DNA of 62,915 nt, filler included, from Reticulomyxa filosa (lineage: Eukaryota; Protista; Foraminifera): assembly GCA_000512085.1 (NCBI GenBank). It is 18 parts of 18 records of this genome, joined end to end, with 100 filler letters (N's around TTAATTAATTAA, not from the genome) between each part and the next. Parts side by side here need not be neighbours in the genome. Positions count along the whole stretch, not along the records: positions 5,031 to 11,089 come from ASPP01011106.1; 17 more parts are not named here. One strand, given 5' to 3'. Of the stretch, positions 1-62,915 are shown one piece after another. How positions within the stretch are numbered: the stretch's first letter is position 1; every line of letters starts with the position of its first letter. The translations under genes and the position numbers were made by a program. The notes beneath the pieces are model-generated. The model was not told the origin of the DNA and searched no databases. It saw nothing but the letters and a program-made list of their open reading frames with translations.

Positions 1-2978
1 GATGATGATGATGATGAAGAGCTTTCGTTGGAATGACCTGAAACCACATAGGATGCAAATACTCCAAATTGAAAGATTTCATACAACAACAATGCCATTG
101 TAAGAATTGTGCCGACATTCCAAACAAATTTTTGAGGTTTGGGCGTCTTTTTTTCCAGTAACTCTTTGGCATTCCTTTCTTGAAATGATCTCAATGCACG
201 ATAGGTTCCAAATGCTTGCAACAGTAATATAATAAAAACATACGTGCCAATTGCTTTAATCGTCACCGTATTGTCATAGTTATGATTGGGAATGATGTAC
301 AACGTAATCAATAGTGGAACCCCTACTAAAAAGCCAAACATGAATAATGCCCTCGCCAATTGCCAAAGCAATCTTTTCATACGTTTGCAACAGCTTTCCG
401 ACTCCAATACTATTTCGCGATGAGCCACTTCTTTGGTATCTGTTTCTACTTTATTCATTCGCACGATTAATAAAAAGTAACACGAAGGCAATGTTACCAC
501 CACACTTAACGCCATTATAATTGGATACAATATCACTCTGCAAATCACATATGTATACAATACACTTACGCCTCACACCCTACAAACCCATCTCCCTTTT
601 ACATCGGTTACACGCAACATACTTGCTCAAAAGTTTGCAAAACAATACACACGTATATATACAGACACTTCCATAATAATAGTAAGGTACAAGTTCCGTG
701 CTTGAGGCCGCATCAGCAAGCAAATAATATGCGTTTTCTAAATCCGCAAAAATGTTGTCCACTACTTCTTTTGCCGCTTGTTTGTTTTTATCCCATCTAA
801 TCATTATCATTATCATCATGTCCCCATTTATCCATCAGTACAACAGAAACATTACAGTTTTTGAAAAAAAAAAAAAAACAAAACTTGGTCCAATTGGGTC
901 TTGTGCAACATATGCGACAACAACCTGCTTTTCGCTGCAGTTTCTCGGCTTTCTTCAAAAAAAGCTGTGCATTATTAACTATTTCTCCACTTTTCAATTC
1001 CAGCATTTCTTCCATATGGATTTGTTTCCTTTTCTGTTTCTCTCCCTGTCCCTCTTCTTGCATTTCTATTTCCATGTCCTGTTCCATTTCCATGTCCTGT
1101 TTCCTTCTCATTTCCTTTTTCGCACTACTTCTTCGAGCACGAGAAGGCTTTCCTCCTTTCTTTGGCTGTGGTTCGTCTTGATAACTGCCCGCGAAACCAC
1201 CGACTGCAAGGAGATTAATGCTTTCGTCAAATAGTGCTGCGTGATACAGCATAGCCTCGTTTTTTGGAGAGTCATATGCAATGCTTCTGGCAGAGGATGG
1301 TTGTATAAAAAGTTCGTGATCCCGAATTTGTTCGATTTGTTCGTCCAGTCGTGCACTTTGTTCGCTCAGTTGTACACGTTGTTGGAAAGTTTCTCCACCG
1401 AGCAAGTCATACGCATTATCGCCACCATATGCTTGTTCTTGTTCTTTTTCTTTTTTGTCTTTGTCTGTATTCTTGTAATCTTTAACGCTCTTAAGTGCCA
1501 TCGGCTTGGATGATGTCAAGGCGAATGTATCCGCAAAAGTAGTGGTGGGCTTGGCGCTACCGAACACTGTGTCAACGAACTGAGGTGGCGACGGTGGTGC
1601 AAAGGACGATACTGTCAATGGAGGCAGTGGCTCAAAGGACGGTACTGCCAATAGTGGAGGTAGTGATAGTTCGTTCGCAGGCACGAGTTCAGTGATGGAC
1701 ATCGGCAGCACAGGCAATTCTATCGAGGAGACAAGCGCATTCGATGATGGCATTGTGTTCGTCGATAGATCTTCTCTTTTGTTCAAACCAAATTCATCCA
1801 CTTTTCTTTCTGCGTTGGCCTTTTCTTTGCTTTTCGCCTGTTCTTGTGCTTGCGCTTTTGTCATTGCCATTATTTGGCCATTTGCCAAAATATGACTTTT
1901 TGCCAATGTCTTCTCATCTTTTAAGATTTTTCCATGATACAGCAGCTCGATATCATCTGTGCATTACACAAATAATATATACACACACATACGTGTATGA
2001 CTGTTCACTGGAAATTCACTTTTTAGCATCACTCAAGCACAAAGCGACTGGCCAACTTAACATAAGTTTAGACTGCTAATCTTTTTAACAATTGTTTCCT
2101 TGAGTTGTTTGACGGTGTAATTACTTTGAACTTTTAATGGAAAGGAGTCACCCGAAAAGGGTTGCACGGTGATCGAAAAGGCCAGGGGTTGCGAGATTGT
2201 AGGCAGATCGTGCTTTTTTGTGTACGTATCAACAATTGTTCGGAGGTAGTCTTCGGTGCTGGAGGAATTATTTTCAATCAATTCCAAGAACGAAACTTCT
2301 GGAAACTCCTTTTTTTTTTTTTTATAAAGTTGTAAATATAGGGAACAACAAATTTATTTGTCGAATATTGAAACAAAAAAAAAAACAATAAGCCCCAATT
2401 GAAAAGACTACCTTTTGCAAATTGGATGAATTGTGAGAGTGATGGGAGATGGAATCACAAGTGGTCAATTGGAAGGTGATAGCGAAAGTCAAGTGATTGG
2501 AACGAGCATTTTTGGTGTAGGAGCGACACCAGGAATTGACGTTGTGAAGATAAGATCGCACAAACTCGCCATAATCGCGACCATGACTGGCGCAGTCGTT
2601 GAGGACAACAAATGTAATGTCTTTATTACTGTCGGAATGGGCACTATTGCCTGGTTGTCTGGGGAACATTTGATTCAGACGCTGCGTCATATAATTCGCA
2701 AATTTGTCGTGCATGTTGATCACACGTATGTGCATGCTATATTTTTTGCTCAGTCTACTCTTTGCTAATGTCACCCTGTGTTTCAAACTGTTGTATTGCG
2801 GCGTTGACAGCCAGTAAGAACTCGAAAACGATGCTTTGTATTTGGCAGATGCTGCGATGCTGTCGATATGGTAACTCGAACACTCGCCATATATCCACAT
2901 CTGCAGGAATCGATCCAACGTGTCGTTGCTATTTCCAATCAACACCACATCCACATCTATTTCCTCCATTTTTCTCAA
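1..2978 (-). CDS. Multi-exon protein: degenerate Ras-like (pseudo-GTPase) domain + ubiquitin-like domain + low-complexity linker + multi-pass membrane region (3' end off window)
   Basis: Exons about 2978-2412, 2308-~2062, ~1956-~884, ~797-~630 and ~537-1, with GT-AG introns. Ubl domain: FSITVQPFSGDSFPLKVQSNYTVKQLKETI...IELLYHGKILKDEKTLAKSHI. Hydrophobic segments in 1-537 (IIMALSVVVTLPSCYFLLIV; ALFMFGFLVGVPLLITLYII; GTYVFIILLLQAF; ILTMALLLYEIFQFGVF). The GTPase resemblance is weaker than the Ubl call. Confidence 0.6.
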
Positions 2979-3131
2979 TTCTAAATCCTTTTCCTCTTCT
3001 AGTTGCCATGCTCGATGATATATCTATACGTGGATCATTATAATATGTACACATACATACGCATGTATACGTTCACAGAAGCAAATGCGAGTCACAAAGC
3101 ATTTTTTGTTCTTTTCAAGTAATTTTCAATT

Positions 3132-3795
3132 TCAAAAGGCTTCTTTTTTTTCTCTCATCAAAACAAACAAAACTGAAAGGCCTGACTGTGCGTGCGTTAA
3201 ATCATGCTGCGATTTTATTATCACAGTACGAAGTTGTTCTGTCAAGTGCTGTTGCAAGATTTGCAGCGGAGCGTATCTTGTCTTCCCTTTATAACGAACT
3301 TTGCTCTCTTTAAAGTACACGTTTAGATATAACAACATTATTTCATTGCACACGTGATACAATCTATCCATGTTTATCCAACTACCTATCCATACCTTTT
3401 TTTTTACCAACATTTTTTTTATACATATGCACGTATCAAACAATGCTTTTTTTTTTCTTTTGTTCTTGCTATATTATTTCTCGATCCAATATAAAAAAAT
3501 TTATTTACTCAACGTGCGCTATTAATCCAATATCGATATTCTCAAATTTTTTGCAAAAAATAAAATTTTGCTGATCATCAGAGCTGTCCAATTTCTCAAA
3601 ACACGCTTCGCTTGATACCTTTTCCTCTCGAATTTTATTGAGATATGTTTCAACTTGTTGTTCGTAGCCTTTCTTTTCGGTCTCCGTCAGGTTATCTTTT
3701 TTGAATGCTAAAGAGATAATCTTTTTTCTCAAACCTATAAAACCACATTCTAATTTCAACGATGAAGACATTTCTCTTTTGGTATAGTTTCTCAA
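3132..3795 (-). CDS. Hypothetical coding exons, possibly upstream exons of the 1-2978 gene
   Basis: Two protein-like ORFs (3505-3795, 3132-3443) separated by intron-like poly-A/T sequence. No recognisable motif. Confidence 0.35.
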
Positions 3796-4121
3796 TAATA
3801 ATTAGTTTTTTTCCAAGACAACGTCTTTGCTGCAATAGAAATAAGCTGTACAGAAATAATACAGTATCTCTAGACTGTGGTCACCTTCTTCAGTACAACT
3901 TTGTTTTAGAAAGTTACGCTTGCTATTGTAGTTTTTCTTATTTGATTTGATAATAAATAAAATAAAAATTTTCAAATGTATGACAAAAATTACAGGTAAA
4001 ATGTAGTTCTTACAACAGATACAAAAAATATTGTTAGTAAATTGGTGCAGTGGACACCGTAAAGAGAGGTAATTTTTTATTAGAATGTGTGGTGGAGTGA
4101 GTTAAAAAAAAAAATCTTGGA

Positions 4122-4850
4122 ATGACATCTTCACGAAGAAGAAGCTTTGATCTTGAAGAAATTGCCAGAAAAATATCAGAACATGTAGAAATCAAAGATC
4201 GTGCATATCATTTTAAAATTTACAAAGAATGTTTTGTTGGAAAAGATTTGGTGACATATTTTGTGAACTCGGGACTAGTGAAAACGGTGTCAGAGGCGGT
4301 AGATTTGGGAAATTTGTTAATAAAAGAAGATTACATCAAGCATGTGTTATATGATCACGGATTTAAAAATGAGAAATTATTTTACGAGTTTACAGAAGGA
4401 GCAAAAAGCCGTCTCTACTCACAAGGATCACCGCATACGATGACATCTTCAGAAAGATTGTCGATCAATGATGAAGAATTGGAAGAAATCGCATATGCAA
4501 TATTTCGTAGTTCTTTGATACAAAATAGGTCCGAAGGGCACCACAGGGAGTATCAAAAAAGAGGGAGTTAAACGAATGAAAAAGTATTTTTTTGGATTTT
4601 TGTTTGTTTGTCTGCAGACAATGGGCATTGAAAACGTACCCCAGATGTTTTGTCGGTGAGGAATTGGTGACATGGTTGGTGAAAAAAGGCTATGCGCTAG
4701 GGGTGAACCGAGCAGTGGCGATTGGAAATGCACTAATCGATAAAAAGCTAATCCATCACGTCACGCATGAACACAAATTCAAAAACGAATACTTGTTCTA
4801 TCAACTGATCGATGATCTTTCCGAAGAAATGTCATTGTCTGATGCACAGT
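4122..4850 (+). CDS. Tandem DEP-domain protein, N-terminal part (truncated by contig end)
   Basis: Two DEP repeats: IKDRAYHFKIYKECFVGKDLVTYF...HGFKNEKLFYEF and NRQWALKTYPRCFVGEELVTWL...HKFKNEYLFYQL. GT-AG intron 4529-4617 restores the frame. Confidence 0.9.
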
Positions 4851-4930
4851 GTAATTTGTTTTTTTTCTCTTTTATTTTTTTGTCAATGTTATAATACATA
4901 TAAATAAATAAATAAATAAATAAATATATA

Positions 4931-5030
4931 NNNNNNNNNNNNNNNNNNNNNNNNNNNNNNNNNNNNNNNNNNNNTTAATTAATTAANNNNNNNNNNNNNN
5001 NNNNNNNNNNNNNNNNNNNNNNNNNNNNNN
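4931..5030. other. Artificial contig-join spacer. Same spacer at 11090-11189, 12832-12931, 15981-16080, 20361-20460, 36249-36348, 43075-43174, 44396-44495, 45546-45645, 46837-46936, 50993-51092, 52134-52233, 54546-54645, 57069-57168, 59133-59232, 60615-60714, 61796-61895
   Basis: Seventeen identical 100-nt blocks of 44 N + TTAATTAATTAA (stop codons in all six frames) + 44 N. Composition and gene content change abruptly across them. Confidence 0.99.
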
Positions 5031-5650
5031 ACTATTTTGTATTTATTTCATCCGATCGCCCTGTCCTACTATCCCTTTCAAGTCAATAAATCTCAAGCGT
5101 TTTTGTATAACTGTTTTTACTTTGCCGCCTCTTTCTATCATTCCACTACACATTGCTTTTTTGTGCCACGACCTCTTTTTAGTGGAGGAAAATTATTGTC
5201 GTCATCTTTGTCATTATTTCTTTTTCTCGGTTTGCCGCCGATGTAGGTTTCATCCATCTCAACAATACCTTCTAAAAGCTCTGCTTGACTGCCTTCCATA
5301 GCATTTCTGATTCTCAACATCATTGACCAAACTGTTGGCTGTCTCATTCCTAAATCTCTTGCTATCTGTGAACTAGACACGCCTTTGCGAGCGTTGAGCA
5401 TCAACGACATAACAAAAAACCATTTTTGTAATTCGATATGAGTATGATGAAAAATTGTGCCAACCAGTACGCTGAAAGATTTTTTGCAACCCCAGCATTG
5501 CAAGCGTTCTTTATTTTCTTCTGTATGCTTGCAAACCTTATCAGAACCACAATAAACACACTTGATTTCACCATTCCATCTAACCTTTTCAAGATGGCCT
5601 AAACATTTCTTTTGTGTTGAAAACTTCTTGGTTATTTCTAAAATATTCAT
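5031..5650 (-). CDS. IS1595-family (ISXO2-like DDE) transposase, N-terminal half
   Basis: ORF 5138-5650. After a 1-nt frameshift near 5145 it continues GMIERGGKVKTVIQKRLRFIDLKGIV toward the contig end. Confidence 0.92.
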
Positions 5651-5689
5651 AGACTTTTTATTTATAATTTAGCAACTTGACGAGGCTAT

Positions 5690-5718
5690 ATTATAAAAGG
5701 GCTTAAAGTCATTGTCAA
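5690..5718 (-). promoter_or_regulatory. Perfect sigma70 consensus promoter for the transposase
   Basis: Minus strand reads TTGACA-ATGACTTTAAGCCCTTT (17 nt)-TATAAT, about 40 nt upstream of the transposase ATG and inside the IS end. Confidence 0.85.
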
Positions 5719-5739
5719 GCCTTAAAGTGTATAAATCCG

Positions 5740-6186
5740 TTTTAAATTGTTCTACAGTCAATTTTTGATTTGAAATTGCAGCTGTTATAGATCTACCAAC
5801 TTTAGCATTTATATTTGGCATTGTGCGTACAATAGTAAACCCTGGAAAATGCTTTGAAAAATAATCCAAATTTTTCCTGCAATAGGAGTGATTATCAATG
5901 TATCTTTAGAATGAGAATCCATTAATGATTTTGCGTAATGAGCGATAATGTCATTGATTATTTGAGGTTTAACCCCAAATAGGAGAACTTGAAACTTTCC
6001 CCCCAAAGGATAATCGCTTATAATCTTAACTCCATAAGTTGATTTTATAGAATCAATCCTACGGCTACCCTTTGGGAGTAAAACGGTTATTTCTTCTTTA
6101 AAGAATTTACCGCTCTTTAGGATTCCTGCAAGAATAGCTGTACTTAAATTACCACAGCCCACCAGCAGGATTTTATTCATCAGCAA
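5740..6186 (-). pseudogene. proC: Pyrroline-5-carboxylate reductase, 3'-truncated by the IS
   Basis: KILLVGCGNLSTAILAG Rossmann motif, LFGVKPQ, IITPIAG, then IVRTMPN after a homopolymer frameshift near 5870. Only about 150 codons precede the IS end, so the C-terminal dimerisation domain is missing. Confidence 0.88.
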
Positions 6187-6189
6187 AAA

Positions 6190-6582
6190 CTACTTTTTAG
6201 ATTTTTTTGCAGCTGATTTTTTAGCTGGAGCTTTCTTTGCAGCTGATTTTTTAGCTGGAGCTTTCTTTGCAGCTGATTTTTTAGCTGGAGCTTTCTTTTT
6301 CATCTTTTCCTCCGTTGATGATTTTTTTGATGAATTATATTCATCTGGTAAAATTTCTATGCCTAAGACTTTTTTGATTTCAATTAAATCTTGTTTTGCT
6401 TTCGAGGTAATTTTTCTTAAAACATCAAACTCATCTTTAGTAACAAAATTCATTTTTTTTACTAAAGCTTCAACATGATCTTTAACATAACTGCTTATTT
6501 CCCTCTTGATATTTGCTGCAGTAGCAAATGCAGAACTTGCGATTTTACTGATATCGTCAAAAAATTTATTGTCTTTATTCAT
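6190..6582 (-). CDS. Accessory factor UbiK/BMFP-family protein with lysine/alanine-rich (KKAPAKKSAA)3 tail
   Basis: NKFFDDISKIASSAF...MNFVTKDEFDVLR family motif. Located divergent from lgt and upstream of proC, as in many alphaproteobacteria. Confidence 0.8.
   Translation of the reverse strand: MNKDNKFFDDISKIASSAFATAANIKREISSYVKDHVEALVKKMNFVTKDEFDVLRKITSKAKQDLIEIKKVLGIEILPDEYNSSKKSSTEEKMKKKAPAKKSAAKKAPAKKSAAKKAPAKKSAAKKSKK
6206..6295. repeat. Three exact 30-bp tandem repeats encoding KKAPAKKSAA
   Basis: tttgcagctgattttttagctggagctttc x3. Confidence 0.95.
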
Positions 6583-6636
6583 AAAAATAATTTATAAAAC
6601 TTGCAGTTACATTTTTTATTTTACAATTTTAAAAAC

Positions 6637-7417
6637 ATGCTCGCAATATTTTTTCCACTTATAAATCCAATCGCAATTTCATTAGGACCAATAAAAATTT
6701 ATTGGTATTCACTCGCATATATATTCGGAATTTTACTCGGATTTTTATTATTAAATTTTCATATTAAGAAAACAAATTTCAACATCAAAAAAAATATTTT
6801 GGACGATATCATCATCTATGCTGTAATAGGTATTATCGCAGGGGGAGATTAGGTTATATTTTATTTTATGATCTAAATAATGTTATCAATTTTCCTCTCC
6901 GTGCAATTAAAATTTGGGAAGGTGGAATGTCATTCCATGGAGGTACTTTAGGTTTTATTTTTGCTACGTATCTTTATAGCAACAAAATAAAATAAATTAT
7001 TTTCACTAATGGATTTGATCGTATGTGTAATTCCAATTGGAATTTTTTCGGAAGAATTGCAAATTTTATTAATGGTGAATTGTATGGAAGAATTACTAAA
7101 GTAAATTGGGGAGTAATTTTTCCGAATGTAGGTGAAAGTCCTCGCCACCCTTCTCAGCTCTATGAAGCAGCTACTGAAGGATTATTTTTATTCATCATTC
7201 TCAATACATTATTATATTTTACAGAAATAAAAAATAAACCTGGCGCATTAGGTGGAAGTTTTTGATTCTATACTCAGTTTTAGAATTTTGACTGAAACTT
7301 TTCGCGAACCTGATAAACACTTAGGATTATTTTTTATTCATTCACCATGGGTCAAATCCTTACAGTTCCATTTCTACTATTCGGAATTTATTTTCTTTTT
7401 AGAAAAACTAAACTTAA
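6637..7417 (+). CDS. lgt: Prolipoprotein diacylglyceryl transferase (several 1-nt frameshifts, probably sequencing errors)
   Basis: [22 protein letters not shown](R)[52 protein letters not shown]. Frameshifts near 6845, ~7010-7020, ~7260 and ~7330, mostly in homopolymers. Confidence 0.95.
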
Positions 7418-7932
7418 TTAGAATTAATTTTTTTAGCAATTTTTTCAGAGCATGAAGCTGCTTGTTTAAGACTTGGTGCTACTAATTCATTACAACAATC
7501 TAACATTACTTGTGCATTAATTAATTGTACCTGTTTTGCAATGTTTAAAAAATTATCAGCCAATTGTTCATTTGCAATATTCATATCAACCAAATTTTTT
7601 GAGGATATTAAATTATTAGAATAATTTGCATAAGCATTCCAAATATCGCCCATAACTAAATTCACATTAGTAAATAAATTATTTAATATTTGAGTTGCGA
7701 ATTCATGATTTTGTGAAGCAAGTCCACAATTATTAATACATAATTTATTTACTTCCTCTAATTGAGAAATAATATTTTCTGCAGATTTATTATCGATAAT
7801 AAAATCATCCTGACCTAAGTTTTTTTTCTTAGCTTTTAGTTCAGTATCATTTTTACTTAAGTTGCTAGAGTAATCTCTCGCATCAATTCCATTACTCTTT
7901 TTATTTACTGATTTAATAATTTTCGCAATCAT
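7414..7932 (-). CDS. Putative phasin-family protein
   Basis: Helical C-terminal half (SSKNLVDMNIANEQLADNFL...NELVAPSLKQAASCSEKI) resembles the alphaproteobacterial phasin pattern. The ATG at 7932 is preferred over 7962, which lies inside the putative IS end. Confidence 0.5.
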   Translation of the reverse strand: MIAKIIKSVNKKSNGIDARDYSSNLSKNDTELKAKKKNLGQDDFIIDNKSAENIISQLEEVNKLCINNCGLASQNHEFATQILNNLFTNVNLVMGDIWNAYANYSNNLISSKNLVDMNIANEQLADNFLNIAKQVQLINAQVMLDCCNELVAPSLKQAASCSEKIAKKINSN

Positions 7933-7965
7933 CCCTTTACATGTTGCGGATTTAAAAAGCATCCA

Positions 7966-10887
7966 CTATGTTATTGCATTTAATAAAAATAAGTTGATTT
8001 TATTTTTAATTTTCTCTTCTTGAAGTTTTATTAATTGCTTTGAAGATTCAACAATTTTTCTTTCATTTTCAATTTGTTCTACGATTTTTTTTTTGGACTT
8101 CAATTGATAGTAACATTATTTTTATATTTTTTAATTCAGAAACAGAAACAATATTTTGAATTGCATACCTCTAATATCAAAGTTTATATTTGATATTATA
8201 TACCAATATAAATACTTAGGAAAAACTGATTGTGCAGGGGTTACTTTTAACAATGCTTGATTAATAATACCTTTTTCAAAATTATTATTTAGCAATAATA
8301 CTTTGCCTATAGTTCCAGAGCAACTCATTAAAATATCATTTTCTTGAACTGAAAACCTTATCATTTCTTTATATTTTGATTCTGTAATATAATAATTACC
8401 AATTTTGACATCATTTTTAATGCAATTAGATTGTTCATAAACTTTAAAGCCACTTTCAACAAAAATTTCTTTTTTCAAGCTTCCACCAAATGGACCTCTT
8501 ACAAGTTTTGTAATATCGCCTAAGTTCCTAATTTCACAACCCTCACGAACCTCAAAACTAGGATTCCAATTATCAATTATCTGCTTTGCACCATCAATTA
8601 CTTTTTGATAGCTATCTATCTCTTCAACTATTTTTTGTTGTTCTTCTAAAGGGGGGAGGGGGATTTTTATTTTTTTTATATTATCATTACTTAGATGTAA
8701 GATGTTTGCCCCTCTTGCATACTTTGCTAGTTCATTTTTTAATGTATAGTTAAAAACTAATGATAAATATTGCGGATTGATTTTATTTTGACTATGTATC
8801 CTGATAATATTAATATCGCTACCTATCACCACATCTTTTTTACATAAAGTTCTTGCTATTGCAATTCCATCTTCATCTGCGGTGTAGTAGCTGGTATTAA
8901 CACATCTCCATAATTAGACAAAATTTTGCCTTTTACATTAGTTGTGCTGTATACTTTATCTATAAATGGATTGTTGTATTTTGTATATAACTCTCCATAT
9001 AAAATACATTCATATATTCCATCATTTTCAACTTCTGTTTTAGACAAAGCATTTCCTTTTTTAAATTCTATATGTTTTATTTCTTCTAATTCTTGTAAAG
9101 AAAACTCTTGAAATGCAAAATTATCAATAACTTGTTCCTTATATTGATTAGCGAGTAAAACATACTTGTTATTTCTTACTTTATTCTTATAAAGCACATC
9201 AAAATTAATCCTCTTTAATCTTTCAATTTCATCAATATTTAAAGAAGCTTCAGATAATAAAACATCGATATCATTTTGTCCTTTTATTTTTGTTCGTGCT
9301 TTATTTAAGGCGTAGCCATCATTTTGCAAATCAAAATACCATATATGATTTTGTTTTTGTTTGGCTTCTTCTTAATAATTATAATGTCGCTTTTAACTCC
9401 AACATCAACAAAAGTTCTTTTTGGAAGTGATACAACATTTTCTAGGCTATATTTTTCAACTAAATCTCTTCTAAGTTGTGTATATGCTTTATTCCCATTA
9501 AATAAAATACCTTCTGGCACAATAATTCCAGCTCGTGCATTTTCATTTTGATTATTTAAAGCATCTAAACAATGCAAAACTCCACATATTTCTGCAGACT
9601 TTCCGTTATACCCATATTGAGATAGATAATCTGTTTTCATTTTGTTTCCAAATGGAATATTTGTAATTACAACATCCAATTTATTGGTTTGCTTTTTCTC
9701 ATAACTATCTTGTCTTGCAATATTTGAGTGCCCGTCTCCCGCTAAAATCATATTCATTTTTGCAATTCTAAATATTGTTGAAAATTCACCGCCAAAAACA
9801 GTTTCATTTTTTAAATATCTTATTGTATTTGGATTTAATGGCATTCTTCTTTTTATATATTTAAAAGATTCGGTCAACATTCCACCAGTTCCACAAAAAC
9901 CATCATATATTTTTTCGCCAAACTTAGGATTTAATAATTTCACCATTGTTTTTACAATATGCCGTGGCGTAAAATATTCTCCAAAGTCAGTTTCTGCCCC
10001 ACCATAATTTCTTAAAAAATACTCAAAGGCATCCCCTTTAATATCTGTATTTGTATCAGACAGCCATAAATCATCTAAATTTGTAATAATGTCATTTAAG
10101 ATACGCTCTTTGCCGCTTAAAATTTCTATTTTTGATAAAACTTTACCGCCATAAGATTTCTTAAAATAATCAAATGCCTGTTTATTTAAAAAATCTACTA
10201 AATCAAGCCCTTTTTTAATTTTAAAATTGTCCCATAAATAATCTTTCGGGGGCAAAGCTATAGTACAGTCGTTCATTTCTGCAAGTTCACTAATAACCTT
10301 AAGGAATAAGATATTTGAAAATAAGTCTATTCTATCAAGACCACTTCTAATTCCCATTTTTCTAAAATCGTTATTAACAGTTTTGAATATAGATATTAAT
10401 TCCTCTCTTGATTGTAAAACCTTTTTGTCTATTGAGTCGTATTTTGTCTATTGAGTCGTAGATATTATCTTGTAAGAAATTAAGAAGAGTTGATTGATTC
10501 AATAAATCATCAACCTCTTCATTATTTAAAGTTAAATTTGCTTGTTTTTTTATATGATATGTTTTTGTATATATGCCATCCGTTGCAAAAACAACCGGAG
10601 CATTTAATATCTTTGCATATTCTATCCCTTGTTGCTGTGCTTTATTTATATCTTCATAGGGTTTTTTTGCTTCTATTATAGCAATGGGCTCATCAGAATT
10701 ATCTTTATACAAAATATAATCTGGACGCTTTCCACCTAATAACTTTTTTTTGTTTCTCTGTTTTAGGTCTTTGTTTATACACATTGCAAGAATTTATATC
10801 TTTACTATCATCATTCCATTTTAAATATCTTAATTCATTATCTATTGCAGCCTCAATATCTCTCTCAACTAAATCAGAATATTTCAT
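7966..10887 (-). CDS. Single-chain restriction-modification-specificity protein (HsdR_N-type nuclease + N6-adenine MTase + two TRDs; Type IIB/IIG-like), frameshifted
   Basis: RPDYILY...IIEAKK PD-(D/E)XK nuclease. GEYFTPRHIV, DGFCGTGG (motif I), NIPF (motif IV) and GIIVPEGILF methylase motifs. Two HsdS-like TRD/helix units (IPLPPLEEQQKIVEEI; LLSIEVQKKIVEQIENE). ORF pieces join into about 970 codons after correcting frameshifts near 10748, 10423-10460 (19-bp duplication), ~9350, ~8883 and ~8167. Confidence 0.88.
10423..10460. repeat. Exact 19-bp tandem duplication that frameshifts the R-M-S gene
   Basis: ttttgtctattgagtcgta x2. Deleting one copy gives DNIYDSIDKKVLQSREELISIFKTVNNDFRKMGIRSG, in frame with the methylase ORF. 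Confidence 0.95.
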
Positions 10888-11089
10888 AAAACCGCCTGCT
10901 TTACCAATAGATTAAGCATACAATCCATATCCTTGTTATTATACCTAAAAGCGAACTCATTAACATACTTTTGAAGATGTTTAGTTGATACGTGGTGATA
11001 AATACCAAGTATTCCACGCTTTAGAGTTCCCCAAAAATTCTCCATATTGTTGGTGTGAATGTTACCGCTAGCGACATACTCTTTCGTAT
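10884..11089 (-). CDS. IS1595-family transposase, C-terminal part (5' end off contig; not in the ORF track)
   Basis: Manual translation: TKEYVASGNIHTNNMENFWGTLKRGILGIYHHVSTKHLQKYVNEFAFRYNNKDMDCMLNLLVKQAVL*, the canonical IS1595 C-terminal signature. Confidence 0.93.
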
Positions 11090-11189
11090 NNNNNNNNNNN
11101 NNNNNNNNNNNNNNNNNNNNNNNNNNNNNNNNNTTAATTAATTAANNNNNNNNNNNNNNNNNNNNNNNNNNNNNNNNNNNNNNNNNNNN

Positions 11190-12155
11190 GATATGCGGTG
11201 GAATGAACACGACTAGCTGATGTCCACTGCAATAAAACAAGCAATTGGTAAACATGTCTTCATTGGTTTCCGATATTTCCTGTTTTGCAATGGAGTTTGA
11301 GTTGTTCACCGTCTGGAGTTTGAATGCGAATGATATTTTTGGAGATATATTTGCTGGCAATGACAAGAGGTATGTCATATGGGTTGTCGAACACTGGAAC
11401 ACACACTTTGATTTGGACTCCTTCGAGCACGATGAAGCTTCGAAAGTTTTTGGTGATCTTTAAGGCACGGGCTTCGTGGCCTCTCCGAACTCGAACTCAT
11501 TGACCCTGGCGCCATCGGCAAGGGCTTCACACTTGAACTGAACGAGATCATACGGCGACGAATGAGATGAAGCAATATTTGGCGGGTGCGACAGTGTGCA
11601 TTTGAGGAACTCAATAGTGAATTTGACTTTTTTGCCCTCCAAGACCTGCAAAGACGCAGCCTTGGCATTGGCATTGGCATTGGAGCTAGGTCTGTCGGTG
11701 ACAGTGAATGAGGGCTAGACAACCAGCATGCCGACTTGGTCATTTAGTACCGGTGAGAAGAACAGTCAAGGTGACAAGCTGAGTGGTGATATCATTGTTG
11801 GCAAAGACGAAGCTTGCGACGCCGTAGCAAGCGTCGACCTGAGCAGATACAAAGAGGTCATCGTCAATGGTTTCGGGTGGCAATATTTCCCGTCTTGCTT
11901 GGCCAAGTTGTAGTAGCATTCTAAGGACGTGATCATTTCCTCAAAGTGAGACAGGTCATTTCGAACTGCAACTCGGGTCGGTGTAATGACACTATCGAAG
12001 CACCAAAATGCGCTAGGCGATGGTGTCTTGAACGAGTCAAAGTACTTGCACGTGGTGGCATTGAACAACAGACCGCGATCCAGTTCCAACGCAATGGTAT
12101 TTGCCGCCTGCGAAAGTCTTGCATAAATTGGTCGTGGATCTTTATCATTCCCCAT
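11190..12155 (-). pseudogene. Decayed gene of unknown function
   Basis: ORFs 11766-12155, 11460-11651 and 11142-11402 share one frame and are separated by isolated in-frame stops. GC content is coding-like. Confidence 0.5.
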
Positions 12156-12400
12156 TCGTCTTCGCTACCACTTTGCTGCGATGATATCTGCTGCTATCGC
12201 TTGAATGCCATTCTAAGTTCTTTACACAATAGCACTTTTGTTTGACTCGAATTTCCAACAGTTTGTCAAACACCATCAAACTGTCCACAGGCTTTTTGAA
12301 TAAAAACATTTACTCTTTTTGACTATGTCTTTCATATCTGTCTCCGCTTTTTTGAGACAAATCTTCTTTTCAATTTCGTCGTTGGCTTGCAGCGGCACGA

Positions 12401-12760
12401 TCAATTGGAACAACTGACGACTCCGAACATCACATTGTCGTGATAGTACTCAATTATCAAAGCCAGACACGTCATTAACATCGTGTGCCCACTATAAAAC
12501 AAATCCGTTCTAGTGATTTTGTAACGTAAGTTCACCAGCAATGACTCGTATAAGATATTGGCGCTCCGTTGCTGCATTGGATATTCTTGGTATGGATTCG
12601 GCAATTTCGTTCCCAATAAACACGACACCCTACATAAAAACAAAAAACTATGAATAATCAAAAATCGGCGAAACACAATAAATGTCTGTTTGCAACACGT
12701 TACCAACTACACGAAACTTATCCTCAGTATTACATATTGGCTCACGTCGGGTGATGATTT
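12401..12760 (-). pseudogene. Sphingomyelin/IPC synthase-like (PAP2-C) fragment
   Basis: RVSCLLGTKLPNP and DLFYSGHT resemble the SMS motifs TxLP and CGDLxFSGHT. A premature stop follows, and the final H...D motif is absent. Confidence 0.6.
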
Positions 12761-13419
12761 GTATTTAATCACAAATGGCGTTAAGCTTTCTTTCTTAGTT
12801 GAAATTTTTTAAAAGAAAATCAATATTGCGANNNNNNNNNNNNNNNNNNNNNNNNNNNNNNNNNNNNNNNNNNNNTTAATTAATTAANNNNNNNNNNNNN
12901 NNNNNNNNNNNNNNNNNNNNNNNNNNNNNNNCTTTACACTTGTACAATGTGTCAGTATTGTCATCAACTGGTGATAAAGCATTGATAGATTTAGTGGGCC
13001 AAGATCAAGCATGACAAACACTTGGATGAAAATAGAATCAAGTACATTCAAAAACAATGTTGGAATAATATTGGATAGTACCCAATCAGATACTAGTTGG
13101 AATGGTGTTCCTTCAACATTGTAGTCATAGAATGTGAAAAAGTGCAATTTATCAACAACAAAATTGGTTCCAATGGAAATTATTTGATGTACAACTACTA
13201 CAACAACAACAACAATAACAATCTTCATATATATTTATATTAATATAAATAAATATAAAAATAAAATAATTTATAATAAAATAAAAAAAAATAATTTAAG
13301 ATATAATAATTATAATTTTATTGTCCACAAACACATATATTTATATATGTTGTTTTTTTAAAAATAAAATATTTAATATATTTTTTTATTTTATTTTATT
13401 ATATTTTAATTTGTTTATA

Positions 13420-13487
13420 TCTTTTAACTGGAGAATAAACAAATTAAAATTTTATCTCTTTTAACTGGAGAATAAACAAATTAAAAT
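13420..13487. repeat. 31-bp direct repeat (period 37) in AT-rich DNA
   Basis: tcttttaactggagaataaacaaattaaaat at 13420-13450 and 13457-13487. Confidence 0.85.
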
Positions 13488-13762
13488 ATTATAAAATTAA
13501 AATAATATTAAAATATATTATATATTTTTTTTTATTACATAAAATTATAATTAAAAACCCCTCTTAGTCACTCACTAAAAAGGGGCTAAAGCAATCTGAT
13601 GGTATTTTAAATTATTTTAATATTTTATTATTTTTTATTTTATTTTATTTTTATTTATTTACATCAGTAAGTTGTAAATTGTCCATTTGAAGCTCGCACG
13701 CCAAAAGGCAAAATAAAATTAAATAAAATAATTACAAATAATTATATATTTGTTCCATCCAA

Positions 13763-14400
13763 TTAATTTGCGGATGATGTTGTTGTCGCATTTGTCGTTC
13801 TCGTTCTCTTTCCAGTTGTTGTTGTTGCTCTTGTCGTTCTCGTTCTCGTTGGATTTATTTTTGTAGTAGTCGCTGTTTTAGTTGATTTTGTTTTTGATGT
13901 TGCTGTTGTAGTGTTCTTTCTAGTTGAATTTGTTGTTGTAGTTCTCGTCGTTGTCGTCGTCGTTCTTCTCGTTGTTGATCTTCTCGTTCTCGTTGTATTA
14001 TCTATAGTGATCTTTGCCACATCTGCTCTGGTGATTGTTGCAGCATTGTCTATAGTGATAATTGTATTGGATCTAGTGATTGTTGACTCACTTGATCTGT
14101 TGACCAGCCATTTGCTCTGGTAATCGTTGCCTCATTTGTTCTGGTAATCGTTCTTGTTGTTGTTGCTTTGGCCTTGGCTGTTGTTGTTGTTGTTATTGAG
14201 TGATGGCGATTATTCCGGAGTTTTGACTAGTCCTCATGTTTGTGGTTCTTGTTGTTTTAATTGAGGTGATAGCGAAGATTGGAGTCTTGACTGGTCGTCC
14301 TGTTGGTTCTTGTTGTTTATGTGATGGTGATGACTCTGGAGTCTTGACTGGTCGTCCTGTTTGTTGTTGTTGTTGTTGTAAATAAAGATAAATCAAACAT
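13763..14400 (-). pseudogene. Thr/Arg/Gln-rich low-complexity (mucin-like) coding remnant with ~57-60-bp TGRPVKTP repeats
   Basis: ACA/CAA triplet runs. Repeated ggagtcttgactggtcgtcctgtt at 14281 and 14338, with a diverged copy near 14217. Reading frames are broken. Confidence 0.4.
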
Positions 14401-14858
14401 ACCGTTGTTGTTTTACATTGTTGTTGTTTTTGTTTTTTTTTTTTTTAACAAAGTCAGTTTGTTATTGTTATTGACCTTTTTTTAAGAAAAAGTCCCTTTA
14501 AGGTCTTTATAGTATGATTTATTTTTTTTGATTAAAAAAAAATGTTCATTAAAAAATTTTTTATATTGATGAAAATCATTGAAGTCATTACAATATCAAT
14601 TGTGAATTATTAACAATGGATTTTGCAATTAACATCCAGAAAATTGTGCATTACAAGAACACTCATAAGTCTCAAAAAGAAGTAAACACCAAAAAAAAAG
14701 GAAGGGTACAAACGAGGTTCAGAAGACACGCAGAAGCCAATGTTTTGTACAAAAATATTTACTTTCCATCCACTCAATCGGCAAAAAAAACAAAACAAAA
14801 CAAAATGCACGAGAATGAAGAAGAAGGATACAAGTTGTAAGAAATTGAAAATGAAAAA

Positions 14859-15850
14859 TCAAAATTCAAACGAGGCCATGATGGCAAAATGATCAGAAGG
14901 ATACTCCCATCCAGGAAGGAGAGATTCACGATTGACAGTGCGTTCATCGGGGATGTTTAAAACAGAAGTAACAACAACGCCTTTGAAATGTTGAAAAAAC
15001 AGGTAATCAATAGTATGTTTATCTTCGCCACCTTTTCTTTTTTTCCAAGTGGTATATTTGGGTTCGGAGCCGAGCAAGGATTTGTACGCACTGGTAAAGC
15101 GCAGTTTGTTATACGTTTTCTGGTACAGTTTCATATTGAGATTAATACTTTGTGCGTTTTTGGAGTTCTTTTCTTTGTAGGTTTGCAGCAAGTTTTTGAA
15201 CAGTTTATCGTCTACGATCGACGCATACGTAAATGGTGGAAACCCTTTTGTGTCCTTTGGCGGTGCATTCAGATCGCATCCAATAAAAATCGGTATGTAC
15301 TTGCGGATCTCCTGCTCAACCTTTTCTTGATATTGCAGCATTTCCGAGGCCAAGTATTGAATCTGCTTCAATCGTTGTACCTCTCCCTCCATGTCTTTTG
15401 CACTTTTCAAATGTGTGCAAACAACGATCAAGTCATTCATATCCGAATGTCCGGTTTGTGATCGTCGCAAATGCACTACTGCTGCCGCCACATCCACTTT
15501 CTTTTTTTTTTTTTTTTTGTAGATAAGAGAAAGGGGTTCCCGAAAACATAAATATATAAATATAAATGTAAATATACATATATATATATTTACATTTATG
15601 TGTACATATATCTCTCCAAATTACAGAACTTTGAAATAAAAAAAGTTAAAAAAAAAAAAAGGTTAACCTCCTTTTCGCTGACGCCATATAATCGAGAAAA
15701 AATAGTCTTAAAGCTTTTGCTTTTGTAAAAGATTGCAACACCATCAGGTAGCATCGCTTTACCCATTTCCTTTCCAATCTTTGTGCACGGACTACTTTTC
15801 TTTGGTGCAAAGATACCTTCGTATCCTTGCAGGTAATGTTTAAAAAACTG
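14859..15850 (-). CDS. Nocturnin-like (CCR4 family) EEP phosphatase, C-terminal exons
   Basis: GIFAPKKSSPC and PDGVAIFY (exon ~15668-15847). THLKS, GCDLNA, YTTWK, TIDYLF and YPSDH (exon 14859-~15500). Confidence 0.88.
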
Positions 15851-16159
15851 TTATGGCAAATATGTATACATAATATATAAATATATGTATATAGTATATA
15901 TATATGTACTCATTAAACAAACAATAAAAAAAATAATAAAATTGTGAACATGTGTTTCCTCAAATATAATTAATTATATTNNNNNNNNNNNNNNNNNNNN
16001 NNNNNNNNNNNNNNNNNNNNNNNNTTAATTAATTAANNNNNNNNNNNNNNNNNNNNNNNNNNNNNNNNNNNNNNNNNNNNTTTTTTTTTTTTTTTTTTTA
16101 ATTAAAAAAAAAAAAAAAAAAATAGGACCTTTTTATATACATATTTGTATATAAAACCT

Positions 16160-16839
16160 ATAAGTGGCGACAAATACAACGAAGGAAGCCATAATAACAG
16201 TGATTCCAGTGTACGTGGTGGCTCGGTTAGTGCCAAATCTTTGCCCCGCCAACGACACGCAAGCGACCCAAATGGGTGCTTGCCCCACGCCTTGGATTAG
16301 CCTGGCCAACCCGGCAATCCACATGTTAGTGGAAAGTGCAAACAGCACATTGCCGGCCAACAGTCCGAAACACGACAGCAGCAGTATCCAGTGGCATGAA
16401 TAAAACTCCAACAGCAAACCTGATGGCACTTGCAACACGACATACGACAGAAACAACAATGATGCCAAAAGTCCCACGCCCTCACTGTTCGTGTCAAAGT
16501 CCTTTTCAATCGCGTCTGTTATCGGAGAGATCGTCGATCGACAGAAATTCGCCATACCGTAAAAAAAAGCTGATAACAGGATCATAAAGTGATCCAATGG
16601 ATGAATCGGCCCGTTCACCTCTGTTTCGACCCTTGGCACGTCTTCTTGCGCCTCTATCTCGTCCTCCTCCTCTGCCTCCACTGCTTGTGGCTCCTTTGTG
16701 TCGTTCACTTTTTCTTTAGTTCCAAAGACACTACGTTTTGCCCATCTTTTGGCAACATTAACCTCTCACCATCTTGATCACTTTTGTCTGCTACTTCTGG
16801 GGTCGTGGAAGCTGACGTGATTCCGTCAAATATTTGCAT
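16160..16839 (-). CDS. Major facilitator superfamily transporter, N-terminal half (truncated by contig end)
   Basis: FCRSTISPITDAIEKDF, GLLASLLFLSYVVLQVPSGLLLE, ARLIQGVG. Consecutive TM helices. Confidence 0.88.
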
Positions 16840-17146
16840 TATTTAAGTCACCCACTAATTTTACCCTTTTTTCACTGTCGCTTTTTTTTTTTTTAAATCA
16901 TTTTAGATTGCAAAAAACATAAAACAAAGCAGCCGTAATTAAGTTCCAAAAGAAAAGCTGACGAGTTTTTTCTTTGTAGTTTCGGACTCTGTGTTTATGT
17001 TAATCACAGTTTCCAAAGTCCGGGTATTGCCTATTGTGTTCTCGGCATTCCCGAAAAAAGCCTGCGGCTGAAAGCTCAGACTAGTGAGGGAAAAACGTTC
17101 ATAAAAGGATTTAAATAAAAAAAACATTATCCCAATTTATACGGCA

Positions 17147-18126
17147 ATGACCTCACAAGACGCAGGCAAGAAAGCAGCAGCAGAGAAGGCGGTATTGGAT
17201 AATATCACGAGCGATATGGTATGATTCTGAAGTTTGATTATGAGTGAAGTTTTTTAAAAAAGGGATTGTACACACAAAACAAGACAATTGGGATAGGGAG
17301 TGGATCGACAATTGTCTACGCATGCGAGTTGATTGGAAAGCTGTGGAACGAGAAGAAGCTAACAAAGATAAAGTGCGTAGCGACATCGTTTCAAAGCGAG
17401 GAATTAGTGCTAAAAAGCAGGCTGCCACTAGGGAATCTAAAAGAGGACTACAACATCGACGTGGCAATCGACGGTGCGGATGAGGTGGACGAGTCATTGA
17501 ACTGCATCAAGGGAGGTGGAGCATGCCACGTGAAAGAGAAGATGGTAGCATACAACGCAAAGAAAGTAGTGATCGTGGCCGATAGCAGCAAGCAGGCGAA
17601 GCACTTGGGACAGGTATGGAAAAAGGGCATTCCCATTGCTGTGCTCGCGGAGAGTCGCAACTACGTACGTCACCGGATCCTGGCGCACGTTCAGCAGGGC
17701 AGCACATGCGAGCTGCGCATGAGCACCTCCAACAAGGCCGGTCCGGTGGTCACGGACGAAGGATTGCTGATGTTGGACTTGCAAATTGCAAATATCCGCG
17801 ATTACACAAATGCGCAGTTACACCAATTGGATACTTTGCTGCATGGCATTCCGGGTGTCGTTGGCACGGGCTTCTTTAGCCACTCCTTGATACATTCGGT
17901 TTATTTCGGCTTCCCTGATGGACGTGTGCTGGTGCTGCAGGCTCAGTCCAAACAAGGGTCGCTCGTCACCACTGTCGATGAGAAAATTCCTGAGGCGCGA
18001 TTTCCCGAGAGACAATATTTGCCACCTCCCTCGTCGTCGACTGATCATAACAACAAATCCAAAACTTTTCGCTACAAGCATGGTTCTTTGGTATTTACAT
18101 TGGTCAAGCTTTTGGGTGTTGGTTAG
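17147..18126 (+). CDS. rpiA: Ribose-5-phosphate isomerase A
   Basis: KKAAAEKA, then intron 17219-17283, then IGIGSGST, AIDGADEVD, IKGGGACHVKEK, GPVVTDEG and IPGVVGTG. The 3' end is uncertain. Confidence 0.96.
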
Positions 18127-20601
18127 TTTTGTTTTTTTTTTTTTTTTTTATGTAAAGTTTTTTCCCAATGCTTTTGAGTAAATAATCTTTTTTTATAAAT
18201 AGATAAAAAAGTTGATTGCAGTATCGCCATACGAAATTTGAAAAGTGGAACCGACTCGAAAAAGGAAACATGCTCTGTAAATAGTCCTGTCAAACTCGCT
18301 GTAGAGGATGCTGTCAACTCCAGTGTCGTTGTTGAAGTGCCACAGCTTGCTTTGTTTCAGGTCTTCATCACTGACATATGCCAACACCATGGCAATGTCA
18401 CCGACCATTCCTTCAAATTCTCTAATAATGTCGAAGTTGTTGCCTGCTTATCTTATAGTGAATAAACTTATCGGTTGCTGGGAAGTTGGAGAATTTGTAT
18501 CAATGCTTGTTTTTTTATCTTTAGGACATTGTCTTTTTTTTTGTTCTTTTCATATACTGCCATTTTTTTGATACTCGATTTTATTTGTCCGTTAGACTTA
18601 TTCAACAAACAAAAGAAAAATTTCGCATTCAGAAAAATAGTATTTACTTGGGTATTATTTACTTTAAGATAATTTTTCCTAAGTCATAGCCATTAAACAC
18701 ATAATTTCCCAAAATTGGCCAAAAATCACAATCAATGTGCAGAATTGGTTTTTTCTTTGATCATAGTGCGATTAAGTTGTTGATTTATCTTTCAAATTGT
18801 GCACAGTAAGTCAAAAATTGAACAAAAAGACATGAAAGAGCATTAAAATATACTCAACATTGATTTATGATGAAGCAATCTTTTCATTCGAATGCAATTA
18901 CAAACAGAATCAACTGGCGCACTCAAATTGGCAATTATAGGATCAGACTGTTGCTTCATATGATCAATTCATGTGCAATTTACAAACAAAACGTTTTTTC
19001 AATATATTATCAATTATGTTAAATTGATTGATATGGCTTTAATATTACGTGTCAAATACGTTGTGCAAGATTTCGTTTATATATTGTCTAAAGCATTATT
19101 TTTATTTTTCACAATAACATTTGTTGTCACAATACTGATCTCGTTATATAACGTGTTAATGTCTAATACTGTTCCACCAGTAACAATATAACATTTTAGC
19201 ATTTAATTGTCGTACAATACAAAAATATAACTATCTGTTTGAAAAAGATTTTTCACTATTTCAAATACTCAATCTTGTCATTTTATCCAAAAGTTATAAT
19301 ATTGAAATGTTCAATATGCAAATTGCATATGCATTAATAATGAACTTCAGATATGTTAACTTCGTCATTACGACATGCTTACAGCCAAAGCTAAACATAT
19401 TACAATCAGTTAGCTATATGATTTTATCCTGGCTTCTAATGCTGCACAAGTTTATTCATTTGCATAATGTTCATGACAACTGACATTATTTCATCTATTA
19501 TTAATCGCGAACTTGGGTCTTATTAGTATCATAAATCATTTTAAATTCCTTTTCTCCATTTAACAATTCGTCATTTTATTTTCTTTCTTTAATCAATAAT
19601 TTTTAATATTCTTTTTAAAGTTGTATACTTTATTTGTAAATTTTTATTATTTTCTAACGATTATATAAAGTTTTAGACTGCCACAAATACATTAAAATCA
19701 CAACTTGACATAACAGTCTCCACTTAGTATTGTAGTCTTTCAATATAATTTATCAAATAATGACTACATTTATTCAAACAATTACTGATACTAAATTGTA
19801 GCATAGCTCGCAGAGCAATATGGTCGTTTATTCTTATATTATTGTATATATGATATTTGATATATACAATATAAATCGCTCTTTATCAAATCAACAGTTT
19901 GTTCGTACGTTGGCTGAATATTATTACGAATATTATATTCGTAGATCAAATTTACAACGATAATCTTGTCGACGTAAGCTATTTCGACAATAACTGACTA
20001 GTCTAATGTGAACGTACCGTTCAATGTGTTGGATATTTCTATATTTTTTATCTTTGCTGAAACTTGAACGTCATCACATTTCGAGTACAGTCAACTTTGA
20101 AACTAGACGATTCGTCTGTGATCATGCGCTATGATGTTGGAGAAGATCTAGTACATACGGCGTTTGTCCGATATCAAACAACAAAAACGCAGACAGTTCG
20201 GACATCAAGCGCGTCATGTTAGTCAATTTCACATTCATCATTTATGCAATATATCTTGTTTAGTGCTGTTATCTTTACTGTTATTTCTATTTCATGAGTC
20301 ACAATTCATTACATAAAAAAAACTAATAGAAAAATTCAAGTAAGTTTTGCAGTAAACAATNNNNNNNNNNNNNNNNNNNNNNNNNNNNNNNNNNNNNNNN
20401 NNNNTTAATTAATTAANNNNNNNNNNNNNNNNNNNNNNNNNNNNNNNNNNNNNNNNNNNNAAAAGAAGAGGAGAGAGAGAGAGAAACACAAAAGAAGAAA
20501 CTATTTTTTTTTAGTTATACGTTTTGTATGTAATGTGTGTGTTTTTTTTCCTTTCTCTCTCTCTCTCTCTCCTCTTTCCTCTCTTTTATTTGGTCATAAA
20601 A

Positions 20602-23244
20602 GACACTACCATTGATTTACCTGTTGGAAAGTCGTTTGGAAATGTTTTGCGGCGGAGGACGTTCGGTGCAAGTGGTGGCATTCAACACAGGCCGATACCT
20701 GTGGAAATATCCGCAACATTTGATGTTGCGAGAGAATGCGCTGTATCACTTGACAAACCATTGGCAATATCGGCAACAATTATTGAACAAGCAAACATAC
20801 CCACTTGTGTTTACTCCCGACTCGTTCTGGAGTGACGACTTTATGAAATATTTGCATGTGTATTTGCCCGTGTTTGCGCTAGTGGCAAGAGTGGATTTGT
20901 CACCGCTGATTGCAGAAGAGAGTCGTTATTTGATGATATATTTGCCCATTTATCTGAAGGCGGCAGAAATTCCGGTCGTGCAAAGCACGGAAGTGTCGTA
21001 TCGCAGCAATGCCATGTACGCATTTACTATGGACTTTGCGAACGATGTGGAGCAATACATTCGAGAAAAGTTGCGTTTGCCATCGGAAGTGGCACAGCCC
21101 CTCAAACTGCAGTCTCTGGTCTTACCACAAATACTACCGCCTTGGAAGGCCGACGAGGCTTTGGACAGTCCATTGTATGGAAACATTTTCGCTTTGATTG
21201 AGCAATTTCCTCCTTCTCTTTCTTCTTCTTCGCAAAATGCAAGTGAAAAGACGACAAAAACATTGCTTGATATGAGATTGCATTTGTTGGTATACGCCGT
21301 CATCAGTTTATTGAAAGGAAAATCGAACGTCACTCCAGAGGTCTTTTTTTTAATAAAAAAAAAAATAAAATAAAAAAAATAAAAAATTTTTTACACTTAA
21401 ATCAAGTGTCAAATGCAAAAACACAATAGGAATGGGATCTTATTCGATTGGTGTTGTTGCACGCAGTGTTGCTCGAGGAAATGCCCTTGGAATATCGATC
21501 GCAAAGACTGCCCAACATAGTCGATATCGCGATAACGGAAGACGGCGACGAGTCCAGTGAAGATGACGAAGACGACGTGTGGGAGGAAAAGGAAAACGAA
21601 AAAGTGTCGCAAACGAAAATGCCAGCCGACAGAGACAAAAAAGGCCAGTCTGAAATACGTGCCAAAACTCGGATTGCTCGTTTGGGTGGCGATAGTGACT
21701 GGGAAGATATTGGCGATGAAGACGAGCCCGAGCCCGAGCCTGTTGAATCCGCGCAAAACAATGGCAAAAAGGACGCGAAAAAAGGGGATGTGTCCGATGC
21801 AGAACAAGCCAAGGAAAAGCAGTCCACGGCAGAGACTGCCCACAAAGAGTCAAGTCATTTGGTTATTTCCGCTTCCAAAGAAACTAACGAAAGAAGAGAT
21901 GATTTGAGATTTGGTGCCACTGCCAATGTTGTTGTGCCTAAAAGAGATTCACAAGTTTCAACAAAAATTTTATTTATTTATTTGTTTGTTTTGGTTTGCG
22001 ACTTGCAATGAATGAGAAATTTAAATAAATAAAATAAAAGAAAGAGGAAAAAGAAAATGGCAAAGATTTCTTTGAAAAGTGTTGGTGGAAACGATTTCCA
22101 ATATTGCATCCATTGGATACATTGATGATACACTATGTGAATGTGTATGTACACGCATGGAATAAACAAGAGAAAGTGCAACAAATCGACTTTGAGCAAC
22201 TCGTTTTGGATGCACGTGAAAACGACCCGAACGACAATCCTTGGATCGATTTCTTGCCAAAAACGGCCGTCGATATATTCGACGGTCGCTTGTTGTGCCA
22301 ACTGCTGTCTTTGCATGAAATCTTATCACAAAGCGACGTGGAGCAACACTTGGGTCTGTCCTCAAACACCCTTTCCAAAATGTCCAAGCTCTTTGACGCG
22401 GTGGTGGAATACACCGCATCCTCTGAAAACACCAAAGACAAAGTCCTCTTGTTCCCCATCATCCAATCTCCAGTGGGGAAAACCATGAAATTTCCTGAGG
22501 TTGCTTTGCAAAGAAAAAAAGAAGATCATGCCTTTGTTAAAGTCGATTCCGCTTTGGTGCAGTTGCGTTTCTTTTTTAATTGTTATTGCAGTTTTCTTGT
22601 TATTGAAGTTTTCTTGTTATTGAAGTATTTTGCAGTTTAACTTCAACTTTTTTCCAAAAAAAAAAAAAAAAAAAAAAAAAGGGCATTGGTAGGTGATTTC
22701 AACGAAGATTTGGAAAAAGTTGGACTGATAAAAGATGCTCGTCGTGTTGGACATTTGAAACGCCGTCTTCAACATGAAAACAAAGTCTTGGAAGAACAGT
22801 TGTGGAATACAGGATCGATTGTACACGATCAGATTGTCACGATCCAAGAGGAGGCCTCACAAAACCAGAAATTTGTGCGATTCTTGGAAAAATATGCTGC
22901 TTCTTTAGAAGGGGGAAAAATTGTGCTGCGTGATGTATCAATATCGAAAAGCACGGAGGAGAAGAAAAAAGAAGAGGAAGAACAAGACAGTGGCAATGCC
23001 CGTGATGGCAAAGGTGGTAGCAAAGCCAAAGGTGGCGGCAAAGGCCCAAAAAAAGGGGGAAATTCCGTGCGTCAAAAAGCAGCCGAAGAAATCCGCTTAC
23101 GACAACAAAAAGAAAAGTTGGAAAAAATTGAAAATCTCATTAATGTATTGTCAGGGCAGCACAAAGAAGTTGAAATGCGGATTTCGAAATTAGATGAAGA
23201 GCTGTCTTCTATGGATGACCCAACCACAGGTTAACTATTTTTGC

Positions 23245-23275
<31 letters not shown>

Positions 23276-26200
23276 TGATGTTTGAAATTGTAATTTTTTT
23301 TTTGGTGGTGGGGGGGGGAATGGGAGAATAGCTTTACCTGGCTTGCAACAGTTGCACACATGGTGCACAGAGGCAGCCTTGAAATCCAAACCAGAACGAA
23401 ACATTTATCCGTCAGTTCGTTTGTGGCAAGTCACATTTGATATCGTACGACGTTTTGTTGGCGATTTGAACGAACCAGAAGACGTCGAGCAATTGTCACC
23501 AGATCATGTCTTTCCAGATGTCAACTTTATTCAGAATCTGCAAAAAGGATTGCATTTGTTTGGCTTTGAAGAACCTGCCAAAAAAATTGCCGAATTTTAT
23601 ATGACGAAAGTCAACAAAACAAATCCAAAGAGCAAAGTTTCGTTTATTTTTTTAGATAATTTTTTAATTTGGTTTAATTTATTATTTTTTATTTTTTTTT
23701 TTTTTTAAAATAGTTGACATTGCAAAGTGTCGCGGTTCCTTTTCGAACTCAAAGTGTTCGCATCTCAGTCGGAACATCGTATGCACGATTTCAAATGGAA
23801 CATTGTGGCCCGTTTATGATTCGTGGTGTAGGTTCTCGTCCAGACCCTCGTGTCACTGGCTTTTATCCTGATCAATGGCAGGTGAAACTGCTGGACATTG
23901 TAGATCGCAGACAATCGGCACTGGTGGTGGCACCCACTTCCTCTGGTAAAACCTTCATTTCCTATTATACCATGAAGCACATTCTGCAAGAGAATCAAAA
24001 AGCCAAGCATCTCCAAGAGAAAGGCATTGTGATATACATTGCACCGACAAAAGCATTAGTGTGGCAAGCATTAGGTGATATCTACAGCAAATACGGACAA
24101 AAGTTTGGTGATGTAGTTGGGTTCTTCACCGAGGCAGAAGGGGCGGAGCCAGGCAATGCAAGGAAGGCGCTCGAGTGTCAAATCTTGATTTGCTTGCCCT
24201 CTTCGTTTGAGCATTTGATGATGTCCGCTCAACGCTATGACTTGATTTCCCGAATTCGATATGTCATTTTTGATGAAATTCATTGCTTGGGACGATCCGA
24301 AGGAGGAGAGATTTGGGAACGATTGCTGTTGTTGATAAGAGCTCCGTTTTTGGCGCTCTCTGCGACCATTGGACATGCGGATATCTTTCTCAATTGGTTG
24401 CGCAGGTGGGTTTCGTTTGTTTACTTTTCCTCTCTTCCGTCTTATAATTTATAAAAGCATATACATATACATATACATATATATATATTTAAAAAAAAAA
24501 TAAAATTAGAGTGGATAATATAATGAGAGAACAACAAGAGAAATATCGACATCGTGTACATTATGTGTGCTTCAATGAGCGATGGAGTGATTTGGAAAAG
24601 TACACGTACGTCCCTGAACCAACGCATTTGTTTGACCAAAGAGAATTCCACGCACAAAAGCCTATCCCATCTGTTGGCGGCTGTGGGACAGACTACAAAA
24701 GCGCTTGCATAAAAGTCCATCCGGGAGCTGCCATTGCCATGGGTTTGGGATTGGACAAAGAGGACGAATTCCCACCAGGACTTAGTCTGTCGCCTCAAGA
24801 TTCCTTATATCTGTTTGACGCTTTGACCAAACATGTCTCCGAATTGCCTCCGATTTATCAAGTTTTGTCTTTGTTTATCTTGTATTTTGGATTTCAAATC
24901 CTTAAAAGAATATATCTCAACCTTTATTTGATTGTCTTTGTAATAACAATATTGCTTCGAACAAAATGGTCGAACACTAGAAACGTCTCGGACGTTTGAG
25001 ACCAGATATATTTTTCCGTGATGACATGTATGTAACCAAACGCCGCGCGGTCGAATATGAACGCAAGTTGAAAGCAGAGATTCGCTATTGGCTGATAGGT
25101 TTGCATAACTGCGAGTTGTTGGACGACAAGTCGTTCCAAGAATTGGGTATGGATTACAGCATGCCATTGGAAGAAGAGGACATTCGTGAGGAATGGCAAA
25201 AAGCGCAAGAAGAAAACGCCACCAAAATCAACAAACCACAAGGGAAGAAACATCAAAAACAAGTTAAACAAGACAAGCCGCTCCCACCTCCAAAAGGACA
25301 AAGCAAAAAAGAAAACAGAAAAGGAAAAGAAAAAGAGAAAGGCAAAGCGGAAGAAGAAAAAAAAGAGGATCACAAAAGTGAGGAAGAATTGTTGGTGCAA
25401 GAAAGTCGTACTTGTGAGCCCAAGATATTGAATATGGAAGAAAGAAAAAAGCGAAAAATATTAGTCAATGCGGTGCTCAAGAGCTTGGCAGAGTATCCCT
25501 TGCAACGCATTGAGCGTATGGAACATTGTGCTGAGGAAAAGAACAAAAAGAAAAAGGACAATGAGCAAAAGGAAAACGAAAAAGAAAATCACAAGCACAA
25601 ACATGAAAAAGATGCAGAGGCAAAAGAAATTAATGTATATGGACCGCAGTTTGTTCAAGACAACATGGCACAATTGCTTCTCGATTTACACGGTATAATT
25701 TTATTATTATTATTATTTGTGCATTATATACATTATATGTACATGTATAAATGTATACGTATATGTATACTTATGCGTTGTTATTGTCCATATTTGTCAC
25801 ATTAGCATACAATCGATTGCCTGCACTGATCTTTTGCTTGGATCGCATCCAATGCGAGAAATTGGTCGCACGGGTATTGAGTGATTTAGAGGAATTGGAA
25901 AAGGAAACGTGGGAAGAAGAAAACCGAAAAAAAGGAACGGACGCAGAAGTGCTTCGAAGACGAGAACAAAAAAAGAGAGAACAAGAAAGGAAAAAATTGA
26001 TGAGAAAACTGGAACAACAAGCCAGAAATAAAGCGAGTGAAGACGCGTTGCCGGAGGATGAATACACAAACCAATTGGAAGAGTTTGATACTGAAGGCGA
26101 ACGAAAAGATTATCGGTTCACATTTGTGGAAGAGGGTACGGAAGTGGATCCATCCATCAAAGAATGGTGGACGTCGCGATTGACACGAAAAGGATGGAAT

Positions 26201-28023
26201 GAAAAACATATTTTGTTGCGAGCATTGGATCGAGGAATTGGAATGCATCACGAAGGTTTACGCTTAAACTATCGTCACTTGGTAGAGACTTTGTTTCGAT
26301 ATAGACACATTAAGGTTGTCATATCCGAGGCTTCCTTGGCCATGGGTGTGAACATGCCTGCCAGAACAGTTGTGTTTGCAGGGGATGATCCTGCATTGAC
26401 TCCATTGAACTATCGACAAATGATGGGTCGAGCAGGTAGAAGAGGGTATGATAACGTCGGGTATGTCATCTTTTTTGGAATCAAACCACGACGAGTGGCT
26501 TATTTGATGACTTCACATTTGACAAGTCTGAACGGTCATTTCCCAATTAATACTACCACCTCTTTGCGGTCCATTCAGTTGTATAACGGATATAAATCCA
26601 AAGACGAACAGTGGGCTAAACAAACTTTGAAAAACCTGTTCCAACCCCCTTTCAGTGGTCGTGCTATCAAATCTCGAGTCGATTTGCAAATTAAACACCA
26701 ATTCCGATATTCATTGGAGTATCAGTTGCAACATGGAATGTTGTCTTTTCAAGCTGAATTCAAAGGCCTTGCTGGTTTAGTTTCGCATTTGCATTCCTAT
26801 GAGCCAGATAACTATGCATTTGCCAAGGTGAAACAGCTACATTCAAAAAAACAACAAAAAAAAATGATATGACAACAAAATAAACAATAATAATAATAAT
26901 AATAATAATCCAATAGCTGATCCAATCTGGCGTTTTGCATGAATTGTGCAAAGGTTATAAACACCATATGGGTGCTGATCCGAAAGGCAAACTCAAGCGA
27001 ACAATTCAAAACAAATTGTTACTTATCTTGTGTCACATCTTCTGCAGACACCCAGTTCCTGTTGGCTATGATCCAGAGGCAAACCCGTATGCTGCAAGTA
27101 AGACATTACATGGTTCTTATCTGGTGTTGCCTCCTTTGCACTGTCAAGAAGACCCTGTACTTCAAAAGGCCGGAGAAATACTCCAACAACACAACAAACA
27201 TACTGCGTCAATGTTTAGTGAATACTTCCGTATATTTGCATCGACGGAATTGTCAAACAAGGCAAATGAACAAAATGGCCAAACGCACAAACATTTGCCA
27301 CTGTCCAATATTTCCTTTGAAAAGAACACCTCTGAATTGCCGCAATCGAAATTGCTAGCAGTGGTTCAACAAAGAGCTAATGAATATCAAGCGAGATCTC
27401 CGTTTGCAGCAGCGAGTGGACTTGAGGATAATTTTGATTCTATTAATGGATACGCTGAGACCATACGTACAGATATGGCAGTCGAACCAGCAACAATTCC
27501 AATTTGTGAATGGAAAGATGTACGTGGAAGGCAAGCTAATTTGAATGCATATGCTTATGACTTTTTCCAACATGAAAGTCTTTTCAGAATCGTGGAATTA
27601 AACAATGTTCGAGATGCTCTTGGGTGGCACATGTTGAAGGTATTTAATACGTTGCTGTTGCAAATTCAACAGGCATTTGAAGATGTCTCGAATATGGCAA
27701 CGGAACAAAAGGTGCTGGCCAAAGACTTTGATCTCAAAATTAAAGATCTCGAGTCAAAATATATAAAAGTACAACAACACGCGTACAGCATTTATCGTGG
27801 AAAAAAACGAGGACAGCATTACAGACATAAAGAGACGGGCAAAGTTATACGTGAAGATGAACTTAATGAGTTGAAAGAAGAAATGCGAATAATGGCATAT
27901 GGAGATGATCTTGTGGTGGCTTTTGGAGACTTACAAAAAGAATTCCGCAGAAAGTGGAAAATCGGTATGTATCAAAACCCTGGACCAATTTCAGCGTTGG
28001 AGCAGAGTGCTGGAGGAGATTAA
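20602..28023 (+). CDS. DDX60: DDX60-like Ski2-family DExD/H RNA helicase, multi-exon (5' exon(s) probably off contig)
   Basis: DDX60-type signature RFQMEHCGPFMIR...PDPRVTGFYPDQWQVKLLDIVDRRQSALVVAPTSSGKT. Also YIAPTKALV, IFDEIHCL, FLALSATIG, ERWSDLEK, RGIGMHHEGL, LAMGVNMPARTVVF, YRQMMGRAGRRGYD, SPFAAASG and LNAYAYDFF. About 10 GT-AG introns. Confidence 0.9.
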
Positions 28024-28828
28024 AAATATTAACAGCGGAGCGGCTCCCACAATCGATTATGAACTTAAGAATAAAACAAAGGAATGTCGTCGTTCCATTC
28101 ACTTTGTTTTTTTTTTATTGCTGTTGTTTTATTTTGGTTCTAAAATAGGGTGGAGAGTTTTTGCCAAAACAAGGGAAAATCCATTCAAAACTAAAGGAGA
28201 ACACAACAAACGAATGTTGTGCATTTTTTAATTCTTGCCTGATTTTTATTTGAATGTGACAATCTCGTTCATTTCTAACTTTACTTTCAAATTGTTCACA
28301 AAACTTTCGTATTAGTCCAATTTTTCGTATCGTTTACGTTCCACATATTACAAATAGATGTTTTAATAAGCTTTTTGTGGCTTGAGAATTTAATGATAGA
28401 CAAAAACAGACTAACAATCAAATATGTTAGACCGAGTTAAGAAATTGCTAATTTTGGCATGCGTCAGGTTTCGTATATTCCGCTGTAAGTGGAAAGTTTT
28501 TCGCCAAATAAAAAATAAAAATGACCAAAATAGTGTGTTTAATGGTATCTATCTGTGACTATGTTACATGCAAAGGGATATGGAAATCTCTAAACATGCA
28601 CCAAAATACACAATATATTGGTTTAGTTGTTGTTAACGATGAGACTCAAGTAAAAGTCTGCAAACGTAAGTTTGTTCTTGGAATGAAATGCATTATCTAC
28701 TGTCTCCATTCAATGACAGAGATTGAGTATGTCAACAGAAAATTGAAAAAAATTTTAAAATGGCACATTTGTGTATGAAATTCATCTTGGACAGTCCAAT
28801 CACAGAAAAAGCAATAAAAAAAAACATT

Positions 28829-30423
28829 TTATCCAATGATAGCCGCATTGGATTTGGACAAGTCATTTAAATAGACATAAGTATCCGTGCCATATCCATG
28901 AACACTAAAAATATTACAGTCTCCGCCATAATAGCGAGCATACAGCCTGGCCAGAGACAATCCATATCCCAATCCAAACATAGGTATATTTTTCAAAGCA
29001 ACCAACATCTCACGATTAGGTGCACTTTGTGCTTCTTTTTGAAGTAATGCAAATAATTCTTTTCGAGTCCGTCCATAAGGATCGACAGCAGTAGTATAGC
29101 TATACAACCAGATTTTTTCCATATCGGCACGTGGAATTCCACCCCCTTTGTCAGCAATTTTTATTGTTACTGTTTCAGGAGTGTCGACGATGACTAAGAA
29201 TTCACATCACACAAAACAAGAGATATAAAACTCAAAATAATATATTAACAACCTGAGAAGAGGAAGAAAAAAAAAACAAAACTTATATCAATAGGTTTCA
29301 AGTTTTTCGGATGGGTTTCACAAACGGCACGCATGGAATTTTTTAAGAGTTCAAATGAAATGTGATGCAAATGTTCTGGAATGTAAATGAAATGCTTTTG
29401 CTTTCGTTTGTCGTGTATATTGACTTTTGGAACTTCACCAAAGTACTTTTGGCATTGAACACTGGCATCTGCAATTGCTTCCTCTACATGAGCGACCACA
29501 TTTGTATCTTGATAAATCCCGTTCTTTGACCAACGTAGACTAACATGTTGGCCTTACATTTTCATATCACATGCATAAAACTTATATATGCTAATATGGT
29601 TATGGACCTACGTATATTCAAAGAAAAACATACACATAAAAAGCATGTACTATGCGAACCAAGTAAGACACGAAGAGAAACCCGCAATTGGCAAATTCGG
29701 TCAATAAAATCGTTCAAATATGGCGTTTCTTCGATTTTGAACATGGGATTTTCCTCTGCCATTTCTAGCAGCCCCATACATGTCAATGGTACTATCTAAA
29801 CCATATTATGCACACAAAGGGATCTTTTAGTTTTTTTTTTTTAAAAAAAAGGTTAATAAATTTTGTATTGATCTCTTTAAGAAAATAACTCAAGGCTACT
29901 TAACCAAAAGATGCTCTTTCAATCGTGTCAAAATGAATTCTGTAAACTCTTTTTCTTGTTCTGGGGAGCTCATTATCTCGGGTAAGTTTATGCACACCTC
30001 ATAGGATTGCAAATACAAATCGTAGATTTGTTGAATGGATGGAGCTTGATTTACTCCATAGGGCAGGTTTTGCAACGCAAGAATGACGTGGGCCAATCGG
30101 ATGGGTACTTGATCCCGCAGGAATTGTGCTGACTTCATCAACAGCTTTTGTTGCTCTTGTGGAGACTTTGTCTGGTGCATCATTTCACTGTAATTATACA
30201 TGTCTTTGAAAGTCAGCGCTATTGGCTTTTTTAATGCGTCGTTTTCAATTCGACGCAACAACGTAGACGTCGCTCGAGGGGACGTTGCTGTTGTCATATG
30301 TCTTTTTCGGTTGTGACCTAGTACCAGACTATTGTCCATTACATTACTTCCCAACCTTGTTTTTACTAAATTCAACCGTTTTCGTCTGGAGATATGCCCC
30401 AGACTTTTGAAATATTTCAACAT
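28829..30423 (-). CDS. Mitochondrial pyruvate dehydrogenase kinase / BCKDK-family kinase
   Basis: SAQFLRDQVPIRLAH, YIPEHLHHISFELLKNSMRA, IKIADKGGGIP, GLGYGLSLARLYARYYGGD, GYGTD. Basic presequence-like N-terminus. Four exons. Confidence 0.93.
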
Positions 30424-30802
30424 CATGATGTTGATTATGGCTAATTTTTTTGTATGTTTTTTGTAGGAACGTTGAGAGTGGTCTTTCGCTGTAGCTCAAA
30501 TTTTTTTGTTGTTGCTGAGTGGAAGAAATGCTATGGTGCTTGCATCCTCTTAAAGGAGTATAAAAGAACACTAAATTGATAAAAAGACAACAGTTTCAAG
30601 ACGAACTCCGTTAAAAATGATCTCAAAAAGCTGTATATCTCGTAATATAAAAAAAAGCATCTGATGAAAAAACCACACAAGATACTGCAATATGTTTCTT
30701 GGCTTGCTGCATCAACGTTGCAGTGAATTTTTTTGCAAGTGTTTTTGTTTTTGGAAAGTTCTACACCTTGGGGTATTTCGCAGTGAAGGTGAAAATTAGA
30801 AC

Positions 30803-33044
<2,242 letters not shown>

Positions 33045-35468
33045 TCGCCATTCAAAACAGCTGCAATATGCTGTTTACTTCTTTCTTTTTTTTCCATTTT
33101 TGCTTGCGAGGTCGGGACTAGGGGGTTCTGTTTGTTTTTCTCTGGTCTTTTCTTGTTTTGTTTTGTTTTGTTTTTTAGTTTTTTTCGGGGAGTGTGTGCA
33201 ATAGCTTCTTTTTTTGATTGTTGTGTAAAGTGCTTGCTTTGTGCTTGGCTCGGACATGAGGTTTTTTGTACTACTTATTTTTCCTTCCCCCCTTTCCCTT
33301 TCTGTCTCTGGTCTGTAAAGTGGCAAAATCTTCATGCCTGACCAAAGTACTTTTTTACATCTCGAGATATTTTTTTGGAGATATAGTACACAAAACTGGA
33401 ATTTGTTTAAGGACGACAATAACTGTCTTATCAAAGCAAGTTTTCAAATTTTTAATTGATACGTTTTTGTCATCTGTTTTTTACGAACACTTTGTTGACT
33501 CCAAAAATCTTTATAAACGATATAATTAGACAAGATATAGACATATTGTGCAGAAAAATATTATTGCTATAATTTTCTTTTTTTAAAAATAAAAATTATA
33601 CAATTATTTTCAAAATATCATAAAAAAAAGTGCATTAATACAAAAATGTAATTACCGAAAATCATCACAAGTCAAAATGTTAATAACACTTAAAAAAAAC
33701 AAATCTGCAATGATAAACTTAAACATTATAACAACAAAAAAATATCTAATTTATAATAAAACATTAAATAACATAAAAAATAAAAAAATAATTGGAAAAA
33801 TTGGGGGGAGCAATGACATATCAATAATTGTAAAAGCAACTATTGATAAATCAGTTAGAACCCTAGTATGCAATCACTTGTTGGAAACTTCGAACCCAAT
33901 ATCTACTGTAAAAAATGTTGTTTTTTTGGAATTCTTATAATACAATAACAATAACTTATAAGGTCATTGATATTATATTATAAGGTCCCAACCTTATAAT
34001 ACAACAGTTACACTAGTAAGAGAACTATGGTAGACTATGGAGCCTACTATCCTTCTTGCTAGTCGACATTCAACGGTAGCGTTACCATTCTCAAGGATAC
34101 TAGCTCTATGAAGAGTATAGCTAGTGATTCAATAATATCATATGTAGTCTTCATAAAAGTTCTACCAAAAGGAAAAACCAGTATGAGAAAAAAGAAATAT
34201 ATATATTATAAATCATGACACAAAATTCATTTTATCAATTATCAATATAACACAAACTACTTTATTTTATTCAATTGTCATCATCTTTGCTTATCCATAA
34301 AACGAAAAATCACAACTAATATTATATGAAAAAATATATATCATTTTGTTTTTATATTGAAACAATTATACAAAAAAAAAATAAATTAACAATTGTAAGT
34401 TTGGTAAAAACAAAAGTGGATCAAACTTGATAAATAGAGTTTATTTTAAGTATTTTTGTTTTCACTTGAGACTATCTTACTATCTTTGCAATCAAATTGG
34501 TGAAGCTTTAACGAATTATAAATGTATTAATGCATATACTGATATGCATGACAGAATGTATCAACTACAACAATTATTACAAGATAAATAAATCACAATA
34601 TTAATGTTGTAGAAAAAATATTTTTAATTGACAAAAAATTGTAGAAAAAAATAAATGCATTTTGAAATACTTGAAGATTATTGTATATTTTTTTCAATAA
34701 AAAAAAATTTTGAACAAATGTTGATTTTTGACTTAGAAAATCGATTATCTTCTCAATGTGTTATTACTTTTGTCACTACATATACCACAAATGATAATCT
34801 ATTTCTATATTTATCAAGCAATCAAAATAATTATGTACTGGAGATTACGTTGACATGTATTATTATATGGAAATAGTCACTGTGTTGATTGCGTTGAAAG
34901 TGCGTTCCAACAGAATAATAATTACACGATGGAATCACGATAGTAGACAAATTACACAAGTGTTAATGTGTTTCGTGACGTCTAAGTGTTCTTTGTCTAA
35001 CGAATTGTCAAATTTTAAACATGATAATGTTCAATCAACAATATCAATGAACTGACATACTTTCTGCTGTTTCTTCGTCAGTCAAGCCTAGTGAGAAAAT
35101 GCACAGCCCAAAGAATTTCGGTGATGCCCCTTGACCCAACAAAACACAAACTTTTCTGTGCAATTTCAATTGTGATGTCTGTTGTTTCTGTTTTAAACAG
35201 AATCAATAACAAAAAAATCAACATCAAAGTTGGGTAGACCTATAACTTTTTCTGCTCCACACAACTATAAGTCCTAATGAAAGATTTGTCAGTTATAAAA
35301 ATGTTATGCACTGGATTCTTTGAACACATTGGAGTTCCTCGAAATGTGGATAATTAAAAGAGAAAAAGGAATAATTTTATTGTAGTTTTTTGTTTTTTGA
35401 AATTTCGGTGTTTTTCCATTGCTATTACATATCCTGAGGGTAACCCAACCAATAATTGATACAAAATC

Positions 35469-36248
35469 ATGTCAGAGCCCATGGAAGTAGACAAGAGAGA
35501 TGAGAAAGAGAAAGAGAAAAAAGAAGATGAGCACAAAAAGGGAAAGAATGACATGGATAAAGATGTGCAAACCGTTTTGGATGTTGATTACAAAGTCAAA
35601 GATGACGTGGTGGAAGAAGAAGAAGAACTAATGATTGACCCCACGCATAGCAAAATTGTTCAAGAACAAGTAGAATTGATTGTGGCGGAGACAAAATCAA
35701 CAGTTAAAGCATTTCGGGGGTGTCTGTATTGAATATCAAAAAAAAAAAGGGGGATGATAACGGAAAAAAAACAAAACAACACAAATAATAAAAACACGCA
35801 CACAAAGGGAAATCTAGCCGATGGAATTGAACGTCTGTTATTAGTTGAGAAAAAGCAAAGACAGGTAATCCACCTTAATACTTTTTTTTATTTTTTTTTT
35901 TTTTTTAAAGTAATAAAAATAAGAATGTGAAATATAACTAGTAGAAATGTATGTAAATGGCAACAAATAACAAATTGGAATGAAATAGGCGGAAGAAGAG
36001 GGCAATACATTGTATATAGCCAAGGCAATATTGGGATTGTGCCATGAAAGCCAAAATTGGCCAATTTTGATCGAGCAAATAGCGGTGATAACACGTCGTC
36101 GATCACAATTTCGTCGTGTGGTTATAAGGGTAGTGCAATTTGGTATGGATTTGCTGGACAAAACGCCAGACAAAGACACACAATTACGACTAATGAATGC
36201 ACTTATCAGCGTGACGGAAGGGAAAATATTCGTGGAAGTTGAGCGCGC
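35469..36248 (+). CDS. PSMD12: 26S proteasome lid subunit Rpn5/PSMD12, 5' part
   Basis: IERLLLVEKKQRQ, ITRRRSQFR, ISVTEGKIFVEVER. Two introns. Truncated at the spacer. Confidence 0.93.
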
Positions 36249-36348
36249 NNNNNNNNNNNNNNNNNNNNNNNNNNNNNNNNNNNNNNNNNNNNTTAATTAA
36301 TTAANNNNNNNNNNNNNNNNNNNNNNNNNNNNNNNNNNNNNNNNNNNN

Positions 36349-37261
36349 TGTGTGTGTGTGTGTGTACCCAAATCTTGCGCGGGTCAGAAAAATATTTGGA
36401 TTTGTTGATGATATGTTGGCGGAATGTGGTGAAAATAAAGCATTTGCGACATTCGAGGAAGTTGCCATAGGTTCGTTTTTTTTTTGTTTGTTTGTCTGTG
36501 GTTAGAAAGAAGAGGAGGGAGGGGGGGGGGTGGGTCAGACTTTTGTGTTGTTATTTGGCAATGACAAATGGGAAAAATATGTAGAAATTGGTGGCATTCA
36601 TGAAGCTGGCAATGACGGTACTGCGGACAGCATTGAAATGGCATTACTGTTTGCGGCCCAATATCCACAAAGAGTCCAACACAAAGTATATTTGGAGCTG
36701 AAACAACTGTTCCCGAACAAAAACGAAGAGTTTGACTTGTCCAAGTTTGACTTGAAGGAAATGCCTTTGTTCCAAGCGCTGATTCACGAATCGTTAAGGT
36801 TGTCCCATTCCACCCAGTTTGGGGTATTCCATTGCGTCTTTGTAGACGATGTCATTGAATGCGGCTCTGACAATCAACACAAATACAATATCCCTGCCAA
36901 CAGTGTGGTGTTTATTAATAATTGGTACGCTTTGGAATACTCACACGAAGAAGGATGGATTGAACCACCTACACAATTCAATCTGGAAAATTGGCTGACG
37001 GTAGACAAGGACACCAACAAAACGGTGTTCAAAATGAAGGAACCTTGGGTTCGCTTTGGAATTGGTCGCAGGGACTGTGTTGGCAGAGAGCTGGCAATGA
37101 AACAAGTCATGACTGCTGTTGGAAATATATTGCTGCGATATGAATTGCAATTAGCGCCTGATCTTATCAATGGACAAAAAGATTTCACTTTCGCGAGCCA
37201 TGGCTTAACGTACAAGCCAACACCTCAAGTTGGAATTTTTGTAAAGAAAAGAAATGAGTAG
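36349..37261 (+). CDS. Cytochrome P450, C-terminal part
   Basis: I-helix AGNDGT, K-helix ESLR, FNLENW (PERF region), heme motif FGIGRRDCVG. Confidence 0.92.
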
Positions 37262-37618
37262 TTTTTAAGATTTATTTGCTCATGTAAGCATCTGGTCACA
37301 ATCCAATTGGATTGTTCTTCTCTTTTATTGAGCTAAAATTGTTTCTATTTCTGGTTATTTTCTGCTTAAAAAAAAACTATTCACAACAACGAATATTACT
37401 TTTAATTCAATCCAATTGAGGGAACTCAAAGGAATGAAGTAGCTCTACACTCAAAAGTTAACTTAAACTGCTTTCCAAAATGTCCCCGTCAAAACAAGCC
37501 ATTAACAAGAAACGAAAAAGAATCTGAACGTTCTTTTAAAAAAAAATTATTTCATATTCATACAATTTCATTTTTTCAATAAAATAATTTTGTCAGAAAT
37601 TTGTAGTTCCAAATCAAT

Positions 37619-38713
37619 ATGTCGACACAAGCGGAAGAAGGACCCGCCAAAAAACCTGACAATGGACCGACGGGAGATGCAGCTAAGACCACCGAACAGT
37701 CGGAGGAGGATGCAGTAGCAAAAAAAAGACGGCGACAAGTTGAGAATAAAGCTAAATAAAAAAAGTACCATGATAAAAAAACATTAACTATATACATCGA
37801 CAGGCCCAAGCACGTCAAAAGCGCTTGGAAGCAGGAGGAAAAAATAGGCTCGATTTTATAAACAATAGAATATCAAAAGTAAAGTTGGATGAGATAACCA
37901 AAGAGAATATGAACAAATCACCAGAAGAATTGGCCCAACTCTATCCAGACCAGCCAAATGATGACGCAATTTTTTCCTCCGAATCACAACCATCAATGGA
38001 TCGATTCCTCATTGGAAATGATATTACTATGAACAACGATATCTTCAATATTCCCACGACAATTCCGTCGTTTCAATCACCTCTAATCGATCCTGGTCAA
38101 ATAATGACAGATATCCTAGCTCAAGCTTGCAAAAATGAAGGCAGCAATGAAGCAGAAAATAATACTATCGAATCAGAAATCGAAAAAGAAAATAATAAAA
38201 AAATGCAAGAATGGAAACAAAAAGAAGAACAATTAAATCGATTTGACGAGTGGTTACATATCGCATTCATCATTTTGTTTGTCTTTGCTTTATTTTTATT
38301 CCCTAATTTTACCGTTTTTTCCTACAGCTTGTCCTCAGACACCGTGAGTTTTTTTTTAGCTTTTGAATGTCTCTTGATTGGTCTCATCTCGTGGTATCGT
38401 GGAACATTGGATTCCATTAAACCTAAAGTTTTGTTTTTTCTATTTGTTGATTTTTTAACTGAGGCCACATTGTTGTTTTTGTTTGCTTCAATTAATACAA
38501 TAGGAAGTGGGTCTATTGGATCAATTGGCTATCCTTACACAACTATGGGGTATGGATACAAAGCAAATGCATCAAATGTTCGATCGCTTCAATAAATATT
38601 TGAATGTTGCCCTTGATGCTTTCAAAATTTTCAGAACATTAGCTTCTGATTATGCTTTTTTCATATTTTTATGGGTTGTCATAACTGCTGTGTGCTCTTG
38701 GGCCTCGTCTTAG
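37619..38713 (+). CDS. Get2/CAML-like tail-anchored-protein insertase receptor
   Basis: Spliced N-terminus KKRRRQ|AQARQKRLEAGGKNRLDFI resembles the Get2/CAML basic RRxxK...RLxxI motif. Followed by a disordered linker and three C-terminal TM helices. Confidence 0.62.
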
Positions 38714-39686
38714 TTGCATATCTGATTACAATTTTCTAAGATTTTTCCCAAATTGGGGATGCGTCTTGCCATTCTTTCAAAAATTTGACACCTTTGAAGA
38801 TCGTTTGTCATAACACATTCATGCTATTCAAAACAATGTACATCAAAATTTCCAATGATCCCCTTTTTTTTTGATTGACTGCTTTAAATGATGACAATTT
38901 GAAACTTATGATACGATAAAATGTCAAGATTGCATGAGAATATACATTACAACAACTGTTTTATTGGTTAATACCGGTTGCCAATTTAAAACAAAAACCC
39001 CCGTAAGCAAATCAAACCAAGTCATGTACATCCATTACAATGACCTGTTGATTTACCTTTTAAATGTTTTTTTGAAGGTACAGTTATCCAACAGTAAATA
39101 ACGAAACACAAAAGCGCAAAGAAAAGGTGTGCATTGAAAAAAATTTAACGAAATAACAGCAAAATGGATCAATACACAAAAGAAAACAAAAGAAAAAATT
39201 CATAAAAGAACTGAGAACAACATTAATGAAACAAAAATGAATAAAAACAAACATAAAAAAAAAGAGTGAGTTGGAAAAGAAATTAAACAAACAAAAAAGT
39301 AAAAACAAAATGAACACAACAAAAGTCCACAACTTGAAAAATTTAAAAATAAAAAGGATTATTTGTGGAGGACAGCATAAAACAAAAAAGCTCACTCTAG
39401 TGTTTTCTCTTTTGACTTTGTTCCTTTGTGCTTAATGCCATCAAATGAATAAAGCATTGGTGGGGGGTGTGGGGGGAGAAAAAAAGATTTTTTTTGCTCC
39501 AATTGTTATTGGCGTTTTCTTTCTTTTCCTTCCAACTCGACAATAAGCACAACATATCATAGAAAGAGAAAACACAACAGGACCCCAAGTGCGAATAATC
39601 AAACAAGGAAAGGAAAAATCCAAAAAAACAAAAAAAAAAAAGCAATGGAAGTGTGGGAGAAGGAGAAAAAAAAAAAGAAAAATAAT

Positions 39687-41406
39687 TCACAACGTGGGGT
39701 CAAATAAGACTTTGCATGCTTCGCCAGACAACAATGCGTCATATCCTTTCTTCCATTCACTTAGTGGTAAGTAGTGAGAAACAACTAAAGATGTTGGTAT
39801 TTTTCCTTCTGCGATCAATTTTTCTACTTCCTTCCATGTATGAAATATTCGTCGACCATGTATTGTTCGCAGCTGCAGGCTCTTAAAGATGACATCCGTT
39901 TTTTTTTTTTTTTTTTTTTGGAGCACATGTATAATATACATATTCTAAATAAATCGACCGACCATATATATGAACAAACCTTAAGAACATTTTCGACGTG
40001 TAATGGTTGTTTCGGTAAACCAACCAAGACGATGTGACCACCTTTACGCAAAAGGCTAAAAGACATATTGGTAACCTCCGAAATGCCGCTGCACTCAATC
40101 ATTGCTTGCACACCAATCCCATTGGTTAATTTCATTACTTCAGTTTTTAGGTCTTGTTCTTGAACATTTATTAACTCATCAGCACCCATTTTTTTGGCTA
40201 ATTCCAGTTTCCATGGCAAAACATCACTGGCGATAACTTTCCGACAGCCCAATGCTTTTGCTACTGAAACCACAAATAACCCGATTGTTCCACAACCAGT
40301 CACCAGCAATTCTGATGCGTTCCCCAACTTTACAATCACAATAATGACAACAATAATTTAAAAAAATAGTGTCAACTGTATATTCTTTTTTTTTTTTTTT
40401 ACCAACCTCTCCTTCGATTGTCTTTTTTTAAAAAAAACCATAATTAGTCAGTCGCTGAAAAAAAAGAAAAAAGAACAAATTTTTTTTTTTTATAAAAAAA
40501 ATTGTAATCTCATAAACGACACCCAACTTCCACTTGCTCAATTGCATTATGAGCAACACCCAAAGGCTCCAACAAAGCTGCTTCTTTCCAAGAGATATTT
40601 GTTCGTAAACGATAGCAGTAGATTTCTTTGACAATGAAATACTCGCTGCAACCACCGTAGATTGTTCCCTTTCCATGACCAAACTGAGCCATATTTAAGC
40701 ATATATCTCCTCTTTTTTCTGGCACAATTTACATTCTCCACAGTAAAAATGATTTTCAATTGCGACACGTGTGCCAATTTTCATTTTTGTTTTGGGTCCT
40801 ATGAACTAAAAAAAAGGGTATCAAACAACACGTATACTAAAAAAAATCTGTAACAATTTCAATGTGGTTTCCTCAAGGCACGAGAATGTTTTTTTTTTAG
40901 ATACACGCACCCCCTCCCCCCCCCCTCTTTGAAGAAAAAATTTTGTTTGTTTGTTTCGGACATTGACCTTTTTTGACCACCAAACCAGCTGCTTCGTGGC
41001 CAGGTGTAAACGGCAGTTTTGCTATCGTCTGTGCATCCTTAGTCCATTTAAATAGAATGATGTCACTGCCACAGATACCAACACCACACGATTTGATTAA
41101 TAATTCACCTTCCATCGGCTCTGGTACGTCCAGTTCTTTGTATACATATCCTTCGGTTGGATCTTCTTTAACTAATCCTTTCATTTTTTTTGGAATTTCC
41201 ACGTCCCATTTTCTCATTTTGGAAAAACAAGCAACACATGCCCATTCTTTTGATGTATTGAACAAATGACAAGTTTCACATTGCCATTGAGATAAATGTG
41301 ATTGTGGTTCAATTTCCTTTTTTTCCACAACCACTGTGTTATCACCACTTCTTTCGTTTTTTTCAGAATTTGGTTTCGTCTGCGTACTATCCTTCATCAA
41401 CTCCAT
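39687..41406 (-). CDS. tdh: Zn-dependent L-threonine 3-dehydrogenase-like MDR enzyme with N-terminal RanBP2-type zinc finger
   Basis: GICGSD, PFTPGHE, ENHFYC structural-Zn loop, LLEPLGVAH, VTGCGTIG, GRRIFHTW, GEACKVLF. Zinc finger WQCETCHLFNTSKEWACVAC. Four exons. Confidence 0.85.
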
Positions 41407-42113
41407 AGCTTTTTTTTTTTTACACAAATCCAGAAACACAGTATAAAGACATTCAGTCCCACACCTTTTGTAGATAAAGTCACCTTTGCTTCTGTGTGCG
41501 TGTGATCTGGCAATGTACCCAGTATGCACAAATATCAAAAGGAAAGAATAGATCTATCAACGGTAAAAAAAAAAGAGACTCACCTACTACTTTGTTTTTA
41601 AACTAAGGACACATCTATGTTATTCACGTGCGCTAATGCGTTGTAGTGCTTCTTGATAAACTTCTTTTTACCTACTTATTTTTTTGAATTTCTTACCCAA
41701 ATGAAATAAAGACAAAATCATGAATAGCATCTCAACTTTTCGAAAAGACATGAATAATTTTTGGATAAATTCAAAAGTTTTAAAAAAGGCAACATGGCTC
41801 CTTAAAGCAGATTAGCCCAAAAAAAAAGTAAAAGTGGAGCAAAAATTATGACACAATTTGATAGTCGACAGTAGATAAAGTTACCAATTGAAAAGTGTGC
41901 ATGTTCGACAACAAAAAAAAAGAGTCTTTCCATTAAATAAGGCCAAAATCCGCACCAAAGAAAAGTATTATTTTTCCTTAATCTTTTTCCCTTCCCTCTA
42001 TTCTTAGAATCCAAATGATGGATTTTTGTGAATGAGATTTGGAAGATATTTCATTTGTGTTAGAATGCTTTTTATTTTTTTGCTACATATCTATATATTA
42101 TTCAACTCTAATA

Positions 42114-43074
42114 TTAAGTACTATTTTCTTCGTCACTTTTGGTGTCATGAGTGACCAGACAACAGTCATCTTTCCATTCTGGGAAGATGGCAAAAAGTCG
42201 AGAGTCTTTATATTTTCGCAAACATCGCACTCTATCTTTGAGTTGTACATTGCTTCTATTTTTGAGAATTGGTCCCAGATGTGGGTCCGATTTCATATAA
42301 TAATACATTCCCTTTCCACAAGAGTTGTGAAACTGTTTATATTTGGCGAGCCCTGCCAACAAGGCGTTATTCTCTTCAGGAGTGAACTGGTTTCGTCGAT
42401 GCTTTTTCTCATCGTGTTGTTGGTTAACACGTCGTTTGCTCAATCTCTTAGACCGTCGCAATTGAGCGGTAAGCTTGGAAGGCCTATGATTATCATTTTT
42501 CTTATTTTCATTTTTTTCATTTTCATCATTTTTATTTTCATTCTCATTCTCGTTGATCGTCTTTCTTTGTTTTCCTTCAAGATGGTTATGAATGTTTGGA
42601 CTGTTTTCTTTTTCGGTTGTATCTTTTCTATTGTTAGCATTGCTCGCTTGCACCCTTCTTCTTCTTTTTGGTGCTGTTGCTGAATTGTTTCATGGTTAGC
42701 GTATATCCGTGTTTGAGTTATTATTATTTATTTATTAATTATTACAGTTTGGCATATTTCGAACTTTTTTTTTTTTTTTTTTTGAAGGGTCTAATAAAAA
42801 AAAAAAAAAAAAATTGAAATAAATTAATACTTGAGGACGTTTTTTTTTCCAATTTTTGTCGGTCATTATCGCTGTCACTATCATCGTTCGTATCATCGTT
42901 ATTACTGTCGCTGCTATTGTCACTGTCAGTATCATCATTGCTATCCCTTTCGCTTTTTTTTGGTCGTTTCTGTGCTGATTCCTCACCTTTCATTTCTTGG
43001 AATGTTCTTTTTCGGTCATCTCTTATCTCTTTTTTCGGGTTCATTGGGCTATTCCTTTTTTTTTTTTTTTTTTT
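42114..43074 (-). CDS. TRF-like (telobox) Myb-domain protein, 3' part
   Basis: RRNQFTPEENNALLAGLAKY...ILKNRSNVQLKDRVRCL, similar to telobox RTxVxLKDKWRN. Preceded by charged low-complexity exons. Confidence 0.75.
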
Positions 43075-43174
43075 NNNNNNNNNNNNNNNNNNNNNNNNNN
43101 NNNNNNNNNNNNNNNNNNTTAATTAATTAANNNNNNNNNNNNNNNNNNNNNNNNNNNNNNNNNNNNNNNNNNNN

Positions 43175-43960
43175 TTTTATTAAAATAACAAAAAAAACAT
43201 AATACATAATTTGATTATCGATCACTGATTGATAGCATTTCCACAAATGTAACAATTGAATTTCATCATATTGATAATACCAATTATCATCATTCCCTTT
43301 TCTGAATCCGAAATGTTGCAGAAGTTTTTCCATACCTACAAATATTTGTTCTAAGTCTATATCTAATAGATAACATTGCGAAAATAAGCAGTTGTATAAA
43401 TTTTGATAGTCAATTTGACGATATTTGATATGTTTATGATATTTCGAAATATTCCACAAAATATGTAAACACATTTCTCTCAATATTTTTAATTCATTTC
43501 CTTCTTTCAAACTATATTTCAAATTATTTGTTTTTTATTTTATATATGTTTTGTATTGGTTTTATTTATTCATATTTAACTCATTCAAGTTGGCAATTGC
43601 ACAAATATCTTGTAATTTCATGTGTGTATCAATAAAAATGTTATTGCAATTTCTCCACGTTTGTGATATTGTTATTTTCTCAAGTTTATTGCCAAAATTT
43701 CTGAATAAATCCATCAAATAGTGCTGTTGTTGTGAATTCGTACTGTATTAAATATTTAAGACAATATTTGTTAAAAAATATACCAAAGGTGTTTTGTGTA
43801 TTTAAAAAAAAGAAAATACTAGAAATTTATTGTAACGTGTTCTCTGTAAGCCAAGTTAAGAGTTCATTTGTCTTTTCTACATTTTTATTAAATAATTTCA
43901 ATGCCTCTGAGATGATCTCTTCATCTATCTTGGGGAACGTTTGAAGTTGCGCAAGCATGA
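43175..43960 (-). CDS. Lineage-expanded protein with CUE/UBA-like N-terminus and PUB-like domain (5' part)
   Basis: LQTFPKIDEEIISEALKLFNKNVEKT (CUE-like). LHILWNISKYHKHIKYRQI...LLQHFGF (PUB-like NI..P...KYR.I / L..lGF). Short introns. Confidence 0.55.
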
Positions 43961-44495
43961 CGATAAATTTCAAACAATTTGTTTTTGGGGTATTAAACTA
44001 AATAAAATGAACTATATATTATTTAAAAAAGAACGAAATATTTTGAATAATGTGCCTTAAGTACCATCGAAAAAGAAAGAAGATAACTATAAGAAAAAGT
44101 ATGGAAATTGTGACGTTAATTTATATTGTGGTTTAAGTATAGTCTTGTTTGTGCTTGGTAAACGTAGCATATTGATGAATTTAACAAATATGGAAAATAG
44201 CTTTTGTCTTAGTAGTAAAAAATGTATAACTCTCTTTTCCTTTATGTCTATTAAACAGTCTTGAATGGGATATTCATAATCCTTCGTAACTGGATTTCTC
44301 TGTTGCAACAAGTTTCATTTTGTATTCTCGTTAAAACAATAGAAAGAAATTGGAACTGAGGAGCTCCCGTTGGGTTAAACTTCTCCACCAAACTTNNNNN
44401 NNNNNNNNNNNNNNNNNNNNNNNNNNNNNNNNNNNNNNNTTAATTAATTAANNNNNNNNNNNNNNNNNNNNNNNNNNNNNNNNNNNNNNNNNNNN

Positions 44496-45545
44496 TCGAC
44501 ATTGGTACTTAAGTTCCTTGGAACAATAACCAATTGTCAAGAAATGTTATTGCACATACATTCTCTGGAAATCTCAAAACAATATACGTCCATTTTGCTG
44601 TCAATGTGAATGCTCAACAATTGCGGCAGGTGATGTTATAAATTGAACCACATTGCTAAAGAATGCCCACAGAAGAGAAAGACTTGCAAGCATTGTGGCC
44701 TGAAAAACCACAACGCATCGACACAAGAATGATCCAAGTCGACATCGATGTGTATTGTGCAAGAAAAATTCTGTTCAATGTGAAGTTATTCGCAAGGCAA
44801 GAGAAAAACTCAGCAATTTTACACTGATGCAGTCAAACAATCAAAGAACAAGAGAAAGATAAAGAATAAAAACAAGGTGGTAGAACAACAACCACACAAA
44901 ATAATCATTCAAAGCGATGATGGGGTTGGAAACAGATCATTGATATGAATCTATGAACAGTGATTTATTGATCTTCCAGAATAATATCAACGGATTTTAT
45001 TCCAAGGCCCAAATATTAGAACAAAATCTGCAGTATAAGCAGCCGCATATATGCATACTGCAAGAAGGTTTTCGGTCGAAGAAGAAGGATATTGATTATA
45101 ATTTCCAGCATCTTTATGTTCATGGAATATCAAAACCACGTAGTCACCACGAATTGAACGACAAAAGATTGAGACATGGAATCTGAGAAGCAATAAATGG
45201 GAACAATTTAGATTGAGATTGAAAAGATATTGGCAATTGGATGCAATCCATTGATTCTATTGTATTGAACAATACAGGGACATTGGACAAAGCTGTCGAA
45301 TCTTGGACCAAATGTGTTGTTGATGCCAGTGAAGCAAAAATTGGTATCAGGACAATATGGAAAGGCAATAAGCCACGGTGGAGTGATAGTCTATCTCGAT
45401 TACGAAAGAGATTTCAGACACCAGAACAGGTATCAGACTGAAGACCATCATTCGTCCAAGTCTTGAGTATGCTTCGACAGTCAATGTTATTTCCCAACTT
45501 CCTCCTCTCGAATGGAGAAGACAACAAGAAGAGGTAAAGTTGTAT
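44496..45545 (+). mobile_element. Decayed, internally deleted non-LTR retrotransposon (ORF1 Zn knuckles, APE endonuclease and RT-region remnants)
   Basis: YKLNHIAKEC and CKHCGLKNH knuckles. LLIFQNNINGF...HICILQE (APE start). Post-RT motifs KTIIRPSLEYAS and LPPLEWRR. Many stops and frameshifts. Confidence 0.8.
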
Positions 45546-45760
45546 NNNNNNNNNNNNNNNNNNNNNNNNNNNNNNNNNNNNNNNNNNNNTTAATTAATTA
45601 ANNNNNNNNNNNNNNNNNNNNNNNNNNNNNNNNNNNNNNNNNNNNGGAAAGAGAAAGAAAGAGAAGAAAGCGAGAAAAAGACGAGCCATATTCGAAATTT
45701 CATATATGCACTTGGAAGGGATGTAAAAATCCACAATGCAAAATACAGCACTCGAAAAAA

Positions 45761-46657
45761 GTGGCCTTTAAAAAGTTGAATGAGAACATCCATCGATCCC
45801 AGTACATTGACACCACCTCTCCGACCATTCACGATTTGCTTGACCGTTACAATCAATCGCAGTTTATTATGACCACAGAGTTATCACCATCGCCTTCCCC
45901 TGCCACTTCTAATACCACTACAACTACCGGTGGCAATGTGCATGCCAATATTCACTTCAATCTCAATCTCAGTGTTAATGTTAATGTTAGTATCAATGGC
46001 AATGGCAATGGCAATGATAATGACAATGACAATGACAATGACAATGACAATGATAATAACAATGACAATGACAATGACAATAACAATGACAATGATAATG
46101 ACAATGACAATATCAATACCAATACCAATACCAATACCAATACCAATACCAATACCAATACCAATACCAATACCAATGCTAATGCCAATGCCAATACAAA
46201 GTCAAGTGCAAATGCGAGTGGCAATGTCACCAATGCGACGGCATCCTCGTCGTCGTTGTCATTGCTCCTTGTTCAGAACAGTGGACACGAGGCCACGTGG
46301 AGCGGTGTAAGTCCGGCCATCCAAGCCGTGCACTCGGAGATGCAGAGCATGTCATTGGAAATGGAAAAAGTGCACATCATGACCGATGGCAATGACGTCG
46401 ATATGTTGGACGAGGAGATACCCTTGCAGAATTTTGTGCAAGCCTTGGAGCAAGGGCACATCCGCATCATGACGGAGCATGACAAGTTGGTCGAATATTC
46501 CACCGGCTTGAAAATCGCCAGGCAGCATTCCTTAGGAGATCGCAGATTGCTGGACACATTCACACGCACTGCGCAATTACACAGTATCACGGAGACCCAA
46601 GAACCATTCATCTCACATCAACCTGCTGAAAGTTTCAGTTCTAGTGATTCTTGGTAA
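45761..46657 (+). CDS. Hypothetical protein with long (Asn-X)n tract, 3' part
   Basis: 298-aa open frame with coding-like composition on both sides of the repeat. Confidence 0.55.
   Translation: MAFKKLNENIHRSQYIDTTSPTIHDLLDRYNQSQFIMTTELSPSPSPATSNTTTTTGGNVHANIHFNLNLSVNVNVSINGNGNGNDNDNDNDNDNDNDNNNDNDNDNNNDNDNDNDNINTNTNTNTNTNTNTNTNTNTNANANANTKSSANASGNVTNATASSSSLSLLLVQNSGHEATWSGVSPAIQAVHSEMQSMSLEMEKVHIMTDGNDVDMLDEEIPLQNFVQALEQGHIRIMTEHDKLVEYSTGLKIARQHSLGDRRLLDTFTRTAQLHSITETQEPFISHQPAESFSSSDSW
45957..46196. repeat. Compound hexanucleotide microsatellite (AATCTC/AATGTT/AATGGC/AATGAC/AATACC/AATGCC)
   Basis: Directly visible. AAT recurs every 6 nt while the second codon changes in blocks. Confidence 0.95.
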
Positions 46658-46936
46658 TTACTTGTTTCCCTTCTCTAATGGTTTTGCTCTGGAGTTTTTC
46701 ACTTTCTTTTCTCTCCGTCTCTACCATTTTTTTTTTTTTCCAATCTATATTTTTTTTTTTTTTTTTTCTTGGCATAGTCCCACAAATTTTTAAAAAATAT
46801 TTCTCTTGTCCATTTTTTTTGAGTTGGTTTAAAAAANNNNNNNNNNNNNNNNNNNNNNNNNNNNNNNNNNNNNNNNNNNNTTAATTAATTAANNNNNNNN
46901 NNNNNNNNNNNNNNNNNNNNNNNNNNNNNNNNNNNN

Positions 46937-49100
46937 TGCTGTGTTTTTTCGGATTGTACAGGTTGGATCAATTGTATCGGTAGTGGAAAGTGGCTTCAAG
47001 TACTGAAAACAGTAGCGCTGTGATAAAGATCTTCGGTAACAAGGTAGATGGCCATTGGACAGATGGAACGGATAATAAAATGAACATATTGCGGATTGTA
47101 GTTGGACAGCTCATTTATAATTGCTGCCGTTGTGCGTAAACGTATCCCTCTGATGGATGATAACGCGAGTATCCAACGCAGTTCAGGGTATTAAAGATGT
47201 TTTAAATGGATTGTTGGAAGAAAGCACGCAATGAGTGGGATTTAATGACTATGAGTACAGTCAATCATGTGCATGTAATCCGAGTGCTTCTCCATTGCAG
47301 TCACACCTTTTTACCGACACCAGCGCTGATGCAAATTGCAGTTATACGTACAAAGATATTGAGAATGTGTGTGTAAACATGAATCGATCATATTGCGGGA
47401 ATCACATTCAATTTGTGTACCAATGGTTTGACCTTATCTATTCTCGAACGTCAGCCAGACTCGTGCGATGTCAAAATTCATCAGCAAGCTTGGTCACGTA
47501 TACGACAAGGGCGCATCCAATTAAACGAGTACATTATCGATAATTGAATGTTACCTCCAAAGCGTCGTACCGAGATACGAGTGGTAATCGTCGTCACATT
47601 TGGGAAGCAAATCGATATTATTTCAAATAAGAAATATTGCTATCGAATATAATCTTTACAATGTATTGCAAATATGTCTGAAACGACGGCAGTGGTAATC
47701 AATTCTCCATTTTTTTTTTTATGCAACACCACGCAATATACACAACCAATTATGTAAGGAAAAGCAATTTGTGCGTCATTTCAGAAGACAACAACAAAAA
47801 GATTTTTTTCCAAATGGAACATCGATTGAAATGAAAGGTTATGAATTAAAAATAATTTGTCGGCATATATAACACGTATAATTATACTTTCACCATCGCA
47901 TCCACAAGTGGCGTATCTTTAATGGCCAACTTTTCATATCCATTGCAAACTATATCTTGGGCTGTTGTGCAAGCATTGAAACCGCAACATTTGAATGGTG
48001 TAGTGAAAGCATTACACGCATTATCCTCGACAATAGGTGGATATTGGTACTGTCCGCAGACACTTGACCACCTCCGACAATATCGTCACTCAAATTGCTT
48101 GCCTGTCAAATTTGTATTGTCACAAACAATCAAATATCGAACCAGCATATAATAATATGGCTTGCAATTCGTCGAATAGGTGCATCATTGGGCAAAGGCA
48201 CTGTTGGAAAACTATTTGGACGCAATTGCACGTGACAACGTATCGCAGTCAGGCTAAGCAATTTTCGAAGTCACTCAACAAAATGATCGATTGTCATCTC
48301 GGGAGCAAGTCACAAATGCATCTCTGTCACATCGAGGATGAGGGAAACGACGTGAATTCATGTCTACCGACAGAACACAGTGCAACCGTGTCGTTATCCA
48401 GCTCGATGTTCTCTTGGTACTTATCACCAATTACATATCAAAAGTGTATTTCGTGATAAGTTTATACAACCAGAGGAAGAAGGAACGAGAGGACAGTTTT
48501 ATCGGAGTTGTTATAGTGAATGCATCTTTAAACAATTGCAGCAGAGAATAATGGAGAATATTTAAGTGGATGCATACTCCATGGAAAATTTTCCTTGGGA
48601 TGCAATTCTGCTATTATTCAAGATCAAAAATACAATGGATATATGTTGCCCAGAACAATAGGGGGAGGTGAAGAGCATATGAAATAAAAAGAAAATAAGA
48701 GAAATAGACCAGAAGTGAAGGATGCAGCTTTAGTTGAATGTTAGTGTTGTTTGTGTCATGCTTTCAGTGGTTGTAATATACAATGTGAGCGTGAACTGTT
48801 TCATTGTGAAGTATTTTACTTCAGGTGATAAGAAGAAAAAAAGAAACGAAAAAGCATAAACGAAAATGTGGCGACAATAATGGGAGCTGCAATGGATTCA
48901 TGAAAGGGAGACGACATGACAGCATATCCAATCAAAGAAGTATATGCCGTCGTGAGAAGCAAGGCATGCCAGTCCATTGAGACAATGTGAACGAAGATGG
49001 CGATACAATAATCTCTTGGAGGTGCGTCACGCTTTTTACTAAGTCCATCTATTTGTTATCAAAATCGATCAAAAAGCAAAGCTGTCTCAAAGCAATTGAA
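46937..49100 (+). pseudogene. Heavily decayed gene remnant, possibly an extracellular or membrane protein
   Basis: Coding-like composition, Cys-containing fragments and a late hydrophobic stretch. No long ORF. Confidence 0.3.
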
Positions 49101-50530
49101 GTTAGACATTTATTATTGTTGTCTTTTTTTTTTTTAAGCAATTTACATTAATTTGTTGTTGTTTTCTATCTAAGATCATAAGAACTGGGATATACTAAGG
49201 CTGCAAAGAAGTAGAGGTTATTGTGAACGAGTGATGGAGCCACAAATAAATAAATACTACTGCCTTGTCTGGGCAACCCAAGTCGAAGAAGTACAATCAA
49301 AATGGAGAACGCTTATTTCTGCAAAAAACGATTGCTCAGCTCATCAATCTCAAACGAAAAAAAGAAAATCACTCGTTGAAATGAAAAGAATTTTGGAAAT
49401 ATAGCATTGAAACGTTATCTCGAATATGAAAACTTTGCAGCTGTGACAATAGAAAGGAAGTCTTAACAAACTGGAAGTGCCTGTTGAAGAAATATTGTTG
49501 TATCAATGGGACAGAAATGTTTGCGGCCTTCATATTGAATGAAATTATGGATAAACAATACACTTGATGATATTGGTGCAAAGATCAGCTTGGATTTTCA
49601 CAAGTATAGAATTGATTTTTATTTTGAGATTTGCTACTCTGATATGCTCAAAGCGCCACAAGTCACCAAGTATTGCATATCCAGAACATTTAGCAGAAAG
49701 CGTGACTAATATACAGTAAATGAAAAGCGATGTATTTACATTAAACACAGTTGCTAGTTGATGTCGATACTCATTGAATATTTGTTATTATTGTTTTGAA
49801 AATAGTCCAAGTATTGAGATTTGATATTAAGTAATGTATGTTAACACACTTTAGTTCTCTTTCTCTACATCTGATATGACAATGTAAGGACATATACCAC
49901 ATTTGATTAATACAAAATAAAATAGTATCAAGAAGTGAATCTCATTTCCTCTCTGATCAAGTGAAATAGCAGTAGACGGCAGTAGACAGAGTTGAGTGCA
50001 AGTTATCATGATCAAAGGGGCATGATTTTCCAATTGTAGATTAAAAAAAAGAATTTCGTTCAAATTAACGAAGCATTGGCCTGAGATGAATTAATGTCAT
50101 CGTTAAAGCATTTTTAATATACTCATTAAAAAAAGCTTGTTTGGGGGGAGTGACAGTGTATTGGCTTATTTCCAAATTTTTTTACCGTTTAATAAATTTT
50201 ATAAATCCTCCTTCAAACATTTTACAAAATTTTTATGATTAAAACAAGGGAACTTGTTGTATGTTCAATCATTAAATTATCAATAATTTGAAACATTAAA
50301 TATTCAATCTAAACTTTGTAATTTTTGAAAAAAAAGAAAATCAAAGTAGAACCCCACACCATAACCAAAGATAACAAAACCTCACTGTCGTACACTTTAA
50401 ACATCAAACATAAATTACATTGTTTAATGTTAATTTATACAGTAAAAACCAAAGAAGTAAAAAAAAATTATACAAAAATTGTTGAAACAAACGTAATCAA
50501 TATAATAAAAAAAAATTACATGAACAAATC

Positions 50531-50960
50531 TCATCCAACATTGTCGTTAAAGCAATTTAACAATTGGTTAGCTCTCGCTTTTAATATTTTCTTATCAAAC
50601 ACCAATTGATTTAGTTCGTGTCTTGGTAATGTCAATAACATTCCTGTAAGTTTTGCGACTTTTTCAGGAAATTCGGATTTTAACTCTTGATAAATAATAT
50701 CTCCAATTTTGCGTTGTTCAGCGGTCCATGTTGGTGGAACTGAGTTTGATTTTTTTCCATCTGTTGAAGTAGTCTATCAAATAAACAAACAAGCAAAATA
50801 TATTCAAAAGAGAAAAAGGTAGATAAATTTACAAAATCCTACCTTGGACTCGCTGCAAGTCGAAGAGGAAATGGAGTTGGAGATCGTTTGTGGTGCATTC
50901 AATGATACCTTCGTGTTTGAAATAACCAAAGGAGTATTCGGAGTGCAAGACATTGGATAG
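50531..50960 (-). CDS. C-terminal MLLE/PABC-domain exons (not in the ORF track)
   Basis: Manual translation of 50773-50531: EQRKIGDIIYQELKSEFPEKVAKLTGMLLTLPRHELNQLVFDKKILKARANQLL, matching MLLE consensus QKQxLGE.LY..I....PE.AGKITGMLLE. Confidence 0.8.
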
Positions 50961-51092
50961 ATCGCACCTCTTTTATTGTATTAAAATTTTTGNNNNNNNN
51001 NNNNNNNNNNNNNNNNNNNNNNNNNNNNNNNNNNNNTTAATTAATTAANNNNNNNNNNNNNNNNNNNNNNNNNNNNNNNNNNNNNNNNNNNN

Positions 51093-52000
51093 TTTCACGA
51101 ATCTAGCGCACGGGTTAAACGACGTGAATTAATAACGACCCAATTGGAGATTATCTTTGAGCAAATCGTGGACAAATACCAACATGTTTGTGTGTTTGAT
51201 ATATACATATATATGTATATATACATTGGTGACTAAATCAAATACCAAAAGCAATGAAAAAAAACAACGAAGCAGACGAACGATATGGTTGTGAAAACAG
51301 AATTATTGGCCATCGATTGCAAAAGTCACTGTCCACCAAAAACATTCCAACGGCACTCAATTTCTGCAAAACATTGAAAGATTTGAAAGTGTGGGCACAA
51401 GAAGCACGTGAAAACTTGCAAGTTCGTGAAACATTGAAATTCGGCAAGCCAGCGCTCCATTCGCTTTGAGAATAGTTTCAACAGATTGCCAATGACCAAC
51501 TTTGTACTATCCACGACACTTCACGCCAAGTATCTAATGGGGAAAAGATTGTTGTTATTGGATCAACCTACAAATGGTATGAATTTTCATTCTAGACTAC
51601 AAACACAAAAACTATAGAGCATACCATGTTATATCTGCACATACTTGTATATATATTTTTTAAAAAATATATATGTGTCATTCCTTTTTTTTAATTCCTT
51701 TGTTGACACAGCTTGTATTTGACAGATTTGGAAACATTATCTGGTGGAAGATTACAAATTCCAACAATAAACACAGCAATTATGTGTCAAATTGCCTTCA
51801 TTCAAGGAATTTTTGGAAAAAAATGTCTGTGGAATTACTCAAAATAAGAGAATTGGGCATTGTCATGGTAACCAGTGAATTTTGAAACAACCAATGGATC
51901 AATTAATCTATTTGACGTTGAAAAGCGCATTTCGAATTGTCGTGAAATATTAGTTGCCACTATTCATGGTAAGGATTCTTTACTTGCCTCTGGTTAAGAA
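51093..52000 (+). pseudogene. Decayed multi-exon gene of unknown function
   Basis: Exon-like stretches separated by (TA)-rich introns, with internal stops. Confidence 0.3.
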
Positions 52001-52833
52001 TTTATTCATCTCTTGAATTTTCGATTGAACAAATCGTATCAAAGAATATATGCTTCAAAATATAAATACATAATTCATGTCTGTGTGTTTCATAATAATT
52101 AAAGCCGAGCCATCGCAATTACAAACAGTAGAGNNNNNNNNNNNNNNNNNNNNNNNNNNNNNNNNNNNNNNNNNNNNTTAATTAATTAANNNNNNNNNNN
52201 NNNNNNNNNNNNNNNNNNNNNNNNNNNNNNNNNCTTTTAGTGTGAAAAGCGTAGATTATTTTAGAACCAATTCCGGTCTTTCTACGACAATTCTACACCA
52301 ATAGGAACAGTAATAAGTAAAAAAAGTTGGGGTTTTTTCAGCCAATCTCAAAAGTGACATATAATTGAGTTTTCTCGCAAATGGGAAGGAGTTATTGAGT
52401 CGCGATAGCGCGGACCTGGCGATACTTTAGTGAACGATATAATAACGTTAATTTCTCCTTGCTCGTTCTGCATGTTGGTCACTAAGTGCGATAATTTTGG
52501 ACCTGCACGGTTTCCTGATTGGTTCATGCGCGTGTTTTGGATGCAGATGGTGCGAGTATTGTATCCCATTTTTTTTATTTTATTGAAAAAACAATATTAT
52601 GTGCTGCTAACGAAATTTTGTGATCAATTTATTATTTTGTCCGAAAAGCAACTAAGATTTGTTTCATTTGTAATTTTTCAAAATCAATTTTCGCTAACAT
52701 TGATAACGTAAAAAATTCAATACAACCAAAAAGATTGTGTTTACAGTTACAAACTTTTTTTAACCGTAAACAATCAATGTAACAACCAAAGTGATACAAT
52801 TGACTTTGTCGTCTCTTGTCAAAAAAAATCCGT

Positions 52834-53400
52834 CTAGCCATGTTTGACCTGGATAGTTTCTACAGTCCTCGATTGGGGATTAATCTTGGTGAGAAATTGT
52901 TCAGGGATTGGAATTTCAACATTGTCAGCCTTATCATCGACACCAGGGATTTCTACGTTAATTGCAGACACATCCGAAGTGTAAATATCCGGGGCAGCAG
53001 CAAATGCTTTCTTGGTCAAAACAATGCGTGCAGATTGACTCTTATCAACTGCAATTGATGGTGTCTATGAGTGTACATTCAAACAACACATTACATAATT
53101 ATAGGAACTCCTAAATCATCACTAGCTTTTGCTGCTGCGGCAACATCCGTTTGCACAAACTTCGTGTATTCTGACACATAAGGAGGTGGGCCACTTGCCT
53201 CATCGTCTCCTCCTCCTCCACCGCCTAATTTACGGGTGGCATTTTCAAGTCTTGTCACAGCCTAGTATTTTTTGTTGTTATTGGTTCGAACACCTTCTTT
53301 TGTAAACATTTTACTATTATTATCTTGAGTAGGTGATACCACCAAAGCAAACACAGGACAATTTAACTGCTTCCAATCGAGCTACAAGTGCTTCGCTCAT
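52834..53400 (-). pseudogene. Cyclase-associated protein (CAP/Srv2) copy with a large internal deletion
   Basis: N-terminus MSEALVARLEA|AVTRLE (RLE motifs; intron 53367-53262). About 35 nt later comes the extreme CARP C-terminus TPSIAVDKSQ...EIPIPEQFLTKI...VKHG*. Confidence 0.8.
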
Positions 53401-53720
53401 ATCTAATCAATTTGCTCAATATAAATTTTTTGCTACAAAAAAGACTAGAAACAGTTTCGACAAAAGTATATACAACTTAATTTGCTGTTAGGGAGTATTT
53501 GTGAAAATAATTATTTCTCTTCTCATAGGATCGGTGAACACAGCTAAAATATGAACTAAATTTTAAAAAAGAATACAACTTGTCGCAAGGGCTGAAGAAA
53601 AGGCTAAAACAAGAATATCAAAAATCTTCATGTCTAGCTTGCAAATTCAAATTTTATTTTTCTCAACAAGTCAAATTTGAATAGTTAATTACTTTCTCTA
53701 AGAAAAAAACCAAGGAATCA

Positions 53721-54460
53721 ATGTTGGCAGAATTATCACAAAATTCCTCTACTCAAAGCGCAAAAACCAAAACACGAGAGAAAATGGAAGATGACGATTT
53801 TAGTGAGATAAACGACGAATGTTTAGAAATCGAAGACGACGAAGAAGAAGAAATCCAAGGACACGCGCACAGACAATCACATGCAACGCTTCGAAGAGAA
53901 AGCCCAAGCAAAATATCAGTTGGCAGTCCGATGAGGTGAGCAAAGAGCCGACGGAAAACAAAAGCGAAAAGAGCGAATTGACAACCGAAGAAGCATTATC
54001 GAAAATCGAAATGATCATAAGCAGCAAGCAAGAAAAGGGGGCCAAGCCATATCAAGAGGACAGCACATGTGTATTTTATTCTCCAGACTTGACCGTCCTG
54101 ATGGGTGCTGTATTCGACGGTCACGGAGGAATTAATGGGCAAATCGCTTCCAAAAAGCTTGCCAATTTGACACTCGAATACTTTCAAAAAGTTATATAAT
54201 ATGTATATGTTTATATATTCATATGTATGTATATGTATATGTGTAATTGTTGAATTGTTACTCAATGCTTTTTTTTAAAAAAAAAAAAAAAAAAAAAGAG
54301 TGACGTCCCCCTCCCCCCCCCTTTCGTGATGTGAACTTTTTGTGTTAATAGAATTGGCAAAAAATTCGTGACTGGACAAAAGAGGAATGGAAAACAGAAA
54401 TGACAAGTTGGTTTGACGAAATGCAAACAATAGTAAGAAACTGCTTTACCGAAGTTACAA
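53721..54460 (+). CDS. PP2C/PPM-family protein phosphatase, 5' part
   Basis: GAKPYQED and AVFDGHGG motifs. A next exon begins NWQKIRDW. The 5' frame junction is unresolved. Confidence 0.85.
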
Positions 54461-54488
54461 GTGTGTTTTTATATATATGTATCTATAA

Positions 54489-54534
<46 letters not shown>

Positions 54535-54699
54535 GTAATTGAAGANNNNNNNNNNNNNNNNNNNNNNNNNNNNNNNNNNNNNNNNNNNNTTAATTAATTA
54601 ANNNNNNNNNNNNNNNNNNNNNNNNNNNNNNNNNNNNNNNNNNNNTTTTTTTTTTTTTAAACAAATTTAACACAATATATGCTTGAAATCTTTTTTATT

Positions 54700-57068
54700 C
54701 TAATCTCACTTTTCTTCATTTCTGGTATCTTGACACGAGTTTCGCACAACTCCACCGAATTGGGCCACTTTCACATAGAACAATTCTCTCTACGTAGTCG
54801 TTTGCTCCATCGCCATAAATGGGCATTTCATGACAACTTCTATTCTCTTTTTTTCATCGCCTTCCACTTCCTCGTCAATTCGGTCGCTACACCATATAAT
54901 GTCAAACCCATCTTTTTTTTTTTCTTTTTGACGATCTTGCTTTTACGTTATGCGGACCAGGTCTACATTGTTTGGGTTGGTCTGGAAGAATCTTGCCACT
55001 GTTCTATTGTTATCATATAATGACGTCTTTCAACTACGAAATTCATCCAATTTCTTCGCCTTTGTGATGAGGAACACACTTTGGTCTTGGATAAAGCTTG
55101 TTATTGGAAATGCTCGCATCGTCGCCATACGTCCATTCGACGGTGTTTGAATTGGCTATCCAATGATGAAGGGGGTAGAGTTTTTCTTTTCTTTTTCATT
55201 GTTGGACGTATTCTTTGTTAATCTTCTTTCTTCCTTTCTTGCGATGCCATGGTTGAACGTGTGGTTTTGAGTACGCCAAAAGTCTTCCACTGCTTTACAA
55301 TTCAAAACTGATTATTCGAATCCAATTCAAACGAACACAAATTGGCGATCCACCCTTCATTGTTCACCAAGTGCTAGGATAATCCGGCGAATACAAAGTA
55401 TTGAATCTCATCCAAACACGTCTTCTGTAGTCCATAGTCGAACAAGTGCCGATCATCTTTGCTAAATTGTTTCCTGGATCGATAACACGAGGCATGCGAC
55501 TCTCGCGGCGATAGAGTTAGAAAATGCAGCCAACTATCTCTTCATCAATCATCAATACTCAATGTCTCGAGAGCCAAAATTGCGAATGTGCGCACACATA
55601 CGATTATCGTTTCTTGGTTCAGTAGGACACTCACAGAACACTATGGTGAGCAACACAAGCAATTGTTGGACGACAACGTTTGGAGAAAAGTATGAGCACT
55701 GGAAAAATTGTCGGTTTTCAACGAGTTTGTGGACGCATTTGTAAAAAACACGAAAGTAACACAGAGCTATTACAACGAGTCAGTTCCACATTAGAAGTCG
55801 TTGTCCGGAGAAGGACAAAAAATTGAAAAATTGATTGTGGTGATAACGCTGCATCATGATAAAATGAACATTGCCTCATTTCTCAGTATTTTCCATTGGG
55901 ACACGATACATGAAGTTAGGCCAAGTCCTCGAGTAGCGAATTTGCGTGTTTCCAAATATCCACCAAATTGAACTATTCACAAAACGATTCTCCAAATGTA
56001 GTGGTTTGCTCGACGTATTGTGGATTATTTTTCAACAACACCCGCGCTCTTTTTTCTTTGCATTCAATTTCTTCGATTAATCCAGTCACTGCCGCTGCTT
56101 TGACACTATAATCGATATCGTTTTCATTTTGAGCTTACTGTCTTCTTTTTTTTCTTCTTAGTGAGCTTGCTTCCATATTCTGTCGCAAGATCCGATTGTC
56201 CCCTATTGGTCTGTGAGAATCTGTCCAACTCTTTCTCCATATCGTAATGTTTCCAACTACAAAGTCCATCTGCTATCGTCGCCCTTGTGATGATGGCATA
56301 CTTTGGCCTTGTCGAATGGAATTATTTCCAATACACCTAAGTCTGGTTGGCGATCTAAGTAGGGAAAACTCACGCCGACTTGAGCACAATGCAAACGAAT
56401 ATAAAGAGGCCCACGTTTCTTCAAGTGCTGGTATAATGTAAAAATTGCGTTTCACCCAACAAGTCTCCAGATCCATAATCGATTCCGAGACAATACACAA
56501 AGATAATCGGCGATTGTTCGATAAACGAAAGGTACTCGATTTTTGCAGTGATAATCAAAAAATAACTAGTCTTTCTGTTTCCGCTCTATCTTCACCAATG
56601 TTAATTGCCTCTCGCTGCTCACGTTTCTTCACATCAACACACTCATGACGAACGCCAAAGTTGCGCATACGCGTACGTATACTATCAGTTTTGATAGGAG
56701 CGACCCGTCTCATCAATTGTTGCGTGCTAATAAAGTTAGCACCATTTTCCAAGTTAGTTTCCATCGTTTGCAGCACTCTCTTTGGTCTTTGTCGCTACAA
56801 TAATCATCTGCATACAATCGTTTGCCACCAACTTATGCACAAATCTTTCAAATGCTTCGAATTGTCACTGACTTTGCCACTATCGTTCATTATCTTCGAC
56901 TGGTGCGCTCTATGTAAAGTTAGTCCATGTCCTGTAAACGCTCAAGTCGCCAGTCTCGTGAAGAGTAATCCCAACCAAATCCAGTAAAAAAATTTTTTAA
57001 AACAAATCCGACGGGGTGGCTCTGGATCATATCCGCTGCTGTTATTGTTGTTGCTGCTGCGTCCTCCC
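54700..57068 (-). pseudogene. Large decayed gene, unidentified
   Basis: About 2.3 kb of coding-like composition with only short fragmented ORFs on the minus strand. Confidence 0.35.
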
Positions 57069-57399
57069 NNNNNNNNNNNNNNNNNNNNNNNNNNNNNNNN
57101 NNNNNNNNNNNNTTAATTAATTAANNNNNNNNNNNNNNNNNNNNNNNNNNNNNNNNNNNNNNNNNNNNTTTTTTTTTTTTTTTGTTGAAATGATGCATGT
57201 GTACAAAACTCAATGCGAAAGCAATGCTCTGGAAATTTGTCCACTTTCTTCCAATGAAAAATTTATTTTAAAGTGTACATATTTTATGAAAGGGGGAAAT
57301 GTGATTGTATAATTTTCCCCCCCTTTTTTTTTTATACCCCCTTTTTTTTTGCACCCCCTTTTTTTTGAGCAAAGCAAAGACAGAAATAAGTACCGATGA

Positions 57400-58431
57400 T
57401 TTTTTTGCGGAATGCGCCGAGCAGTGACAAGTACATTGACGTCAATTGTGATGTTTGCTTGTCACTCAGTCGCTCACACTTTAGTTGACATTTACTCGCC
57501 ACGTTCAACAATGTCTAGTGTAGAGTCATGTTATATGTTTGCATTTCTATTTCTATTTCTATTTCTATTTGTAAATTTTTTTTTTTTTTTTTTTTTTGAA
57601 AATGAAACTGCCAACGACCACACATCCAATTCTGGACACACTGTCAACCACAGTGATCTTGGCTCGTTCAAAAATAATACATCCTCACAACAGGCCAAGA
57701 TTTGGCCCACCAATGTCGTCCCCGATCTTCCGCAACCAACTATGTACATTAAGATATATACATATACACATATATATACATATATATGTATATGTATATG
57801 TATATCGTATTTTGTCCTTGAGACAATCGCTTTCTTGCTTTTTTTCTTCCAAAAAAAAAGTCGTACCGACGAAAACAGGGGGGGTGGACAATTTGGTATC
57901 CTTCACTACTTCATTCACAAGTTGATAGGTTTGATCGGTAAACAGCTTCCCAGACGTAAGAAACTCTTCCCAGTTTAACGGACGAAAGAAATTAGGATCC
58001 CAAGTTGCACAATCATTGCTAGCATTATCTGCGCTTTTGTTTTCAATATCACCAAGGAACGACGCTATTATTGATTGCATCAATGGAGGTTTTCCCTCTA
58101 CGGGAGGGGGGGAGAAAGAACACTGCGCTCTTGTTCGTTTGGCTTTTGAAAGTGTTTGCTCTTCTTTTTAAGCAACTTTCTTATTTCCTTTTCTTTTTTT
58201 TTTTTTGTGTTTTTTTTTTGCTGTTTTCGTTCTTTTTTGACAAGCTTTAGTAATACTTGCATAAACTCAAGTGGCTTGTTAATAAACATAAACTAAGACT
58301 AAACTATGCTTTTTTTTTTTTTTAATGGATAGAATGACGACTGATGGATCAAAAAATTTTTTTGTTTGACGGAAACGTTCTGGGTTTTTTGGTGTATGTT
58401 TTGGTTTTTTTTTTCCCATTCTCCATCTCAT
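57400..58431 (-). CDS. Sulfotransferase (Sulfotransfer_3-like), 5' part
   Basis: Spliced PAPS-binding loop PPVFV|VGCGRSGTTLVGQIL...FLNEP. Start and end coordinates are approximate. Confidence 0.8.
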
Positions 58432-58461
58432 TTCGCTTGTCTAATTTGTGTGTCTTAACCA

Positions 58462-58940
58462 ATGACTTCTCCTAATTCGATTAGTTGGAATTACAATAGA
58501 CGTAAGCATCGCTTAGATTCAATAGTCTCTGATTCACTCATGTCGACATTTGGCCCTTCTCCGAAAAGAGTGCGGCGGTTGGCGAGCAAATGCGAGAGTG
58601 AGGAGCCAACAAGAGAACAAAAAGCAGAAGAAAGGAAAGAAGAAGAAGAAGAAGAAGAAGAAGAGGAAGGGATAGAAACAGAAGAAAAAGGTTCAGAAGA
58701 GGAAGAAGAAGATGAGAACGAAGAAAACAACTTGACCGATAGCACCGACGAAAGGGGACAACATAAGGACAACAAAACGGTAATAAGATCGTACATAAGC
58801 TCGAGTAATTGTTTTGATTCAACCAACGAGACGGAAGCAGAAGCGAAGACGACAAAAGCATCACTATCACAAGCAGAAGCAAGAAGCAAAAGGAACAAAG
58901 TGAAAATAAGGACTACAAAGAGCAGAGAAAAAAAACAGTA
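58462..58940 (+). CDS. Hypothetical acidic low-complexity protein, first exon
   Basis: ATG-initiated ORF with NLS-like PSPKRVRR and a poly-Glu (GAA)n tract. Ends at an intron-like A-rich stretch. Confidence 0.5.
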
Positions 58941-60016
58941 CGTTTTAAATAATAAAATAAGTCAATTGACTAAACAAACAAACAAAATAAATATAAAAAA
59001 AAAAAAAATAAAAAAAAAATAAAAAAAAATAAAAAAAATGAAAAAAAATAAAATAATAATTTAATAAAAAACCAAAACGGAACAAAAAAAAAAAAAAAAA
59101 AAGCGAAGGAAAACAATCAAACGGAAACATCGNNNNNNNNNNNNNNNNNNNNNNNNNNNNNNNNNNNNNNNNNNNNTTAATTAATTAANNNNNNNNNNNN
59201 NNNNNNNNNNNNNNNNNNNNNNNNNNNNNNNNTAGTTAATAACATAATTCATTGTTAATCATAGTGTAGGGCAAGTCCCTATTATACAATCTCAAATACT
59301 AACGGAACGGTGGAACCCCCGTGGGTTAAAACCCTCTTCACAACACAACTCACTTTTGTGTTTTCTTACTTATTTTCCTTTCTTGTATTGAAATTATTTT
59401 TGTTAATTTAATTTCCTTTTACTGAAGTTGCTTTTTGGAACTAAGTTCCTTTCGTATTACACTTAGTCGTCTCACTGTTCCTACAATAGGAGCATTTTCA
59501 CAAATAAATCTATTCTTCGCCAGTCTTTGAAAAAAAAAGAAAATTTTCAGTTCATCACTACATTCTCTTTATGCGACTAATTTGTGACAATTTTAGATTT
59601 TCTGTACATATACAGTTATAGAATGTAGATTCTGTTTAGTTACACAAGTGAAATATGAAAGTGTTTTTTTTTTCCTCAGGTTCGTTTCAAAGAAGTATGG
59701 ATTTTTATTTCTTATGCGCCTTGCAAATCAAAAACACATTTAACTTTATTTATTCAGCTTTGAACAAGTTGTTGCAGATTTATTCTCAACAAAATAAAAT
59801 TCTAAAGATAAATTAGAAACAATTGTAAAGAGAATTTATCATTTAAACTTAAATTTTTGTTTATATCCAAGTGACATCATCAAATTAAACAATAGTTAAC
59901 ATAAAAACAGCAAAAATTCAAATAAGTAATTTGTCCAACAATATTTGATTATGCTTAAATCAAAGCGTTATTTTCTTTTGCGATCTTTTAATACGTTTCT
60001 TGTTGGAAAATGTATA

Positions 60017-60614
60017 TTATCCCCAAATACGAATTGGACCTTCGCCCGAACCATAACACAAGTCGAAACCATAGTTATTATTTTTTTCATTTTCATTTTT
60101 CTTTTCTTTTTTTTCAATGGCAAAAATTTAAGACAAAATATCCCACCATCTTTATTTTTATCTCCTTTGATCACATATAATTCATTCTTGTTTGATTGAA
60201 TATCCCAAAATCGAATTGTGCTGTCAAGTGATCCAGAACATATCACATTTGGACTACCACCAACTCCAATACTATTCATTATAACAAATGGTGAATATTC
60301 AACAGCACTGACACCATTTGCATGTCCATTGAACAATTGAACTTGTTTACCAGATCGAATATCCCATAGACGAGCACTTTTATCTTTTGATCCAGATAAT
60401 ATTGTATTCATTAATTCATTTGATCCATATTTTACACTCATAATCCAATCTTCATGTCCTTTGAATACAATAAATTGTTTGGCTGTTTCGATATCCCATA
60501 TACAAATGGTTGAATCAAATGATCCAGAACAAATTGTGTATCCATTACCACCAATCACACCAATATTATTCATTTTATTATTATCATTCTTGTTACTATT
60601 GCTTTGTAATGGTG
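60017..60614 (-). CDS. WD40-repeat protein, C-terminal part
   Basis: ICSGSFDSTICIWD, FKGHEDWIMSVKY, LSGSKDKSARLWD, ICSGSLDSTIRFWD. The family-type end LCYGSGEGPIRIWG* follows a homopolymer frameshift near 60110. Confidence 0.93.
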
Positions 60615-60799
60615 NNNNNNNNNNNNNNNNNNNNNNNNNNNNNNNNNNNNNNNNNNNNTTAATTAATTAANNNNNNNNNNNNNNNNNNNNNNNNNNNNNN
60701 NNNNNNNNNNNNNNTTTTTTTTTTTTTTTTACTACTTTTTTTTTAAAACAAACAAAAAAAATTTTGATAGATCGTACGATGTGGCGCAAAAAATAAAAT

Positions 60800-61360
60800 A
60801 TGGACGACATGGACAAAATTGATGACAATGACGACAATGACAACTTTGACAAATTGCCCGACCAACTGCAATTGCTGGCACAAATTTTAATGGACATAAA
60901 TCGTCATCATGGATCAGTACCTGCCTTTAAGATGGAAGAAGCGCTGTTGGCGCAAATGAAGATATGGGCAATTCACAACTGACGAGCAATTGAATTGCAA
61001 GTCAGTGGTGATGCTCATCCTTCTTTTGTACTCAGAGCTACTTCCGTCAAGGCATGGTCTGTCCACAAACTTATCATGCTCCTACCAATTGGCAATAGCG
61101 CAAATCATTTATGGGAAATTTTGTTGATAACCTCAAACAAATTCAGAGTGGACTCCAAATCAAAACGTGACAAATGTGGCCTTTTCAAGTTATTTTATTT
61201 TTTTTTTTTTTGTTGCAATAACATAAGCATATGTTTTTTGTTAATTGTATAGACTGGACAAATATTGAACATCGATCGCGCAAATTGTTGGATGAATTCG
61301 AGCAAAAGAAAAAAGAATACGGGGTAGAAACCACCCCCGTCTCCGAAAGGAGAAACAAAG
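60800..61360 (+). pseudogene. Fragmented coding remnant, unidentified
   Basis: Short ORFs with in-frame stops and intron-like T-runs. Confidence 0.25.
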
Positions 61361-61895
61361 GCTTGTCCTATTTATCTTTTTTTAAAAAATATGTTTAAAT
61401 GTTTTGTTTTGTGTTGCGTAACATAGGTTCCTCCGTCCGCAATTCTCGTTAAAATATATTTCCTCTCCCCTTCACACAAAAGAAAAAAAGAAAAATATGG
61501 GTCGCAATCTGCCCTCGTATCCTAAATAAGGAAAAATGGTTTGTGCTTTTTATATTTATTTATATAGGTATATATTCTTTTGTTATATAATGTTGTGTCT
61601 GTGTGATTCAATAGGATTCCCCATTCAAATAAAAAAAAATATATGTATACTTTTTATTTATTTGTCCCTCATCCCCCAAAAAAAGTATTGTTAGTTTCTG
61701 TGTAGAAAAAAAGAAATATAGGAGCAGATGAAGTCACAAGTATGTTATAAATATTTTTTTTTGTCTATTATTTAAAAGATTATAAAAAGTAACTTNNNNN
61801 NNNNNNNNNNNNNNNNNNNNNNNNNNNNNNNNNNNNNNNTTAATTAATTAANNNNNNNNNNNNNNNNNNNNNNNNNNNNNNNNNNNNNNNNNNNN

Positions 61896-62700
61896 GGAGG
61901 AGGAAAAAACACTTACAAAAAAAGATATGCAATTCAAACAGAAATTCAATCGCAACAATTCACCGTACCATCGACCACAACAAAGCAACCAAACAATAAT
62001 AAAAAAACCTTCGAAAAACGAAGATGAAATTGACATGTTCGCCGTGGCGACTGCACACTTGCAAATGGAAGAGCTACAACATCCTTACTTCACCGACGCT
62101 GCCATTACACCTTCCAATAACAACGAGAGTCGACATATCGCAGATTTGATCCCTTTACCACCCACCGACACATACAGCATCGACGAAGAACGCGATGCGC
62201 ACGACTCCAAAAGCAATCACAACAAATCTCAGTCTGGCAATCATCTCCTTCGTCGTCACTACCATTTTGTCACGCCCACTGATGACATTCGAGAAACTAA
62301 ACTCGATCCCAATCGCACTTCTTTGCAATCGCCCAGTATCGAGTTGTTCATTCGCAAGGACGAGGTGGTCACTCCCAAGAAAGATCATGACAATCTCAAT
62401 ATTAATGTCAATGGCAATGCGACTCGAAATCATCAATTGCATAACCACTTGGCCAGGATCGATGTGGAAAAATCTGGCAAAGAGACGGCCATCGGCCTGC
62501 CATTGTCATCGTTTGCCAAAGACGATACTCGAACTGCTGCCAGAGAAAAGACACAAAAAGATCTCTTTGTAAAAGAAAACAAAACTGACTCCAAAGAAGC
62601 TGAAAAAGACAAGACAAAAGAATACGAAGCAAAGGATAGTCACTCCTCTCATAGCAATCCCAACAAACCTCGAAAAAGTTTAGAGTCCCTCTGTGTGTGT
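61896..62700 (+). CDS. Hypothetical disordered protein, internal exon
   Basis: 276-aa hydrophilic ORF followed by a (TG/TA/CA)n intron-like tract. Confidence 0.55.
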
Positions 62701-62915
62701 AGGTGTGTACGTCTCTCCTCGTTCGCGTATACGTGCCTATCCCACATGCTCAAATAATAATAATATATATACATATATGTACATATGTATATGTGTATGT
62801 ATATTTGTGTATTTGATTACGTGTACACACGCACATGTATACATATATACACATACATATACATATATTTAATTTTGTGATTGATATTGTTTATTCACAT
62901 TTATGTGTGTGTGTG

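What the first reader, a model, noticed from the sequence alone, without database searches (positions are those of the whole stretch)
7947..11089. IS1595-family transporter element carrying a single-chain R-M-S restriction system as a translationally coupled passenger
Seen: the IS1595 transposase C-terminus ends in a TGA that overlaps the ATG of a ~970-codon nuclease-methylase-two-TRD fusion (ATGA at 10884-10887). The passenger stops at 7966. CGGATTTA lies at 7947-7954, the inverse of the IS left end at 5739. Established: IS1595-family members, notably the ISNha5 group with CGGnnTT ends, can carry passenger genes, and fused R-M-S chains with two TRDs are the HaeIV/AloI-like Type IIB layout. 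Inference: this is a compact self-mobile restriction cassette, expressed with the transposase, in an apparent protist-associated alphaproteobacterium. It could act as defence, addiction module or mobile epigenetic writer. I cannot establish novelty without searches.
Basis: partly seen in the sequence, partly recalled or inferred. Interest (0 to 1): 0.8.

Follow-up and report, generated by a model that had tools for sequence, protein, structure and literature searches.

The report
Transposon carrying a dead restriction enzyme gene

Summary
The sequence features are real. An IS1595-type transposase C-terminus ends in a TGA that overlaps the ATG (10887-10884, minus strand) of a nuclease + N6-adenine methylase + two-TRD gene running to 7966. 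That gene is not an open frame. Six indels, one a 19-bp tandem duplication, split it into seven pieces.

A 92%-identical copy in a freshwater metagenome scaffold (L001) has an intact 304-aa transposase plus the same gene, bracketed by inverted repeats beginning CGCAATCATCCCTTGA. The window carries that right repeat at 7924-7939. The CGGATTTA at 7947-7954 is not an end. It matches a second, different IS1595-family element (5739 downward), whose complete copies have 24-nt perfect repeats.

Sister elements with the same ends and 8-bp target duplications carry other cargo in the same slot after the transposase stop. At least 10 of these are identical 1665-bp copies in Candidatus Megaira polyxenophila. 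Related elements in other phyla carry different single-chain restriction enzymes.

The piece is the whole contig ASPP01011106.1 of the Reticulomyxa filosa assembly, most likely from its Rickettsiales symbiont. Verdict: a new, decayed member of a known kind, moderately interesting.

The parts
10887..11089 (-). C-terminal 67 codons of the IS1595-family transposase; the upstream part is lost at the contig end
   Evidence: Pfam DDE_Tnp_IS1595 E 4e-16. It is 94% aa identical to the intact 304-aa transposase of L001. The piece is the whole contig ASPP01011106.1.
10884..10887 (-). ATGA overlap of the transposase stop (TGA) and the cargo start (ATG)
   Evidence: Sequence. This ATG aligns with the native start of intact homologues P0122, P0121, P0123 and P0124. 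L001 has ATAA here. Sister elements have GTGA, TAAATG or similarly tight junctions.
7966..10887 (-). Single-chain R-M-S gene (nuclease, methylase, two TRDs), a pseudogene in seven frame pieces
   Evidence: Frame map, Pfam, PADLOC Type I MTase and specificity models, indels against L001.
10665..10724 (-). PD...EAK nuclease motif (P-D at 10724-10719, E-A-K at 10673-10665) inside the HSDR_N match
   Evidence: Translation. Pfam HSDR_N / HSDR_N_2 E 3e-7 / 8e-7.
9350..10048 (-). N6-adenine methyltransferase domain (HsdM-like)
   Evidence: Pfam N6_Mtase E 1.1e-46. PADLOC MTase_I E 2e-64. 72-73% identical to intact P0121 and P0122.
8134..9330 (-). Specificity region with two target recognition domains and their conserved spacers; it continues to 7969 after two more frame shifts
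   Evidence: Pfam Methylase_S, two stretches, E 1.3e-19. NCBIfam S-subunit models. Intact relatives of ~916-964 aa have two TRDs.
10423..10460 (-). 19-bp tandem duplication that shifts the frame
   Evidence: Absent from L001 and from related contigs of three metagenome studies (table 4).
7943..7978 (-).
   Evidence: Homology to L001 stops at 7979 and resumes in the inverted repeat. Only 8 nt match the other IS end, whereas complete copies of that IS have 24-nt repeats.
7924..7942 (-). Right terminal inverted repeat of the element; 7924 is the outermost base
   Evidence: The + strand reads CGCAATCATCCCTTTA from 7924. This equals the right repeat of L076-L081 and has one mismatch to L001, L002 and the Megaira copies.
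7916..7923 (-). First 8 bases of flank (AAAATTAT on the minus strand): the expected right copy of the target duplication
   Evidence: The left copy cannot be seen because the contig ends inside the transposase.
5046..5739 (-). Second, different IS1595-family element: left end CGGATTTATACACTTTAAGG, transposase N-terminus with one frame shift, inserted into proC. Not part of the cargo element.
   Evidence: Pfam Zn_ribbon_IS1595 and DDE_Tnp_IS1595. 43% identity to the L001 transposase. 81% nt identity to a complete 3233-bp element in L085.

Best explanation
Window 11089-7924 (minus strand) is the right ~3.17 kb of a ~3.95-kb IS1595-family transporter IS. The layout is left inverted repeat, transposase (304 aa), single-chain R-M-S gene, right inverted repeat.

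Shown:
- The unit is bounded by inverted repeats that begin CGCAATCATCCCTTGA.
- Sister elements with the same repeats insert with 8-bp duplications of AT-rich targets.
- The space between the transposase stop and the right repeat is a cargo slot that holds different genes in different copies.

Inferred for the intact ancestor:
- The DDE transposase binds the repeats and moves the whole unit.
- The cargo is co-transcribed with the transposase gene and translated by coupling at the ATGA overlap.
- The cargo protein reads a bipartite site through two TRDs, methylates adenine there, and cuts unmodified DNA with its N-terminal PD-(D/E)xK nuclease, as Type IIB enzymes do. This would give defence and possibly addiction.

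In this copy the R-M-S gene is dead: six frame-breaking indels and a replaced 3' end. The copy in L001 died independently. The host is most likely the Rickettsiales symbiont of Reticulomyxa filosa.
For: - L001 is 92% identical over 11089-7979. It has repeats at 197 and 4147 around the transposase and R-M-S gene.
- The window has the right repeat at 7924-7939.
- The same repeats with 8-bp duplications occur in L005, L010, L074/75 and L077-81.
- At least 10 identical 1665-bp copies occur in Candidatus Megaira polyxenophila.
- Homology between the Megaira IS and L001 (88% nt) runs from the left repeat to the transposase stop, breaks there, and resumes at the right repeat.
- Metagenome contigs also diverge exactly at 10886.
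- A sister clade with ends GGCAATTAT... carries other single-chain RM genes with 8-bp duplications: L006, L007 and L011.
- The cargo ATG aligns with the native start of intact homologues.
- Breaks in the window and in L001 sit at different places.
- Four window breaks are absent from related contigs of three studies.
- Source contig. A Rickettsiales bacterium sequenced together with R. filosa is reported in PMC10847448.
Against: - The left end and the target duplication of the window's own copy cannot be seen, because the contig ends inside the transposase.
- L001 shows no target duplication.
- Five of the six window indels change a homopolymer run by one base and could be sequencing errors. 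No public run holds the window, so this could not be checked.
- No transposition, methylation or cleavage has been observed.
- Co-transcription rests only on the absence of a spacer. The promoter scan found no more sites than chance and no terminator.
Confidence: 0.82

Rival explanations
1. Chance adjacency. An ordinary IS1595 element, ending at its transposase stop, inserted just upstream of a resident chromosomal R-M-S gene, so the two are not one mobile unit.
For: The closest intact R-M-S homologues (P0121 and P0122, 72-73% identical in the methylase part) sit in loci without any transposase (L082, L083). The gene family therefore also exists as a plain chromosomal gene.
Against: There is no repeat between the transposase stop and the cargo. 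The repeats lie outside both genes in L001, and the window has the same right repeat after the cargo. The flanks of L001 and the window differ. No close relative of this IS ends at the transposase stop.
Confidence: 0.04
2. The element is an ISNha5-type IS with CGGnnTT ends, whose right end is the CGGATTTA at 7947-7954.
For: The 8-mer lies 12 bases past the stop codon. The chance of it falling within a 60-nt zone is about 0.001. The window differs from L001 exactly in the 36 bases that contain it. A remnant of an end of the second IS, left by insertion and deletion, is therefore not excluded.
Against: The IS that owns this end has a different transposase (43% identity). Its complete copy has 24-nt perfect repeats, and beyond the 8-mer the window matches at about chance level. 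The end proper to this transposase lineage sits at 7924-7939.
Confidence: 0.05
3. The R-M-S gene is intact and working in the living symbiont, and the frame breaks are errors of the draft assembly.
For: Five of the six indels are one-base changes in runs of A or G. Neighbouring genes are broken at a similar or higher density: lgt has at least five frame changes in 0.8 kb, and proC and the second transposase one each. Related metagenome contigs lack four of the breaks.
Against: A 19-bp tandem duplication is not a typical homopolymer error. The 3' end of the gene is replaced. The independent copy L001, from another data set, is also dead, with three stops, two frame shifts and a lost start. Decay of this cargo therefore does occur.
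Confidence: 0.12

Closest known systems
Transposon-like RM unit of Neisseria gonorrhoeae NCCP11945 (Furuta, Abe and Kobayashi 2010, PMC2853133, Fig. 11b)
   Same: A compact unit with terminal inverted repeats (26/26) and an 8-bp target duplication. It holds a gene with a transposase motif (COG3677) together with a Type IIG RM homologue and an S-subunit homologue.
   Different: There R-M and S are separate genes, the RM gene is truncated, and the authors left open which gene moved the unit. Here R, M and S are one reading frame that starts on the transposase stop codon, and many sister copies define the ends and the cargo slot.
IS1595-family transporter IS with passenger genes (Siguier, Gagnevin and Chandler 2009; ISfinder groups ISNwi1+, ISPna2+, ISNha5). 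Recalled from memory; the paper is not in the library.
   Same: Zn-ribbon + DDE transposase, short terminal repeats, 8-bp duplications, and passenger genes inside the repeats, at sizes of 1.6-4.9 kb.
   Different: The ends CGCAATCAT... fit neither the recalled ISNha5 pattern (CGGnnTT) nor exactly the ISNwi1 pattern (ggnnatTAT). The sister clade GGCAATTAT... does fit the latter. I could not check ISfinder for named entries with RM cargo.
The 1665-bp IS of Candidatus Megaira polyxenophila (AP017964/AP017966; transposase P0277)
   Same: Same terminal repeats, 88% nt identity from the left repeat to the transposase stop, and a Rickettsiales host.
   Different: Its cargo slot holds an antisense 213-aa ORF of unknown function instead of the R-M-S gene, and it is present in at least 10 identical, apparently active copies.
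Single-chain Type IIB restriction enzymes (AloI, PpiI, TstI, CjeI, HaeIV). Architecture recalled from memory.
   Same: The order N-terminal PD-(D/E)xK nuclease, gamma-type N6-adenine methylase, then two TRDs in one polypeptide of about 900-1000 aa.
   Different: No sequence comparison with these enzymes was possible (no REBASE). The domains score best against Type I HsdM, HsdS and the HsdR N-terminus. The recognition site and cutting pattern are unknown.

Membership tests
IS1595 family (insertion sequences) | Transposase with N-terminal zinc ribbon and ISXO2-like DDE domain | tested here: met
   Window C-terminus: PF12762 E 4e-16. Full-length L001 counterpart: NCBIfam transpos_IS1595 E 7e-61, with PF12760 + PF12762 in all close relatives.
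IS1595 family (insertion sequences) | Short terminal inverted repeats at both ends | tested here: met
   The right repeat is seen in the window at 7924-7942. Both are seen in L001, L002, L074-81 and the Megaira copies. The window's left end is off the contig.
IS1595 family (insertion sequences) | 8-bp target site duplication | tested here: inconclusive
   Met in sister copies L005, L010, L074/75 and L077-81, and in L006, L007 and L011. Absent in L001. Not observable for the window's copy.
   The ends of this element begin CGCAATC. The other IS in the window (5739) does begin CGGATTT.
Transporter IS (an IS with passenger genes) | Non-transposition gene(s) inside the terminal repeats, moving with the transposase | tested here: met
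   The repeats bracket the transposase and R-M-S gene in L001. The same backbone carries at least five other cargoes, each with repeats and mostly with duplications.
Type IIB single-chain R-M-S enzymes | Nuclease, methylase and specificity domains in one polypeptide | tested here: met
   The domains lie in this order in the frame-corrected window gene and in intact relatives P0122 (916 aa) and P0124 (964 aa).
Type IIB single-chain R-M-S enzymes | Two TRDs, implying a bipartite site | tested here: met
   Two Methylase_S stretches plus about 450 aa of specificity region. Two-stretch matches to S subunits in P0122 and P0124. Relatives of about 760 aa have one TRD.
Type IIB single-chain R-M-S enzymes | Cleavage on both sides of the site; AdoMet-dependent | not testable with these tools
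   Needs the enzyme; this copy is broken.
Type I restriction-modification | Separate HsdR with an SF2 helicase/translocase motor | tested here: not met
   Only the N-terminal nuclease part of HsdR is present. No helicase domain was found in any piece or in intact relatives.

The most novel reading that the evidence does not exclude
IS1595-family elements have a defined cargo slot that starts at the transposase stop codon and ends at the right repeat. Cassettes are exchanged there, and across phyla the slot is preferentially filled with one-protein or two-gene DNA-modification and defence modules. Cargo seen here: single-chain R-M-S and Type IIG enzymes, EcoRI-type methylase + GmrSD/HNH, methylase-HNH fusion, Dam-like methylase, and an AriA/OLD-like ATPase. 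These elements would then be the smallest autonomous vehicles of restriction systems, a class not yet surveyed. The window is one decayed example.
Probability: 0.45. Interest if true: 0.6.

Novelty: new member of a known kind. Interest (0 to 1): 0.42.

Why it matters
Restriction-modification genes are thought to behave as selfish mobile units, but clear cases of a restriction system moving with its own transposase are few. This lineage gives a clean natural series: one IS backbone, precise ends, 8-bp duplications, and interchangeable cargo that includes a complete one-protein restriction system starting on the transposase stop codon.

Intact relatives (for example the elements in L006, L007 and L011) could be used to test three things: whether transposase and restriction enzyme are co-expressed, whether the unit transposes as a whole, and whether it stabilises itself by post-segregational killing.

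For the window itself the message is ordinary. It is a decayed copy in an IS-ridden symbiont genome, mis-annotated as foraminiferal genes.

Tried and rejected
- Exact-protein look-ups of two intact window ORFs found nothing. The source was found later through a longer gene model.
- The genome-contig scan did not contain the source genome.
- The metagenome-contig scan with the methylase piece gave only 27-53% relatives (one short 51-residue fragment at 67%), and only one (L061) had a transposase upstream.
- No public run holds the window (best share 0.14). The frame breaks could therefore be compared only with relatives' contigs, not with the source reads.
- No terminal repeats could be found for L003, and L013 keeps only a right repeat, so neither is counted as a proven unit.
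- The promoter/terminator scan was uninformative: 20 sites against 21 expected.
- The Atlas search on the 130-aa ORF gave no taxonomy.
- Paper searches for ISNwi1/ISNha5 and for IS1595 with defence cargo found no systematic description. The 2009 IS1595 family paper is not in the library.
- The IR pattern hit 19 IMG/VR contigs, mostly as single copies. Only L089/L090 and L101 hold real IS copies.
- Rejected: the 8-mer as an element end, and chance adjacency (see rivals).
- Not attempted: structure prediction, because the domains are unambiguous and no solved single-chain Type IIB structure turned up in the sequence search.
Full report
**What is in the piece**

All relevant genes lie on the minus strand. 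Reading 11089 downward:
- the last 67 codons of an IS1595/ISXO2-type DDE transposase (Pfam E 4e-16);
- a 2.9-kb nuclease-methylase-specificity gene (10887-7966);
- a 182-codon ORF with no family match;
- a multiply frame-shifted lgt on the plus strand;
- a 130-codon BMFP/UbiK-like ORF;
- a proC cut off at 5740;
- the left end and N-terminal half of a second IS1595-type transposase (5739-5046).

The piece is the complete 6059-bp contig ASPP01011106.1 of the Reticulomyxa filosa assembly GCA_000512085.1. There it is annotated with eukaryote-style gene models. A Rickettsiales bacterium was sequenced together with this foraminifer (PMC10847448). Both contig ends fall inside transposase genes, as expected when repeats break an assembly (inference).

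**Checking the observation**

The TGA of the transposase and an ATG overlap as ATGA at 10887-10884. That ATG aligns with the first residues of intact homologues, all starting M....ERD[IV]E. The cargo gene is therefore complete at its 5' end and begins on the transposase stop.

Pfam finds HSDR_N, N6_Mtase (1e-46) and two Methylase_S stretches. A P-D...E-A-K nuclease motif is present.

The gene is not open. It falls into seven frame pieces. Against the 92%-identical copy in L001 the causes are:
- one extra A at 10751;
- a 19-bp tandem duplication (10460-10423);
- single-base losses at 9353, 8884 and about 8157;
- one extra A at 8094;
- a 36-bp replaced stretch at the 3' end.

CGGATTTA is at 7947-7954 and, inverted, at 5732-5739.

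**Where the element really ends**

L001 is a 4.5-kb scaffold binned with a Bacteroidota MAG from a stream metagenome. It matches window 11089-7979 at 92%. It carries an intact 304-aa transposase directly followed by the same gene. Transposase and cargo together are bracketed by inverted repeats starting CGCAATCATCCCTTGA at 197 and 4147, giving an element of 3951 bp.

The window has this repeat at 7924-7939, with 19 nt matching. It is identical to the right repeat of L076-81. The flanks of L001 and the window are unrelated.

The IS that starts at 5739 has a transposase only 43% identical to that of L001. It is a different family member. A complete relative of it (L085, 81% nt identity, 3233 bp) has 24-nt perfect repeats, CGGATTTATACACTTTAAGGTTGA.

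At 7947 the window matches only the first 8 nt. Chance alone gives such a match in a 60-nt zone about once in a thousand. It also sits in the stretch that differs from L001. A scar of an old insertion therefore cannot be excluded, but it is not an end of the transposase + R-M-S unit.

**One backbone, many cargoes**

The word-index search found dozens of transposases 75-95% identical to that of L001. Their contigs show the same repeats around different cargo:

| Loci | Cargo after the transposase stop | Element size | Target duplication |
|---|---|---|---|
| L074/75 | antisense 148-aa ORF | 1614 bp | AAATTTAA |
| L076-81 | sense 148- and 97-aa ORFs, starting on a GTGA overlap | 1741 bp | TAAATTTA |
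| L002 | antisense 179-aa ORF | 1561 bp | contig starts at the IS end |
| L005 | antisense 271-aa ORF | 2086 bp | AAAACAAA |
| L010 | antisense 1025-aa Type IIG enzyme (PADLOC E 3.5e-183) | 4234 bp | ATTATTTT |

One cluster member is the transposase of Candidatus Megaira polyxenophila. At least 10 identical 1665-bp copies lie on its chromosome and plasmid, each with an antisense 213-aa ORF.

Homology between the Megaira IS and L001 (88% nt) runs from the left repeat to the transposase stop, breaks there, and resumes only in the right repeat. Contigs of related organisms in freshwater metagenomes also diverge from the window exactly at 10886.

None of these copies ends directly after the transposase.

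**A wider pattern**

A more distant clade has about 42% transposase identity and ends GGCAATTATACGCTTGACAA. It occurs in Ignavibacteriota and Bacteroidota MAGs and carries three different single-chain RM genes directly after the transposase stop:

| Locus | Element size | Cargo | Target duplication |
|---|---|---|---|
| L006 | 3487 bp | 761 aa | TAAAGCTA |
| L007 | 4869 bp | 1035 aa | TTAGTTAT |
| L011 | 3866 bp | 893 aa | TAAATTTA |

Other repeat-bounded relatives carry:
- an EcoRI-type methylase with a GmrSD/HNH nuclease (L021);
- a P63C protein with a methylase-HNH fusion (L028);
- a Dam-like methylase (L041);
- an AriA/OLD-like ATPase with an M78 peptidase (L085);
- one metabolic gene, prephenate dehydratase (L039).

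This was not a designed census, so I draw no enrichment statistic from it.

**Origin and state of the cargo**

The exhaustive search found 203 cluster representatives at E below 1e-30. Most of the near-complete ones fall into two size classes, about 750 aa (one TRD) and about 950 aa (two TRDs).

The closest intact proteins are P0122 (916 aa) and P0121 (761 aa), 72-73% identical in the methylase part. Both lie in ordinary gene neighbourhoods without a transposase. The cargo was therefore probably captured from a chromosomal gene pool (inference).

The domains resemble Type I HsdM, HsdS and the nuclease head of HsdR. No helicase domain is present, and no solved structure of a single-chain form was found.

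The breaks in the window and in L001 are all at different places. L001 has ATA for ATG, three stops and two single-base deletions. Contigs from three separate metagenome studies lack four of the window's breaks. The common ancestor was thus intact, and each copy decayed on its own.

Five window breaks are one-base changes in homopolymer runs. The neighbouring lgt, proC and second transposase are similarly broken. Draft-assembly error therefore cannot be ruled out for those. The 19-bp duplication and the replaced 3' end argue that the gene is nevertheless dead.

**How it most likely works (intact form)**

Shown: terminal repeats, 8-bp duplications in sister copies, the cargo slot, the stop/start overlap, and the domain order.

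Inferred:
- The transposase recognises the repeats and moves the unit. The repeats contain a TTGAC motif that could serve as a -35 element reading inward from either end, which would explain both sense and antisense cargo.
- Sense cargo is co-transcribed and translationally coupled. There is no spacer, no terminator-like site and no promoter signal above chance.
- The protein methylates a bipartite site and cuts unmodified DNA.
- A one-protein system suits an IS. A single specificity module serves both activities, so no separate control of R and M is needed on arrival in a new cell.

**Comparison and verdict**

The kind is known. IS1595-family elements with passenger genes were described in 2009 (recalled from memory). 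A transposase-motif gene + Type IIG RM + S unit with 26-bp repeats and an 8-bp duplication was reported in Neisseria gonorrhoeae (PMC2853133).

New here are this particular member, the exact cargo slot, and the series of sister elements. I found no systematic account of RM cargo in this IS family in the searchable literature, but ISfinder and REBASE could not be consulted.

The window itself holds a truncated, decayed copy. Interest is moderate.

Noticed in passing
window 5046-5739 (minus); L085 3881-7113: The second IS (ends CGGATTTATACACTTTAAGG) is inserted in proC. Its transposase has a frame shift near 5160. A complete relative in an IMG/VR contig is 3233 bp with 24-nt perfect repeats. That relative carries an AriA/OLD-like ATPase (443 aa, starting on the transposase stop), an M78 peptidase-like protein and a 123-aa ORF.
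   Followed up: partly
window 6598-7418 (plus): lgt (prolipoprotein diacylglyceryl transferase) is readable only through at least five frame changes and one stop. Either this normally essential gene is decaying or the draft contig has many indel errors.
   Followed up: partly
window 6193-6582 (minus); 6199-6298: A bacterial BMFP/UbiK-like ORF with a 30-nt tandem repeat encoding a Lys/Ala-rich tail. In the Reticulomyxa filosa record it is annotated as 'putative histone H1/H5 family protein' (P0271, a 199-aa gene model). The record also has a 978-aa spliced-style model laid over the broken R-M-S gene.
   Followed up: partly
window 7414-7962 (minus): The 182-codon ORF downstream of the element starts inside it. 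A shorter start (ATG at 7932) is supplied by the right inverted repeat itself (GGGATGATTGCG). No family match. It may be a host gene decapitated by the insertion.
   Followed up: no
L089 9534-11882 and L090 (IMG/VR contig 3300005989_000314): An intact 767-aa one-TRD R-M-S homologue (about 40% identical) ends next to a solitary copy of the same repeat (CGCAATCATCCCTTGACGTTCAAT), with no transposase detected beside it. The same contig also holds a full copy of the IS with other cargo.
   Followed up: partly
L108-L117 (Candidatus Megaira polyxenophila), 5884-6525 in each: Every copy of the 1665-bp Megaira IS carries an antisense 213-aa ORF that overlaps the transposase 3' end by 32 nt. It has no Pfam or PADLOC match. 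The antisense ORFs of L002 and L074 are 44% identical to each other but did not match the Megaira one.
   Followed up: partly
window 8037-8632 versus metagenome contigs: Related contigs replace or skip parts of the second TRD region (joints 8037/8626, 8523/8626, 8540/8632), while the methylase part stays about 93-95% identical. This suggests TRD swapping among copies.
   Followed up: no
L076-L081, L074: Contigs with close copies of this IS also encode TraD, TraU, Fic and ankyrin-repeat proteins, typical of Rickettsiales mobile regions. L001 is filed under a Bacteroidota MAG, but at 29% GC and 4.5 kb it may be mis-binned.
   Followed up: no
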